A DNA stretch of 64,000 nucleotides from Candidatus Thorarchaeota archaeon (GTDB taxonomy: Archaea > Asgardarchaeota > Thorarchaeia > Thorarchaeales > Thorarchaeaceae). Location of the stretch: positions 88,471 through 152,470 of the forward strand of contig JAGSHN010000020.1 of assembly GCA_029855935.1 (NCBI GenBank), in the 5' to 3' direction. The translations under genes were made by a program, and so were the position numbers. Below the pieces are notes generated by a model, which had not been told where the DNA came from, ran no database searches, and saw only the letters and a program-made list of their open reading frames with translations. Each line of letters starts with the position of its first letter. Positions within the stretch are counted from its first letter, which is position 1. Shown here piece by piece: positions 1 through 64,000 of the stretch.

Positions 1-310
1 GACCTAGAGGCAACTCTGCGCCCAGACTCCTGTCAACTAGGGTATCTGAACTCGGCAACGGCATATGGAGAGAGTACCGTTGCAGCCAATCAAATCCTGC
101 GGTTGCTGGCTAGCCCCATCCTCAGACTGAGCCTCTTCGAAACGCACAGTAAGCCTTCCAAGCCGATGAACGTGCCAGCCAAGTGCAGTCCGTACCCACC
201 CATCCAAGCACTCCGTTTCAAGAATAGAACCCTTCTCTTAATCCTCTCTAGACCATAGAAACAATCGACTCAAAGTATCAAGAAACAGTCCACTTTATAT
301 AACTCCCGGA

Positions 311-1495
311 GTGCCAATGGATTGGTGCCGGAACTTGTTGGCAACGAGGAACATGGATATCCCGGTCAGTCAAATACGGCTGATCTTCAACAAGACAATT
401 GGCAGAAGGGACATCATCAACCTCACGGCGGGAATACCGGACTTTGACACACCGGACCACATCAAGAGAGCGGCGAAACGGGCAATAGAAGAGGGCTTCA
501 CACGCTACACGCACAATGCAGGCTACATCGAGACGCGAGAGGCAGTGGCGGAAAAACTGAGGCGCGACAACGGCATCGGTGCCAATCCCGAAACCGAGAT
601 AATGATGGTCGCTGGTGGGATGGGCGGCCTTCTCCTCGCCAACATGGTCTTGGTCAACCCTGGCGACGAGGTGATTGTACCAGACCCGGGCTTCGTGAGC
701 CACCCCGCCCACGCTGCCATTGCAGGTGCCAAGTCTGTCCCTGTGCGCCTCCGCAAGGAGAACAACTTTGGCCTTCTGGCCAGGGATGTGGAGGCCGCTG
801 TGACAAGAAAGACCAAGCTACTCATTCTCAACAGCCCAAACAACCCGACTGGCGGGATCACATCGGACAGGGAGACACGGAAGATTGTCGATCTTGCCCT
901 TCAGCACGACTTTTACATAGTCTCCGATGAGGCGTACGAACAGTTCTACTATACCGACCACAAGCCGCTCCTTCCGGGTAGCATCGAGGAGGCGCGGGAC
1001 CACGTCGTCTCAATCTTCTCGTTGTCCAAGACCTATGCAATGACCGGGTGGCGTATCGGAGCGGTTGTCGGACCTGCCGACATCATCCGTGCGATGGTCA
1101 AGCTCCAAGAACACTTCATAGCAATGCCAACCTCAATATCGCAGAAGGCAGCGGAGGCCGCTCTCACGGGTCCGCAGGACTGCGTCGAGATGATGCGACG
1201 TTCGTTCAGAGAGCGCAGGAGCCTGATAGTGGAAGGCCTTCAGAAGATAGAGGGAATGGAGGTCGCGGCACCCTCTGGTGCCTTCTATGTGTTCCCTGAC
1301 GTCTCGGCCTACGGGATGAGATCATACGACCTTGTGATGAAGATGCTCAATGAGATTGGAGTGGCCACTGTTCACGGCTCGGCTTTTGGAGCTGGTGGGG
1401 AGGGGTTCATCAGGATATGCTACGCTGTGTCCAAGCGACGAATACTGAGAGCACTCAAGCTCATGTCAGACTACCTGCCACAGCTCCTCAGATGA
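311..1495 (+). CDS. PLP-dependent aminotransferase class I/II (aspartate aminotransferase-like)
   Basis: Motifs G-x-PDF, NSPNNPTG, SDEAY and SLSKTYAMTGWRIG (PLP lysine). TATA-like TTTATATAA lies at about 294-302. The true start may be 317 or 353. Confidence 0.92.
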   Translation: MPMDWCRNLLATRNMDIPVSQIRLIFNKTIGRRDIINLTAGIPDFDTPDHIKRAAKRAIEEGFTRYTHNAGYIETREAVAEKLRRDNGIGANPETEIMMVAGGMGGLLLANMVLVNPGDEVIVPDPGFVSHPAHAAIAGAKSVPVRLRKENNFGLLARDVEAAVTRKTKLLILNSPNNPTGGITSDRETRKIVDLALQHDFYIVSDEAYEQFYYTDHKPLLPGSIEEARDHVVSIFSLSKTYAMTGWRIGAVVGPADIIRAMVKLQEHFIAMPTSISQKAAEAALTGPQDCVEMMRRSFRERRSLIVEGLQKIEGMEVAAPSGAFYVFPDVSAYGMRSYDLVMKMLNEIGVATVHGSAFGAGGEGFIRICYAVSKRRILRALKLMSDYLPQLLR

Positions 1496-1574
1496 CGCGG
1501 GACCCGGCTATGCGGCAGATCTGACATAGGCGCAGTCATCAGCTCTCGACAGTCTAGGATTCAGAGCGTGATGG

Positions 1575-2570
1575 ATGGGACAAGACATAGTGAGATTCGG
1601 AGAGGTCGTGCTGTGACTGTCACCGCCGAACTTTGTGCGTATCTCACAGACATACTCCTTCGATGCCCACGCCGGCGGCGCGGACATGGGTGCTACCATC
1701 GCCTGCGCCCGCCTAGGACTGAGTGTGGCCCGTGTCACTAAAGTGGACGACAACTCGATAGGACATTTTCTGAGGAATCAGGCGCGACTGCTCGGCGTGG
1801 ACACGTCTCACATTATGTGGGATTGCGATAGCAGATGCGGAGTCTACTTCTTTGAGTTTGGAGCGGCTCCAAGGACTAACCGCGTCATCTATGGCAGGAA
1901 GGACTCAGCGATCAGCAAGCTAAGGCCAGGCGAGATACTTTGGCGGGAGTTCCTCAAGGAGACAAAGGTGTTCCACACAAGCGGGATCACGCCCGCACTG
2001 AGTCCCAACTGCGCCGAGGCGACCATGGAGGCTCTCAAGACTGCCAAGGAAATGGGCTGCAAGGTCTCATGTGACGTGAACTACAGGGGCAAGCTCTGGA
2101 GTCCTGAGGAGGCAAGAGCATTCACGGAACCAGCCTCTGAGTATATCGACATCCTGATCACGACAGAGGAAGACACCAAGGTCATCTACGGTATCGAGGG
2201 TGAGAGCTACGAGGATGTGGCGAGGTAACTAACCGACAAGTTCGGATTCGAAATCGTTGTGATCACCCTTCGCGAAACACCCTCGGTGTGGCACAACAGA
2301 TGGTCCGTCTTCGCCTATAGCGACGGAGAGGTGTACCGGAGCCCTGGCTATGACACCGAGTTCGTGGACCGCCTCGGTGGGGATGACTCTTGCAGTGCGG
2401 GGTTCCTGTACGGCTATCTCAAGTATGGCGACCTGCAGAAGGCTGTCGAGTTTGGTGCTGCCTTCTCGGCATTGAAACACTCGATACCGGGCGACCTCGC
2501 CTTCATCTACAAGTCCGAGGCAGAGAAGCTGATGAAGGGCCGCGAACGCGGGCTCCGGATAGAGTGGTGA
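1575..2570 (+). pseudogene. kdgK: 2-keto-3-deoxygluconate kinase (PfkB family), interrupted by two in-frame stops
   Basis: ATG at 1575 reads MGQDIVRFGEVVL*LSPP, with TGA at 1614-1616 where GExxLRLSPP has Arg. TAA at 2226-2228. ORFs 1635-2228 and 2259-2570 are in the same frame. Motifs SGITPAL, DVNYRGKLW, a degenerate DRLGGDDS (vs DRVGxGD) and LKHSIPGD. Confidence 0.85.
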
Positions 2571-2576
2571 TCACAA

Positions 2577-3234
2577 TGAGTGGCTGGAAGAAATCGGATG
2601 CTATGGACCTGATCGACAGGACCGCACTGATACCAATCATACGCGTCGACGACCCTGAGACTGCGGTCAAGGTTGCTGAGGCCTTTGTGGAGGGAGGCGT
2701 GAACATTGTCGAGGTGACCTTCAGCGTCCCTGGTGCAATTGGGGTGGTGAAGACGCTGACTGAGCGACTGGGCGAAGACGTCCTCATTGGAACTGGCACC
2801 GTTCTCGATGATGCTACGGCGCGACAGGCAATACTGGCAGGCGCCCAGTTCATCGTGAGCCCAGTCTACTCTCGCGGACTCATTGAGATGTGCAGAAGAT
2901 ATGACCGGCCGTGCTTCCCGGGCGCTATGACACCCACCGATATCCTTGAGGCCTATACTATGGGCGCCGACGCGGTGAAGGTGTTTCCCTGCGGCAGCCT
3001 CGGGGGCGCCGCGTACATCAAGGCCGTGAGAGCACCCCTGCCTCAGAATGACCTAGTCCCCACTGGGGGCGTGAACCTCAAGACCGCTGGACCGCTGCTC
3101 AAGGCCTGTGCTTTCGCTCTTGGCGCGGGAGCGCAATCACCGATAGGAAGGCCATCTCAGAGGGTCGTTTCGAAGTCATCACTGAGAGTGTGCGAAAGTT
3201 TATGGAAGTGGCTCGAAGGTATCGCGGCAGGTAG
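2577..3234 (+). pseudogene. eda: KDPG/KHG aldolase with a frameshift near the 3' end
   Basis: Motifs IPIIR, VEVTF, IGTGTVLD, GAQFIVSP, TPTD, VKVFP and PTGGVN. After ALGAG (about 3128) the homologous helix SAITDRKAISEGRFEVITESVRKFMEVARRYRGR* continues in another frame to TAG 3232-3234. Confidence 0.8.
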
Positions 3235-3235
3235 A

Positions 3236-4069
3236 CTACAGCCTCTCCGTTATCCAGTTGACGGCATCCTGCATCACAACTTCGCCCCCTTCCTCGTCGA
3301 AGGGCTCGTGATAGAGGCCCTCATATGAGCGCCACGTCTTGTCCGCCGATGCGAGATTGTCGTAGAACTTCCTTGTCACCTCCGGGACGACGATGAGGTC
3401 CTCCTCCGACTGCTGAACGAGGACGGGAATCGCGATGGTAGGCGCTGCGGCCCTAGCTCGCGACGTTGAGGCAAAGCCCTCGGCAGCAAACCGGGCAGTG
3501 ACGAAGTCGTATCTCAACGGATCCTCCTGATTGCGTCTCACCGTTTCTGGATCTTTCGAGATGAGCGAGAGGTCCAGTCCGTTGGCGATTGGCCTCTTGA
3601 CATTGATTGCCGACATCAACCTGACGAGTGCCCGAAGGACCCTGCTCACCTTCAACCTCTCACTCAGGCCCGGGTTGACGACTATCATACCGTCGAGCCT
3701 GTCCTGATGTTGTTCAGCATAGAGAACGCTTAGCAATCCGCCAAAGGAATGGCCCCATAGGAAAAGCTTCATTCCCGGATGGTGCTCTCGGATCCTGTCG
3801 ACAAGTGCGTCGATGTCGTAGACGAATTCTTGGATACTCTCTACGTGACCCTTTATGCCATCGTATCTACCAAACGCACGGAGGTCCGGCACATAGACAA
3901 CAAGGCCAGCCTCAGCAAAAGACCTCGGCGGAGTGATCAGCAGACCGCTGTGTGCGCCAAGCCCGTGGATGCACAGCACAACACCCCGGGGCTCGCCATC
4001 GGGGTGATACAGCTTCAGAAACATCTTCTTTCCGTCGTAGCCGACGTACTCGCTCTCTTCCTCTCTCAT
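3236..4069 (-). CDS. alpha/beta hydrolase, lysophospholipase/monoacylglycerol lipase family
   Basis: HGLGAH, nucleophile elbow GHSFGG and catalytic His in YHEPF. Start placed at MREEESEY. Confidence 0.88.
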   Translation of the reverse strand: MREEESEYVGYDGKKMFLKLYHPDGEPRGVVLCIHGLGAHSGLLITPPRSFAEAGLVVYVPDLRAFGRYDGIKGHVESIQEFVYDIDALVDRIREHHPGMKLFLWGHSFGGLLSVLYAEQHQDRLDGMIVVNPGLSERLKVSRVLRALVRLMSAINVKRPIANGLDLSLISKDPETVRRNQEDPLRYDFVTARFAAEGFASTSRARAAAPTIAIPVLVQQSEEDLIVVPEVTRKFYDNLASADKTWRSYEGLYHEPFDEEGGEVVMQDAVNWITERL

Positions 4070-4280
4070 TGGAATCGGCCTCGTGACAAGGAAGACATTG
4101 ATACTTGCATTCTCGTTTCCTTGGTGGGATAAAAAGGATTGCCAGTCACATACCGAAGCTCCTAGTGGTACCAGCAGGGAGCATGTCACAACTCAGGTTT
4201 CACCACAGCCTCTTCCCAGTAGCGGGACGAAGAGTCCCACACGGTGAACCGGCAAGTCTCTCGTGCAACGGGAGTCAATA

Positions 4281-4323
4281 TTTATAAGCGCACTTATATA
4301 CGACCGAGTAGTCCTATATAAAG
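4281..4323. promoter_or_regulatory. Cluster of TATA-like boxes between the divergent hydrolase and tbp genes
   Basis: TTTATAAG at 4281, CTTATATA at 4293 and CTATATAAA at 4314. TATAAG/CTTATA form an inverted pair. Confidence 0.5.
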
Positions 4324-4339
4324 GGGCAGGAGGAGCACT

Positions 4340-4945
4340 ATGCCTCGACCAAAACCGAAGACGAAGATAGAGAATGTGGTAGCATCAGTCATTCTGAACC
4401 AGCGGCTTGACCTCGATGAGATTGCCGCAACAATGCCCAACGTGGAGTTTGACCCCGAACAATTCCCGGGCCTGGTGTACAGGCTCAAGAAGCCGAAGAC
4501 GGCCACACTGATCTTCAACAGTGGCAAGATGGTCTGCACGGGAGCAAAATCGGAGAAAGAGGCCCGACGCGCCGTACACAAGATAGTCAAGAACATTCGT
4601 GAGGCTGGAATTGAGATCACGGGAAAGCCGATCATAGTGGTACAGAACATAGTGGCGAGTGCCAGCCTCGGTGCAGAGCTGAACCTCGAGCTGGCCGCGA
4701 TGAAGCTGGAGAACACTCTCTATGAGCCCGAGCAGTTCCCGGGTCTTATATATAGAATGCGTGACCCGAAGGTGGTCATCCTGCTCTTCGGCTCCGGCAA
4801 GCTTGTCATCACGGGAGCCAAGTTCGAGTCGCAGATCGATGAGGCCGCCGAGAAGGTCATGGACAGGCTCATAGAGCTCGGAGTGATGCGAATCCCGGAG
4901 GGCGAGGACTGGAGTATAGAAGAAGAGGAGGAAGAGGAGGAATAG
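4340..4945 (+). CDS. tbp: TATA-box-binding protein
   Basis: Two direct repeats (ENVVAS..PEQFPGLVYR..LIFNSGKMVCTGAK and QNIVAS..EPEQFPGLIYR..LLFGSGKLVITGAK), an acidic C-terminal tail and a GGAGGAG RBS. Confidence 0.98.
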   Translation: MPRPKPKTKIENVVASVILNQRLDLDEIAATMPNVEFDPEQFPGLVYRLKKPKTATLIFNSGKMVCTGAKSEKEARRAVHKIVKNIREAGIEITGKPIIVVQNIVASASLGAELNLELAAMKLENTLYEPEQFPGLIYRMRDPKVVILLFGSGKLVITGAKFESQIDEAAEKVMDRLIELGVMRIPEGEDWSIEEEEEEEE

Positions 4946-5031
4946 CACAGACTCTCCTCAAAGCTGGGAGATGGCCGGCCTACAGACCGGCCACTCTCAA
5001 CCCAACGCGTCAAATCTAATCTCATTCTCCC

Positions 5032-6192
5032 TCAGAATATCTCGAAACCAAGTGGTGGTATTGACAGAATCAGCACCACCATGGCCACTATGAACAGCAC
5101 GACACGGAGCGGGTTAACAGGAACCGTGTCGTTCAGCGGGCCTGGATGCTCCATTCCTCGCGATAGCAGCAAGACCAGCACGGCCATCATGAAATAGCCA
5201 GCGAGAGCCATTACTATCACCGCCGCCCAGCCGATGTACTTGTGCGTCCTCGAACTGACAAGGGCTCTGAGGGCATGACCACCGTCAAGCTGGCTGGTGG
5301 GGAACAGGTTGAGCGCCGTGACAAGGCATCCCACCCATCCGGCAAATGCCACAGGGTGCAGGAATAGGGTGCCGCCAGGCGGAATCCGACCGCCGAATAG
5401 CTGTTCGTAGAGGATGAAGATGAACGGCACTGGAAGTGAGCCAGTCATATTCGGGAATGCTGCGTCAATGGCCTCAAGCTGATCTGCAGTGACGGGGACT
5501 GACAAGAGGAACCCCACATACAGCACGACCAGGGTGACAGCAAAGCCCGCAAAGGGACCAGCCACACCGAGGTCAAACAGGTCTCTCCTGGCACGGGGAG
5601 GACTCTTCTGCTGGATGAACGCTCCGAAGGTGCCACCGATAGAGGGCAGGCCGGGGATAAAGTACGGAGGAGTGGCCTCGATATGTCGTTTCTTTGCCAT
5701 CGTGTAGTGGCCCATCTCGTGCGTCGCAATGATCCCCATCAGAGAGAGAATGAAGATCCCGGTCACAAAGATGATGTCCCAGACCGTCCAGCCACCGGGA
5801 TAGAAGAGCGTTAGAAATACCGGGCTTATTGCCTGAAGGAACCCGCCCAAAGCAATGGTCGCAAGCGTTGCAACGAAGAGTGCGTAGTTTATTCGTATGT
5901 CAGACTTGCCCTCTCGCTGGATTGGAACAAAACGTACCACATACGTTCCGGCACGGCGGTCGTGCCACCGCACGATAGGCCAGACCCGAAGCTGCTCGGC
6001 CGCAGCATCGAGCTCGGAGAAGACCCACTCCTGCTCCTCTCGGCGGGGTATCACGCCGTCAGGCCATCTGAAGAGGAACACAGGCTGGCCGAACTCCAGC
6101 GCGCTGGCCAGCACCTCGAAATGACGTGAGAGAACGTTATTGAGCTCCGTGAATGTCGGGTAGCTCAGTACCCGTCCACTGTAATCATCCAT
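5032..6192 (-). CDS. Site-2 protease family intramembrane metalloprotease (M50)
   Basis: HEMGH zinc motif, AGP, NLFPxxQLDGG and multiple TM segments. Confidence 0.93.
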   Translation of the reverse strand: MDDYSGRVLSYPTFTELNNVLSRHFEVLASALEFGQPVFLFRWPDGVIPRREEQEWVFSELDAAAEQLRVWPIVRWHDRRAGTYVVRFVPIQREGKSDIRINYALFVATLATIALGGFLQAISPVFLTLFYPGGWTVWDIIFVTGIFILSLMGIIATHEMGHYTMAKKRHIEATPPYFIPGLPSIGGTFGAFIQQKSPPRARRDLFDLGVAGPFAGFAVTLVVLYVGFLLSVPVTADQLEAIDAAFPNMTGSLPVPFIFILYEQLFGGRIPPGGTLFLHPVAFAGWVGCLVTALNLFPTSQLDGGHALRALVSSRTHKYIGWAAVIVMALAGYFMMAVLVLLLSRGMEHPGPLNDTVPVNPLRVVLFIVAMVVLILSIPPLGFEIF

Positions 6193-6274
6193 AGCCAACC
6201 GTACTTGCCTCCGCCTTGAGCGGCAGACTTGCCTGCGCGCCTCTGCCTATAAGAATAATGCAGCAGGCAGAGCC

Positions 6275-8191
6275 CTACAACTCCAGCCGAGAGACTGTAC
6301 AGAACGTCTCATGGATTGTCTCCAAGAGGTCACCAGTCCCGTCGCAGCCCCCGACCAGAGTGACGGGAACACCAAGCTCCCGAAGCTGCTCCGCGAGTCT
6401 GCGGTCGGACTGGGGCGCTGTGGCCACAACAATCACATCGGCCGGAAGTATCGTTGTCTCTCCCTCAAGTTCGACCACCACGTTATTGAAGGAAACCTGT
6501 ACGACCGTGGCCTCTGTGTGCATCTTGACGCCTCGTTCGCGAAGCATCTTCAGAACAACCCATCTTGTCGAACGCCCCAGTCCAGCTCCAATCGCGCTAC
6601 CTCGTTCGACGATTGTCACATCTTGAGAGAACTGTGTGGCTCTCAGCGCGGCGTAGCACCCCAGCACCATTCCCCCGACAACGACAACGCGGTCCGCAAG
6701 TCCAACACCATATTCCATCACGTGCTGCGCAGACACAACGGTCGGGGACTCTACACCATCAACAGATGGTGCTGCGTCAATCGCTCCCATCGCACAGATG
6801 ACGTGGTCGAAACCCTCATTCCTCAGCATCTCCGCTGTCGCGTGCACTCCCAGCCTGAGGTCAACACTCAGACGCCGCAGCTCTCGCATCATATACGTGA
6901 CATACGAGGCGAACTCACCACGGCCGGGTGCCCGTGCTGCAAGCCTCAGTCCACCCCCCAAGATGGGTCGACGCTCGTAGAGAACAACCTCAACTCCTCT
7001 CAGAGCAAGAACTCTTGCGGCCTCCATTCCCGCGGGACCGCCGCCCACAACGGCAACCCGTCCCTCTGCCGGGGGACCGACACGTCGCTCACTCTCAAAA
7101 CCAGCCAGAGGGTTGATGGCACATGTGACGGCGCCAAGTGAGAACACACGGTCGAGGCAGCCCTGATTGCAACCCACGCAATAGCGGATCTCGTCCTCAC
7201 GGCCCTCTCGAATCTTGCCGACCACCTCAGGGTCTGCGATGAAGGCGCGAGCCATCCCTATGAGATGGACCCGTCCCCTATCAAGGATCCTCTGCGCCAC
7301 CGTCGGGCTGTTGATTCTGTTGCACGCTATGACCGGCACATCAACGACCTCTGAGATGCCCTCCGCCAAGTACGCGTAGTGACCGCGTGGGACATCCATC
7401 GTTATCTGCGGTACCCGGGACTCGTGCCACCCCCCGGTGACGTCGAAGCAGTCCACACCAGCCTCTTCAAACATCGGAGCAAGGCGCTTGTTGTCCTCGA
7501 GTGTGAGCCCACCCTCGACGAAGTCCTCCCCGCTCATTCGATACAGGACGGGGAGAGAAGGACCCACCGCGCGCCTGACTGCCTCGATCACCTCAAGAGG
7601 AAACCTTGCTCTGTTCTCAATGGGACCTCCGTAGTCGTCGGTACGCCTGTTTGTGCAGGGCGCGAGGAACTGATTGATGAGGTATCCGGCCGAACCAATG
7701 ATCTCAACGGCATCGAACCCGGCCCTCTTGGCGCGTGCAGCCGCGTGACCGAAGTTCTCCACCGTCCTGTGAATCTCTTCCACCGACAGAGGTCGCGGCG
7801 TCTCACGTGTCAGCCTGCTTGGGACATCGGAGGCAGATACTGGTTGCTCGCCAATCACGAGAGAGTGAGCGTATCTTCCCGCGTGATACAGCTGCGCCGC
7901 CACAGGGACCCCGTACTTGTGAATCACGTCGACTAGTCTCGCGAGGCCCTCTACGTGCTCGTCACGTGAGATTCCAATCATCGTGGGCAGACTCATCCCC
8001 AGACGCTCGGTGTAGCATCCGCCCACTATGATGAGCCCTGGTCTGTGGGCGGCCCTGGCCCTGTAGAACTCAACAAGCTTGTCAGAGATGAACCCGTCCT
8101 CACAATAGCCCAAGTGAGTCGCGGTCATGACTATTCTATTGTTGAGATGCAGAGCCCCTATTGACGCAGGGTCCATAAGCCTTGGCGACAC
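6275..8191 (-). CDS. NADH:flavin oxidoreductase / 2,4-dienoyl-CoA reductase (FadH-like)
   Basis: OYE barrel (QLYHAGR, GYLINQF, NRRTDDYGG..NRARF), Fe-S motif CVGCNQGC...C and GGGPAG Rossmann fold. Start probably GTG 8191. Confidence 0.9.
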   Translation of the reverse strand: MSPRLMDPASIGALHLNNRIVMTATHLGYCEDGFISDKLVEFYRARAAHRPGLIIVGGCYTERLGMSLPTMIGISRDEHVEGLARLVDVIHKYGVPVAAQLYHAGRYAHSLVIGEQPVSASDVPSRLTRETPRPLSVEEIHRTVENFGHAAARAKRAGFDAVEIIGSAGYLINQFLAPCTNRRTDDYGGPIENRARFPLEVIEAVRRAVGPSLPVLYRMSGEDFVEGGLTLEDNKRLAPMFEEAGVDCFDVTGGWHESRVPQITMDVPRGHYAYLAEGISEVVDVPVIACNRINSPTVAQRILDRGRVHLIGMARAFIADPEVVGKIREGREDEIRYCVGCNQGCLDRVFSLGAVTCAINPLAGFESERRVGPPAEGRVAVVGGGPAGMEAARVLALRGVEVVLYERRPILGGGLRLAARAPGRGEFASYVTYMMRELRRLSVDLRLGVHATAEMLRNEGFDHVICAMGAIDAAPSVDGVESPTVVSAQHVMEYGVGLADRVVVVGGMVLGCYAALRATQFSQDVTIVERGSAIGAGLGRSTRWVVLKMLRERGVKMHTEATVVQVSFNNVVVELEGETTILPADVIVVATAPQSDRRLAEQLRELGVPVTLVGGCDGTGDLLETIHETFCTVSRLEL

Positions 8192-8406
8192 GGTGATCCC
8201 CTCGGTGCGGGCGAAGAACTCGTTCAAATACCTACTGGCCAACTTGTGACTGTCAAGTCTCGGATGATTCTTATTAAGGCCAACGCGCATCGGTGTTCGC
8301 ACTGGCTCGTTTGTGACCATAGATTTGCACTCCACGCCCGTAAATTCGTCGCGTGCTCTCATACGGGCTGCTTACGGACCGGCTCGACATCTTCTACCGA
8401 GGAAAA

Positions 8407-8580
8407 ATGACCGCGATACGCAACGCATCCGACTTTCCGGACCTTCCGGACCCCCTCCCGTGGGAGGCAATGCCGGAGACCCCGGAGCCTGTGACTCCCT
8501 GGGAGGCAATGCCAGATCTTCCGGATCCTCTTCCGTGGAAGGCGATGCCGGAGACTCCAGAGCCTGTCACCCCCTGGTAG
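8407..8580 (+). CDS. 57-aa Pro/Trp-rich multi-repeat peptide (candidate precursor peptide)
   Basis: MTAIRNASDF-PDLPDPLPW-EAM-PETPEPVTPW-EAM-PDLPDPLPW-KAM-PETPEPVTPW*. The repeat copies differ at 10 synonymous sites and 1 non-synonymous site. Confidence 0.7.
   Translation: MTAIRNASDFPDLPDPLPWEAMPETPEPVTPWEAMPDLPDPLPWKAMPETPEPVTPW
8437..8577 (+). repeat. 75-bp tandem repeat (about 1.9 copies) with an internal 36-39-bp sub-repeat
   Basis: 8437-8511 aligns with 8512-8577 without gaps. Confidence 0.95.
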
Positions 8581-8591
8581 GGTGGCGCAGA

Positions 8592-8648
8592 CGGGGGGCC
8601 TCGGACCCAAAGACCTGGCACCGGGACCCCCCGCACAACTTCTCTTCC
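8592..8648 (+). terminator. Possible stem-loop and pyrimidine tract after the peptide gene
   Basis: CGGGGGG (8592-8598) pairs with CCCCCCG (8627-8633), followed by CTTCTCTTCC. Confidence 0.3.
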
Positions 8649-8730
8649 TAGACCATTCCATGCGTCGGCCTCAGCACGCAATGGACAAGATTCTTCTACA
8701 GGGCAGCCCAAGCGAGGCCCGTGTGTGTGA

Positions 8731-9189
8731 ATGAGAGTTCTGCGTACGCCATCTGAGAGCAAGGACCTCCCCATCGTGATGCGCCTGGGCGTCACCACGT
8801 GGAGGGTGCTGCTCGCGCTACTTGGAGCCCGTCGTCCTCTCGGCCCGCGCAGCCTCGCCAGGATGCTAGACCTCAGCAGTCACAGCGTGGCCCTGTACCA
8901 CCTGGAGAAGCTGATTGATGAGGGCTTGGTTGAGAAGACTTCAGATGGCGACTACAGGGTCCGACCTGATGCCCAGCTGGATTTCTTGGACGAGTTCCTG
9001 TATGTGGGATACCACGTTGTGCCGCGCGTCGTACTGTACGCCTCCTTTGTGACCGGACTGGTCCTTGCATTCGTTGTTCTTGGCTTGGCGGACTTCTCTG
9101 CTCAGACAATGTTCGTCTTCCTGATTGGAATCTCTGCCTCTGTCTTTCTGTGGTCCGAGGTGTATCGGCAGTGGAGGAGGCTCCCGTAG
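8731..9189 (+). CDS. Winged-HTH transcription regulator with two C-terminal TM helices
   Basis: ArsR-like segment LGPRSLARMLDLSSHSVALYHLEKLIDEGLVEKT..G.Y, followed by two hydrophobic segments. Confidence 0.8.
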   Translation: MRVLRTPSESKDLPIVMRLGVTTWRVLLALLGARRPLGPRSLARMLDLSSHSVALYHLEKLIDEGLVEKTSDGDYRVRPDAQLDFLDEFLYVGYHVVPRVVLYASFVTGLVLAFVVLGLADFSAQTMFVFLIGISASVFLWSEVYRQWRRLP

Positions 9190-9395
9190 GTCGCGCGAAC
9201 AGCGGTCGAGCAACTCGGGTCACCGCCCACGTTCGCAGGTCTATCACGGAGAGGTGGGTCGAAAGAGATCTGAAATTTGCTGGTCTAGGATGTAGACCGG
9301 TGGGGCCTCCACGGGTGTGACCAGACTGCCGGTAACCCGCGAGCTGGTCTAAAATCTAGATTGAATAGTGTTTCATCGTTGATGAGTGACGATGA

Positions 9396-11204
9396 ATGAT
9401 GAGCGCACGCAGCCGAACTGAGAGAATGTGGTTGGGCAAGACCATTCGGAGGAACATCATGATTGGTTTCCTGCTGGCCTTCGTGGTTGCCGGGATGACG
9501 GTTGTCGCGCTACCACCACACTCGGCAGCGAGAATCACTGCGATCCTTGGAGATCAACTGAATGAACAGGCCACCATCTCCGCCGAGTCCTCCTCCGCGA
9601 CTCCCTTGACCACGCTCACGCTGTTCAACGTCACACTCAGCACCGATTCAGAGGACCTCAGCGTGGATACCTGGCCAATCTCGTACGACCACCCTTGGGA
9701 GTCCTCTATCTCTTACAGGGCTGACGGAATGCACATAGAGGGCGGCAACCTCAATGTCATCCTCTACCCGCTGGGATGCTCGGTGGCCTTCAGGTACTAT
9801 TCCAGCATTCGCATTACGATTGTGATCTCAGGCCTGAGAGGTAGCGCAACTATCGATTCCACCGTGAGCTTTAGTCACGCCTACGGACCCGTGGCCGAGT
9901 CATCCGGTACTGCCTTCGTTAGGGCCAATGCTACGAAGACTGTGAGTCTTGAAGCACCGTTGAATGACGCCCTCGCATCGACCAACAAATCTGTCCTCGG
10001 ATTGTATGCACGGTTCCGAATCGCAATGATTGAGACCTCTGAGGTTGTCATCAGGTCCATTGTGGCTGTCGGTGAGACAAGCGAGCCGCTCTATTCCCTT
10101 CGTGTCACTCCTCTGTCTCCCACCGGAGAGTTCCTGTTCGACCTCCCCTACTTCGAGGATGTCTGGACACGCCCGTGTTTCAACCTCACCAAGGACGGTG
10201 ACACTGAGTTTGGAGTCTTGTTACCCCGCCGGAGAGGGAGTGTTGTCTATCTCCCAGCCGGGGGATACGACATATCGTCGGCCTGGTCGCAATGGAGCCA
10301 GATCATTCCGCTTGCAAGCGCAAGCTTCAGCCTCGGAAACGACACTGGCGCCGAGGTTGAGGCGACATACCCGCTTCTTAAGGTGCTGCTCGACGTCAGG
10401 CCGGACATAGCAGTGCAGGTCAGTCTATACGAATACGGCGAGCACGTGAGTTGGCCAGCGTACTACTACTCCTTCATCTTCATCGCACCGCCCTACCCAA
10501 AGACGCTGTACGTACCTGCCATAGTGGAGGTTCTCCACATTGGCGTCGCAGTCACGTATGCGAATGTCTACTACACCGAATCGGTTGAGCTCCCGAGCCA
10601 ACGAGATGTGCAGTTCAGTGTCCAGCTCCCCTACTACCCATTCTTTGGTCTTGCACTTCCACCAATCCCAATGTACGTGGCGGTCTTCTCTCTGACACTC
10701 CTGGTACTCATCGCCGCTAGCATCCAACGAGCCACCCGCCCAATCGACCTGCGCGAACTCCTCCGACGACGTCATACCGTGCCCCTCCTGCTTCTCCTGC
10801 TGTCAGCCATTGTGCCCTGGTCTGCGTCTCACGAAGCTGGCACCGATGTGTTGATAATCTACGTACTACCGCTTGCACTATTCATCAGAGCAGGATACGG
10901 TCTGGCCATCCCAATCTACCAAAACTTCGACATTGCACTGGCCTTTTCGCTTGTCGTCTACTGGATACCCCTCTTCGTCCTCATCGGCCTGGCGCGAACC
11001 GACAGGTACGACAGGATCTTTGCAGCGGTCTTGGCGATTCCGGCCGGGCTGTCAACGGTGGCCCTTGTCACCTTTGGTGTCAACATCTTCACGCTGGGGC
11101 CAGTTGTCGTTGTCATCTCGTTTTTACTGTGGCTATCTCATATGGTCACGCAGTCTATGGGAGAACGAGAGACAAAGAGAACCACATCTGTAGAGAACTG
11201 GTAG
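9396..11204 (+). CDS. Membrane protein: signal/TM anchor, large beta-rich ectodomain and about 6 C-terminal TM helices
   Basis: N-terminal hydrophobic segment, S/T/Y-rich ectodomain with N-x-S/T sequons and a hydrophobic C-terminus. The start may be 9426. Confidence 0.7.
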   Translation: MMSARSRTERMWLGKTIRRNIMIGFLLAFVVAGMTVVALPPHSAARITAILGDQLNEQATISAESSSATPLTTLTLFNVTLSTDSEDLSVDTWPISYDHPWESSISYRADGMHIEGGNLNVILYPLGCSVAFRYYSSIRITIVISGLRGSATIDSTVSFSHAYGPVAESSGTAFVRANATKTVSLEAPLNDALASTNKSVLGLYARFRIAMIETSEVVIRSIVAVGETSEPLYSLRVTPLSPTGEFLFDLPYFEDVWTRPCFNLTKDGDTEFGVLLPRRRGSVVYLPAGGYDISSAWSQWSQIIPLASASFSLGNDTGAEVEATYPLLKVLLDVRPDIAVQVSLYEYGEHVSWPAYYYSFIFIAPPYPKTLYVPAIVEVLHIGVAVTYANVYYTESVELPSQRDVQFSVQLPYYPFFGLALPPIPMYVAVFSLTLLVLIAASIQRATRPIDLRELLRRRHTVPLLLLLLSAIVPWSASHEAGTDVLIIYVLPLALFIRAGYGLAIPIYQNFDIALAFSLVVYWIPLFVLIGLARTDRYDRIFAAVLAIPAGLSTVALVTFGVNIFTLGPVVVVISFLLWLSHMVTQSMGERETKRTTSVENW

Positions 11205-11276
11205 GAGGTTGTGAGACAGTAACTCCGGCCAGGTTACCACGTCCTAAGAGAGAGGAGGCGAACCCCCCTCTCTGTT

Positions 11277-12878
11277 CTACCCGAAGGCCCACAACATAGT
11301 CAGTATTGCCGTCGCCAACGTCATTAGAACGGCCACCACGGCACCGTAGCGGATCACCTCGCCCTCGATACCAATCTCGTCTATCACCGCGGCCGCATTC
11401 TGTATCTTGGCCGGACTGAGCACGCTCGCAAGGCCTCCACCGATTCCGTTCGATGCCGCCACGACAACAGCGTTGGCACCGATCATCGTACTGGCCTCGT
11501 AGTGGTACCTCGTAAACATCGCGATGGCAGACGTCTCAGACCCAGAGATGAAGCCAGCAAGAAGACCGAGAAATGCCGCAGTCAGCGGATAGGCCTGGCC
11601 AAGCGTCTGTGAGGTCATCGAGGCCAGCAGATAGATCATATTGTTCGTCGGGTCTGCAGGAGCCACCCACTGACCGGAGACAGCAACGGTCCAGCCGCTG
11701 TAGTTCATCACCTCGGCCATTGCGAAGAAGATTGCTGCTGCAAGGACAGGACGCGGCGCACGCTTGAGGAACTTCGAGAAGGTCGCACCCAAGACCTGCC
11801 TGTCGTGACGAAAGAAGGGGATGGACAGGAGCGTGGCGACGAACATCAGGGTGTAGGCCTGCCACAGTACCTTGGTACTGATTCCTGATGGGTAGCCGCC
11901 AACATAGACAACAACGTCGAGTGTCTGTGCCAGCAGTATCTTCAACGGGCCTATCAGCGTGGTCGCCAGACAGAGGATAACGAGTATGGTCCATGGGATG
12001 CTGGCCCTGCGAAGGCTCATCGCCCGCTCGATCTCTAGGTCATTCTCATCAAGAATGCTCCTGTCGATTATGGGTCGTCCTCGAAGCTTTGTGTACGCAT
12101 AGAGAACAAAGATGACCGCAGCGCCGGCATACACATTCGTGAGAATCGTCTGATCGACCAGGGGATGGTTGGCGACTATGGCCACTCCTCCGGCTGTGAA
12201 ACCGCAGATCACCGCAAGGAGCAGGCTCTCTCTGTTGAGCAGCATCTCCCGGCCTCCCGCAATCCACAACATGGACACTGCGATGCCTGTGGTCACGACA
12301 GGCATGAACATCGCAAACACAGAGCCAGCCTCGGCAAGCGTCAGCTGAACTCCGGCAGCCTGGGCAAATTCCACAACAAAGACCTTGACCGGAACAGCGA
12401 GCAGTGCGAAAGTTGTGAGCGGGTCATAGCCTATCGAGGGGAGCGCGACGGCAACGAGCGGCGAGAAGCCAAGCGCCAGCATCACAGGTGGCAACATCGT
12501 GACTGGTGTGGCACCAATTCCGACAAGGAACAGTCCCAGCCCGAGGCTGATCAACAGCACCTGCATCGGCCTGCTACCGCCTCCAAGCGTCTTGAAGAAG
12601 ACGATGAGCCTTTGCAGTGATCCCGTCTCCTGCATATAGGTCATCATCAGTATCGAAGTTGCAACCATTAGCGAGATTGGGAACGACTTGACTATGCCCG
12701 CCACGCTGGCTGTCAGTGCCACAACGGCGTCCGTCTGAAACATCACTATTGCCGTGCCCAGCGTCAGCAGCCAGACGACCACACCCGTGATGTCTGCAGC
12801 ACGTCTGAAGAACACGAGCAGAACAAAGGCAAGAGCTATCGGCAAGACTATCAGTATCAGTCCAAGACTCGGGTCCAA
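11277..12878 (-). CDS. lctP: L-lactate permease family transporter
   Basis: Polytopic membrane protein with GFISGSETSAIAMF and GGGLASVLSPAKI, typical of the LctP C-terminus. Confidence 0.8.
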   Translation of the reverse strand: MDPSLGLILIVLPIALAFVLLVFFRRAADITGVVVWLLTLGTAIVMFQTDAVVALTASVAGIVKSFPISLMVATSILMMTYMQETGSLQRLIVFFKTLGGGSRPMQVLLISLGLGLFLVGIGATPVTMLPPVMLALGFSPLVAVALPSIGYDPLTTFALLAVPVKVFVVEFAQAAGVQLTLAEAGSVFAMFMPVVTTGIAVSMLWIAGGREMLLNRESLLLAVICGFTAGGVAIVANHPLVDQTILTNVYAGAAVIFVLYAYTKLRGRPIIDRSILDENDLEIERAMSLRRASIPWTILVILCLATTLIGPLKILLAQTLDVVVYVGGYPSGISTKVLWQAYTLMFVATLLSIPFFRHDRQVLGATFSKFLKRAPRPVLAAAIFFAMAEVMNYSGWTVAVSGQWVAPADPTNNMIYLLASMTSQTLGQAYPLTAAFLGLLAGFISGSETSAIAMFTRYHYEASTMIGANAVVVAASNGIGGGLASVLSPAKIQNAAAVIDEIGIEGEVIRYGAVVAVLMTLATAILTMLWAFG

Positions 12879-12881
12879 GTA

Positions 12882-13877
12882 TCACATCCTCCTCTCTAGA
12901 TGTCCTGTCTCGAAGTACCAGTCGACGGCCCGACGTATTGCCTCCTGCATAGACACCTCAGGCGCCCATCCGAGGCCACGCTTGGCCTTCTCATTGGTGT
13001 ACCAACGGTCCTGTACCATGCTCTCAACTGTCTTGACGTGCCAGAGGAACGTGTTCCTCCTACGGTTCTTGAACGGGCTCATCAGTGCCACACCGAGTTT
13101 GGCGAGCAGCACAGGCACGTGCCACTTTGGAGGTTCCACTCCCAGGTACTCGCCGAGGAACTGAAAGATCTCGTTGTACGTCATCGGCTGGTCAGGACAG
13201 AGGATGAACGTCTCGTTTGCCGCGCCGCGTGCCGTCAGGGCCTTGGCGAAGCCGGCGGCGATGTCGCCGACGTAAGAATACATCAAGCGCCGCTCGCCGT
13301 CACCGGGTATCATCGGGATGGCTCCCTCGTAGACAGCCTTTATGATCTCGTATCCCGTATAGAGGTCACCCTCGCCAGTCACGCCCGTTGGGCGGAGTAT
13401 CGTGTGCGTCAGGCCAGTGTCAGAGGAGATCTCCCTGACGACCTCTTCGGCAAGCACCTTGCTCCGGCCATAGTCAAACTGCGGTCTGAGCTCGGTGTCC
13501 TCATTGCCCGGGGGGTAGCGGACAGGACCTATGGTCTCAGTGGTTGAGCAATAGACAAAGCGCTCGATGGAGGTGCCAACGCATGCGTTCATCAGGTCGC
13601 GTGTGCCGCCGACATTGACCTTGTAGAGCAGGTCGACATCGCGCGGATAGAAGTCGAAATAGGCGGCAAGATGGATGACGGCCTCCATATCCTTGACCGC
13701 CGCCTCCATGGACTCGGGGTCAAGGAGGTCACCAGTGTGGACCTCCACACCTTCTGGAAAGCCCTGCGTGTTGCTGGTCGTGCGTACAAAGGCGTGGACA
13801 TCGTGACCGTCTGCAACCAGCGTCCTGAGCACCCTCCGGCCTATGAACCCACTGGCACCTGTCACAAGCACTCTCAT
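12882..13877 (-). CDS. NAD-dependent epimerase/dehydratase (extended SDR)
   Basis: TGASGFIG, HLAA and YxxxK (YGRSK). Confidence 0.9.
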   Translation of the reverse strand: MRVLVTGASGFIGRRVLRTLVADGHDVHAFVRTTSNTQGFPEGVEVHTGDLLDPESMEAAVKDMEAVIHLAAYFDFYPRDVDLLYKVNVGGTRDLMNACVGTSIERFVYCSTTETIGPVRYPPGNEDTELRPQFDYGRSKVLAEEVVREISSDTGLTHTILRPTGVTGEGDLYTGYEIIKAVYEGAIPMIPGDGERRLMYSYVGDIAAGFAKALTARGAANETFILCPDQPMTYNEIFQFLGEYLGVEPPKWHVPVLLAKLGVALMSPFKNRRRNTFLWHVKTVESMVQDRWYTNEKAKRGLGWAPEVSMQEAIRRAVDWYFETGHLERRM

Positions 13878-13946
13878 CTTGGCTCACATCCTCGTCAATG
13901 AGGGCTTCAACTGGCATTTATCTGTTCCCAGATACTGTGAGAGGAC

Positions 13947-14681
13947 TCACGACCCAGATAGCACAGCGTCAATGGCGGGCAGGGCCTTGCCAGCCTGTTC
14001 CTCTATGTGGACATCCATCACGTGTGTCAGAGGAGTCTTCTCGACGTTGATCTCAATCAGCCTTCCGCCGTGCTGCTTGGCGACGAGAGGAAACGAGGCC
14101 GCAGGTTGGACCACCCCTGAGGTGCCTATCACAAGACAGAGATCGCTCTTCTCAAGCTCCCGGTAGACGCGCGCCATCACGTCCATGTCGAGGCTCTCAC
14201 CGAACCACACCACGTCAGGTCGCAATAGCGCACCGCACACGGGGCATCGCGGTGTCGATCCGACTGGCTCGTCAAGCGTGGAACGGTACTCACAGCTGAC
14301 GCATCTGACACGCCAGATGTTGCCGTGTACTTCAAGGACATTACGCGAGCCAGCCCTCATATGCAGACCATCCACGTTCTGTGTCACAACATACCGCAGC
14401 AGACCACGCCTCTCCCAGTCAGCAAGAACAAGGTGTGCCGGATTTGGCCTGCATCGCGCAATGAGACCCTGGCGCCACGCGTACCACTCCCATACGAGAT
14501 CCGGGTCGCGGAAAAACGCCTCCGGCGTCGCCAGCTCCATTGGGTCATACCTCCGCCATAGGCCGTCCTCCCCCCGGAAGGTCGGCACGTTCGACTCCCT
14601 GGAGATACCGGCCCCCGTCAGGGCTATCATATACTGCGCATGTCCAATCAGCTCCGCCGCGTGCTCAATCTCGGACACCAT
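13947..14681 (-). CDS. cobB: NAD-dependent protein deacylase (sirtuin, CobB-like)
   Basis: TGAGISRES.VPTFRG, TQNVDGLH, HG, two CxxC pairs, LRPDVVWFGE and GTSGVVQPAA. Confidence 0.95.
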   Translation of the reverse strand: MVSEIEHAAELIGHAQYMIALTGAGISRESNVPTFRGEDGLWRRYDPMELATPEAFFRDPDLVWEWYAWRQGLIARCRPNPAHLVLADWERRGLLRYVVTQNVDGLHMRAGSRNVLEVHGNIWRVRCVSCEYRSTLDEPVGSTPRCPVCGALLRPDVVWFGESLDMDVMARVYRELEKSDLCLVIGTSGVVQPAASFPLVAKQHGGRLIEINVEKTPLTHVMDVHIEEQAGKALPAIDAVLSGS

Positions 14682-14775
14682 TGTCGAACCACTCCTCTGC
14701 GCAGGCAGAGTCACGACGCTATCCTTATTAGGTGTGCTAGTTCACTATAGTTAGTTAACATAGATAGGTGATGTC

Positions 14776-15222
14776 GTGCCTCGAGGAAAAAAGAGAGACG
14801 GCGGGCCAAAGAAGAGGCTCTGGATGATGCCTCAGGAGGTGGAGGTCTGGTACATCCTCCCGGCTATCAGGAGAGAACTCACCCGCATAATGATAGAGCT
14901 GGGTACGCCCCAGAAGGACATAGCCAAGATACTCGGGATAACAGAACCAGCAGTGTCGCAGTACAAGCTGAGGCGCGATGAAACATCCAGAGCGCGCGGC
15001 GACCAGATACAGATCCCTGAAGAGTTCAGGCCCTACCTTGAAGAGGCTGCCAAGAAACTGCTTGACGCGTGGAAGAACAGAGGGGAGGGTGAGTACGTCT
15101 TTGAAGAGATGACTAGGGAGTTCAACCACCTCATAGCCCTCCTCAGGAAGAAGGGCGTTATCTGTGAGGTTCATCGTGAACATGCCGAACACGTGAGCGA
15201 TGTCTGCCACGCCTGCGACTGA
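14776..15222 (+). CDS. Archaeal HTH transcription regulator with C-terminal Cys/His cluster
   Basis: PQE.EVWYILPAIRRELT, HTH QKDIAKILGITEPAVSQY and C-terminal CEVH..CHAC. Confidence 0.85.
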   Translation: MPRGKKRDGGPKKRLWMMPQEVEVWYILPAIRRELTRIMIELGTPQKDIAKILGITEPAVSQYKLRRDETSRARGDQIQIPEEFRPYLEEAAKKLLDAWKNRGEGEYVFEEMTREFNHLIALLRKKGVICEVHREHAEHVSDVCHACD

Positions 15223-15334
15223 CTGGCGCACCAAGAGCCGAGCCGCATCCCGCAATAGTGTCCGTAGAGAATCGGTAAGGTTTTCAGGAACGAACCATCT
15301 GCCAATCGGCGAGATTCTTCGCGAGGATAGGACT

Positions 15335-16072
15335 ATGAGCGGCGAGATCAAGGTAGATAGAGAAGACGCCATCGCAGTAGTCACAATCTCCCGACCGGAC
15401 AAGCTGAACGCAGTGACCTATGAGATGCTGAGGGAGTTCGAGGACAAGGTCTCACGACTGCTCAACGACCCGGAGATATTCGTTGTCATCATAACAGGGG
15501 AGGGCGAACGCGCCTTCTGTGCGGGGTTCGACCTTGAGACAGTGAAGAATCTCCGCAAGGAGGAATACCTTGACTTCTTCAAGCTTCTCGGGAAGGTCGT
15601 CGCCGAGGTCCGCGACAACAGGAACTGTATCACAATTGCAGCCGTCAACGGCTATGCAGTGGGCTTCGGGGCCATCATATCGGCGGCCTGCGACTTCAGA
15701 TTCTTCTCGGACAATGCCGGGTTCAAACTCCCTGAGGTCGACCTGGGGATATTCCCTGGGTCGGGTGCGTCGTCCGGGCTTCTGAGACTAGTAGGGCCAT
15801 CAAAGGCGAAAGAACTACTACTGACTGGGCGAATGGTACCCGCTGATGAGGCGCGACATATCGGCATTGCAGACAAGGTCTTCAGCCAAGACGAGCTGAT
15901 GAAGGAGACACTTGAGTTTGCCCGTGAACTGGTCGGCAAGGACCGCAAGCTTGTGATCAGGACAAAGACCCTCATCGACGCGATGGTCGGTCACGAGCTG
16001 CTAGACGCAGCCGACATTGAGTCTGCATTCACAGAGGAGTGGCTGAGAGAGAAGGTCGAGGAACGCGACTGA
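15335..16072 (+). CDS. Enoyl-CoA hydratase/isomerase family protein
   Basis: RPDKLNA, AFCAGFDL, AAVNGYAVG, PEVDLGIFPG and ELLLTGR. Confidence 0.92.
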   Translation: MSGEIKVDREDAIAVVTISRPDKLNAVTYEMLREFEDKVSRLLNDPEIFVVIITGEGERAFCAGFDLETVKNLRKEEYLDFFKLLGKVVAEVRDNRNCITIAAVNGYAVGFGAIISAACDFRFFSDNAGFKLPEVDLGIFPGSGASSGLLRLVGPSKAKELLLTGRMVPADEARHIGIADKVFSQDELMKETLEFARELVGKDRKLVIRTKTLIDAMVGHELLDAADIESAFTEEWLREKVEERD

Positions 16073-16217
16073 GTGGAAACTCGTCCCAAATACCAAGATA
16101 TACTGCGGCGCAACAGAGCAATTGGCGGCGTTGTGACACTGACCGTACGCCCACCAATGACCCAGGACTGTGGCGTGACCAGTCGTTTCCTGGGGAGCAA
16201 AGTCCGAGGTTGGACAC

Positions 16218-17270
16218 ATGCCAGCATTCGGAACAACCGATCCTGCCAGAGACCTCGTGCTGATGCTCGACACCGGAGTGGTGCTCTACACTCTTCTCTT
16301 TGCCGCAGTGTTTGTGGTTCAGTGGCTGAGAGCGCCACTGAGAAAGTGGACCGACCCGACACTCTCCTGGGCTATCTTCATGGCGGGAATGGCATTCAAC
16401 AGCGTGTTCTTCATTCTGTCGGACTTCTTCCTCGCCTTTCCGCCATGGCTCGAGATCACCACGCGACTTGGATACCTGTCTATGATAGTCGCGCTCATCG
16501 CGTTCTTCTTTGTCATAGAGACAATCATTCCCTACACGCGCTACCACATTGCGTCCGGGCTGGGCGTATTCTTTGCTGTACTGACCATCGTCATTCCCTT
16601 CGACCTGATGGACGCTGTCGCACTCATCGCCAGCCTGGAGACAATGCTCATCCTGTCGCTGTTCCTCCTCTACGCAATCCGCAACACGAGCGGACGAGTT
16701 AGACGAAGTATGGAGACGATAGCGGTTGGTTTCCTCATTGGCTTTCTTGGCTACATCGGGCGCAGCGAGTTTGCATACAACAGCCTCGGGCCGAGTATCT
16801 ATCTCCTCGCCGCTGTTTTTCTCGTTGCGGGGCTGCTGCTGTTGGGCGCCACCGTCCTGAGCTCACCCTCCCTTGACGAACTGAACTGGCGAGAACAGCT
16901 GCTTGAGTTGTACGTCATAGGTTCAGCAGGGCTCTTGCTCTACGACCACACATTTCAGCCCGCGACGGATATGGACAGACACCTTGCCGCGGCTGGCATC
17001 GCGGGTGTGCAGCTGCTCTTCAAGGAGATACTCAATAGCAGGGAGGGGCTCAACTCGCTGGCCGTTGGCGACACTCACGTGATGTTCGGTCACGGAGAGG
17101 GCTTCACCGTTGTGCTCATAGCTCGGAAGCCGTACCGCATCCTTGCTGACAAGATCATCCAGTTCATCCAGATGCTCGAGCTGGTCTTCAGAAGAGAGTT
17201 GACCGAGGAGACAGTCCGGCCAATCGACCCGGAAAGAGCGGGAAGAATAGTGAGTGCGGTGTTTGCATAG
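16218..17270 (+). CDS. 7TM membrane protein with C-terminal longin/roadblock-like domain
   Basis: Seven hydrophobic segments, then LYVIGSAGLLLY...D.HLAAAGIAGVQLLFKEI...VMFGHG..FTVVLIA (profilin-like fold pattern). Confidence 0.7.
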   Translation: MPAFGTTDPARDLVLMLDTGVVLYTLLFAAVFVVQWLRAPLRKWTDPTLSWAIFMAGMAFNSVFFILSDFFLAFPPWLEITTRLGYLSMIVALIAFFFVIETIIPYTRYHIASGLGVFFAVLTIVIPFDLMDAVALIASLETMLILSLFLLYAIRNTSGRVRRSMETIAVGFLIGFLGYIGRSEFAYNSLGPSIYLLAAVFLVAGLLLLGATVLSSPSLDELNWREQLLELYVIGSAGLLLYDHTFQPATDMDRHLAAAGIAGVQLLFKEILNSREGLNSLAVGDTHVMFGHGEGFTVVLIARKPYRILADKIIQFIQMLELVFRRELTEETVRPIDPERAGRIVSAVFA

Positions 17271-17349
17271 TAGTCCTGATCAGCCACGCGATGACCGAGC
17301 CGCTAGACATTAATGTGACTTGACCCTCTCATCTAGACTGTGATTGGAG

Positions 17350-17730
17350 ATGTCACGCAGCGTCGTTGCCACGAAAAAGGCGCCCGCAGCTATTGGCCCG
17401 TACTCACAGGCCATCACTGCGGGTGGGTTCGTCTTTTGCTCTGGTCAGATTCCCATAGACCCCCAGTCTGGCAATCTTGTGACGGGGCCGATAACTGAAC
17501 AGACCCGACAGGTCCTAGAGAATCTGAGCGCAATCCTCGAGACGGCAGGGTCGTCGATGGAGAAGGTTGTCAAGGTCACGGTCTATCTTCGTGACATCAA
17601 CGACTTTGCCGAGATGAACGCGGAGTACGCAAAGTGGTTCCCCTCCGACCCACCAGCGAGGGCCGCGGTGCAGGTCGCAAGGCTCCCCAAGGATGTCGGA
17701 ATAGAGATTGAGGCCATAGCGATGCTGTAG
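17350..17730 (+). CDS. ridA: RidA family reactive intermediate/imine deaminase
   Basis: [28 protein letters not shown] and EIEAIA. Confidence 0.95.
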
Positions 17731-17740
17731 ACCGCGAATT

Positions 17741-18445
17741 GTGCCATCAGAGGAACCTTTTTCTTGGCTTCTGCGGCCGCAGCCGCAATGGGCCTCGTGG
17801 GGTCCGAGCTTGGAGAACACCACTATGCACGAACGCATCTCGCGCCGCGGAATTTCACATATTCTCGCAGAGGCGGCCACTCTCATGTCGCAGGCGAGAT
17901 ACCGCGAGGCAAGAGAGACTCTGCAGATAGGTGTTTCACTTGACCCGTCAAACAAACAGCTCTGGCGAGAGATTGTCACCTGTAGTATTGCAATGAGGAG
18001 ACCAAAGGACGCCATCTCCGCCCTCGACCAGATCGTACGGATCGACCCGAATGCGGAGGACGCGTGGACTGACAAGGCCTACCTTCACATACTCCTCGAC
18101 GAGAAAGATCGTGGCATCGAGGCCCTGGAGAGGAGTCTGAGGCTCCATCCCAGAGACCACAGGAAGTGGTATCTCCTCGCCACCATCCATATGTCCGTTG
18201 GGGACTGGCAGTCAGCCACCATTGCGCTTGAGCGCGCCCTGCAGCTCGACCCAAACTCTGCCGCTGCGTGGTACAACTACGCAGTCTGTTTCTTCTTCCA
18301 AGACGAATACGAAAATGCTCTCGCGGCAGCGGAGATGGCCTTCGCCCTCGACCCCGTCTTGGAACAGGTGGCGGACAGCTGGCTTCAGGTCATCAGGGCT
18401 GACGAAGTAGCCCACGAGTCTGATATCGTAGCGGTGGCCGGGTAG
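17741..18445 (+). CDS. TPR-repeat protein
   Basis: Repeated TPR consensus such as ALQLDPNSAAAWYNYA and IDPNAEDAW. Start uncertain. Confidence 0.85.
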   Translation: MPSEEPFSWLLRPQPQWASWGPSLENTTMHERISRRGISHILAEAATLMSQARYREARETLQIGVSLDPSNKQLWREIVTCSIAMRRPKDAISALDQIVRIDPNAEDAWTDKAYLHILLDEKDRGIEALERSLRLHPRDHRKWYLLATIHMSVGDWQSATIALERALQLDPNSAAAWYNYAVCFFFQDEYENALAAAEMAFALDPVLEQVADSWLQVIRADEVAHESDIVAVAG

Positions 18446-18529
18446 GAACTCGGACGTCAGATGGGAGGCAGTCTAGTCACCAACAATGTACGGAAATAAC
18501 CCTCTCCGAGAGAATATCAGGCGGCTGCA

Positions 18530-20449
18530 CTACGAGTCTGTCCCCTCTGCGGTAGATGCCATCTCCGAGACCGATGAGTCTGCGGAGCCATTCAGACCAC
18601 GCAGGGCCTCAAGCTCGTTGCGGAGATTCCGAATCTCCTCCTTCAGCTTGAACTGCTTCGCCGTCTCAAGGGCCTGATTCAGCGCTTGAACCAATGCCTC
18701 ATATTCACGTTGTCGCTCTGTCGGGTCCTTCAGGGAGGCAATCTGATCTCGTTTACGTGGTACGAGCCGGAGAAGACCGCTGATTGCAGCAATGGCCTCA
18801 TCCCTACTCTGAAGTTCGCGCTCCTCCTCCTCGTCAGCCGCACTTACGATACGTGTGATCTGGTCGCGGAGATGCTCGTACTCTTTCAGGGCGGACGTGA
18901 GAATCTCCCGGACCTCCTTGTCTTCCGCTGATGTCTTCTCAAGCTCCCCCTTCAGCCTCTCCACCACTGACTCGAGGAACTGTCTTCGCGCGTCCAACTT
19001 CGTGCGCCTGCGCTCCATCCAGCGCCACTCGGACAGAATGTGCTTGACGAGGGCCTCTGCCTGATTTATCTTCTCCTTGTATTTCTCGGCCTTCTCCATC
19101 GCCGCCCTGAGGTCCTCCTCAAGCGTGTCCGCTATGAACGCGAGATGATAGCTCAGGATGTCCCCCGCACGTGCCTCCGCGAGGACACGGCTCTCCTTCA
19201 CGGCCCTCTTGGCCTCATCCCACAGGGCCTCCAGCTCCGAGTCCTCAAGTTCTGTGCGGCCCCTCATCTCGAACTCGTCCGAGACCTGCTCAACCCGTTT
19301 CTGGAGTTCCTGAAGCTCCGTAATCTTAGACCGAATGAGCGCTCTACCCAGCTTCCGGTTTAGCTCGCGGGTCAGCTTCTCACGTTCGTTCGGCACCTCA
19401 AGGAGAGCGTGAGTGTTGTCGATGAGCATCTGCAGCGCCAGCTCGTACTGTGCAACCGCCTCGGCAAACTGGCCCTTCTGCACGAGCTCATCGCCGCGCT
19501 TCTTCTGAACCAGCACACTCTCAAGAACGTCGTAGGGAGAGGTCTTGAGAGGGCCCTGTGCAAAGTCAACATTGATACTCGTTTCAAGGTCGTGGCCTGC
19601 TACGCCGTACAAGACCTGGCAGACGAGCAAGGATCCGCCTGTGCCCACGTAGATCTGATCGTGGTCAACATCAACAGACTCTATTCTCTCGCCACCTGTA
19701 TCCAGACGCCCAATCATCTGGCCCGTCTGCACCACCCAGATGGTGACCAGTTCCTGAGCGGATGCGGCGACCAGATAGTAGTCGTTGGCCCAGAGAGCAG
19801 CCACGGGTTGTGACACAACGTGAGGAAGCACCCGGGCGAGTGTCCAGTCCTCTCTCTGCCAGAGTTCGATGTCGCCGTTCCCGAGGCCGGCAATCACAAA
19901 TTCTTTGTTTCCAGCGAGTGCGGTACAGCGTTCCTTTGAGTTCAACTCCTTCATTCTTGAGGGGGCTGCACCATTCCTACGTTGCCAGACAACCACATTG
20001 CCCTTCTTCTTGTCAGACGTGCAGATGATAGTGTCGTCGACCCACAGCCCGGTGAGCTCGGACTTGTACAGCTGCCAGCTTGAAGTCTCGTGTGTCTCCT
20101 TGTTTATAGAGACAATGCGCCCCTCCCGAGAGCCGACCAAGAACGTGTCGTGATACATGGTCGACACAAGGGCTTGATAGCTGAGCTCAAACCAACCGAC
20201 CATCCCCCAGCTCGCCCTGCTCCAGACATAGACCCGCTTCCCGCACGTCGCGTAGACATTATCCGCGTCAACATGCACAGCAAGCGGAGGCGAACTGGTC
20301 TCTCCGAGCGTGGCCACCAGTGACCAGTCCTTCTTCGACCATACTCTGACAACGTTGTCGCGACAGGCTGCGTAGACGTGGTCCGTATCGTGTGTGATAC
20401 TGACGACATCAGCCTCAAGATCCACCATCCTCTCTATGGTGAGAGGCAT
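18530..20449 (-). CDS. WD40-like beta-propeller fused to a MIT/TPR-like helical bundle and coiled-coil region
   Basis: About seven repeats in the N-terminal ~290 aa (VYAACRDNVVRVW, VYATCGKRVYVW, VIAGLGNGDIELW, LVAASAQELVTIW). The C-terminal half is E/K/R/L-rich and helical. GGAGG precedes ATG 20449. Confidence 0.8.
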   Translation of the reverse strand: MPLTIERMVDLEADVVSITHDTDHVYAACRDNVVRVWSKKDWSLVATLGETSSPPLAVHVDADNVYATCGKRVYVWSRASWGMVGWFELSYQALVSTMYHDTFLVGSREGRIVSINKETHETSSWQLYKSELTGLWVDDTIICTSDKKKGNVVVWQRRNGAAPSRMKELNSKERCTALAGNKEFVIAGLGNGDIELWQREDWTLARVLPHVVSQPVAALWANDYYLVAASAQELVTIWVVQTGQMIGRLDTGGERIESVDVDHDQIYVGTGGSLLVCQVLYGVAGHDLETSINVDFAQGPLKTSPYDVLESVLVQKKRGDELVQKGQFAEAVAQYELALQMLIDNTHALLEVPNEREKLTRELNRKLGRALIRSKITELQELQKRVEQVSDEFEMRGRTELEDSELEALWDEAKRAVKESRVLAEARAGDILSYHLAFIADTLEEDLRAAMEKAEKYKEKINQAEALVKHILSEWRWMERRRTKLDARRQFLESVVERLKGELEKTSAEDKEVREILTSALKEYEHLRDQITRIVSAADEEEERELQSRDEAIAAISGLLRLVPRKRDQIASLKDPTERQREYEALVQALNQALETAKQFKLKEEIRNLRNELEALRGLNGSADSSVSEMASTAEGTDS

Positions 20450-20758
20450 GGTCCCGTCTGCACCTCCCGGAGAACTCGTCATGTTACCGACCTGCGGGCA
20501 GTGATTGCTGTTTAGAAAACGGGTCCGGTCCCGTTTAAGGCGTTTTCTAGTTGCCGAAAATACGGTGCATCATTCGAAAAACACGGGGACCGGTCCGGAT
20601 ATGGTGAGACAGGCTGATTCTGCCAGCCAGTGCCCCTTGTTCCTGACGGTCACGACCGGATGTGGGGACTATTTCCTCAGACTGCCCGTCAACATCCAGA
20701 ATACACTTAAGATAGGCATCATTTCCAGATTCAGCCGCACTAACAGGAGGAAGACTAT

Positions 20759-23449
20759 TTGGACTCTCGAAAGTGGCGAAGAGAGCTAGACCGTCTCTCT
20801 GAGATAAAAGGGATGCTCGTCACCATAGATCCCGCACTTGACGAACAGACTGACAGGATAATGAACCAACTCTACGACGTCTTCGCACGCCTCACGCGGG
20901 CCGAGAACGAGCTCGCAAGTGCAGGGTTTATGAAACGGAGGAAGCTTCAGTCGGTGGTCAAGAAGGCCAATAGCGACCTTGAGGAGGACTTTATGCGTGC
21001 CGTCAGAGAACTAGGGGAACTCTTCAGGAAAGAACACAGGGAGATCTCTACTCTTCTTCCCAAGCTGACAGCCCTTCGACCTATCGAGGCAAAGGCACTC
21101 TCCACAGTCGCGTTTCCGTCGATTGGTGCAGGAGACTTCTCCGACGCCGAGAGCCTGTACGACTTCGCGGGCAAGTTCACGAAGAGGTATTCGCTTCTCC
21201 ATCAGGAGATCACAAGGATGGTGAAGAACCTCCTCGACGAGAACAAGGGTATGGTAGACACCTACGAGCGTCACGTCACTATTGACAGGGGAGAGGTCTC
21301 GACCTCGGTCGCCACTGAAGATGTCACATCGCTCTCGCTTAGGGAGCTTCTCATTCTTCACGAGAAGCTGCTGAAGGAGAGAGAGTATCTCGACAGTCGA
21401 AAGGACGAGGTCAGCAGGATGCTTGCCACCTCACTGTTGTCAGAGGTAGAGGCTCTTCAGGCATCGGTGAGCACAGCCTCAAGATTCGGCCTCGACCTGC
21501 CTGTAGACTTCACCCACAAGCTGAGGCTCCTCGCGCGAGAGGCCTCGTCAGCCACCGATCTGACCACGCTGCTCACGCTTGAGGCACAGCTGCGCACAGC
21601 AGAGTCCCAGATGGCGAATATGCTCAGAGACAGAATCATCAATGTGAAGCACGAGGTCACGACAAGGATAGTGGACGGGGGGATACCGACCAGCGCGGAC
21701 ATAATTCCTCCCGCGCCAGTTCTCGAACTCGAGACGGACGACATCGCCACGCTTCTCTCTGCATACCAGAGGATGATGGAGTGGCAGGGCCAAGTGCGCA
21801 TCGCCCTCAAGGACAAGGTTGAAGAACTCCTTGAGGAACTCAACCGGGCCAGCGATGTCCCGAAGGACACTGGCATAACCGACGTGGTCGGTCTAAGGAA
21901 GTTCATCGCCGATTCGCGCGCAAAGCTCGACTCGGCCCAGATAGACGAACTGGTGCGAATCTACACCACTGCCAAGGGGATTCACGAGAAGGCTGTCAAG
22001 TTCGTCACGGACAAGATACGCGAATACATCGCCAGATTCAACGAGCTTGCCACATCTGCCGACAGGGTGCTTGACTATGCACAGTTGAGCAAGAAGGCGC
22101 CCAAGGTGGAGGAACTGCAGGGTAGCATAGTGTACCTTCTAGAGTCGTTGAACCGGCTCAGGGAGGCCGTGGACAGCGGTGTGGCTACATTCAGAGACGC
22201 GTGCCTGCAGGAGATTGACGCCATAATCCAAGACCTTCAGACTATCAAGCCTGCCTACGCAGAGATCTTTGTCCCCATAACACGGGACCTTGAAGAGGGC
22301 GCAGATAGAATCAAGACGCTCAATGACTTCGCCCAGATCAGGGGTGAGATGAGGGCCATAAAAGATGGCATCCTTGTCAAGGCCAAAGAGGCCCTTGAGA
22401 ACCTCAGATACAGGCTCGGTGTGAAGATCAGGCTCGCCGCAGCCAAGCTGATGGGAGCCGGTTTCGAGATACCAAAGGAGGCACAGGAGGCCATTGCCGA
22501 GCTCAACAGCATCGGTGTGGCTGCTGATAATGTCTTCAGCCTGCCGACTATCGCACGCAAGATGGTGGAGCTGTATGAACGCAAGATCAGCAAGACGGTC
22601 ATCGACACGCTGATTGAGAAGATCGAGGAGCTCATCAACAGCTTTGAGAAGGCCAAGGACATCGGTGTGGAGGTCGACTCGGAGCTTGAGACACTCTACG
22701 CAATTCGCGACAACCCACCGAGAGACCTCGAAGAGGCGGCAGAGGCCTTCGACAAGATCATGCAGATGACCACATCCGAGAGGCTGCATGAGAAGATCAA
22801 GGAACGGGCGAATCAGGCGTATGTGCAGATAGGAGGTGCCCTGTCAATCTTTGAGAGGCTCGGGATGTCTGAGTTTGTCGGGCGACTCAAGACGCTTCTT
22901 GAGGAGGTGCCCCAGCAGCTTGAGCATCAGAGCAAACACATCAACGAGGCTCTTGAGGTGTGCCTCACTCTCGCAAGTGTACAGAATGAGATGCTCACTG
23001 TGATCAAGGGTGTTGCCGAGAAAGAGAGCCAGCGCTTCGAACAGAGGCTGAGAAACGCAAGCAATTACTACTCGACCATAGAGAGAGTCATCGAGAAATA
23101 TCCAAAGGACTTCTCACGCCTCGTCTTCCCGGTTGAGCGTATCCAGCAGCTCGAGCAGCAGATGAGGGAGACAACCGACCTTGAGGAGGCACTCCAGGTC
23201 TTCGAGATGCTCCAAGAGCTCAGAGAGGAGTGGTTGCACCAGGTCGAGAAGATGGACGACTGGCACAAGAGCCTGAGAATGTATATGACAGGATTTAGTC
23301 CGACAATGAGTGCAGACGCTCGCGAGAAGTTCATTGAGGAACAGGTCAAGAAGATACGAGAGACCTTCAGTAGAGAGGACATCAGTTCCTATCTGTCGTG
23401 GGCACTCAGAGAGATTGCAGAGACAATGACCAGGGCAAGGGAACAATGA
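20759..23449 (+). CDS. 896-aa all-alpha coiled-coil/helical-repeat protein
   Basis: Long ORF with TTG start after AGGAGGA, heptad-rich, with no Walker motif or TM segment. First gene of the tubulin/FtsZ-like operon. Confidence 0.8.
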   Translation: MDSRKWRRELDRLSEIKGMLVTIDPALDEQTDRIMNQLYDVFARLTRAENELASAGFMKRRKLQSVVKKANSDLEEDFMRAVRELGELFRKEHREISTLLPKLTALRPIEAKALSTVAFPSIGAGDFSDAESLYDFAGKFTKRYSLLHQEITRMVKNLLDENKGMVDTYERHVTIDRGEVSTSVATEDVTSLSLRELLILHEKLLKEREYLDSRKDEVSRMLATSLLSEVEALQASVSTASRFGLDLPVDFTHKLRLLAREASSATDLTTLLTLEAQLRTAESQMANMLRDRIINVKHEVTTRIVDGGIPTSADIIPPAPVLELETDDIATLLSAYQRMMEWQGQVRIALKDKVEELLEELNRASDVPKDTGITDVVGLRKFIADSRAKLDSAQIDELVRIYTTAKGIHEKAVKFVTDKIREYIARFNELATSADRVLDYAQLSKKAPKVEELQGSIVYLLESLNRLREAVDSGVATFRDACLQEIDAIIQDLQTIKPAYAEIFVPITRDLEEGADRIKTLNDFAQIRGEMRAIKDGILVKAKEALENLRYRLGVKIRLAAAKLMGAGFEIPKEAQEAIAELNSIGVAADNVFSLPTIARKMVELYERKISKTVIDTLIEKIEELINSFEKAKDIGVEVDSELETLYAIRDNPPRDLEEAAEAFDKIMQMTTSERLHEKIKERANQAYVQIGGALSIFERLGMSEFVGRLKTLLEEVPQQLEHQSKHINEALEVCLTLASVQNEMLTVIKGVAEKESQRFEQRLRNASNYYSTIERVIEKYPKDFSRLVFPVERIQQLEQQMRETTDLEEALQVFEMLQELREEWLHQVEKMDDWHKSLRMYMTGFSPTMSADAREKFIEEQVKKIRETFSREDISSYLSWALREIAETMTRAREQ

Positions 23450-23454
23450 GGTAG

Positions 23455-24840
23455 GTGACAGGAATGCAAAGGAGAAGCGGTGAGGAAGACACCACCAAGG
23501 CAGCCGAGGTCTTTGCCATCGGCATCGGAGAGTGCGGTTCGAACATTGTGGGATCGTACCTAAAGGCCAGCCGCGACAGGAGGCTGCCACAGCGTGTGCG
23601 CGGCTACCTGTTGATGAACACTGACAGAGCAGACCTGACGAAGGTCCGCGAGAAATACGGCATTCCGAAGGAGCACACGATGCTATACGGTGCCAGCGAG
23701 ATCGGTGTCGGTGGCCGCTTTATGGACGGCTACAATGCCGTGATGGAGTCAAAGGACATCATCTTTGACCAGCTGAGCAACTTGGGTTTCGAAGGCGTCT
23801 CGGGCTTCTGTATCTTCACCAGCCTCGGTGGAGGCACCGGGTGCGGCGGCACTCCTGCCCTGATAGAGCTTCTCAAGCAGCGCTTTCAGGAGGAGGAGGG
23901 AAGACGTATCTTTGTGTACGTCATCGGCGTGTTGCCCTTCGAGGGACAGTCCTCTGAGGCGCTCAACTCCATCTGGGCCGTGTCGAAGCTGCTGAGGCTG
24001 CAGCTCCAGGAACGTGGAGCAGACCTGACGATCCTGCTGAGCAACAGAACGATGCTCAGAAGAATCCTACAATCCCGTACGGCCGACAGTGTTGACTACC
24101 TTCAGAGGGAGCTCAATATTGACATCGCGGACATATCCCAGATAGAGAAGATGGTACCCTCGACCCTTGACTCTGCGGGCGAGCTTGAGCAGAGGACAGA
24201 GCAGGCTTTTGTCGAGCTCGTCAACCCGCTCGCGTTGGATGTCGTCGAGGCGATGCTCTCGCCGGGTGTCCACGAGCCCAACAAAGACGTCTTCCCGACG
24301 ACCGACCTGGCTGACTATGCACGCAAGCTCGATCCTGTTGTGGTCCCCGCACTCTATACCGATGTCGGTCTGATTCCGGACGCGGGCAGCATGCCACAGC
24401 AGCTGAAAGCGATGATAGACTACGCTGTCAAGGAGTGCTCCTATGCCGATGTTGGTGACCAGCCCAACGCGGAGAGCGTCTACTACGTCTTCAGCGGCCC
24501 AAGACACATCTCAAAGGCCGAGTTTGGGATGCACCTCAAGGAGGCCCTTGACAAGTTCATTGCACCAGGTGCTGCCATCACACCGTGCTACGTTCAATAC
24601 GAGAACCCCGATGCACCAGTGAATCTGCTCCTATTGCTTGGTCTGCCCAAGATACCAGAGCTTATTCAGCTGATCAATGAGGCCACCCAGCTCGTCAACC
24701 TTCACAGTGGTCCTTCGCCACTGAAACAGAGCTGGTTTATGCGCTCAAAGGGCGTGCCCAGGAAGGAGCTTGTGAACGCCATCAATGACTTCAGGGAACT
24801 GTTCAGCTACTACATGGATGCAGGCACTCCAGTTCAGTGA
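23455..24840 (+). CDS. Divergent tubulin/FtsZ-superfamily GTPase
   Basis: T1 GIGECGSNI, T2 LMNTD, T3 GVGG, signature SLGGGTGCGG, T5 VLPF..E..N, T6 LSN and T7 TTDLADY. Confidence 0.9.
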   Translation: MTGMQRRSGEEDTTKAAEVFAIGIGECGSNIVGSYLKASRDRRLPQRVRGYLLMNTDRADLTKVREKYGIPKEHTMLYGASEIGVGGRFMDGYNAVMESKDIIFDQLSNLGFEGVSGFCIFTSLGGGTGCGGTPALIELLKQRFQEEEGRRIFVYVIGVLPFEGQSSEALNSIWAVSKLLRLQLQERGADLTILLSNRTMLRRILQSRTADSVDYLQRELNIDIADISQIEKMVPSTLDSAGELEQRTEQAFVELVNPLALDVVEAMLSPGVHEPNKDVFPTTDLADYARKLDPVVVPALYTDVGLIPDAGSMPQQLKAMIDYAVKECSYADVGDQPNAESVYYVFSGPRHISKAEFGMHLKEALDKFIAPGAAITPCYVQYENPDAPVNLLLLLGLPKIPELIQLINEATQLVNLHSGPSPLKQSWFMRSKGVPRKELVNAINDFRELFSYYMDAGTPVQ

Positions 24841-24854
24841 GCGGAGGGAACGCC

Positions 24855-25931
24855 GTGAGTGAAGAGTTCAAGATTGAGGACTTGATGGACAGGCTGCTCC
24901 TGATCGAGACCCTGAATGCAACACTCATTCACTTCCTGCTGAGCTCCCAGCTGGCGGGCGAGATCGATCCTGACAGAGTCGACTCGCTGACACAGGGTAT
25001 CAAGAGGACACGACGATGGCTTGATGAGATAGTGTCCAATGAGAGCATCCCGTCATCAACGGCAAACATCCTCAGCCTCATAGTGAAAAGACTCGCCCAG
25101 CTTGAGAGCCTCCTCCCGAAGCTCTCTCAGAGGGCGATGGAGGCTGAGAAGAAGAGCGCCGCACAAGAGATACTATCCCTACTTGAGGGAGGACCGAGCG
25201 CGACGCCAGCACAGGTCCGGCCACAGGACGCTGCTGCACCTGGTGGCCAACGCGGTGGGCCCTCACTGGTCCCTCTCGTCGAGGCCTCCGAGGAAGTGGA
25301 GGAGAAGGAGCCGTATCGAAAGGTAGACATTGAGGACGATGAGTGGGGCCTCATCTCTCAGACTCAGCGTATGATTCAGCAGTACTCCAGACGCTGTCAC
25401 GTGCTTCTGCCCACATTCTGGTTTGAGGTAATCAGAGAGCTCCACAAGTACCAGTCGGACTCGCCGTACATAGCAGACGCCATTCAGATACCGAGCGACT
25501 TTCTGATCAAGATTGTGAAGGGCCTTCTCACAGAGGCGCCCGGGGCGCGACTGCTCCAGGATCTGATGAACCAGCGGCCGCAGGAGAGCAGCCTGTCACC
25601 TAGTGAGGCCGAGCGGATCGAACGGGCCGTCGCGAAGTACTTTGCGGGTCTTGAGGACCTGCTACGCGGTGACACCCCCAAGGTCGACGAGAAGGTCGCG
25701 GAGGCGCAGATGGCCTTCGATGGCTTCGGCTGGGGCGGTCCAGAGCTAGAGAAGCGAATCATAAAGAGAATCAATCAGAGATGTCAAGAGGCGTTGCAGA
25801 ACGCAGAGGAGGACTCTGACCCGCATAGGCGTGTCATCTACGCAGAGGTGACCAAGCTCCTGTGCAAACTCCAACACGCGACGCTTGCGGAGCCGAGGCT
25901 GAGAGAGATCCTTGCCCAGATGAAGCCATAG
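24855..25931 (+). CDS. Hypothetical alpha-helical protein (two domains joined by an A/P/G-rich linker)
   Basis: Directly follows the tubulin-like gene, with GGAGGG upstream of GTG 24855. An alternative start at 24837 overlaps the upstream stop. Confidence 0.75.
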   Translation: MSEEFKIEDLMDRLLLIETLNATLIHFLLSSQLAGEIDPDRVDSLTQGIKRTRRWLDEIVSNESIPSSTANILSLIVKRLAQLESLLPKLSQRAMEAEKKSAAQEILSLLEGGPSATPAQVRPQDAAAPGGQRGGPSLVPLVEASEEVEEKEPYRKVDIEDDEWGLISQTQRMIQQYSRRCHVLLPTFWFEVIRELHKYQSDSPYIADAIQIPSDFLIKIVKGLLTEAPGARLLQDLMNQRPQESSLSPSEAERIERAVAKYFAGLEDLLRGDTPKVDEKVAEAQMAFDGFGWGGPELEKRIIKRINQRCQEALQNAEEDSDPHRRVIYAEVTKLLCKLQHATLAEPRLREILAQMKP

Positions 25932-26046
25932 AAGGCCCCCGTGAGAGACTCGTCTTGAGATTGTCCGGCCAATCCGATCAGCCCGCAGGGGACACGTTGC
26001 ATATATATGGCAGGCGAGTCAGGTCTGCTCTGAGAGGGAAAAGAAA

Positions 26047-27477
26047 GTGAGCAATCTGGACAAGATGTTCAACCCAAGAACGGCAGCAGTGGTCGGTGTG
26101 TCGACATCGAACCCGTTCTCACCCGGAAACGTCATCTTCCGAAAGCTACGTTTTGAGAATGGTATCCCGACTTATCCCATCAACCCAAAGGGAGGCACTG
26201 TGGAAGGACAGAAGGTCTACAAGTCAATATCAGAGGCCCCTGACGGCATCGACCTTGCTGTCATCTCTGTTCCTGCGAGATACGTTCCAGATGTATTGGA
26301 GGAGTGCGGCGAGAAGGGTATCAAGGCCGTCATCGTGGTCTCGGGCGGATTCAGTGAGACGGGAAAGACTGGGGCCACGCTACAAGAGGAAATAGTCGAG
26401 ATTGCCAACAAGCACGGGATTACTATGGTCGGGCCGAACTGCATCGGTGTGTATGTGCCCGACACGGTCGACACGTTCTTTCTTCCGTCGGAGCGCGTCG
26501 CTCGGCCAAGGCGCGGCCACGTTGCCATCATCTCTCAGAGCGGAGGCTGGCTCGTGGAGCGGCTTGAGGAGTTTGCTGATAGAGGTGTCGGCATCGCGGC
26601 TGCAGTCTCGATAGGCAATCAGGCTCAGACTAAGATCCACGACTTCGTCAGATACTTCGGTCGACGCAAGGACATCCGTGCAATCCTTGCCTACATAGAG
26701 GGATTCGGCGAGGGCGAGGGTAGAGAGTTCGTCAGGGCCTGCGATGAGATCACGCCGAAGATGCCTGTCGTCGTGTTCAAGGGAGGCCAGTCAGAGGCCG
26801 GACACAGGGCAACGCAGAGTCACACATCGTCTCTCGCAGGAAACGGTGCTGTCGCATCTGCGGCCTTTAGGCAGCACGGCGTGATTGAGGCAACAGACGA
26901 GGACGAGGTGATGGCGTACTCCAAGGTCTTCTCCTTCGAGTTCAGGCCGATGCTCGGTCCCAACATCGGATGCCTGACAGTCAGTGGTGGTCACGGCGTC
27001 ATTGCAACAGACGAGGCAGACCACTATGGTCTCAAGATGCCTCCGTTCAACGAGGAGGACCAAGAGGCTATGCGCGCCGTTATGACACCAGCATACCAGG
27101 GAATTGCCTCGTTCAGGAATCCGTGCGACCTGACGGGTAGTGCCTCGGATGTCGACTATGAAAGGGTCCTCGACGTCATGCTCAAGATTCACTACATTGA
27201 CGCTGCACTACTCCTACTGCTACCGTACGCACCGGGAATCTCACTCCAGATTGGCGCGCGGGTGGCCAATGTCGCGAAGCAGTACAACAAGGCCGTGGTC
27301 GCGTACGTACCGGACCTTGAGAAATACGAGGTCATCATCCGCGGGTTCGAGATCAATGGCATCCCGGTGGGCGACACCATCGAGGAGGCGGTCCAGATGC
27401 TCAACGGCATCTGGATGAGATCCCAGTATCTGATGCGAATAGGCGTCCTCAAGAAGAAGAGATCGAGCCCGACATAG
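26047..27477 (+). CDS. Acyl-CoA synthetase (NDP-forming) alpha subunit / CoA-binding protein
   Basis: YPINP, SGGFSE, GPNCIG, SQSGG, phospho-His SHTSSLAG and NPCDLTG. Confidence 0.9.
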   Translation: MSNLDKMFNPRTAAVVGVSTSNPFSPGNVIFRKLRFENGIPTYPINPKGGTVEGQKVYKSISEAPDGIDLAVISVPARYVPDVLEECGEKGIKAVIVVSGGFSETGKTGATLQEEIVEIANKHGITMVGPNCIGVYVPDTVDTFFLPSERVARPRRGHVAIISQSGGWLVERLEEFADRGVGIAAAVSIGNQAQTKIHDFVRYFGRRKDIRAILAYIEGFGEGEGREFVRACDEITPKMPVVVFKGGQSEAGHRATQSHTSSLAGNGAVASAAFRQHGVIEATDEDEVMAYSKVFSFEFRPMLGPNIGCLTVSGGHGVIATDEADHYGLKMPPFNEEDQEAMRAVMTPAYQGIASFRNPCDLTGSASDVDYERVLDVMLKIHYIDAALLLLLPYAPGISLQIGARVANVAKQYNKAVVAYVPDLEKYEVIIRGFEINGIPVGDTIEEAVQMLNGIWMRSQYLMRIGVLKKKRSSPT

Positions 27478-27571
27478 GCATTGTTGTCACATCTCTCATG
27501 CCTTTGACACACAGCACGGTACCTGTCCTACGATGAGAAGTCCTAGGGAGGGGTCAGAGGACGAGAACAGA

Positions 27572-28258
27572 TCAGTCGTTCTCACCGAGGCCCATCCGCT
27601 GCCCTATCTGCGCCAGCATCTCGTGCAACTCTCCAGGGGTCGGAAAGAGCTTGGAACGCTCCCATGCGCCTGTGCCGACGCCCATTGAGGGCAGTCCGAA
27701 GAACAGTGTGGCATTGACCTTGACATACTGACAGTCCTTCCGTGCAAAAGTGACTTGCGCCTCAAACCCGTGAACTACCCAACCCCCGACAACGATCTCC
27801 TCAAACTCGGCCATCTCCCCTGCCTGGACCGGTTCGAAATTGATTCTTCTGACAACCGGCCCCTCATAGGGCTCTGGAGTCCCGCTCGGGATGATGAAGA
27901 AGAAGTTGTACGAACTAGGAAGCGTCAGGAAAACAATGGGACCCATATCTACGTACACGCACTTGTCGCAGAAGTATACGTCACCATCTAGACTCTGCGA
28001 GAGCAACTCGACCATCTCGACAGTTCGGCCCGGAAAGATCCAGTACCACGCCATGACGGACAGACTGATGATGATGGGAAAGAGCGTCAGCAGGAAGACC
28101 ACAGGAAAGTTACCGGACACACCCAGAGGGTCATAGAACACTACGACACCCGATAACGTGATGCTGAACAGCAGCATCACCGTCCCGAGGACCTTTCCAC
28201 GCTTCGCCCGCTCTCTGAGAGCCTCAAGTTTCTCACGGGTTGTTGGACTCAGGCTCAT
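27572..28258 (-). CDS. Hypothetical membrane protein (2 N-terminal TM helices)
   Basis: ATG after GAGAGGA and two hydrophobic helices; fills the intergenic space. Confidence 0.6.
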   Translation of the reverse strand: MSLSPTTREKLEALRERAKRGKVLGTVMLLFSITLSGVVVFYDPLGVSGNFPVVFLLTLFPIIISLSVMAWYWIFPGRTVEMVELLSQSLDGDVYFCDKCVYVDMGPIVFLTLPSSYNFFFIIPSGTPEPYEGPVVRRINFEPVQAGEMAEFEEIVVGGWVVHGFEAQVTFARKDCQYVKVNATLFFGLPSMGVGTGAWERSKLFPTPGELHEMLAQIGQRMGLGEND

Positions 28259-28436
28259 CCAGATATCCTCTCCTCAGTAGTCCTTTGAGATGATGCAATA
28301 TAGTCATTTTCATAGCAGGTGGCAGCCCGAACGGACGCCAGCCGGAGAACAGATGATGTTCAGAGAGAGGTGTCCCTGCTCTGTGAGAGGCACACAGTCT
28401 GCGTGACAGTGGGTGATCACCCCGTGATCGGTGGGC

Positions 28437-29588
28437 CTATGGCAGAATAAGGCTTCGCCGCCACGCTCTCGTGAAGCGAGAATAGTCCAGCCCGAGAGAG
28501 TTCAATGTGGCAATGAGTTCCGCAGACAGGATTATCGGAATCTCGGCGAGCTCCTCGACACGCTGACATCCTACGAGGTACATCGCCGTACGGGTGCCCT
28601 CTATGATCTTCTCTAGCTCTAGAATGACGTCCTGCGTGGTGCCCTTGACGGCAGCGTTCAGAAGAGGATGTGCCACTCCTGCTGCGGTGGCTCCGAGAGC
28701 TATTGACTTGGCCACATCGAGACCGGACCGTATACCACCAGTGGCGACAATCTCAAGGTCGGTGGCCTCGTTCACCATGATGACGCTCAGGGCTGTCGGG
28801 ATGCCCCAGTCCCAGAAGTCCTGCCCCAGTTTGGCCTTGATCGGGTCATCCTCCCTCAGAGCACGGTAGTACTCCACGGCCGCCCAGCTTGTTCCTCCGA
28901 CACCACCAACGTCCACGGCCTCGACACCAGCATCCTCCAGCATCACCGCGACCTGCGCTGAGATCCCCGCGCCGGTCTCCTTGACCATCACGGGAACATC
29001 CACAGACTCGACAATCTCGGCAATCCGGTCAAGCATTCCGACGGAGTTGCAGTCGCCCTCCGGCTGAATGGCCTCCTGAAGGGGATTGAGGTGGACGGCC
29101 AGTATGTCAGCCTCTATCATGTCCACCGCTGCTGGCGCGAACTCGACATGTGTGGCCCCAATGTTTGCGATGACAGGGACGGACGGCGCCGCCTCACGCA
29201 CGACGCGAAAGGTCTCCTCCAGAGACGGGTCCTCGATTGCTGCTCGCTGACTGCCCACTCCTATCGGTATTCTCATGGCCTCGGCAGCCTCAGCCAGACG
29301 CGTATTGATCTCTATGGTGCCAGGATGACCCCCAGTCATTGCCGCAATCACCAGCGGAGCATTGGCACGGAGTCCGAGAAAGTTCGTTGTTAGGTCAATG
29401 GAATCACGGTCTATCTCAGGCAGAGCCTTGTGAATGAGATGTACGTGATCGAACATCGCACTGCGTCTCGACTGCACGTCCTCCTGCAGGCAGATCTCGA
29501 TGTGCTCCATCTTCCTTCTTCTCGTCTGCTCGGCCTCTATGGTGTCGACCGCAGCGACAACATCGTCTGAGACCTCGTCGTGCGCCAA
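28437..29588 (-). CDS. fni: Isopentenyl-diphosphate delta-isomerase, type 2 (FMN-dependent)
   Basis: RK.EH, MTGG, GVGSQR, ANIG, HLNPLQE, KETGAG, GGTSW, WGIPT and GGIRSG. Start probably TTG 29588 after GGAGG. Confidence 0.96.
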   Translation of the reverse strand: MAHDEVSDDVVAAVDTIEAEQTRRRKMEHIEICLQEDVQSRRSAMFDHVHLIHKALPEIDRDSIDLTTNFLGLRANAPLVIAAMTGGHPGTIEINTRLAEAAEAMRIPIGVGSQRAAIEDPSLEETFRVVREAAPSVPVIANIGATHVEFAPAAVDMIEADILAVHLNPLQEAIQPEGDCNSVGMLDRIAEIVESVDVPVMVKETGAGISAQVAVMLEDAGVEAVDVGGVGGTSWAAVEYYRALREDDPIKAKLGQDFWDWGIPTALSVIMVNEATDLEIVATGGIRSGLDVAKSIALGATAAGVAHPLLNAAVKGTTQDVILELEKIIEGTRTAMYLVGCQRVEELAEIPIILSAELIATLNSLGLDYSRFTRAWRRSLILP

Positions 29589-29781
29589 AGGACAATTCCT
29601 CCAAGCAATGAACGCAGCCATAGACAGATAGACGTTTCGATAGAGCTTGTCTGTCCCCACACAGAAGGGAGGGAACCGTACACGCTCGGAACTGCCGAGC
29701 CGAAGATAGTCTGACGACCCGACCTTGCGTCTTGCGAAGAGTCTATTAGCAGCGCAGGAGGCCGTCTGGGATGTGGACACG

Positions 29782-30315
29782 ATGGGTGAAGAAGAGAAAC
29801 GCTACAGGGCAGAGGCTCCTGAGGAGGAGGAGAGCACCGAGAGAAGAGGCCTCCTCCGACCACTCCCCTCAGAGGAGGGTCCCGCTGCCAAGCCCACTCC
29901 GTACGTCACCTTCCTAGGTCGCCAGATGACCGAGGACAGGAGGGACCGCATCCTTACAATTCTGATGCCACTCTGTGTGGGCGTGATTGACGCCACGATA
30001 TACACCCTCATACTGGTCCATGTCTTTGCCAGCTCAGGGATCTACCTCTATGTCCTGCCCATGCTCGCAGCGGTGCCAATAGGCCTGGTCTCGCTTGAGA
30101 TGAAGAACGGGATGTTGGGCGCAATCCTCACGGCGGTCTTCTTTGTGATATTCTACATTGCTGTGATGCTGACGCCGGCGATGGTCGCGCCCGGGCTCGA
30201 CCTCGGCGGGATAGTCGTCTTGGGGCTGGCTGTCTCGTTTGCTTACTTCATAGTAATCGTGCTGATGTCCTTCCTGGGCGTGTTGATTGGGTTCATACTG
30301 CGAGAGTTCTTCTAA
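29782..30315 (+). CDS. Hypothetical membrane protein (4 TM)
   Basis: Acidic N-terminus followed by four hydrophobic segments. Confidence 0.65.
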   Translation: MGEEEKRYRAEAPEEEESTERRGLLRPLPSEEGPAAKPTPYVTFLGRQMTEDRRDRILTILMPLCVGVIDATIYTLILVHVFASSGIYLYVLPMLAAVPIGLVSLEMKNGMLGAILTAVFFVIFYIAVMLTPAMVAPGLDLGGIVVLGLAVSFAYFIVIVLMSFLGVLIGFILREFF

Positions 30316-30341
30316 GCAAATAGAGTGACACAACAGCCCGG

Positions 30342-31322
30342 TCACAGGCCCGTTGGGAGCCGGTTCCTCAGAGCGTAGTAAAGATAGAACACTGGTACCT
30401 GAAGAAGCACGAGCATCGGGATATAGGTGCGGACTATCTGCTCAAAGCCACCGAGCGCCTCGCCGAAAAAGGCGACAATCACGCCCGAGCCGACAATGAG
30501 AGCCATAGCAACAGACGCGACCGTCTTGAGCGCACGCACCTGACTGGCCGTTATTCCGCCAAAGGCTGGTTCGCGGGCAACATAGCGGAACCGCTCGACG
30601 GAAATGACCTTAGCCTCAAACCGAGGAATCAGCCTACCATCTCTATCAAAGAGCTCAGCAAATTCGATTGAGAGTTCTCTCTCTCCTAGCGTCACTGGGA
30701 CGAGCTGGACCTCAATCTCGTCCTCCTCTCCCGGTCGTAGTGGAAGGTCGATGCTACTCGGTGAGACGTGGTCCATTGAGTGGAACCTCACCCGTATTCC
30801 TTCAGAGTCCGAGATGTTCCTGATCCTCAGTCTGATGGCCGTAGGCCGATACTGCACAAATGGCCTGTCCACCTCGATGTTCAGCACTGGCTGCTTTCCG
30901 GATGTCTCTCCGTAGTGGAACAACTCTCCCGGAGCGCTGACACCAAGGAGATGCTTGGGCTGGCCACGGTACACCATCCAGAGGGCCACAGCAAGCAGGA
31001 GAACTATGAACAGGCCTGCAGCAGCAAGCGCCACGGTGTCCCTCGCAGCACGATTCACGTCCTGAACAAAGTAGGCGTAGACAATCGCGACAGTGAGGCC
31101 CAGCATCACAAGGTCCAGTAGTATCCTGCAGAAGCGAGGAATCACGCCGCCAGCACTGATGTCGTCACGTCCCAAGCCAGCTAGCGGGCCTGGCGCTCGC
31201 TCCGACTCCGGACCTGGGGTAGTCGCGTCTGTGTCACGATGCTCCGCATCATCGTGTCGTTCATCTCCTGGATGCTCCTCGGCGATATCCGGACCAGCAT
31301 CATCTTTCTCAGAGGACCTCAC
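30342..31322 (-). CDS. Membrane protein with a central Ig-like beta-sandwich domain
   Basis: 2 TM, then a beta-rich domain (IRLRIRN..DHVSPS..LRPGEE..EVQLVP), then 2 TM. Confidence 0.65.
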   Translation of the reverse strand: MRSSEKDDAGPDIAEEHPGDERHDDAEHRDTDATTPGPESERAPGPLAGLGRDDISAGGVIPRFCRILLDLVMLGLTVAIVYAYFVQDVNRAARDTVALAAAGLFIVLLLAVALWMVYRGQPKHLLGVSAPGELFHYGETSGKQPVLNIEVDRPFVQYRPTAIRLRIRNISDSEGIRVRFHSMDHVSPSSIDLPLRPGEEDEIEVQLVPVTLGERELSIEFAELFDRDGRLIPRFEAKVISVERFRYVAREPAFGGITASQVRALKTVASVAMALIVGSGVIVAFFGEALGGFEQIVRTYIPMLVLLQVPVFYLYYALRNRLPTGL

Positions 31323-31325
31323 TGA

Positions 31326-32549
31326 TCACACCCCCACCTGCCTCTTTCGCATCAGATACCAGATGACCACGACTAAGACCTCAGCGATGACTACACCTGC
31401 CGTCACCAAGAATGCGACAAAGCTGGATGTGGTCTGTCCCACCATTGCGGCCTGCAGGTTCCTCAATGCCTGTGCAACAGCTGCTAGCATTGCCATAATG
31501 CCGACAAGCGACACCAGGACCTTGAACCTCCTGTTCCCGGGCAGCATCACACTGTACGTGTACTCAAACGGAAAGGCCACATCCTCCTCGAAGACCCGCT
31601 TCAGCGTGGCCGCATCATCCACCCACGGACGAAAGACGAGCTGAATCTTCCGGTCGGCATCGTCGAAGGGATATAGCTGCAGGTCGCAGACATCGCTGCC
31701 TCCGGGCGGTATAATCTCGGTGTAGAGAACGCTCGGATCCACATGGTCTTGCGCACGGACCTCGATTCGATATCGCATAGGGAAGTCCAGCTTGTTGTGT
31801 ACCTTGAGCCTCAGTCCAGACCAGCTGCGCAGGACAAAGCCGCGTCCGACACCCCGAAACTCCTGAACCTCGATGGGACTTCGAGCGGGCTTGCTGATCG
31901 GCCTCATAGTCAGAGACTGGTGCAGTTGCTGCTCGTAGGCGCGCACTCGGTGACGCTCGACGTAGAGGAAGAGTATCTGTAGGGGAATCATCGAGACGAG
32001 GAGGACAAAGCCGTTGTTCGTGATTATGGCACCCGCAAGCCCGACGCCCCGAGTCAGATCGTAGGTGTCCATGTTCACCAGACCCAGAAGCCAGCGCCCA
32101 TATCCGATGATGACCCCCGTGACGACCGCCATACCCAGTATGGAAGCCAGCGTGTTTCTCAGCACAAGGACCAGATTCTGTCCAGAGAGTATCGGATCAT
32201 CTCTCTTCACCACCAGCCGACGTGAGTATAGGCCCGTCACAGCCCCGCCGACGAGGTTGCCAAGAAAGCCGATGGCATGCCTAGGCGCGAGTCCCTCACT
32301 GGACAGGACCATCTTCTCGAATATGTCAAGGAGAAGATTGCCGAAACCGGAGCCCAGCGCACCAATCACCGGACCGAACAGGACCGATGCGAGCGCGGGC
32401 ACCATGATGGTCACACGCTCTTCGTGCGGAAACAGTCTGCTGGCACTCTCAAAGAGAAAGGCGTTCATTGAGTAGATGATTGCCACGAGGACGACTATCT
32501 TCCAATCGAAGAATCTGACACGTTCCTCTTCGTATGCTGCATTCTCCAT
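31326..32549 (-). CDS. ECF S-component-like membrane domain fused to an Ig-like domain and 2 TM helices
   Basis: PALASVLFGPVIGALGSGFGNLLLD is an ECF S-component-type motif. The following beta-rich domain is paralogous to that of the neighbouring gene. Confidence 0.65.
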   Translation of the reverse strand: MENAAYEEERVRFFDWKIVVLVAIIYSMNAFLFESASRLFPHEERVTIMVPALASVLFGPVIGALGSGFGNLLLDIFEKMVLSSEGLAPRHAIGFLGNLVGGAVTGLYSRRLVVKRDDPILSGQNLVLVLRNTLASILGMAVVTGVIIGYGRWLLGLVNMDTYDLTRGVGLAGAIITNNGFVLLVSMIPLQILFLYVERHRVRAYEQQLHQSLTMRPISKPARSPIEVQEFRGVGRGFVLRSWSGLRLKVHNKLDFPMRYRIEVRAQDHVDPSVLYTEIIPPGGSDVCDLQLYPFDDADRKIQLVFRPWVDDAATLKRVFEEDVAFPFEYTYSVMLPGNRRFKVLVSLVGIMAMLAAVAQALRNLQAAMVGQTTSSFVAFLVTAGVVIAEVLVVVIWYLMRKRQVGV

Positions 32550-32708
32550 CGCAGTCACCCGCGGGAACGACGTGAACGCGCTGTCACACATTCGTATTTA
32601 ATAGATTTGTGGGCTTATTCGGGCCCCAGAGGCCGTTGCTGTCGATGAAACGAATGGCTATACGCGGTACGCAGGTTTTAAAAACGGTGATTCTCCACCA
32701 CCGCGCGC

Positions 32709-33317
32709 ATGAAGCGTATTGGGGTGCTCATCTCAGGACGAGGCACCAATCTCCAAGCGCTAATCGACGCTCAGCAGAGAGGAGAGCTTGGCGGAGAGAT
32801 AGTCATCGTAGTCAGCAACAAGAGCAAGGCACTGGGACTTGAGCGTGCACGCAGGGCCAGCATCGAGACAGCCATCGTGACGAAGAAGCAGTATCCCGTG
32901 AGAGAGGAGCACGACAGGGCCGTCGTCAAGATCCTTGAGGATCGAGAAGTCGACCTCGTTGTCCTTGCAGGCTATATGAGGATACTCACTGAGGTGTTCA
33001 TCGATGCCTTCCGCGACAGGATAATCAATGTTCATCCATCACTTCTGCCAGCGTTCAAGGGCGTCAAGGCTCAGTGGCAGGCAGTCGAGTATGGCGTCAG
33101 GGTATCCGGCTGCACTACACACTTCGTGACACTGGACATGGACGCAGGGCCCATCATCCTTCAGAAGGCCGTTCCCGTCCTGATGGATGACACCGGAGAA
33201 ACGCTGGCTGAGAGAATCCTACCTGAGGAACACAAGATCTTGGTGGAGAGTGTCAGGCTGTTCTGCGAGGACAGGTTGAGAATAGAGGGTCGTCGAGTAC
33301 GGATACTGGACCGGTGA
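32709..33317 (+). CDS. purN: Phosphoribosylglycinamide formyltransferase
   Basis: SGRGTNLQA, LAGYMRIL, INVHPSLLP, GCTTHFV and DAGPII. Confidence 0.97.
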   Translation: MKRIGVLISGRGTNLQALIDAQQRGELGGEIVIVVSNKSKALGLERARRASIETAIVTKKQYPVREEHDRAVVKILEDREVDLVVLAGYMRILTEVFIDAFRDRIINVHPSLLPAFKGVKAQWQAVEYGVRVSGCTTHFVTLDMDAGPIILQKAVPVLMDDTGETLAERILPEEHKILVESVRLFCEDRLRIEGRRVRILDR

Positions 33318-33323
33318 TGAGAG

Positions 33324-34721
33324 ATGTGTGGTGTCTTGGGAATACTTGGTGAATGCTCACTTGCGACAGCACGCGAGCTTCTTCTCCTGCTTACCCATCG
33401 TGGTCAGGATGCGTCTGGCCTGCTGTGGCGGGACAATGGCGAGTTCTCCGAGTCAAAGACTATGGGCAGTCCTGCTGGTATAGACGTCCCGGACACAACA
33501 TCAACACTCATTCTTGGGAGTACCCGCTATCCGACTTCTGGTCGGAGGGTAGTCTCAAATGACGAGCTCGACAGATTCGTCGGACCATTCCGCAGAGGAC
33601 AACTGGCTCTTACTCACAACGGCAACATCACAAACATTCCTTCGATAACCAGAGATCGCTATCACTGTGACACGGAATTCATCACGGTCCTTCTTGACCA
33701 GCTGATCGACAAGAACGACGGTTCGCTCCCCGATGCCTTTCGAGAGTTCGACCAGTTTGTCGACGGTGCGTACAGTCTTGTAGGTCTGCTTGGCGACAAG
33801 ATGTTTGTCTACCGCGATCCTCATGGCTTCAAGCCGCTGGTCTTCGGACGGGCGCCGGGCCGTATTGTTGTTGCCTCCGAGAGCACGGTTCTGGACATGG
33901 CGGGTGTGCCTCTTGAGCGTGATGTCTATCCCGGTGAGCTCCTCATCTTCGGGCACGGCGGCTCTATGGAGAGTCACTCAATCTCCCAGAACGAACTACA
34001 CAGCCACTGCTTCTTCGAATATGTGTATTTTGCCCATCCTGCGGCAAGGATAGAGGGCCAGCTCGTCTATGATGTGAGGTTCAGACTGGGAAGAGCACTC
34101 GCTCAAGAGTTCAAGAGGAGAGGACTCGTGCCTCCCGACTATGTCGTTCCCGTGCCGGACACGAGCCGCCCCGCCGCACAGGCCCTCGCAGAGGAGCTCG
34201 GGGTACCAATGCGTGAGATCATCCTGAAGAACAGATACCTGGGCAGGACGTTTATTGCGAAGTCCCAGAGAGAGCGGGACGCGATGGCGAAGAATAAGTA
34301 CATCTATCTGGAGGACAAGATAGCGGGCAAGAACATTCTCGTCGTGGACGATAGCATAGTCAGAGGCACAACTGCAAAGATGATAGTTGCCGACCTGCGG
34401 AGGAGGGGTGCCTCCAAGGTGTACTTCACGGTGACGTGTCCGCCGCAGGACCATCCCTGCTACTACGGCATCGATATCTCCACATCGAGCGAGCTAATCG
34501 CGGCCGAGGCGGAAGAGGAACAGATAGCCGAGTTCATCGGTGCTGACGCGCTGATCTATCAGACGATGAATGGCTTGGTCAACGCAATAGGGCTGAGGGA
34601 TCTCTGCCTTGCATGCCTGAACGGCGAATATCCGACAGAACACGCGAGGAGGATACGTGCCGCAGTTGCGACCAACGCGGGTCCCCCGGAGTCCCGCGAC
34701 TACGAGAGGGTAATAGAATGA
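33324..34721 (+). CDS. purF: Amidophosphoribosyltransferase
   Basis: N-terminal MCG nucleophile, HRGQD, HNGNI, CFFEYVYFA, VDDSIVRGTT and PCYYGID. Confidence 0.97.
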   Translation: MCGVLGILGECSLATARELLLLLTHRGQDASGLLWRDNGEFSESKTMGSPAGIDVPDTTSTLILGSTRYPTSGRRVVSNDELDRFVGPFRRGQLALTHNGNITNIPSITRDRYHCDTEFITVLLDQLIDKNDGSLPDAFREFDQFVDGAYSLVGLLGDKMFVYRDPHGFKPLVFGRAPGRIVVASESTVLDMAGVPLERDVYPGELLIFGHGGSMESHSISQNELHSHCFFEYVYFAHPAARIEGQLVYDVRFRLGRALAQEFKRRGLVPPDYVVPVPDTSRPAAQALAEELGVPMREIILKNRYLGRTFIAKSQRERDAMAKNKYIYLEDKIAGKNILVVDDSIVRGTTAKMIVADLRRRGASKVYFTVTCPPQDHPCYYGIDISTSSELIAAEAEEEQIAEFIGADALIYQTMNGLVNAIGLRDLCLACLNGEYPTEHARRIRAAVATNAGPPESRDYERVIE

Positions 34722-35674
34722 AGATAGGAACAGTGGCAAGTCATAGTGCGCTCAACATCATCTCAGGAGCGCGTGCAGAGGGATTTGACACCGTGCTGTT
34801 CTGCACGCCTGACAGAAGAGCATTCTACGAGTCCTTCGGCCTCGGAGGTCAGATTGTCGAGGTAGGCTCGTTCGAAGACATCCTTGACACGGACATAGGT
34901 GACGACGTAGTGCTCATCCCTCACGGCTCGTTTGTGGCCTACATCGGCGCACAACGCCTCCTGGACTCAGACCTCCGACTCTTCGGCAACAAGGAGCTGC
35001 TCAGATGGGAGGAGGACCGCACGCTGAAATCGAGACTTATGAACGAGGCTGGCCTGAGGGTCCCCCGAGAGTACCGGAGCTTCGATGATATCGAGACACC
35101 TGTCATCGTGAAGACCGACGGCGCGGCGGGCGGGGTAGGATACTTTATCGCGCGCGATGCGGAGGAGGCACGACGCAAGAGAGAGGACGGTGTCAGGTAC
35201 TCAATCCAAGAGTACATAGTCGGAACGAAGGTCTTCGTCACCTACTTTCGCAGTCTCGCGCACGACAGGACAGAGGTCTTCGGCGCCGACATCAGGTACG
35301 AGACCGATGCCGATGCGAATCTGCGTTTTGTCGACACGCCGTCGTTCGTCGTCATCGGAAACCTCCCGCTCGTGCTCCGAGAGTCCACACTTGCAAAGTA
35401 CTATCAGATGGGCGTTGACTTTGTGGAGGCCTTTCGCAGGCTGACGGGACAGGACCTGCCCGGCCCGTTCTGTCTTGAGACCATCATCGATAGAGAGCAG
35501 AGAATATACACGTTCGAGTTCAGTGGGCGCATCGTCGCCGGCACAAACATCTGGATACCGACGTCGCCTTACAGCTACGTCCAGTTCGGAGAACAGATGT
35601 GGATGGGCAGAAGAATCGCCCGAGAGATTCGCGACCTGATGCAGGCTGGGAGACTTGAGGAGGCATTGTCATAA
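34718..35674 (+). CDS. purP: Formate-dependent AICAR formyltransferase PurP family (copy 1)
   Basis: SHSALNI, PHGSFVAY, GNLPLVLRES, GPFCLE, FEFSGRIVAGTN and MGRRIAREI. Confidence 0.88.
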   Translation: MKIGTVASHSALNIISGARAEGFDTVLFCTPDRRAFYESFGLGGQIVEVGSFEDILDTDIGDDVVLIPHGSFVAYIGAQRLLDSDLRLFGNKELLRWEEDRTLKSRLMNEAGLRVPREYRSFDDIETPVIVKTDGAAGGVGYFIARDAEEARRKREDGVRYSIQEYIVGTKVFVTYFRSLAHDRTEVFGADIRYETDADANLRFVDTPSFVVIGNLPLVLRESTLAKYYQMGVDFVEAFRRLTGQDLPGPFCLETIIDREQRIYTFEFSGRIVAGTNIWIPTSPYSYVQFGEQMWMGRRIAREIRDLMQAGRLEEALS

Positions 35675-36747
35675 TGGAGAGACCAACGATTGGAATGATC
35701 GGCTCTCACAGCGCAGAAGAGATTGCGGTTGCTGCCAAGGCCAACGGATTCGAGACAGTGGTCGTCTGTCAGAGGGGACGGGAGAGGCTCTATGCGGTCT
35801 ACGACCGGCATCTCTTCGACCATATCATAGTCCTAGACAGGTTTGCCGATATGATCAATGACGACGTCCAGGAGCAGCTTGAAGAGCTGAACACACTATG
35901 GATACCGAACCGTTCCTTCTCAGTCTACGTCGGATACGACAACATAGAGAAGAGATTCCGCATCCCGATGTACGGCAATAGATGGTTGCTGAGGGTCGAG
36001 GAGAGAGGCACTCCCCGGGACCAGTACTGGCTGCTACGAGAGTCTGGCGTACGCATTCCCGAACCTGTGAATCCCGAGAAGATTGATAGGCTGGTCATAG
36101 TGAAGGTCCAGCAGAAGGACCGCCCACTGGAACGAGCCTTCTTCTACGCCGCGTCCACGGACGAGTACCGTGAGAAGAGCGAGCGACTGATTCGTGAGGG
36201 AGTGATATCAACAGATGACCTCGCGGCGGCGACAGTGGAGGAATTCATCCTCGCACCAAGGTTCAACGCAAACTTTCAGGCCTATGGCATGAGCGACTTC
36301 TGGGGTAGTCTCGACTTGGTGGGATTCGACGACAGGATTCAGACCAATCTCACCGGCCTGCTCAACCTCCCCGCTCGGGACCAACTCGCCATCGATGTGC
36401 CCATAGTCAATGAGGAGGTGGGTCACAAGGGCGTTACAATGAGAGAGAGCAAGAAGCCACTGGTATACGATGCAGCGGAGAGGCTGATAGAGGGTGTGAA
36501 AAGACATTTCCCGCCGAAGATGATAGGCCTCTTCAGCCTGCAGGGCGCTCTGACTGAGGAGTCGGAGTTCGTCGTCTTTGATCTGAGTCCGCGTGTGCCT
36601 GGTGCTCCGTGCGTCGGGCCCACCAGCCCCGAGATGCGGCGGTTGTCCCTGAAGTTCGGTCGTGAGATTATCTCACCGCTCGACCTCTGTATGATAGACA
36701 TAGAGACCGCTGTGCAGGAGGAGCGCCTCGATGACGTATCCACATGA
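35674..36747 (+). CDS. purP: PurP-like ATP-grasp protein (copy 2)
   Basis: GSHSA, PNRSFSVYVG, ERAFF, DRIQTN, GHKGVTMRES and FDLSPRVPG. TAATG-coupled to copy 1. Confidence 0.85.
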   Translation: MERPTIGMIGSHSAEEIAVAAKANGFETVVVCQRGRERLYAVYDRHLFDHIIVLDRFADMINDDVQEQLEELNTLWIPNRSFSVYVGYDNIEKRFRIPMYGNRWLLRVEERGTPRDQYWLLRESGVRIPEPVNPEKIDRLVIVKVQQKDRPLERAFFYAASTDEYREKSERLIREGVISTDDLAAATVEEFILAPRFNANFQAYGMSDFWGSLDLVGFDDRIQTNLTGLLNLPARDQLAIDVPIVNEEVGHKGVTMRESKKPLVYDAAERLIEGVKRHFPPKMIGLFSLQGALTEESEFVVFDLSPRVPGAPCVGPTSPEMRRLSLKFGREIISPLDLCMIDIETAVQEERLDDVST

Positions 36748-36810
36748 TTCAAAACGGGTCTTTGGCGGGTGGCAGCTCGCACAGGTCCAGCGTGATGTGA
36801 GGAGATAGAG

Positions 36811-37815
36811 TTGCGACTGATACACGAAGGCAAGGTCAAGAGGGTCTTCAGTGATCCCGAGTCTGACGACAGACTGATAGTCGAGTTCACCGACGCAATC
36901 ACCGCGGGCGACGGCGAGAGGCGTGAGATCATCGAGGGCAAGGGAGCAGTGGCCTGCGAGACAACGGCGCTGCTGTTCGGTTATCTTGAGGACAAGGGCC
37001 TCGCGACTCATTTCATTCGGCAACTCGACGAGACGAGACTCGTCTGCAGAAAGGTAAGCATATTTCCCATCGAGGCTGTCTGCAGGAACTTGGCCGCTGG
37101 CTCTTTTGCGCGGCGTTACGGCCTTGAGGACGGACGACCACTCTCGCGTCCGCTGGTCGAGTTCTTTCTCAAGAGCGATGAGCTACACGACCCACTGATC
37201 ACTGCGGATGCCATCATCCGACTTGGGCTGGCCACACGCGAGGAACTTGACTTCATCAGGCGAGTCACACTGGCGGTCAACTACTATCTTGGAACTCTCC
37301 TCAGTCAGGTGGGGCTCAGGCTAGTCGATTTCAAGCTCGAGTTCGGCAGGACTGATGATGGTGACATTCTGATAGCGGATGAGATCTCAGGTGACACGAT
37401 GCGCGTCTGGGACGAGAGCGGTGGGTCGCTGGACAAGGATGTCTTCAGAAAGGACAAGGGCAATGTGCTTGAGGTGTACAACCTACTGCTGGAGAAGCTA
37501 AAGGAGACGAGGCCCAAAGAGGTCCCAGTCCGGGGCGAAGTTGTGCGGGTCCTTGTTATGCCGAAGGAGGGTATAAAGAACCCGCCGGGAGAGGTCGCAA
37601 GAAAGGCACTTCTCAGGCTCGGGTTCGAAGAGGTTGAAGAAGTAAGGGCGGGTAAGGTGTTCAGGCTGTGTCTGCGGAGAGCGGTGTCTCCGGAGATGCT
37701 CGGACGAATCGAGGAGATGAACACGAGGCTCCTTGCCAACCCGATAGCCGAGGCAACCTATGTGGGGTTTGATGATAATGGCAATTGCGGTGATTCGTTT
37801 TCCGGGGACGAATAA
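36811..37815 (+). CDS. purC: SAICAR synthetase PurC fused to C-terminal PurS
   Basis: EGKVK, RNLAAGS, LVDFKLEFG, ADEISGDTMRVWD and DKDVFR, then the PurS pattern V.PK.GI.NP.G..A..AL..LG...VRAGK..LLANP. Confidence 0.92.
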   Translation: MRLIHEGKVKRVFSDPESDDRLIVEFTDAITAGDGERREIIEGKGAVACETTALLFGYLEDKGLATHFIRQLDETRLVCRKVSIFPIEAVCRNLAAGSFARRYGLEDGRPLSRPLVEFFLKSDELHDPLITADAIIRLGLATREELDFIRRVTLAVNYYLGTLLSQVGLRLVDFKLEFGRTDDGDILIADEISGDTMRVWDESGGSLDKDVFRKDKGNVLEVYNLLLEKLKETRPKEVPVRGEVVRVLVMPKEGIKNPPGEVARKALLRLGFEEVEEVRAGKVFRLCLRRAVSPEMLGRIEEMNTRLLANPIAEATYVGFDDNGNCGDSFSGDE

Positions 37816-38473
37816 CGAGAATGACGTGATGCGCGCACTCGGCACAATCCCCGGTGCTGAGGCCCAGCTCGTACCGAGCAGATTGGGCTCCGCTGCTCTG
37901 AAGGAGGCGGATGGTGTCATCATCCCTGGCGGCTTCTCCTACGGCGACTACATAAGGGCGGGCGCGGTCGCCGCGGCGGGGGAGATCATGGAGGGGGTGA
38001 AGGAGCTTGCAAATGACGGGAGGCCCGTTCTTGGTATCTGTAATGGTTTTCAGATACTGACCGAGTGCGGGCTGCTCCCGGGCGCACTGTTGCCTAATAC
38101 GAGTGCTCGGTTCGTATGTAGATGGGTCTATCTGAGAGTCAGTGAACAGACCACTGCATTCACAGAGGGATTGGAGGACGCTGTCCTGAAGATGCCCGTC
38201 GCACACGCTGATGGGAACTACTACTGCACCGAGAATGACCTGACGGTGTTGAACCTCCACGGACTCGTCCCGCTCAGATACAGCGATGAGAATGGGGAGA
38301 CGGTCCCAGCGGTGAACCCGAACGGCTCGATCGACAACATCGCAGCAGTCATCAACGAGGCGGGGAACGTGATGGGCATGATGCCGCATCCTGAGAGAGC
38401 GTCGCGACCCTCCTTGGGATCCGCCGACGGCCTTGCCATCCTTGAGAACTTTGTGAGGAGTACCAAATGCTGA
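37772..38473 (+). CDS. purQ: FGAM synthase glutaminase subunit
   Basis: FPGTN, PGGFSYGDY, GICNGFQIL and GMMPHPER. Confidence 0.97.
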   Translation: MIMAIAVIRFPGTNNENDVMRALGTIPGAEAQLVPSRLGSAALKEADGVIIPGGFSYGDYIRAGAVAAAGEIMEGVKELANDGRPVLGICNGFQILTECGLLPGALLPNTSARFVCRWVYLRVSEQTTAFTEGLEDAVLKMPVAHADGNYYCTENDLTVLNLHGLVPLRYSDENGETVPAVNPNGSIDNIAAVINEAGNVMGMMPHPERASRPSLGSADGLAILENFVRSTKC

Positions 38474-40635
38474 CACACGAAGAGATTGAGCATGCAACAA
38501 AGGTGCTCGGTCGCAGGCCGAACGACACAGAGCTGGCTATGCTCGACGTTCTATGGTCCGAGCACTGCAGCTACAAGAGCAGCAAGCGGTGGTTCCACCT
38601 GTTCAAGACGGATGGCGAGAACGTCTACCTGGGTATAGGAGAGGGGGCCGGTCTAGTCGACATTGGCGATGGCATCCTTGTCGGTGTAGCAATGGAGTCC
38701 CACAATCACCCAAGCCAGGTGGACCCGTACAATGGCGCTGCCACAGGCGTTGGCGGTATCATCCGCGATGTGATCTCACAGGGCTGCCGTGCAGTCGGCC
38801 TGATGAACTGTCTCAGATTCGGCCATCCCTCGAAGCCGAAGAACGCGTACCTCCTTGAGCGGGTCGTGAGGGGCATCTCTGACTACGGGAACAGTGTTGG
38901 CATTCCGATGGTGGGAGGTGAGATAGAGTTTGACGACTCATACGAGGGCAACTGTCTTGTGAACGTCGTATGCATCGGCGTTGTCCGTCCGGACAAGGTC
39001 GTCAGGAGTAGTGCCAGAACACCTGGTCATCACCTTGTCATCTTTGGCTCCACCACAGGTCGAGATGGCATCGCGGGCGTCAGCTTCGCATCAGAAACAT
39101 TCTCTGATGACGAGGAGGAAGACCGCAGTGCGATCCAGATTGGCGACCCTCTTGCGAAGAAGGTGGTTGTCGACACGCTTGCTCAGCTTGTTGAGGAAGA
39201 CCTGGTTGATGGTCTTCAGGACCTCGGCGGTGGGGGGCTGACATCCTGCGCAGGCGAGCTTGCCGCCAGCGGTGGCACTGGCGTCGAGATCGATGTGGCA
39301 AAGGTGCCTCTGAGAGAGCGTGATATGACACCGAGAGAGATCATCGTCTCCGAGTCACAGGAGAGAATGCTGGCCGTCGTCGCACCTGAGAAGCTCGAAC
39401 GGGTGCTGGAGATACTGATTGAGAACGACACTCCTCACGCCGTCATAGGCTCCGTCACGGACGACGGATACTTCACCGTGAAAGAGAATGGAGATATTGA
39501 GGCAAGGCTTCCAATCAGCCTGCTCGTCGGAGGCTTCCCAGTCCCCGAGCGCACCGAGGGATCTCTCCCTGTCCAGCCACACACTATGGACTGGTATGAG
39601 GAGCCGGACGACTATGTGGAGGAGATACTACGTCTGCTCGGCTCCGTCAATATCGCCTCGAGAGAGTGGGTGTACAGTCAGTATGACCAGCATGTCCAGT
39701 CCAATACAATAGTGGACATTGGTGAGAATGCGGGCGTTCTCGAGTTCCCGTTGAACAAACGGCTGGCCTTTGCGAGCCACTGCAACTCCTTTTGGACACT
39801 CCTCGATCCTCAACAGGGGACTGCTAACTCTGCTGCAGAGACGCTCAGGAACCTTGTCGCAATGGGCGCACGTCCAATCCTCATAGCCGACTGTCTCAAC
39901 TTCGGCAACCCCGAACGGCCAGACTCCTACGCCCAATTCGTAGAGGCAGTTCGAGGGCTCGGGCGGTTCTCGCACGACTTCGACATCCCAATAGTTGGAG
40001 GCAACGTCAGCCTCTACAACGAGTCCGAGGTAGAGGGCAAGGTGAGACGTATCAATCCGACGCCACAGGTGATGATGGCAGGCATCTTCGAGGCGGGATT
40101 TGCACCTGTGAGGCGCACGCTCTGCACACCGTGGGCCAATGTCTTTCTCATAGGCGAGACACTCGACGAACTGAACGGCTCCGAGTACCAGAGGTTGAAA
40201 CTAGGAAGGGTGCAGGGCTTTCCGCCCGCGTACCGACCCGTGGCAGAGAAGAACGCAATGGAGGCCGTGCTCAATGCTCATCGTGCTCGTCTGATAAGGT
40301 CGTGCAACAATGTTGGCAGGGGCGGTCTGGCCGTCGCGCTGATGAAGATGGTCATAGGCTCGGATTACGGTTTCAGACTGAACACCACCACCGTCCCCGG
40401 AAAGGCGGGAACTCTTGGCCGGGCCCTGTTCTCGGAGACATCCGCACGGTACCTGGCTGAGGTGAGCGAGAGCAACCAGAAGCAGTTTCTTGAGATAATG
40501 GCCCGCCACAACGTGCCAGTCTGCGAGCTGGCCCTCACCGTCGCAGATCACATTGCAGACTTTGGAGAGTTCAGAGTGCCTGTTGATCGGGCTGAGGAGG
40601 AATTCCGGACCAGTCTGTCACGATATCTGGAGTGA
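38467..40635 (+). CDS. purL: FGAM synthase subunit PurL (small form)
   Basis: [49 protein letters not shown] and GGNVSLYN. Confidence 0.97.
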
Positions 40636-42083
40636 TGAAGCTTATGACTGACGTGCTTGTGATAGCGGGAAGCCGAAGCGACGAGAAGATAGTCGAGAAG
40701 GTGACAAAGACCCTTGAGAAGCTGGATATCTCGTACTCTGTCGAGTTTGCCTCCGCACACAGAGAGCCCGAACGTGTGAAGAGCCTGATCGAGGAGTCAG
40801 AGGCTCGCGTGATCATCGCCATCGCCGGCCTTGCTGCGGCACTCCCGGGCTACGTGGCCTCGCTGACAAGTCGGCCCGTGATCGGTGTTCCCGTGTCCGC
40901 CGCGCTCGGCGGGCTCGATGCCCTGTTGTCTATCGCACAGATGCCCAAGGGCGTCCCTGTCGCCACTGTCGGCATCGACAATGGACAGAATGCTGCATTC
41001 TTGGCCGCACGGATACTCGCTCTCACAGATGAGGGGGTCACTGGCCCCCCGCCAAGGACCTATGCAGAGGCAGGCGTTGACGAGTCTGAAGTCGCTGCTG
41101 GTCTTGAGGTCCTCTCAAGGTACGTCCGCCAGTCGTTCTCCGGTCACGACGTCCCTGTCGAGTTCGGGCACTTTGCTAATCTAGTCAGGGTCGGGGACGG
41201 TCTCTATGTGGCGCTCTCCACGGACGGCGTCGGCAGCAAGGTCTTGATCGCAGAGATGGTCGGTCGGTTCGATACCATAGCCCAGGACTGCGTGGCAATG
41301 AACGTCAACGACCTGATATGCATAGGCGCAACACCAGTGGGATTTGTGGACTATCTCGCCTGTGCCAGACCACTTCCTCGCACAGTGCTTGAGCAGATCG
41401 GCCAGGGCCTCCGCGATGCTTGTCGTACGGCGGGAGTCCCGATACTCGGTGGCGAGACCGCAATCTTGCCCGACATTATCCGGGGGCACGGGGACACAGC
41501 ACTGGACCTTGCAGGCACCGCAGTGGGTGTTGCAAGAGAGGACGAGGTCATAGACGGACGCGCCATTGAGCCGGGAGACGCTATCATCGGGATAGAATCG
41601 AATGGCCTCCACTCCAACGGCTTCACTCTCGTCAGAAAGGCACTGCTAGCGACTCATTCGCTTGAGGAGAAGACGAACTGGGGGAGGACGCTTGGCGAGG
41701 AGCTCCTCCGTCCAACAACAATCTACGTACCACACTTCAAGCGTCTCAAGGAGGCAGGAATTGAGATTCACGGTCTCGCACACATCACAGGCTCGGCGTT
41801 CAGGAAGATCCTCAGGCTCGGCGACTTTCACTTCCGGCTTGATGAGATGCCGTTGCCCCCGCCCATCTTCGACCTCGTTCGCAAGGAAGGTAACATCGAG
41901 TGGGAGGAGATGTTCACGACCTTCAATATGGGAGTAGGCCTTGTCGTAGTGGTTCCTGAGGACGCCGAGGAAGAGGCAATAGATGCGCTGAGACCTCTCG
42001 GTGGCGCGCAGAGGGTGGGGGTTGTAGAGACCTCGGGCAAGGGCAGAGTCACGATCAAACGCTTTGAGGTGGTGATAGAATGA
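40635..42083 (+). CDS. purM: PurE-PurM fusion (N5-CAIR mutase/AIR carboxylase + AIR synthetase)
   Basis: N-terminal [18 protein letters not shown] and [11 protein letters not shown] (PurE). Then [39 protein letters not shown] and FNMGVG (PurM). Confidence 0.93.
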
Positions 42084-43360
42084 CACGTGTTCTCCTCATC
42101 GGCAACGGTGCCAGAGAGCACGCCATTGCAGCGGCCCTTCGCCGGTCGGGAGTCGAGATCGTCGCCAGAATGAAGATGCTGAATCCAGGAATCGCCTCAC
42201 TGAGCAGCGAGGTATCTATCGGTCGGTTAAGCGACGTCGACGACTTTCCCGACCTCTCGAAAATCGACTTTGCGGTCGTCGGCCCCGAGCAACCTCTCTC
42301 GGAGGCGGTTGTCGATGCCCTTGAGAAACACGAAATTCCATGTGTCGGCCCTCTGCAGGCTGCTGCGAGAATTGAGACAAGCAAAGTCTTTGCCAGAGAG
42401 CTCCTCTCGCAGGCCGCTCCTGAGGCGAACCCTGACTACGTGATCATCCGGGACCGTGATGATATAGGACCCGCCATCAGACAGGTGGGACTGAAGAACG
42501 TTGTCGTCAAGCCGGATGGGCTGACTGGCGGCAAGGGCGTCAAGATCTTTGGAGAGCACCTCGATACTGAGGGGGCAGTTCGGGACTACGCACAGTCGCT
42601 GCTCATCAAGGAGGGAGTGCTTCTGATTGAGGAGAAGCTGGTGGGCATTGAGTTCACCGTCCAGACATTCGTCGACGGTGAGCGGGTCGTGCCGATGCCC
42701 CTCGTTCGAGACTACAAGAGAGCCTATGACGAGGACAGGGGACCAAACACAGGCTCGATGGGTTCCTATTCACAGGAAGACCATCACCTGTCGTACTTGG
42801 ACAGACGGGACGTGGAGTCGGCACTGAGAACGATGACCAGGGCCATCCGTATGCTCCGGGAGCGTCACGGAGTAGAGTATCGTGGGATTCTCTACGGCCA
42901 GTTCATAAAGACGAGTAATGGAGTCAAGGTTCTCGAGTTCAACGCGCGCTTTGGCGACCCAGAGGCGATGAACGTCCTCGCTCTGCTCGAGACACCCGCA
43001 GACAGCCTGTTCTGGAGCCTTCTGTACGGCAATGTGATGACACCTGAGTTCCGGAGACTTGCCACCGTCTGCGTCTACGTTGTCCCCGAGGGATATCCGG
43101 GGCCGGATGTCGCCCGCGACGCCAGAATAGTGGTCCCGTCAACAAATGATGCGCAGATCTACTATGCCTCTGTCTACGAGCAAGACGGAGCGGTCTACAC
43201 GACGGGCAGTCGGGCTGTAGCGGTGCTGGCTATGGGACATTCTGTGCCTGAGGCTCGTGAGACCGCCTACAGGGTGGTCAGGGGAGTTCGTGGTAGAGTC
43301 CGGTTCAGGACGGACATTGGAAAGGACGTTCCCGGTTCGGGTGAGGCCGATGGGTGCTAG
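42080..43360 (+). CDS. purD: Phosphoribosylamine-glycine ligase
   Basis: [31 protein letters not shown] and [10 protein letters not shown]. Confidence 0.97.
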
Positions 43361-44912
43361 AGAGAGAGTGCTCGTGCTGGACTTTGGTGGCCAGTACACG
43401 CATCTGATAGCACGTCGCTGCCGCGAGCTCGGTGTCTATGCCGAGATCGTCCCACAGGACAGAAGACTTGACGAGGATGCCCTTCACGGAGTGAAAGGGG
43501 TGATACTGTCGGGGGGCCCGCGGACAGTCACTGAACAAGACCTGATGGGGGTCACTGCAGAGAACCTCGGGGAACTCCGAAAGAGGCAGATTCCGATTCT
43601 CGGAATATGCTTTGGCCACCAGCTCCTCGCTGTCGCGCACGGCGCAGAACTGGCGCCGGGAGGAAACCCTGAGTACGGCAATACTCGGATACGTCTCCTT
43701 GACGAATCGTCCATTCTGCGCGGGCTCGAGGACGGGCAGACGGTGTGGATGAGTCACAGTGATGAGGTCAGAAGCCTCCCGGACGACCTCAAGGCGCTGG
43801 CGTTGAGCAGAGATGACAGGATTGCCGCCTTTCAATCAGACGACGGACTGATCTATGGAGTCCAGTTCCACCCCGAGGTCGCGCACACGCCCAATGGGAG
43901 ATCGGTGCTGAGGTCTTTCCTCTTTGACATCTGTGGCTTTGATGGAGGCTGGACCCCAGAGGATGAGGTCGAGGCAATAATCCGGTGGGTGAGCGAGGAG
44001 GTCGGCGACGAACAGGTCCTGATGGGGACGAGCGGCGGTGTTGACTCCACGGTGGCAGCCGTCCTGATCAAGATGGCCATAGGTGAGAGGTTGCACTGTG
44101 TCTTCGTGGACAACGGTCTTCTCAGAGAGGGTGAGCGCGAGGACGTACAGTCCGCCTTCAGGGAGATGGGCTTTGAGAACTTCCACGTGGTCGACGCCTC
44201 CGATGAGTTCCTCTCAGCGCTGGAGGGGATCGAGGACCCCGAGGAAAAGAGGAGAATCATCGCGGAGACGTTCATCCGCGTGTTCGAGCGGAAGGCAAAG
44301 GAGCTGGAGGAGACCTACGGCCCATTCACTTTCCTCGGCCAGGGCACCATATACCCTGACCGTGTGGAGAGTGCCGCAACTGGCAAGGCCACGGCCGTCA
44401 TCAAGAGCCACCACAACGTCAGACTACCAGAATGGATGAGAATGCGCGTGATAGAGCCGCTCAGGAACCTATACAAGGACGAGGTACGTCGTGTCGGTGC
44501 TCAGCTGGGCATCCCAGACCGTCTTCTGAGACGACAGCCATTCCCCGGTCCATCTCTTGCCATAAGAATCGGTGGCGAGGTGACCCGAGAACAGCTGAGA
44601 ATACTGAGACACGCTGATCGCATCCTCCAAGAGGAGATGAGCAAGGACCCGATATACGATCGCATCTGGCAGTCCTTCTGCGTCCTACTACCGGTACGCT
44701 CTGTTGGCGTGATGGGCGATCAACGCACCTATCAGCAGGCCTGTGTCATCCGGATTGTGGAGAGCGTAGACGCAATGACAGCCTCTGTCAGTACTCCCGA
44801 CTGGGAGATTCTGCTACGCGCTGCAGCCCGCATCGCAAATGAGGTCGAGGGGATCAACCGAGTGGTATACGACCTGACCTCGAAGCCTCCAGGCACTATC
44901 GAGTGGTACTGA
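43350..44912 (+). CDS. guaA: GMP synthase (glutamine-hydrolysing), fused GATase + ATPPase
   Basis: LDFGGQY, GICFGHQ, QFHPEV, SGGVDS, IKSHHNV, PFPGP and TSKPPGTIEW. Confidence 0.97.
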   Translation: MGARERVLVLDFGGQYTHLIARRCRELGVYAEIVPQDRRLDEDALHGVKGVILSGGPRTVTEQDLMGVTAENLGELRKRQIPILGICFGHQLLAVAHGAELAPGGNPEYGNTRIRLLDESSILRGLEDGQTVWMSHSDEVRSLPDDLKALALSRDDRIAAFQSDDGLIYGVQFHPEVAHTPNGRSVLRSFLFDICGFDGGWTPEDEVEAIIRWVSEEVGDEQVLMGTSGGVDSTVAAVLIKMAIGERLHCVFVDNGLLREGEREDVQSAFREMGFENFHVVDASDEFLSALEGIEDPEEKRRIIAETFIRVFERKAKELEETYGPFTFLGQGTIYPDRVESAATGKATAVIKSHHNVRLPEWMRMRVIEPLRNLYKDEVRRVGAQLGIPDRLLRRQPFPGPSLAIRIGGEVTREQLRILRHADRILQEEMSKDPIYDRIWQSFCVLLPVRSVGVMGDQRTYQQACVIRIVESVDAMTASVSTPDWEILLRAAARIANEVEGINRVVYDLTSKPPGTIEWY

Positions 44913-44976
44913 GAGCCACGCGTTGGTCCTACCGCTGTAGAGAGATAAATATGGGCGGCTGCCATGCAAGACTGCG

Positions 44977-46128
44977 GTGTGCAGAGTGGAGAAGTTGGCC
45001 TACCCCTACACCGAAAAGCTCCTTCAGTATGAGTTCAGTAGTGAGCACCCTCTCCGGCCCGACAGACTGAGGCTCACCTACGAACTCTCGAAGTGGGTGG
45101 GCCTGTTGGATGATGTCAACGTCTTCGAACCCTCGGTTGCCACACGGGAGGAACTGGAGCTCTTTCACGACCCTGCATTCGTCAATGCCGTTGAGTCGTG
45201 CAAGACAGGAGACTGTACGGACTGGAGGTACGGTCTTGGCACTCCGGACAATCCCGTCTTTCCGGAAATCTACGAGGCCGCCTGCAGATACGTCGGCGCC
45301 ACCCTAGACGGGATGAGAGAGCTTCTCAACGGCGCACCCGGGGCATTCGTCATCTCGGGGGGCCTGCACCACGCCCAGCGCAGTGAGGCGTCAGGATTCT
45401 GCATCTTCAACGACATCGTGATAGCCATCAAGATGTATCAGAGGAGGCATTCCGGCCGGGTCCTGTACTTTGACTTCGATGCTCATCACGCGGATGGTGT
45501 TCAGAACGCCTTCTACAGATCAAGGGACGTCCTGACCATCTCCATTCACGAGACCGGACGAACGCTGTTCCCCGGCACGGGACGCGTCTATGAGAACGGT
45601 GCTGGAGATGCAGTTGGCTACGCCGTGAACGTCCCTCTCCTCGCAGGGGCTGGTGATAGAGAACTTGTCAGGGCCTTTGAAGAGGTGGCCCTCCCGTTGT
45701 TTGAGAGTTATCAGCCTGACCTGCTTGTCACACAGCTGGGTGTCGATGGTCACTATCTAGATCCCCTTGCGCATCTCTCCTACACCAGTAAGGGGTACGA
45801 GACTGTGCTGAGGAGGCTCCGCGACCTCGCGCACGACAACTGCAGGCATGGCTGGCTCGCTGTCGGCGGTGGTGGCTATCACGTGATGAACGTAGCCCGT
45901 CTCTGGACGCTCTTCCTGGCAATCATTCTCGACAGAGACCTACCGGAGAGGATTCCCGAGGAGTTTCTGGCGCAGCATCAAGAGTTTCCGCTCGGACGGT
46001 GCCCGCCAACGTTTCGCGACGCCGGTCCTGTGACGCAGATGTTCAACTCTCCTGAGGATATCAAGAGCGACCTGGACAGAGTTCTTCAGCGGATTCGTGA
46101 GGAAGTCTTCCCTGCCCACGGCCTCTAG
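44977..46128 (+). CDS. Zn-dependent deacetylase, HDAC/AcuC family
   Basis: HPLRP.R, GGLHHA, SGFCIFND, DFDAHHADGV, FPGTG, DPL and GGGGY. Confidence 0.93.
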   Translation: MCRVEKLAYPYTEKLLQYEFSSEHPLRPDRLRLTYELSKWVGLLDDVNVFEPSVATREELELFHDPAFVNAVESCKTGDCTDWRYGLGTPDNPVFPEIYEAACRYVGATLDGMRELLNGAPGAFVISGGLHHAQRSEASGFCIFNDIVIAIKMYQRRHSGRVLYFDFDAHHADGVQNAFYRSRDVLTISIHETGRTLFPGTGRVYENGAGDAVGYAVNVPLLAGAGDRELVRAFEEVALPLFESYQPDLLVTQLGVDGHYLDPLAHLSYTSKGYETVLRRLRDLAHDNCRHGWLAVGGGGYHVMNVARLWTLFLAIILDRDLPERIPEEFLAQHQEFPLGRCPPTFRDAGPVTQMFNSPEDIKSDLDRVLQRIREEVFPAHGL

Positions 46129-46760
46129 TGTCTGTCCGTAGAGGCTAGCTGCAGGTCTATCCATCTTCGTACCATCTTTGTGACAAGGTCGCTGGCCGCC
46201 GCGATTATGACAGCGTCAGCGTCCTCTGCCAGGAGCGATGACGGATCAACACCAGAGCGGGCCATCCTCAGCAGGGATGGGAAGCACAGCAGCCCCAGGC
46301 CAACAAGGGCGTCCCGCGGCTCACTAGCACTCACATCGATTGATACACCAAGCTCATCAACAGGTGACGACTTGGAGTCAACATCCAGCAGGTCGCGAAT
46401 CGCCTCAGTGGCACCCGAGATGACAACGTCGACGTCCTCACAGTCGTCCGCAAGATAGACCTTGGTACCGTCAAAGACAACGGAGTATCTCTCACTGCTG
46501 TCCGTTGGATTGAAACAGATTGTGATGTCCTCGAAAGAGTTGCCAGCAGCGGTTATGTACTCCTGAATGTCCTCGTCAGAGAATCTAGCCTCACGGGCAC
46601 GGTCCAGACTCACGCTGAGTGCTGCTCTACATCCGTCAACCACGGGCCCAAGATACTCCAACAGCATGTAGCGGTCCTCCTCGATCTCATGGACCAGCTC
46701 CACAAGCACGGCCTCAAGCGTCTTCTTCTGTGACCCGCGGTCTGTCAATGTCCTCAGCAT
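46125..46760 (-). CDS. Hypothetical acidic protein (possible SCP2-like fold)
   Basis: ATG after GGGGAG. The central segment resembles SCP2 (V.FDG..V....DV.ISG). Confidence 0.55.
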   Translation of the reverse strand: MLRTLTDRGSQKKTLEAVLVELVHEIEEDRYMLLEYLGPVVDGCRAALSVSLDRAREARFSDEDIQEYITAAGNSFEDITICFNPTDSSERYSVVFDGTKVYLADDCEDVDVVISGATEAIRDLLDVDSKSSPVDELGVSIDVSASEPRDALVGLGLLCFPSLLRMARSGVDPSSLLAEDADAVIIAAASDLVTKMVRRWIDLQLASTDRH

Positions 46761-46872
46761 AGCTCCCCCATATCTACGTATATAGGGATGACGTTCACTC
46801 GCCTGTGTACTGTCCTCGCCATTGATGACGATAATACATAGTGAGAAAAGCAAGCTCAGAGAGTAGGGCCTG

Positions 46873-47664
46873 ATGACCATAGACATCTACACTCATCTTG
46901 AGAAGAGTTGCGACCGGATTGATGAGATGACAAGGCAAGGTCTGCCAGAGGCGGTAGACACGCTCATCTCTAGGATGGATGAGTTCGGCATAAGGCGCGC
47001 TGTTCTGAGTCCTCTCGGGACTGGTGTTCCTACGGAGTTGTACATGGAGGCTGCACGCCTGAGGCCAGACCGTCTGATGGCCGCATGCTCAGTCCCGCCC
47101 CGACCCATCCATGTGGCACGCGAGAAACTCAAGATGTTCGTCAGGGAGGGAGCCGTTGCCCTCACCCTTCACGAGAGTCTCTTCTGGCCAGAGGATCCCG
47201 CAGTGATGTCGATAGTGAACTGTGCAGTCAGACTCAACATACCAGTCTTTTTCGATTTCACGAACATAAACAACGGACAGCTTCGATTGATTGACAGCCT
47301 CACGGTGACGTTTCCAGAGGGCCGATTCGTGCTGCTTCATATGGGTGGATTGTTCGGCTTCCCACGCGTCACCTCCCTCCTAGGACGTGAAAACCTGTGG
47401 TTCGAGGTCTCATCCACTCTAGTCAGACTCGTCGAGAGCCCACTCCGGGTGTTCCTCGACGCAGTCTCGCAGGACATCGGCATCGGAAGGCTCGTCTTCG
47501 GCTCAGAACACAACTCCGACTATGAACACCTGCTGGCGGCACTCAACACGCTGGACCTGAATGTCGAGACACAACAGATGATCCTTGAGAAGAATGCGTT
47601 CAGGATTCTGGGCCCGAGTAGTGACTCGGAGGGGCCGGAGGTTCGGTCCAGTGGTCCAAATTGA
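46873..47664 (+). CDS. Amidohydrolase family protein (amidohydro_2-like)
   Basis: IDxxTH, MDEFGI..AV, LLHMGG, NLWFEVS and LVFGS. Some metal ligands are degenerate. Confidence 0.75.
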   Translation: MTIDIYTHLEKSCDRIDEMTRQGLPEAVDTLISRMDEFGIRRAVLSPLGTGVPTELYMEAARLRPDRLMAACSVPPRPIHVAREKLKMFVREGAVALTLHESLFWPEDPAVMSIVNCAVRLNIPVFFDFTNINNGQLRLIDSLTVTFPEGRFVLLHMGGLFGFPRVTSLLGRENLWFEVSSTLVRLVESPLRVFLDAVSQDIGIGRLVFGSEHNSDYEHLLAALNTLDLNVETQQMILEKNAFRILGPSSDSEGPEVRSSGPN

Positions 47665-47767
47665 CCGAGCTGCTGACTCTGTACCTGAAGGACACCTCTC
47701 GCAAAGAGCCAATGCGGAGAGAGCGCCTATGCCGACAAGGTGGGTTGACGGACCTGCAAGCCCACCC

Positions 47768-48085
47768 TCAGCCCCTCCCGGTCATTAGGGCCTCGCAGAC
47801 AAGTTGCTGCACCTCATCGATGGTGGGCACACCCACAATTCTTCGACAACCAGCCTCGACTGTTGGTATGGCCGCTAGGTCAGACGGAATCAAGGCCGAG
47901 TCGTCCCCTGAACCAATGTCAATCACCTGAACGACACGGTCTACGTCGCTCAAGTCGTCCGTGGCTCGATTGACCACCTCAATTGCCTCGTCGCAGAAGA
48001 CGCATTCACTGCTCGTGTACACCCTCACCACGATTGAGGGGACATTCCTTGGTCTATCCTCATTCTGCGGGGCTGTCTTGCACAA
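47768..48085 (-). CDS. Thioredoxin/glutaredoxin-like protein
   Basis: VYTSSECVFC (CxxC) and AIPTV..G...VGVP. Start uncertain. Confidence 0.75.
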   Translation of the reverse strand: MCKTAPQNEDRPRNVPSIVVRVYTSSECVFCDEAIEVVNRATDDLSDVDRVVQVIDIGSGDDSALIPSDLAAIPTVEAGCRRIVGVPTIDEVQQLVCEALMTGRG

Positions 48086-48168
48086 GGGAGATCACCAGGT
48101 TTGGTGTATCAGAGTAGATGGACCCCGGCATTCGAGACCATACCGACGACTACCGTCTGCGACACGTC

Positions 48169-48402
48169 TCACTCTGCGAACACCGGCGGCCTCAGCCGGA
48201 CCTGTTCCCCTACACGATCGATAGCACGGAGTGGAATGGCCTCCCAGATCGGAACGCGAGATGCCGGTCCGTTACGTTCCACAATCACAAGGGGCCCCTC
48301 TTGGTCATCGAACCAGACACGTCTTATCGTCCCGAGGGGATACCCCCTGAAGTCGCACACGATCTTGTCCTTCAGCAGATGCCTGATCTTGTCAGAGTTC
48401 AT
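48169..48402 (-). CDS. PRC-barrel domain protein
   Basis: K.V.D..G..LG.I..V.FD and IP..AI..VGE.V.L. Confidence 0.7.
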   Translation of the reverse strand: MNSDKIRHLLKDKIVCDFRGYPLGTIRRVWFDDQEGPLVIVERNGPASRVPIWEAIPLRAIDRVGEQVRLRPPVFAE

Positions 48403-48570
48403 CTCTCTTCAGCACAGCGTAGCAGACAGCGCCTAAGAGGCTGAGTACAATCCCTGCATATCGGGGGTAACATTTGGTCACAAATGCTCAAGCCCGCGCA
48501 GACAGACCCTCCACGGTCAATCTCGCCCGTGTGCCAATGACAGTGAAGGCCCGCACAGTCGATTGGCCTC

Positions 48571-49089
48571 TCAGACAGAGGAGAGAATGACCAGCAGGAG
48601 GTTCATCAGCATCGGAAAGAGAAACCAGACGACATAGTTCCCCGGTGGCGCAGTGAATCTGTCAAGCCCGCGTGGCAGGAAGCTGAAGTAGCCATTCCGC
48701 ACTGGTTGCCACACCCAGAACCCCGAGATCCGGCTGAAGAGAGGTTCTACGACTGCAAGGTCTCCGATGAGGGCGAGCATCCCGGCGGAGACTGCAGCCA
48801 CAATCTCGTTCGTCACCACCAGAAGGCTGAGTATCATTGAGACCTGCACGACCGAGACCCACATGAACGGAATCCACAGGGCGACCCTCCCGACCAGTAT
48901 GCCGTTCTTCTCAGTGTATACGTAGTAACCCTCACCTGAGACACGGTGTTCTCCCGCAGCGGCAATGACGAGCGTGGCGACCACCTGAACTGCCACTGCT
49001 GGCCCATATCCTGTCCAGAGTACATAGCTCGCCGCGGACGCCAGCACTATGTTGAACAGTGTCAGACCAAGCCCAATGACCCGTGACAT
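48571..49089 (-). CDS. CruF/DUF422-like membrane protein (carotenoid-biosynthesis-associated family)
   Basis: E...G.Y.Y, G.V.LWIP..W, DL..EP, G.W.W and P.GNY..WF. Confidence 0.6.
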   Translation of the reverse strand: MSRVIGLGLTLFNIVLASAASYVLWTGYGPAVAVQVVATLVIAAAGEHRVSGEGYYVYTEKNGILVGRVALWIPFMWVSVVQVSMILSLLVVTNEIVAAVSAGMLALIGDLAVVEPLFSRISGFWVWQPVRNGYFSFLPRGLDRFTAPPGNYVVWFLFPMLMNLLLVILSSV

Positions 49090-49397
49090 CACTCCTCCCT
49101 CGCACGGCCCATTCTTCTCCTAAGTGAGGAGAATAGACGTCGAGCCCGCTCCGTTCGCTCCCTGAGCTGGATCACGTAGCTCCTCCCCTGCCGCACCCTC
49201 GCTATCTCGACATCTTTGAGAACGTCCTGTATTCGGAGAACTACGTCAAGGACCTTGGTCACAGTCCTGCGGTCCAGACCCGTTGCCCGCGCCAGTCCCG
49301 ACACGGATGTGGAGGGCACTCTCTGGAGAGTCTCAAGTACTCTGCTAATTGCGTCAGGTAGTCCAACGCGCGGAGGATTTGAGATCAGGTCTGGCAT
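49089..49397 (-). CDS. HTH DNA-binding protein
   Basis: SVSGLARATGLDRRTV.K. Its stop overlaps the start of the downstream gene. Confidence 0.75.
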   Translation of the reverse strand: MPDLISNPPRVGLPDAISRVLETLQRVPSTSVSGLARATGLDRRTVTKVLDVVLRIQDVLKDVEIARVRQGRSYVIQLRERTERARRLFSSLRRRMGRAREE

Positions 49398-49415
49398 TCT
49401 TCCCGACCATACGAT

Positions 49416-49481
49416 GGTCTTGTATCTATTTATACATTATTATGTACACACTAGAACGTATACATTGTTATGTACAAGACC
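49416..49481. promoter_or_regulatory. Tandem palindromic operator pair upstream of the HTH operon
   Basis: TATACATTATTATGTACA (49431-49448) and TATACATTGTTATGTACA (49459-49476), flanked by inverted GGTCTTGTA/TACAAGACC. Confidence 0.7.
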
Positions 49482-49540
49482 TCGCGACCAACGGAGCCCC
49501 ACGGGTATTGCACACGCAGAGCAGGTGCTGACCCTTGAGG

Positions 49541-50131
49541 TCACGTAGAGTCCTGATAGGACTCCTCTTCGTCATAACCCCATCTCACGACAACGGGTTC
49601 ATCGCTGGTGATGAGTGACCCACTGACAAAGTAGCCAGAGATCATCATGACAAGGCCAGCTATGTTCAGCGCAAGTCCTGTGCCGATGTATCGGACCTTG
49701 TCGGAGAGCTGCTCATAAGACACATCCACCCACGAGACGCCGTCAATCCTGTCGATGTAGATGGTGTAGGGTCCTGGAGAGAGTTCGACGACCTGCCGCT
49801 GGAGATACTTGCGCGGGTTTGTTCCTGGTATGAGATCGTTCTCGGTCATTGACATATTGAGGACACGTACCTCGGATGTGTAGTTGTTCACAATCCTGAA
49901 GTCGACGTGAATGATGGAGGCATTCTCGGCCTTGGCAGTGACTGATATCTCCATCCGGGGATAGTAGTCGGGATTGTCGTAGATGACGAAAGGATAGGCG
50001 TCACCAGCGCTGGCGATGAAGCCAGTATAGTGGTAGGGCGCAGAAACAATGATGGCACCACCCAGCAGCAGGATTGCCGCCCCGCCAAAGTAGAGGAACA
50101 CCTTGAGATAGAAAGCACGGGTACGTCCCAC
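49541..50131 (-). CDS. Hypothetical membrane protein (TM - beta domain - TM)
   Basis: Hydrophobic helices at both ends and N-x-S/T sequons. Confidence 0.6.
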   Translation of the reverse strand: MGRTRAFYLKVFLYFGGAAILLLGGAIIVSAPYHYTGFIASAGDAYPFVIYDNPDYYPRMEISVTAKAENASIIHVDFRIVNNYTSEVRVLNMSMTENDLIPGTNPRKYLQRQVVELSPGPYTIYIDRIDGVSWVDVSYEQLSDKVRYIGTGLALNIAGLVMMISGYFVSGSLITSDEPVVVRWGYDEEESYQDST

Positions 50132-50500
50132 GTGGTCACACCGGGGTCGCTCGTCTCAACGAACAATATAGGTCTGTCGGACCGCGTCTGCGTGCGCGAG
50201 CATGGCCGCCCTGGACTTCTGTTCCGAGAACGTGTTGACAATTCCACAAGGTATGCCAGCCATCCTCACAGTGCAACTTTGAGGTAACGCTTCGTATAGA
50301 GGGGTGCACACTTTCTCCCTCACGCTCTACCTCTTCTGCGAGAGCTACTCGGCTCGACAAACGAATCCGTGGCCAGAGCATCACTAGTTGGGCTCGATTT
50401 CCAGTTGGCCTCCCGGATCGGCAGTCTTGCGGTTCATTTAATTTGAACCCTTGGACAAGCAAGAACCAGAGGCCCAACAGCATCTTGTGGCGGATTCGGC

Positions 50501-51853
50501 ATGAGAGCTCAAATTACGATAGGACTTGTTCTCATCATAGTCGCAACTGTCGTTCTCCTAGTGTTTGGGGGGATTGGCATAGTAGTGTCCGTTGCTCCTG
50601 CGGTTCTTGCCATCATTGCAGTGGGGGAGGCCCTGCTTAGCTTCGGTTCCTATGTGAGAAAAGCGGGAAAATCAGTACGGGACACACTGGAGCCCTTCCT
50701 TGAGAGGAAGCACCTAGAAAAGGACCTTGAGAACCTCGATGATGCCGACGAGAGAGTCTTGGGACTCGTTCCTAGTATATACGTTGCTGATTCGAGGCGA
50801 ATGTACGAGTCGGCAGAGTACTATGTACGGAAAGAATACGAGCAATATGGCAAGCTTCTGAAAAAATTGAACAGTACAAAATGGAGGCGGGTAGTCTTCT
50901 CAAAGACTATGGTTAGGCCGTGTCTTAGCATATATGTAGACGAGGACCTGAGGTGGATCGAGTATGTGCCGAGAGATGATGGCCATTCGAAGCTGAGAGT
51001 TGAGAACCCTGTCCTTTTGAAGCCCTGCACCTGTACCATCCCTCCGGAGTACCAGAATGGCTATCCGTGCCCGATGCACTCGAGAGAGAATGGAGACATA
51101 GTTTACAGTCTGATGAATACCTGTCTGTATGAAGTGCACTACGGTGGGGTTGTAGTCTACAGGAAAAAGCTTCCCAGTCTGTGGCCGACTTCCATAGACA
51201 CTCTGCACTTTGCCAAGGTCATCAGGGACAACAAGGTTCGGTTTCACGGAGTGAGAAGCGTCTTGGAGGTGGGGTCTGGAACAGGCTTCTTGGGGATCTA
51301 CTTCGCAAAAGAAGTAAACGGTGTCAGGGAACTTACATTTGTGGACCTCTTTCTCACACCTCTCTATGCATCTATCTTTAACTTCTACCGGAACCATGGC
51401 AGGAAAGATATGAGCGCCGTTGCCGTTCTCTCGAATGGGCTGCAGAACGTAGAGAAGGGTGCAAGGTTCGATCTTGTGATATGCAATCCGCCCTATCTGC
51501 CATTGCTCGGGGTTCGAAGCATAGCCAGCCTAAATGCGGTGTCCGGAACATACCTACTTGAGGACGTAATCAAGAACAGCTATAGGTACGCTAGCAAGTT
51601 GCTCTTTGCATACTCATCCATCGCTACACCTGAAGTAGAACAAGCCACAGAACAACTGAAGAAACATGTCGAGGGGATCCGGACAACGTGTCTTGCAGAA
51701 CATTGGGTTCCCTTCAGGGTCACACACGCCTTTGCGAAAGAAGGATATGTGAACAGACTTGTAGAAGAGAGAGGAGAATACATGAGGGTCGCCGATGCCA
51801 GCACTCCGTTCAGACTGTGGCACAAGATCTACTACGTTCTCGTCAACTTCTGA
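50501..51853 (+). CDS. Membrane-anchored class I SAM-dependent methyltransferase (NPPY type)
   Basis: Two N-terminal TM helices, CxC...CxxH, motif I LEVGSGTG and motif IV FDLVICNPPY. Confidence 0.8.
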   Translation: MRAQITIGLVLIIVATVVLLVFGGIGIVVSVAPAVLAIIAVGEALLSFGSYVRKAGKSVRDTLEPFLERKHLEKDLENLDDADERVLGLVPSIYVADSRRMYESAEYYVRKEYEQYGKLLKKLNSTKWRRVVFSKTMVRPCLSIYVDEDLRWIEYVPRDDGHSKLRVENPVLLKPCTCTIPPEYQNGYPCPMHSRENGDIVYSLMNTCLYEVHYGGVVVYRKKLPSLWPTSIDTLHFAKVIRDNKVRFHGVRSVLEVGSGTGFLGIYFAKEVNGVRELTFVDLFLTPLYASIFNFYRNHGRKDMSAVAVLSNGLQNVEKGARFDLVICNPPYLPLLGVRSIASLNAVSGTYLLEDVIKNSYRYASKLLFAYSSIATPEVEQATEQLKKHVEGIRTTCLAEHWVPFRVTHAFAKEGYVNRLVEERGEYMRVADASTPFRLWHKIYYVLVNF

Positions 51854-52280
51854 TTGTGTACGGAACCTTCCACGAATCTAGTAATAGGACACCGGCCCGG
51901 TATCTGAGCGCAGTCGTTTCTGAGTCACCACATCTAGGGTTTCACCAACGTAGACCCTTGATTCCTTTCCCTGGGCTCTTTGTGTTGGAAGGGTCACCCG
52001 TGGGCCTAGCGAAGCTAGTGAGATGTTCGTGCGCCGGTTGCAGAGTTCGGCGTGAATTCGAGCTGCACTTCAGCCCCCGGCAGTAGTCCAACGCGTTGCG
52101 TAACCAGACAGGTACCACATAGGCGAAGACCTCTGGGTGTGAGTTGGAAACGAAAGTCTGATGAGCGTACGAATCAGAACTGTTCACTGATTCAAAGACG
52201 GGTCCCAGGGAGCCTGCTTCCTCGTTGTCTGTGTTGAGTCGTAGTGGGCCCGAAGCAGTTCCCGAGTGAGAGGCAGGACG

Positions 52281-54944
52281 CTACTTGCCACTGCGGCTAC
52301 ACTCAAGACCAAGAGACGCCTTTGCGGCAAGCACAATTCCTACGGGGACCATCTTCCCGGTCACCGACATGTAATCTATTCCCGCCCGGATACACTTCTT
52401 GATTGATTCACAATCAATAGACTGCTCCCCAGCTAGACCTATTTCAAACTGAGGACGTTGACGCCTGAGTTTCCTAATTGCTGATTCAAGGAACTCGACC
52501 ACTGTGTTCTCCAGAGATCTGAACGGATTCTGCGGCAATATGCCCAGATCGACATACTTGTCGAGAAAGAACTTCTCAGAGTCCTCTCTGCCCATCCCCA
52601 AGAAAAGCTGAGTGAGGTCGTTTGTGCCTATGACCAAGAAGTCCGATAGCCGCGCAATTCCATCCATGTTTACTACTGCAGCAGGCGTTTCGATGACGAC
52701 ACCAATTGGGATTCGGTATCTAGTACCATTCTCCTGTTCGTATCGTACTATTTCCTGTTCTATGATCCTTCGTACGTAGTCCACCTCAGCACTGTTTATG
52801 ACATCGGGAATCAGAATTCTGACCACGGGGTTTGAGTTCGTGTTCTTCCCGCTTCCATCGAGCGCGCTCAGAAGCGACCTTACTTGAACAGCGTATAGCT
52901 CGGGATGAACCACGGCAAGGCGTGTCCCCCTGAGACCCAGCATAGGGTTTCTGCTGCTGTGTTCTGACACCTTTCGCAACAACCTCTCCAACTTGTGCGT
53001 GTCGCGACCTTCACTCCGCGCTTCATAGTAGTCCCTTAGTGCGTGCTCAGGATCTGGCAGGAACTCGTGTAATGGAGGATCGATGAGCTTGAAAGTCACT
53101 ATGCCAGTTCTAAGCTCACCTATGAAACGCAAGAAGAATTCCCGCTGCATTCCAAAGAGAGCCGACAGCGCCTGTCTCCGTTCCCCTTCATCCTCCGCCA
53201 GGACATACTCCCGAATTGCCTCTCTGATCTCCGTCCTTGCGTTTATCCTGTCGATTCCCCACGCAATGACCTCCTTCAACTCGTGAGGTGATTCCACGTT
53301 CGCCCTGACGCCTATGCGGTCTGAGCAGTTCCGCGCTATTGCTGCTATCTCATACATCTCTCTCGGAATCTTGGCAGTCTCCTTCTCCAGCCGGCCTACG
53401 AAAACCTCTCCTGACAGGCCATCAATAGTCACAACGTCATCCGCCCGAACCGAACACTCACTAAAATGCAGTTTCTGAGAGATCGTATCTACCACCACTC
53501 CCTTTGAAGGTCCGAGTATGACTGCAGGTTTTCCCATAGACCTAGCTATGATTACGGAATGACTCGTAGTTCCACCCCTAGCGACTATCAACCCCTCTGA
53601 TAGTCTCACGCGTTCCACATCAGCCGGTTTCAGTTCGTCGAAGACGACTATCATCCCAGAAACATCATCTGGTTCTATCCTCTCCAGAGGGCGAACGAAC
53701 CTCAATGGTCCCGCTCCCACCCCTGGAGAGACGCCCATGCCTACGGCAACCAGCCGCCCCTCGTTCAGAGCAACCTGCCTGTCCTCCGCCCTCACCCGAG
53801 GAAACGCAAGTCTTCTCAGAGAAGAAGGATCTATCCTCGCGATGAGTTCCTTGGTATCAACCACACCCTCACGATAGAGAGAATACAAGCTTCGAACCGA
53901 TGCCTGCGGCGTCATCTCCACGGCTCTGACCTGAAGTATCCACAGCTTCCCGCTCTCCACGGTGAACTCGATATCAACTGGATGCCCAAGACGCTTTTCT
54001 AGCCTGTCAACGACATCGACTAGTCTCTTGTAGACGCCGGGCACCCGCTTACTCAGATCGCCTATAGGCTGTGAGACTGCTCTACCCTGAACGACCTCGT
54101 CGCACTGACAAGAAATAGCGAAGTCCCCCACAATCTTTCTCTCTCCGCTATTGGGATCCCTGGAGAACACGACACCGGAGAGCGAGTCTTGATCGCGATT
54201 ACCAAGAACCATCCTCATTACCATGACGGCCGCGCAGGCCTTGTGCTCCAATCCGCGTTCGGTCCGGTATCTCGTCGCTTCAGGAAACATCCAGGACCGG
54301 AGTGCCGCTAATATCGAGACACGTAGTTGTTCGTACGCGTCATCAAATATCCCTTCAAGCTCGAACTGTCGGAAAGCCCTCCTCAGTCTCTCGATAGTCG
54401 ATTTCATTCTTTTGGGAAGAGGTGTCTTGATGTCGTCGCACCCCTCAAGCGAAGTGTAGTCCCTCAAGACTTGGACCAGCTCTTCCCGCATATCTCCGGG
54501 TAGAGAGTGAACAAGAGTCAGAAGGAACTTGATGAATAACTGCCACGTCAGGTCATTGCCGTATGCACTGCGAAACCAATGTAGATTCTTGCTCGTGATA
54601 CCGACGTTGAGAACTGTCGATAGTATTCCAGGCATTGTTTCAGGAGGCGAAGTTCGGACCGAAACCAACAGCGGATTCGAGACATCATTGAACTTGGCTT
54701 CAGCCTCAGATTCCAGACTCCGAATAGAGTCAACGACTTTGCCCCAGACTGCATCTAGGTAGTCCGGATCGTCAAGTATTCTCCTACATAGATTCGTGCT
54801 CAGGACAAAGCCGGGCGGCACCGCTATCCCCATTGCCAAAGCGGTACCGAGATTTGAAGCCTTAACACCGAAGAGATATCTCTCACGGACGGACAGCTCG
54901 TTGAGGCTCACGATATCCCTCATCGACATTACGACATTACCCAC
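52281..54944 (-). CDS. Pyruvate,phosphate dikinase homolog (divergent)
   Basis: GVKASNL, VPPGF, PLLVSVR, DIEFT, ILQVR, phospho-His GGTTSH, DPPLHEF, NPMLGLRG and GTNDLTQ. The true start is probably 54923. Confidence 0.9.
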   Translation of the reverse strand: MGNVVMSMRDIVSLNELSVRERYLFGVKASNLGTALAMGIAVPPGFVLSTNLCRRILDDPDYLDAVWGKVVDSIRSLESEAEAKFNDVSNPLLVSVRTSPPETMPGILSTVLNVGITSKNLHWFRSAYGNDLTWQLFIKFLLTLVHSLPGDMREELVQVLRDYTSLEGCDDIKTPLPKRMKSTIERLRRAFRQFELEGIFDDAYEQLRVSILAALRSWMFPEATRYRTERGLEHKACAAVMVMRMVLGNRDQDSLSGVVFSRDPNSGERKIVGDFAISCQCDEVVQGRAVSQPIGDLSKRVPGVYKRLVDVVDRLEKRLGHPVDIEFTVESGKLWILQVRAVEMTPQASVRSLYSLYREGVVDTKELIARIDPSSLRRLAFPRVRAEDRQVALNEGRLVAVGMGVSPGVGAGPLRFVRPLERIEPDDVSGMIVVFDELKPADVERVRLSEGLIVARGGTTSHSVIIARSMGKPAVILGPSKGVVVDTISQKLHFSECSVRADDVVTIDGLSGEVFVGRLEKETAKIPREMYEIAAIARNCSDRIGVRANVESPHELKEVIAWGIDRINARTEIREAIREYVLAEDEGERRQALSALFGMQREFFLRFIGELRTGIVTFKLIDPPLHEFLPDPEHALRDYYEARSEGRDTHKLERLLRKVSEHSSRNPMLGLRGTRLAVVHPELYAVQVRSLLSALDGSGKNTNSNPVVRILIPDVINSAEVDYVRRIIEQEIVRYEQENGTRYRIPIGVVIETPAAVVNMDGIARLSDFLVIGTNDLTQLFLGMGREDSEKFFLDKYVDLGILPQNPFRSLENTVVEFLESAIRKLRRQRPQFEIGLAGEQSIDCESIKKCIRAGIDYMSVTGKMVPVGIVLAAKASLGLECSRSGK

Positions 54945-55329
54945 TTCACGCTCAATAGTTCAATTCGGAGGCCGTGCTCGCTTCACGCAAGCTACCGCTA
55001 CTCTCCCCGTACCTATCTCTACAGCCAGCAACGCGTTTAGAGTTTCAAGATGGACTCCACCCGCTCCACCATCTTGCTATGGCTGGTAGTGGACGCGACT
55101 GCCATCTTGGCCACGTAGAGCTGTAGCAAGATATTCTCCCGTGGGAAACTGTCCGGCACTGTTAAGTGTTGTTGCAATTCCCACCGAGAACTGTAGAGAC
55201 CAGTCTCTGCCGTTCAGGGCCATTCCTCATTCTTCCTAGCCGACGGATGACGACTTCCCGTGACCGCTCTTCACGACCATAGCCTTTAAATCGGGTGCGT
55301 TTCTCCCTCGGCAGAGACAAAACGGGGTA

Positions 55330-55722
55330 GTGAAGATGTACTTCGAGCTCTTCCTAATTCCACTCGTAGTAATCGTGGTACTGTTCATCATATTCTTCAT
55401 TGTTGACGAGGGGTCACACTGGCAGAAGCACAGGGTGCTCGGCGTCTTCGCAAGATACATCCAGAGGTCTCAAGGTGTTGCGTTCGCGACATTCTTGCTC
55501 CTGACGATACTGTCCATCCCAGCCACCTTTGCAGTTCTTGTTGGTCTATGGATGGATCTCATCGCTGCGAACGCTATTCCGAACAGCCAGGTTGCGATTG
55601 TGGACACCCTGCTAGTGGTGCTGGTACTGTTGTCACTGATGCTGCCTGTCACGTGGTCTCACTTCAGACAGTGGCGTCAGGCCGTCAGAAGCATGGCCGA
55701 GGTCAGAGTCAGAACAGCATAA
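55330..55722 (+). CDS. Hypothetical membrane protein (3 TM)
   Basis: Hydrophobic segments; TTTAAA promoter-like site at about 55285. Confidence 0.65.
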   Translation: MKMYFELFLIPLVVIVVLFIIFFIVDEGSHWQKHRVLGVFARYIQRSQGVAFATFLLLTILSIPATFAVLVGLWMDLIAANAIPNSQVAIVDTLLVVLVLLSLMLPVTWSHFRQWRQAVRSMAEVRVRTA

Positions 55723-56008
55723 TGGCGTCCCAGGACAAGGATCCGCTCACAGATGAGCGATGGGACTCTAGCTGGCACACCCACGGTCACGGTCCGCCCC
55801 ATGTCTGAGGGTGGCCGTGACGTGACTCGTTCTACTGATCCCTGTGAACCCCAATGCGTAGTCTCCATCGCCGGGCTCATTTCCTTCCCCCACAGTCTCT
55901 CTTGTGACGGGACATCAAAGTCGTGGCGCAGTCCCATAGCCTTATCTGATGTTTCACAGGCACCTGAGCCGCCCCAAAGGGTAGAAGGACTCCAGAGGAG
56001 CCACAGCC

Positions 56009-58189
56009 ATGAGAACTAGACTGTTCGCAGCCGCCGTTCTTCTACTAGCTCTTGCCATTGCCCTATTTCCGTCGGCACAGATGCAGATAGGCCCAAGTGG
56101 TCACTCCCTCAGAGTACGGTCGAGTGTCACAACGGCAGCAGAGGCGGAGCTCCCCCTGATGTATTCTGGGGGTGACGTGCAGCGTGTCGAGGTCGCAAGA
56201 TACGACTCGATTACTGATGCACTTGCTGCAGTGAACAGCGGTGAGGCGGATGTCTTTGGACACAGGATACCGTTTGACAATGTCACGGTGGCTGACGGCT
56301 ATTCCAGTCTGAGCCGCCAATGGATGTACGACAACAGGGCGGTGGTTCTTGCACTGAACGCACGGTCCTACCCGCTCAACAGTCATCATCTGAGAAGGGC
56401 AATAGCCTATGCCGTGAACAAGACCGCAATATCCGATCAGGTCTTCGGAGGGCTCGTCGATGTCGCCGACTATATGTTGCCTCTGACCAGCAGGTACTCG
56501 CCGGATCGGAGCGGTACGGGTCTGTTCTACAACTCAGACTACCCAGCCGCCATTGAGGAACTCACTCTCGCGGGGATGCTCGATGTCGATGTCGATGGCT
56601 ATGTGGAGGCCCCGCACGGTCACGACCTGACTCTCAGGATAGCAGTTCCACTTGATCTGCCTGGGATGAACGAGACCGCGATACTCGTTCGTACGGGACT
56701 CGTGGCGATTGGACTCAACTCCACGATCGTCTACTTCAACCAGACGTATCTCCAGAACGGGGTTGCAAACCACACTCTAGACTACGACCTGGCACTGTAC
56801 CAGATGGACTTCCCGTACTTCGACCCGAGCTGGGGTGTGCTGACATTCTCGGGCGCGCGTCGCACAGAATACGGGGAGAACATAGCGAACATCAATGATC
56901 CCACGCTGAACGAGATTGCGGCCGCCGTGAACAGAGAGTACGACCACGATCTGAGAGTGAACCTGACACGGCAGGCGTTACGCGTTGTCAGAGACTACTG
57001 TCCGGTGCTCCCGCTGTTCTTCTACAGAAGCCTCTCGGTATACAGTACGGCGAACTTTGACAACTGGCCTCACGATTGGATAGGCGGTGCGTTCAGCGTC
57101 TGGACGCCCGTCACTGTGACACCACGAGAGGGGTCGGATGGCACGCTCCGGGTGGCCGTGCTGCCAGAGTTCTTTGACGGCTTCTTCACATCTCTCAATC
57201 CCTTCGTCAACTCCCCGCTCCTTGACGAGTCGTGGCTCTGGAGAGATCACTTCAACCCGTACTTGCTTGTCTACGATACGCCATTGGTCGTTCGAGGCGA
57301 TGGTGAAGTCGTGCCGAGGAATGCTGTCCGCTGGAAGATGGAGCTGGCCGGAATGGCCTCTGATGTTGGCAACAACGAGTCGAGAGCCGTCTTCTATCTC
57401 GATTCCACTGGCAACTTCACCGACGGAACCGAGCTGACTGCACAGGACTACGGGTTCACCTTCGAGTTCCTGTCCAATCGCTCCCTGATACCTCGGGCGG
57501 CCGACTTTGTCGAGGCGAAAGTCATTGGCGACTACAAGGTGGGAATCAAGTTCAAACAGCCTGACGTGTTCCTGTACAGGTCTGTGTCCGCCTTGCCAAT
57601 CCTCCCGAGGCACATATGGAGCGACAAGAACGTGACGGAATGGGACCCCTCACCAGAAGAGGTCATCGGCTCTGGACCCTTCACAGTCGAGTCATTCACT
57701 CCACACGCATCCCTCGTCTTGGAGACAAATGAGCACTACTACCCTACTCTCGACAATGCTCCGCCTCAGCTTCAGTTCATCAGGATAACACCAGACGATC
57801 CGGTCCCGACAATCAGCGTCCTCGTGCGGGTATTCCTTCTCGACAAGAGCCCCATCGAGAGGGTTGTTGTGAACTACATATACGACAAGGGCCCTCTCAA
57901 CTTCACAGAGAGCATTGAGATGGTCGAGACCCCCGTGGGCTACTATGCCATCATCCCGGCCCACATAACAGCCACCTTCGTCGAGTTCTGGATTACGGCA
58001 ACGGACATGTGGAACAACACGGGCGTCGTGGTCTCGGGGCGATACACCCTGCCAGCGACAACAGGACAACTGCTGCTGACCACTGTCGGTCCGCCAGCCG
58101 GGGGTGCCGCTGTTGTTCTTGTCGCTCTCGCAGTCCTTGTCAGGCGCAGAGGCCGGCGCGGGGCGGCTCCGCGTCCCACTCGCGTCTGA
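56009..58189 (+). CDS. ABC transporter family-5 (peptide/nickel) solute-binding protein, permuted, with a C-terminal TM anchor
   Basis: Signal peptide, then LRRAIAYAVNK, AG..D.D.DG, PVLPLF, LNP, FTDG..LTA.D..FT and IGSGPF, ending in a TM helix and basic tail. Confidence 0.85.
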   Translation: MRTRLFAAAVLLLALAIALFPSAQMQIGPSGHSLRVRSSVTTAAEAELPLMYSGGDVQRVEVARYDSITDALAAVNSGEADVFGHRIPFDNVTVADGYSSLSRQWMYDNRAVVLALNARSYPLNSHHLRRAIAYAVNKTAISDQVFGGLVDVADYMLPLTSRYSPDRSGTGLFYNSDYPAAIEELTLAGMLDVDVDGYVEAPHGHDLTLRIAVPLDLPGMNETAILVRTGLVAIGLNSTIVYFNQTYLQNGVANHTLDYDLALYQMDFPYFDPSWGVLTFSGARRTEYGENIANINDPTLNEIAAAVNREYDHDLRVNLTRQALRVVRDYCPVLPLFFYRSLSVYSTANFDNWPHDWIGGAFSVWTPVTVTPREGSDGTLRVAVLPEFFDGFFTSLNPFVNSPLLDESWLWRDHFNPYLLVYDTPLVVRGDGEVVPRNAVRWKMELAGMASDVGNNESRAVFYLDSTGNFTDGTELTAQDYGFTFEFLSNRSLIPRAADFVEAKVIGDYKVGIKFKQPDVFLYRSVSALPILPRHIWSDKNVTEWDPSPEEVIGSGPFTVESFTPHASLVLETNEHYYPTLDNAPPQLQFIRITPDDPVPTISVLVRVFLLDKSPIERVVVNYIYDKGPLNFTESIEMVETPVGYYAIIPAHITATFVEFWITATDMWNNTGVVVSGRYTLPATTGQLLLTTVGPPAGGAAVVLVALAVLVRRRGRRGAAPRPTRV

Positions 58190-58251
58190 TTGAAGAGACA
58201 GGGAGCCTTCTGATTCGCAGATGCCACATAGCCTACCCACTAATCACTCGG

Positions 58252-59739
58252 TCACTGCGAGGGGATGCGTTTCACCAGATATACAGCAATGACCACCACT
58301 CCAGCGGCAACCCCGATTATTGCGGAGATGAGGGGCAGATTCGCCATCAGCGACCCCTGGGGCCAGTAGACTGCAAGCGCATCCCCTGCCTCCTTCCACG
58401 AGTCCGATATGGCCTGAAGGTGAGTGGTGATTGTTGCCAAGTCGTCAGAGTAGGCGGCGAGGGCATCATCGAGGTTGCCTGTCGAGTTATAGAGATTGGC
58501 GACTGACCTGAATGTCTGGCTGACGAACCCTGCAGTCACACTCACATTGCCGGGATGGATCAGTGTCGTGTTGTCGGAGAGAGCAGCGAAGTGTGGCAGT
58601 GCAGCAGAGGCTGCAGTCTCGAACTCTGTCAGGTCCACACTCGGGAGATAGGCCGGCAGTCGCTCAAGCCCTATTCGATAGGACAGGTACTGTAGCGTGA
58701 TCTGTGACTCCACGCCTAGGCCAATGAAGACGAGAAGAGCGGACTTGAAGAAGACCTCGTTGTCCACGCCATCGAATATCGAGAGATAGGTCTTCAGGCC
58801 ATCAACCGACAGGTCCGTTGCCAGTCCGTTGAATGCGCTATACCCGAATTGCCATAGATACGCACTCGAGCTACCCGGCGAGTAGCGCTCCCCGACACCC
58901 AGCAAGAGGTCCCGGACACGCGGGCCAATCTCGTCCTCGGGATTCTGTATGGGCTCCAATCCTGGAGTCAGTGTGATTGAGATGTAGTATCGCTCAGACC
59001 ACGCGAGATTGAGATTTGTATAGCTGATCTGACTGTAGTTCCCTCTGCCATCCACCGGATAGCCGTACTGATGGCCAAAGGAGCCGACCCCGGGATCTTG
59101 AATATAGGCCACCCCGGCCGTGTCGTCATACCCGACAAGAACCACCGCATGGCCTCCTCCCGTTATGCCCTGCTCCCGCATGAAGTCGTAATCACTGGCA
59201 GGTAGCCAGCGAGGATCGACTGAGATCAGCAGAGGATAGCCGCTGTCAATGGTCGATCGCATCAGGTCCAGAGCCTCAGACTGACCGCTGATGAGTCCCA
59301 CATTGACCCCCCTCGACCTGAGGAGGTTGACCTGGGACTCGATTCCCTCGACGTCAGAACTGATGTACAGCGTATAATTCAGCCCATAGAGCTGGGCGAC
59401 GAAGAAGACCGGGTCCACCTGCTGGTATATTGCTCCGGGGAAGGCCATCATTGTATCATTGTACTTGATGTAGGCAAAGGCGAACCCCACACCCGATACT
59501 GCCAGCAGGTCATGCATTGTCATCTCAACGCCCGCATATCTGAGCAGTATCGTCGTTGCGGCCCAGTTGCAGAAGCCATTGATCTCCTGCCAGACGTACG
59601 GCACGCCCTGGAGGACCACTGCATTGTCCAAGGCCACTCGGCCTACCGAAACAGGACCAACTGTCTCACCGTGGGCAAGCGTGGCAGATAGCGGAGCCAG
59701 CAACAGGAAACACAGCAGGGCAAGAGAACGTCGCTTCAT
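58252..59739 (-). CDS. Secreted, membrane-anchored papain-fold peptidase (C39-like/BtrH-like)
   Basis: Signal peptide, VPYVWQ...CNWAA (Gln, Cys), GHAVVLVGYD (His), QDP (Asp) and a C-terminal TM helix. Confidence 0.8.
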   Translation of the reverse strand: MKRRSLALLCFLLLAPLSATLAHGETVGPVSVGRVALDNAVVLQGVPYVWQEINGFCNWAATTILLRYAGVEMTMHDLLAVSGVGFAFAYIKYNDTMMAFPGAIYQQVDPVFFVAQLYGLNYTLYISSDVEGIESQVNLLRSRGVNVGLISGQSEALDLMRSTIDSGYPLLISVDPRWLPASDYDFMREQGITGGGHAVVLVGYDDTAGVAYIQDPGVGSFGHQYGYPVDGRGNYSQISYTNLNLAWSERYYISITLTPGLEPIQNPEDEIGPRVRDLLLGVGERYSPGSSSAYLWQFGYSAFNGLATDLSVDGLKTYLSIFDGVDNEVFFKSALLVFIGLGVESQITLQYLSYRIGLERLPAYLPSVDLTEFETAASAALPHFAALSDNTTLIHPGNVSVTAGFVSQTFRSVANLYNSTGNLDDALAAYSDDLATITTHLQAISDSWKEAGDALAVYWPQGSLMANLPLISAIIGVAAGVVVIAVYLVKRIPSQ

Positions 59740-59902
59740 TGCGATTCGAGAGGCAGGTGGGCCGTAAGAACAAAAGGGTTTTGCAATGGCGACATTGAGC
59801 GGTAGGACCGTTGCCGGGGGAGAAGACTCCTCAATGGTTGAGGATACGTCCTGACACAGTAGATCTATCGTAGTCACGCCTGCTGGCCGGACGCACCGGT
59901 TC

Positions 59903-61492
59903 TCAGTAGCCCGCCGCCTGACCGTCCTTCCGGTGGTCCGAGCCTGTCATCCACACCTCGTCCAGTCTCATGATAGCCTGACCCCCGCCAAAGCCGCTCA
60001 TCGTCTCATGTACAAGGCGGTGACCCTTCCTCCTGAGCAGGCCCTGAACGTACGACGGAATCCCGCTCTCAATGGCGACCGTGTTGTTCTTCTGGTCGTG
60101 GTGGAATCGTGGAAATTCGAGTGCCTCCTGAGGCGTCATTCGGTAGTCAACGAGGTTGGATACGAACTGTGCGTGAGCCTGTGCCTGATGAGCGCCCCCC
60201 ATTATGCCAAAGACGCCATACAGATCTCCCTCCCTGTACAGCGCGCCCGGTATGATCGTGTGGAACGGTCGCTTGCGTGGGGCATAGCAGTTGGGATGGG
60301 AGGGGTCGAGCGAGAAGAGCGCACCACGATTCTGGAGCTTGATGCCCGTCCCAGGGACGACCAGACCACTGCCAAAGCCCGTGTATAGACTGTTGATGAA
60401 GGACACCGCCATACCCGAACCATCGGCGGTGGCGAGGTAGACGGTGTCGTCGCCCAGTGGGATACCTGAGGAAGGTGGTGTCATCGCCGAGTCCATGTCA
60501 ATCAGCGATGCCCGCTCCCGTACGTAGTCTGCTGATAGCAACCTGTCAAGCGGTATTCGATGGAACTCGGGATCGCAGTTGTGCTGATAGAGGTCCGCAT
60601 AGGCCAGCTTCTTTGCCTCTATCATAATGTGAAGCCGACCTGGGTCCCGCGGAACGAGTCTCGACAGCTCGAACTCGCTCATCATCCTCAGCATAATCAG
60701 TGCAGCGAAGCCCTGTCCGTTCGGAGGATGCTCGAAGACCTCCACATCACCGTAGGGAACACTCACTGGCGCAGTCTGCACTGTCGCGTGACGCTCAAGA
60801 TCCTCAACCGTGATTGAGCCTCCGTGCTGCTGAACAGTATCGACTATCTGCTGAGCTATCTCGCCAGCGTAGAACGCCTCAATCCCCTCACGTGCGACTG
60901 TCTCAAAGGTCTGAGCGAGATCGGGATTTCTCATCACCTCCCCCATCACCGGCGCCCGACCGTCGATGGCAAAGACCCGTCTGGCCTCGTCGTTCTGCAG
61001 AACGGGGACTAGGAGATCCCAGTACTGGGCGACTAGCGGAGAAACAGGAAACCCCTCACGAGCATACCGGATGGCTGGTGCCAGAACTTCGCTGAACTCA
61101 AGCCTGCCGTACTCCTTGTTTAGAGTGTACCAGAGATGCAGTGCGCCCGGTACTGTGACAGGGACCCCGCCTCTGAGTGGCATCTCGGTCCAGCCACGTT
61201 CCAGAAGGTCCTCAAGTTCGAAGAGCGAGCCTGAGCGACCCGAGCCATTGAATGCAAGAGGCGAGTCGCGACCAGGAACGTGCACAAGCGCAAAGGCATC
61301 CCCGCCACATCCCGTGGAGAAAGGCTCCACAACATCGAGCACCGCTGCTGCCGCCACAGCCGCATCTACGGCATTCCCGCCTTCTCTCATCACCTGAAGG
61401 CCTGCTTGTGTAGCGAGAGGCTGAGATGTGGCGACCATAGCGTGTGCTGCCAGCACATCAGAACGACCTGTCCACCGGCGCCAGAAGACCAT
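59903..61492 (-). CDS. ggt: Gamma-glutamyltransferase
   Basis: GGNAVDAAVA, GGD.F, VPG, PPNGQG, DTVY (Thr nucleophile), GFGSG, RPFHTIIP and SDHRKDG. Confidence 0.95.
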   Translation of the reverse strand: MVFWRRWTGRSDVLAAHAMVATSQPLATQAGLQVMREGGNAVDAAVAAAAVLDVVEPFSTGCGGDAFALVHVPGRDSPLAFNGSGRSGSLFELEDLLERGWTEMPLRGGVPVTVPGALHLWYTLNKEYGRLEFSEVLAPAIRYAREGFPVSPLVAQYWDLLVPVLQNDEARRVFAIDGRAPVMGEVMRNPDLAQTFETVAREGIEAFYAGEIAQQIVDTVQQHGGSITVEDLERHATVQTAPVSVPYGDVEVFEHPPNGQGFAALIMLRMMSEFELSRLVPRDPGRLHIMIEAKKLAYADLYQHNCDPEFHRIPLDRLLSADYVRERASLIDMDSAMTPPSSGIPLGDDTVYLATADGSGMAVSFINSLYTGFGSGLVVPGTGIKLQNRGALFSLDPSHPNCYAPRKRPFHTIIPGALYREGDLYGVFGIMGGAHQAQAHAQFVSNLVDYRMTPQEALEFPRFHHDQKNNTVAIESGIPSYVQGLLRRKGHRLVHETMSGFGGGQAIMRLDEVWMTGSDHRKDGQAAGY

Positions 61493-61635
61493 CTTGAAAC
61501 GTTCCTTTCCTTGACTGAGAGACGGACTAGGCCGGTCCTGATATTTGTCTCACTGCGTAGGCAGATGTGCAGTGAGAGCTACGATAATATAGTCAGCGTG
61601 CAGCGCGCTGGACCTGAGGCCAGAGGGAGCACCAG

Positions 61636-62721
61636 ATGAACTATCATCTCGTCCTGACACGCAGATGCAACCTCAACTGCGAGTACTGCCACGGCGGAGA
61701 GGAGAACGGTCCCGACACCGAAGTGCAGTACTCTTTGGACGACCTTGCGAGGTTTATAGAGAGAGACAGTGATCCTCAGATAATGATGTATGGCGGTGAG
61801 CCAACTATCAGAATCCCTCAGATGATGAGGGTGATGGACCGGTTTCCGAACGCGCGGTTCATGCTCCAGACCAACGCACTGAGACTGAACCTCATACCCC
61901 CTGACTATGTGAAGAGATTCCATTCCATCCTGGTGTCCATCGATGGACGAGAACACGTGACAGACGGGTACCGATCCAGGGGAGTGTACAGGAGAGTCCT
62001 TGAGAACGTCAGGTGGCTCAGGCGAGTCGGCTATCGGGGAGACATCGTCGCCAGGATGGCAGTTTCCGAACAGACGGACATCTATCTCGATGTCCGACAC
62101 CTGCTTGACCTTGAGGATCCAAGATTCGACCATATTCACTGGCAGCTCAATGTCATCTGGGATGCTGAGGGCAACTGGACGGACTTTGACGGATGGGTGC
62201 GTGACAGCTACGTCCCCGGAATCTCTCGTCTGGCCACCGAGTGGGTGGACAGGATGGAGGAGGAGGGTGTGATCGAGGGCATCGTTCCGTTCCTCCCACT
62301 GATGTATTCCCTCCTCACCCACAGGCCCTCAAGGCTCAGGTGCGGCTCAGGCCTTGACACCTTTGCGATTCACGTTGATGGGAGAATCGGGGTATGTCCG
62401 ATATCTCCTGACTGGGACTTCTCAATCGTCGGGGACATCTATCGTACGCACCCAGAGGAGTTGAGGGACATTATGACGGTCGACGAGCCGTGTCCCTCCT
62501 GCGAGGTGTACTGGATCTGCGGAGGCCGTTGCCTCTTCGCCAACAAACAGCGGCTCTGGGGTGAGAGCGGGTTTAGAAAGGTGTGTGACACCGTGAAACA
62601 CCTGATATGTGATCTCAAGCGAGAGGTACCGAGGGTGAGGAACCTGATAGGCAAGGGACGTCTCCGAAAAGAGGACTTCAACTATCCAGAGTACAACAAC
62701 GGCTGCGAGATAATCCCCTGA
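61636..62721 (+). CDS. Radical SAM/SPASM protein (archaeal putative peptide-modifying type, AF0577-like)
   Basis: CNLNCEYC, YGGEP, SPASM cysteines CGSG..CP..CPSC....CGGRC..C and C-terminal GCEIIP. Confidence 0.88.
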   Translation: MNYHLVLTRRCNLNCEYCHGGEENGPDTEVQYSLDDLARFIERDSDPQIMMYGGEPTIRIPQMMRVMDRFPNARFMLQTNALRLNLIPPDYVKRFHSILVSIDGREHVTDGYRSRGVYRRVLENVRWLRRVGYRGDIVARMAVSEQTDIYLDVRHLLDLEDPRFDHIHWQLNVIWDAEGNWTDFDGWVRDSYVPGISRLATEWVDRMEEEGVIEGIVPFLPLMYSLLTHRPSRLRCGSGLDTFAIHVDGRIGVCPISPDWDFSIVGDIYRTHPEELRDIMTVDEPCPSCEVYWICGGRCLFANKQRLWGESGFRKVCDTVKHLICDLKREVPRVRNLIGKGRLRKEDFNYPEYNNGCEIIP

Positions 62722-62736
62722 AGACCGCCCAGCTGC

Positions 62737-63252
62737 TCACAGAGGCTCTTCTTCAACTATCTCTTCTTCACAGAGGTCCTTCTGCATAACGACTATCTCC
62801 TCGCCCTCGCGGACAAGTCTCCCAGTCTCCTTGTAGCCAAGTCGGTTATAGAAGTCCCTCTGCTCCTCAATCACGCCATAGACCTCTATCTCGATGCACT
62901 TCGCCCCCATATGATTCAGAAGATTCTCAGCATATTCAACAAGTGCGGTGCCTATCCTCCTACCTCTGTATGCCTTCCTCACAGCGACTCGGCTGATTGT
63001 TCCTACGCCGCCGTGCAGAACCACCCGCATCGTGCCGACAATCTCATTGCCGACGATGGCCACATAGACGTTCCCCATCTGGATGTGGCGGGCAATCTTG
63101 TCGAGACCCTCTCTCAGAGCACCGGGCTCACGCGAAAGCTTTCTCTTGACTCCCGCGTACGCCTCCCTGATGATAGCCCGGACCGCCTCGACCTCGCCAA
63201 TCTCAGCTCTGCGTACGAGTATGTCGGCGTAGTTGTAAATTGCTGATACCAC
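62737..63252 (-). CDS. GNAT family N-acetyltransferase
   Basis: RVAV...YRGRRIGTAL and FY.RLGY. Confidence 0.9.
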   Translation of the reverse strand: MVSAIYNYADILVRRAEIGEVEAVRAIIREAYAGVKRKLSREPGALREGLDKIARHIQMGNVYVAIVGNEIVGTMRVVLHGGVGTISRVAVRKAYRGRRIGTALVEYAENLLNHMGAKCIEIEVYGVIEEQRDFYNRLGYKETGRLVREGEEIVVMQKDLCEEEIVEEEPL

Positions 63253-63344
63253 CTTTTGAACGGTCTCTTGTGCTCACAATCGCATTGACCAAACATAAAT
63301 CTGGCGTTGTAGCGCCGAAGACAGACATTCGTAGTGGGACCACC

Positions 63345-63830
63345 ATGGTCTCGATTCTACAACCTGATGAAAGACCCAGACAACGGACGGCTGGTCCTCT
63401 CAAGAGCAAGTGAGACGCAGACCACGTCGTCATCAACGGCGGGGCGGTACGGTCGCCTGAGATGGAGGCGCTGGTGGCAATGCGCCAGCATGTGCCAGTC
63501 GGACCCGCTGCCTACGGCGTGCGAGAGGATGAGGCCTGCGACATTAGGACTCCCAACTCCACAGAGCTTGGAGGCAGAGTTGGCACGGCCCTTGTTGACA
63601 TTACCGAGAATGCAGTAAGGGAGGCCCGATGTTCACGCACAGTAGTCACCACGATGAATGACAATCTACGCGCGCTGAGATTCTACCGGAAAATAGGCTG
63701 TGGACTGAGGCAGCCGGGGGCTCGTGGTGTTGGAGAGGCAAGACACGCGAAGCCGCAGATTCCCGCAACGGGATTGTACGGGATCCCGGTAGGAGATAGA
63801 GCTGGAAAAGCGTCTTTAGGGTTTCTTGTC
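63345..63830 (+). pseudogene. Degraded GNAT acetyltransferase
   Basis: ATG 63345 with in-frame TGA at 63411. Retains VGTAL, TT.NDNLRALRFY.K.G and KPQIP..G..GIP, with an apparent frameshift near 63795. Confidence 0.6.
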
Positions 63831-63907
63831 GCAACATGCAACACAGGCTGCGTCGGTTCTGCACAGGTTTAAATCCTCTCCGTGCAAAGGTCAGCCGAGG
63901 TGCTGAG

Positions 63908-64000
63908 ATGCCGGAAAAGAAGGACAAGGACGAAACCGTCAGTTCCGAAAAGCTCTCCTCGAAGGATGTGAAGGAGATTGAAAGAGGTCTCTGCAACACG
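63908..64000 (+). CDS. 5' fragment of a CDS running off the window
   Basis: GAGGTG RBS then MPEKKDKDETVSSEKLSSKDVKEIERGLCNT; TTTAAA at about 63868. Confidence 0.5.
   Translation, partial: MPEKKDKDETVSSEKLSSKDVKEIERGLCNT

Follow-up and report, generated by a model that had tools for sequence, protein, structure and literature searches.

A family of short proline-rich peptides in Thorarchaeia and its putative Lrp-type partner proteins

The open reading frame at positions 8407-8580 (+) of the window, by which is meant the whole 64,000-nt stretch of DNA analysed, is a real micro-gene in which the peptide sequence is the conserved quantity. It belongs to a previously undescribed family of proline-rich peptides of 12-92 residues in Thorarchaeia, which end in [E/T/D]-P-[W/F]. 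A core sequence that stays identical at two distant loci of a genome, varies between nearly all genomes and beside each paralog, and is tied to Lrp-type proteins encoded on either strand favours a reading as a diffusible ligand. On balance we think that, as comparison of the loci suggests, the genome-specific peptide would act in trans as the ligand of a putative tandem-Lrp regulator.

The gene runs over 57 codons from ATG to TAG and contains four proline-rich units in the order A-B-A-B, each with Pro-Trp at its end, the stop codon abutting the final Trp. A second copy lies on contig C4 of the source genome (G000, 2.97 Mb and 97% complete) beside the gene of P0003, a protein of 663 aa; this is the single type-A partner in that genome. 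The features of the window locus are:

6275-8362 (-): divergent OYE-type flavin oxidoreductase gene, a mere neighbour, its true start probably near 8176
8271-8278 (+): TATA-like box, 136 nt 5′ of the ATG, at equal distance in the C4 paralog
8407-8580 (+): proline-rich peptide gene (57 aa, four cores), a solo copy of the genome's type-A EPW/TPW peptide
8407-8436 (+): N-terminal segment of 10 residues, neither conserved nor hydrophobic, residues 4-7 differing in the C4 paralog
8437-8463 (+): core A, copy 1 (Pro11-Trp19)
8470-8502 (+): core B, copy 1 (Met22-Trp32), nearest to the cores of sister species
8509-8538 (+): core A, copy 2 (Met35-Trp44)
8545-8577 (+): core B, copy 2 (Met47-Trp57), its C-terminal Trp free without processing
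8592-8650 (+): GC-rich stem-loop and pyrimidine run 3′ of the stop (z -1.2, alone not significant), a likely terminator
8731-9189 (+): downstream gene for a winged-HTH protein with two TM segments, a mere neighbour outside the system

A preliminary description, made from the letters of the DNA, had reported this four-core layout with its PW ends, and had counted 10 synonymous differences and a single non-synonymous one (E/K) between the two 22-codon halves. Both statements proved exact, and the second pattern has a binomial P of ~5e-6 under neutrality. The purifying selection claimed there is upheld by the C4 paralog (L004:1501-1674), which has identical cores and a different N-terminus, with four of the first seven residues changed. 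Over codons 8-57 the two copies show 21 synonymous and 0 non-synonymous differences (pS 0.61; P ~4e-14), the paralog has TGA in the same place as TAG, and the flanks outside the ORF give no alignment. Pairwise, the four 22-codon units differ by 8-12 bases, so recent copying cannot explain their identity. The description had also cautioned that an antisense frame shares the wobble positions. Within the gene this frame indeed shares third positions with the sense frame and gives the same 10/1 count, but between the paralogs it takes 18 synonymous and 3 amino-acid changes against 21/0 in sense, and the third positions of Trp and Met codons are invariant, which settles the matter for the sense frame. 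In the whole genome, the motif P[DE]xP[DE]Px{1,2}PW has eight matches, confined to the window copy and the C4 paralog.

The two copies look like separate transcription units, each with a TATA box at a constant distance from the ATG and a hairpin behind the stop codon. Across the family, a TATA-like hexamer occurs at -140 to -121 in 40 of 83 loci, and a strong hairpin (z < -2) follows the stop directly in 63% of loci, compared with 2% of controls. The 5′ leader of the window copy is estimated from its sequence at ~105 nt. In type-A loci the distance from box to ATG is constant at ~135 nt and the sequence itself variable, which implies that the 5′ leader is long and of uniform length. The leader of the C4 copy folds well (z -2.8), while that of the window copy does not. 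No operator shared by the two copies was found beyond the TATA box.

The genes flanking the window copy appear incidental. No peptide gene precedes the HTH-TM gene in any of 29 homologous loci, and in the sister species G002 the OYE and HTH-TM genes form the same pair with no peptide gene between them. A sensing circuit comprising the HTH-TM protein, a 602-aa membrane protein and a site-2 protease was considered, and the HTH-TM gene was dropped from it on the 0/29 result; an M50 site-2 protease is encoded at 5032-6198 (-), 2.2 kb from the peptide gene. Elsewhere in the window, a PfkB (KDG kinase-like) gene appears split over two frames (1635-2228 and 2259-2570, +), by frameshift or assembly error, and is followed by a KDPG aldolase gene. 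A 650-aa protein with WD40-type propeller matches below cut-off (18530-20482, -) is divergent from an 896-aa protein without a Pfam match (20759-23449, +). A family-5 peptide-binding protein of the Opp/Dpp type (56009-58189, +) may offer an import route.

Relatives of the peptide are free-standing small ORFs, with a median length of 29 residues (range 12-92) and one to four cores; this answers the homolog check proposed in the preliminary description. The peptides are acidic and 20% proline. EPW is the terminal motif in 65 of 84, the terminal residue may be Trp, Phe or Tyr, and 79 distinct sequences of the final ten residues occur among 83 cassettes. An 8-residue stretch above 1.5 on the Kyte-Doolittle scale, as sought for a hydrophobic export signal, is present in only five of the 84. 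The layout of leader, conserved spacers and cores that had been likened to cyanobactin and alpha-factor precursors did not hold, since the leader differs between the paralogs and the spacers vary freely in the family. Nor is the leader a general precursor part: 60 of the 84 relatives have a single core, many being only 12-15 residues long with no leader, and the Met of the supposed EAM/KAM spacer matches the M-x-P start of these minimal relatives. One type-A clade (L039, L040, L058, L063, L065, L069, L070, L073, L077, L083, L086 and L087) has a conserved N-terminal part of 25 residues with an SPF motif, often with a Cys before the core, and this clade could have a true leader.

Direct searches returned relatives in a sister species, in one other genus and in one metagenome protein, and four of these relatives sit upstream of a P0003-type 663-aa protein. 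Word-index protein searches returned only the C4 paralog and one Thorarchaeota partner, and a pattern scan of metagenome DNA gave one true relative (L368, the same as L047) and 74 chance matches. No family for the peptide or for P0003 was found in Pfam or NCBIfam, and the PDB sequence search was empty.

The number of residues past the last motif is 0, 2, 4 or 6, never 1 or 3. In type A the tail is 0 in 66 cases, 2 in 16 and 6 in one, plus one false call, with 11 changes of length along the partner tree; in type B it is 0 in 16, 2 in three and 4 in one. Judging from these lengths, removal of dipeptides from the C-terminus, halting at the penultimate Pro, would produce such even tails. The searches did not bring out a dipeptidyl carboxypeptidase; that for M2 enzymes lacked a positive control, and the sole M3 enzyme is PepF-like.

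The preliminary description had also proposed that neighbours be compared, and the conserved neighbours of the family are Lrp-type proteins, although the window copy itself lies apart from its partner. The taxonomic family of the source genome, represented by the genomes of 86 species, is taken as Thorarchaeia, since a partner homolog (P0012) bears the NCBI name Candidatus Thorarchaeota and the taxa of Atlas neighbours are mostly Thorarchaeota and other archaea. Homologs of P0003 occur in 75 of the 85 other family genomes, compared with one of 314 other genomes of the phylum. That sole outside case (G126:C292), from a genome with 8% contamination, lies on a short contig and is possibly mis-binned. 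A small proline-rich ORF with the terminal motif lies 160-410 nt upstream in 79 of 108 type-A partner loci. The rule for calling it was drawn up after examples were known, and as controls the identical rule called one peptide in 108 opposite-strand regions, one in 91 regions lying farther upstream and nine among 744 long ORFs of G000. Reading of the loci by hand added five more peptides and one divergent case; by the rule, about a quarter of type-A partners have no neighbouring peptide. The EPW motif also appears fused at the N-terminus of two partners (L114, L120), a probable coincidence, as L113 reads ESW there.

A scan for Pro-x-[ED]-Pro-Trp-stop revealed more micro-ORFs away from P0003 homologs, and their conserved neighbours are two other proteins, types B and C, both divergently transcribed. 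Type B is a 555-aa protein with a Pfam HTH_AsnC match above cut-off (E 1e-9), which puts it among the predicted members of the Lrp/AsnC superfamily. When type B was searched independently, a divergent peptide was present in all 20 members at ≥48% identity, and eight distant members that were read were without one. Type C (357 aa, in 77/86 genomes) has only weak HTH matches, and a divergent peptide lies 600-800 nt away in 21 of 23 loci with enough DNA. The type-C peptide is followed by a small orphan gene, then an MFS-like gene and an endonuclease III-like gene; in G000 it has 11 aa, is Pro-Phe-ended and lies on contig C2 at ~38790-38830 (-). Type-C loci (G000 C2, L330-L359) contain a divergent pair of tandem-Lrp-like genes. 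A second ORF of 32-40 aa with a Cys-containing Pro-Phe end was seen ~400 nt from the type-C regulator in L340, L342, L346, L353, L355 and L359. At least seven more tandem-Lrp-like proteins are encoded in G000 (C5, C21, C29, C2), none with a neighbouring peptide.

The predicted structure of P0003 (pLDDT 86) comprises a beta domain, a small helical domain and a tandem Lrp fold. Its C-terminal half (319-656) matches the tandem Lrp-fold protein NirDL (Foldseek E 6e-5; Z 11.3, rmsd 5.4, 267 aligned), so that in the model a winged HTH followed by a RAM domain occurs in tandem, as in the Lrp/AsnC superfamily. The role of type A as a regulator is putative, as its HTH parts have no Pfam match and NirDL is an enzyme. 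The N-terminal half gave no convincing fold match (best Z 4.5), which does not establish a new fold, and the middle domain (182-318) has weak zincin-like matches (Z ~4). The N-terminal 100 residues of type B (L279-L291) also look zincin-like by eye, with the metal motif replaced (RECL). It is possible that these parts of types A and B are an inactive peptide-binding domain. Sequence links among the three types are weak (hhalign E 0.002-0.004, probability 8-13%), and their common ground is thus architecture. Prediction of a complex of P0003 with the peptide scored 0.13 (mark 0.32), which speaks neither for nor against binding.

No partner gene adjoins the window copy, whose cores are exactly those of its own genome's C4 cassette. 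Eight further solo copies were found, in G002, G010, G033, G044, G055, G069, G071 and G085, those of G055 and G069 being one shared locus. For all nine, the best match of the last ten residues among 83 cassettes is the type-A cassette of the same genome; seven are identical at 10/10 residues, and the median against other cassettes is 3-4. The pairs, which have mostly diverged synonymously, were chosen by eye ahead of this rank test, and four other solo peptides stand unassigned to a cassette: L228, L239, L242 and the first ORF of L232. At the latter locus (G044:C69), which has no partner in the vicinity, a pair of unlike EPW micro-ORFs lies in tandem with 400 nt between them, and the second encodes the peptide of that genome's cassette. 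That solo copies retain the cores of their own genome's cassette favours a trans-acting peptide over a cis-acting leader, and it is the window copy that separates the two kinds of action.

In the mechanism proposed, the window gene would be a duplicated, free-standing copy of the type-A peptide gene with its own promoter and terminator, producing a short acidic proline-rich peptide with a working unit of ~10-12 residues, x-P...[E/T]-P-W. This unit would be a trans-acting ligand that P0003, encoded on C4, would recognise by its sequence. The RAM domains of Lrp proteins bind amino acids, which makes binding of the terminal Trp plausible; by this analogy the invariant Pro-aromatic end would be the anchor and the variable proline-rich part the address. 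The partner may control the peptide promoter, and four cores in two loci may raise dose or avidity. The cores could be cut apart or act as a multivalent chain, and prolines near both ends would resist exopeptidases.

Linkage by itself would fit equally well if the peptide were a regulated output, its gene switched on by the Lrp-type neighbour and the peptide acting on a target elsewhere, be it as an inhibitor of peptidases, as an antimicrobial or as a signal of kin recognition read by a surface receptor. Regulators are commonly divergent from their targets, as types B and C are from the peptide gene, proline-rich peptides with a Pro-aromatic end resist proteases, and extra solo copies and repeats would increase dose. 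This is nevertheless unlikely in our judgement: where a genome has several regulators, each is accompanied by a core of its own, and a single shared outside target needs no such set of private keys. Related partners also carry related cores on the partner tree, though kinship alone predicts the same.

It is quite unlikely that P0003 is a modifying or processing enzyme and the peptide its RiPP-like substrate, altered for instance at the terminal Trp. Such a role could be argued from the top structural match being an enzyme, Lrp-fold enzymes being known (NirDL/AhbAB), from a conserved His-rich motif at residues 388-395 (W391 99%, H393 90%, H395 95%), from the weak zincin-like matches of the middle domain and from multi-core genes being typical of RiPP precursors. 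Like PatE of cyanobactins, fungal multi-core precursors and yeast alpha-factor, the window gene has repeated cores and short linkers in a small ORF. Unlike them, it has no conserved leader, protease recognition spacer or signal peptide, with no adjacent protease or cyclodehydratase seen, and whereas cyanobactins have fixed flanks and variable cores, the fixed motif here sits in the cores. The 57-aa sequence has no dibasic KR/RR site of the Kex2 type. YcaO and C39 gave 0 matches in the 97%-complete genome, with controls positive in 5 and 7 of 14 genomes; the search for PatG_C lacked a positive control, and S8 proteases are present, on neither peptide contig. Against an enzyme stand also the many peptides of 12-15 residues in total, the interchangeable terminal residue (Trp/Phe/Tyr) and the AsnC/MarR-like HTH matches of types B and C, which have the same kind of peptide. 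Of the signalling peptide or RiPP precursor put forward in the preliminary description, a signalling or regulatory role is likely, and the RiPP layout fell away.

A cis-acting arrest peptide, with a ribosome pause at Pro-Trp-stop governing the hairpin and hence read-through to the next gene, is very unlikely. In type A the peptide, hairpin and gene follow one another on one strand, and as in leaders of the TnaC and SecM type a small ORF has a Pro close to its stop codon and a hairpin separates it from the gene that follows; stalling at proline-rich ends and at Pro-stop is well known, TnaC being an example. However, a constant position 5′ of one regulated gene holds for types A and C only, not for the window copy or type B. 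Type-B peptides keep the divergent partner rather than the downstream gene, which varies over 10 unrelated families and runs towards the peptide gene in 5 of 18 cases, and several solo copies face convergent genes too. The hypervariable, genome-specific cores of solo copies would be superfluous for a general ribosome-tunnel motif, internal repeats and two-residue tails past the motif are common, and the gene downstream of the window copy lacks a peptide in its 29 relatives. That the ORF is no peptide gene, its repeats being DNA or RNA elements or coding for a Gly/Ser-rich antisense frame, is refuted by the codon pattern, with all three stop codons found after the motif across 84 loci, and has virtually no probability left.

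The ligand reading recalls several known systems. RRNPP receptors carry a TPR or TPR-like peptide-binding domain, and the pairs of Bacillota and their phages include Rap/Phr, PlcR/PapR, Rgg/SHP, ComR/XIP, AimR/AimP and AloR/AloP (PMC7425212). As in these, a tiny gene adjoins a regulator gene in tandem or divergently (the C4 paralog does so, the window copy does not), the proposed active unit is short and C-terminal, variants are numerous, and a genome can have several pairs as well as orphan partners. The thorarchaeial partners differ in having a tandem Lrp/AsnC fold or AsnC/MarR-type HTH, with no TPR match among types A, B and C. Their peptides, from archaea, differ in being acidic and 20% proline, in having repeated cores and solo copies and in having no hydrophobic N-terminal signal sequence (5/84 exceed the threshold).

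The tandem HTH and RAM architecture is common to the partners, Lrp/AsnC regulators and NirDL/AhbAB. Known effectors of Lrp/AsnC proteins are free amino acids and substrates of NirDL are tetrapyrroles; the partners differ from both in an N-terminal extension of 140-320 residues that matches no fold and in the co-encoded peptide. Bacillus ComX has a Trp near its C-terminus, often with two residues after it, a variable N-terminal part and many pherotypes, and the peptides are alike in all of these, including the two-residue tails. They differ in being proline-rich and in that Phe may replace Trp, and the loci read show no adjacent ComQ-type prenyltransferase or ComP kinase.

A wider proposal, which we regard as doubtful though possible, is peptide quorum sensing in Asgard archaea: Pro-capped Pro-Trp peptides would be cell-to-cell or kin-specific signals with tandem-Lrp readers and two to four private channels per genome, amplified by multi-core and solo copies and trimmed by dipeptides to a fixed Pro-Trp end. 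No paper on the peptide family was found in the literature, nor a description of such a peptide-and-receptor system for archaea. Within an incomplete coverage of the literature, neither a gene-encoded peptide signal paired with an intracellular receptor of its own in Asgard archaea nor an Lrp-fold protein that responds to a peptide was found. There are ~140 natural peptide-partner pairs, and cores of 10-12 residues can be synthesised, making specificity testable in vitro without culture. The wider proposal would mean an Asgard quorum-sensing system made of parts unrelated to the bacterial ones. The ligand reading, if true, would already show that pairs of peptide and receptor also arose convergently among the relatives of the ancestor of eukaryotes.
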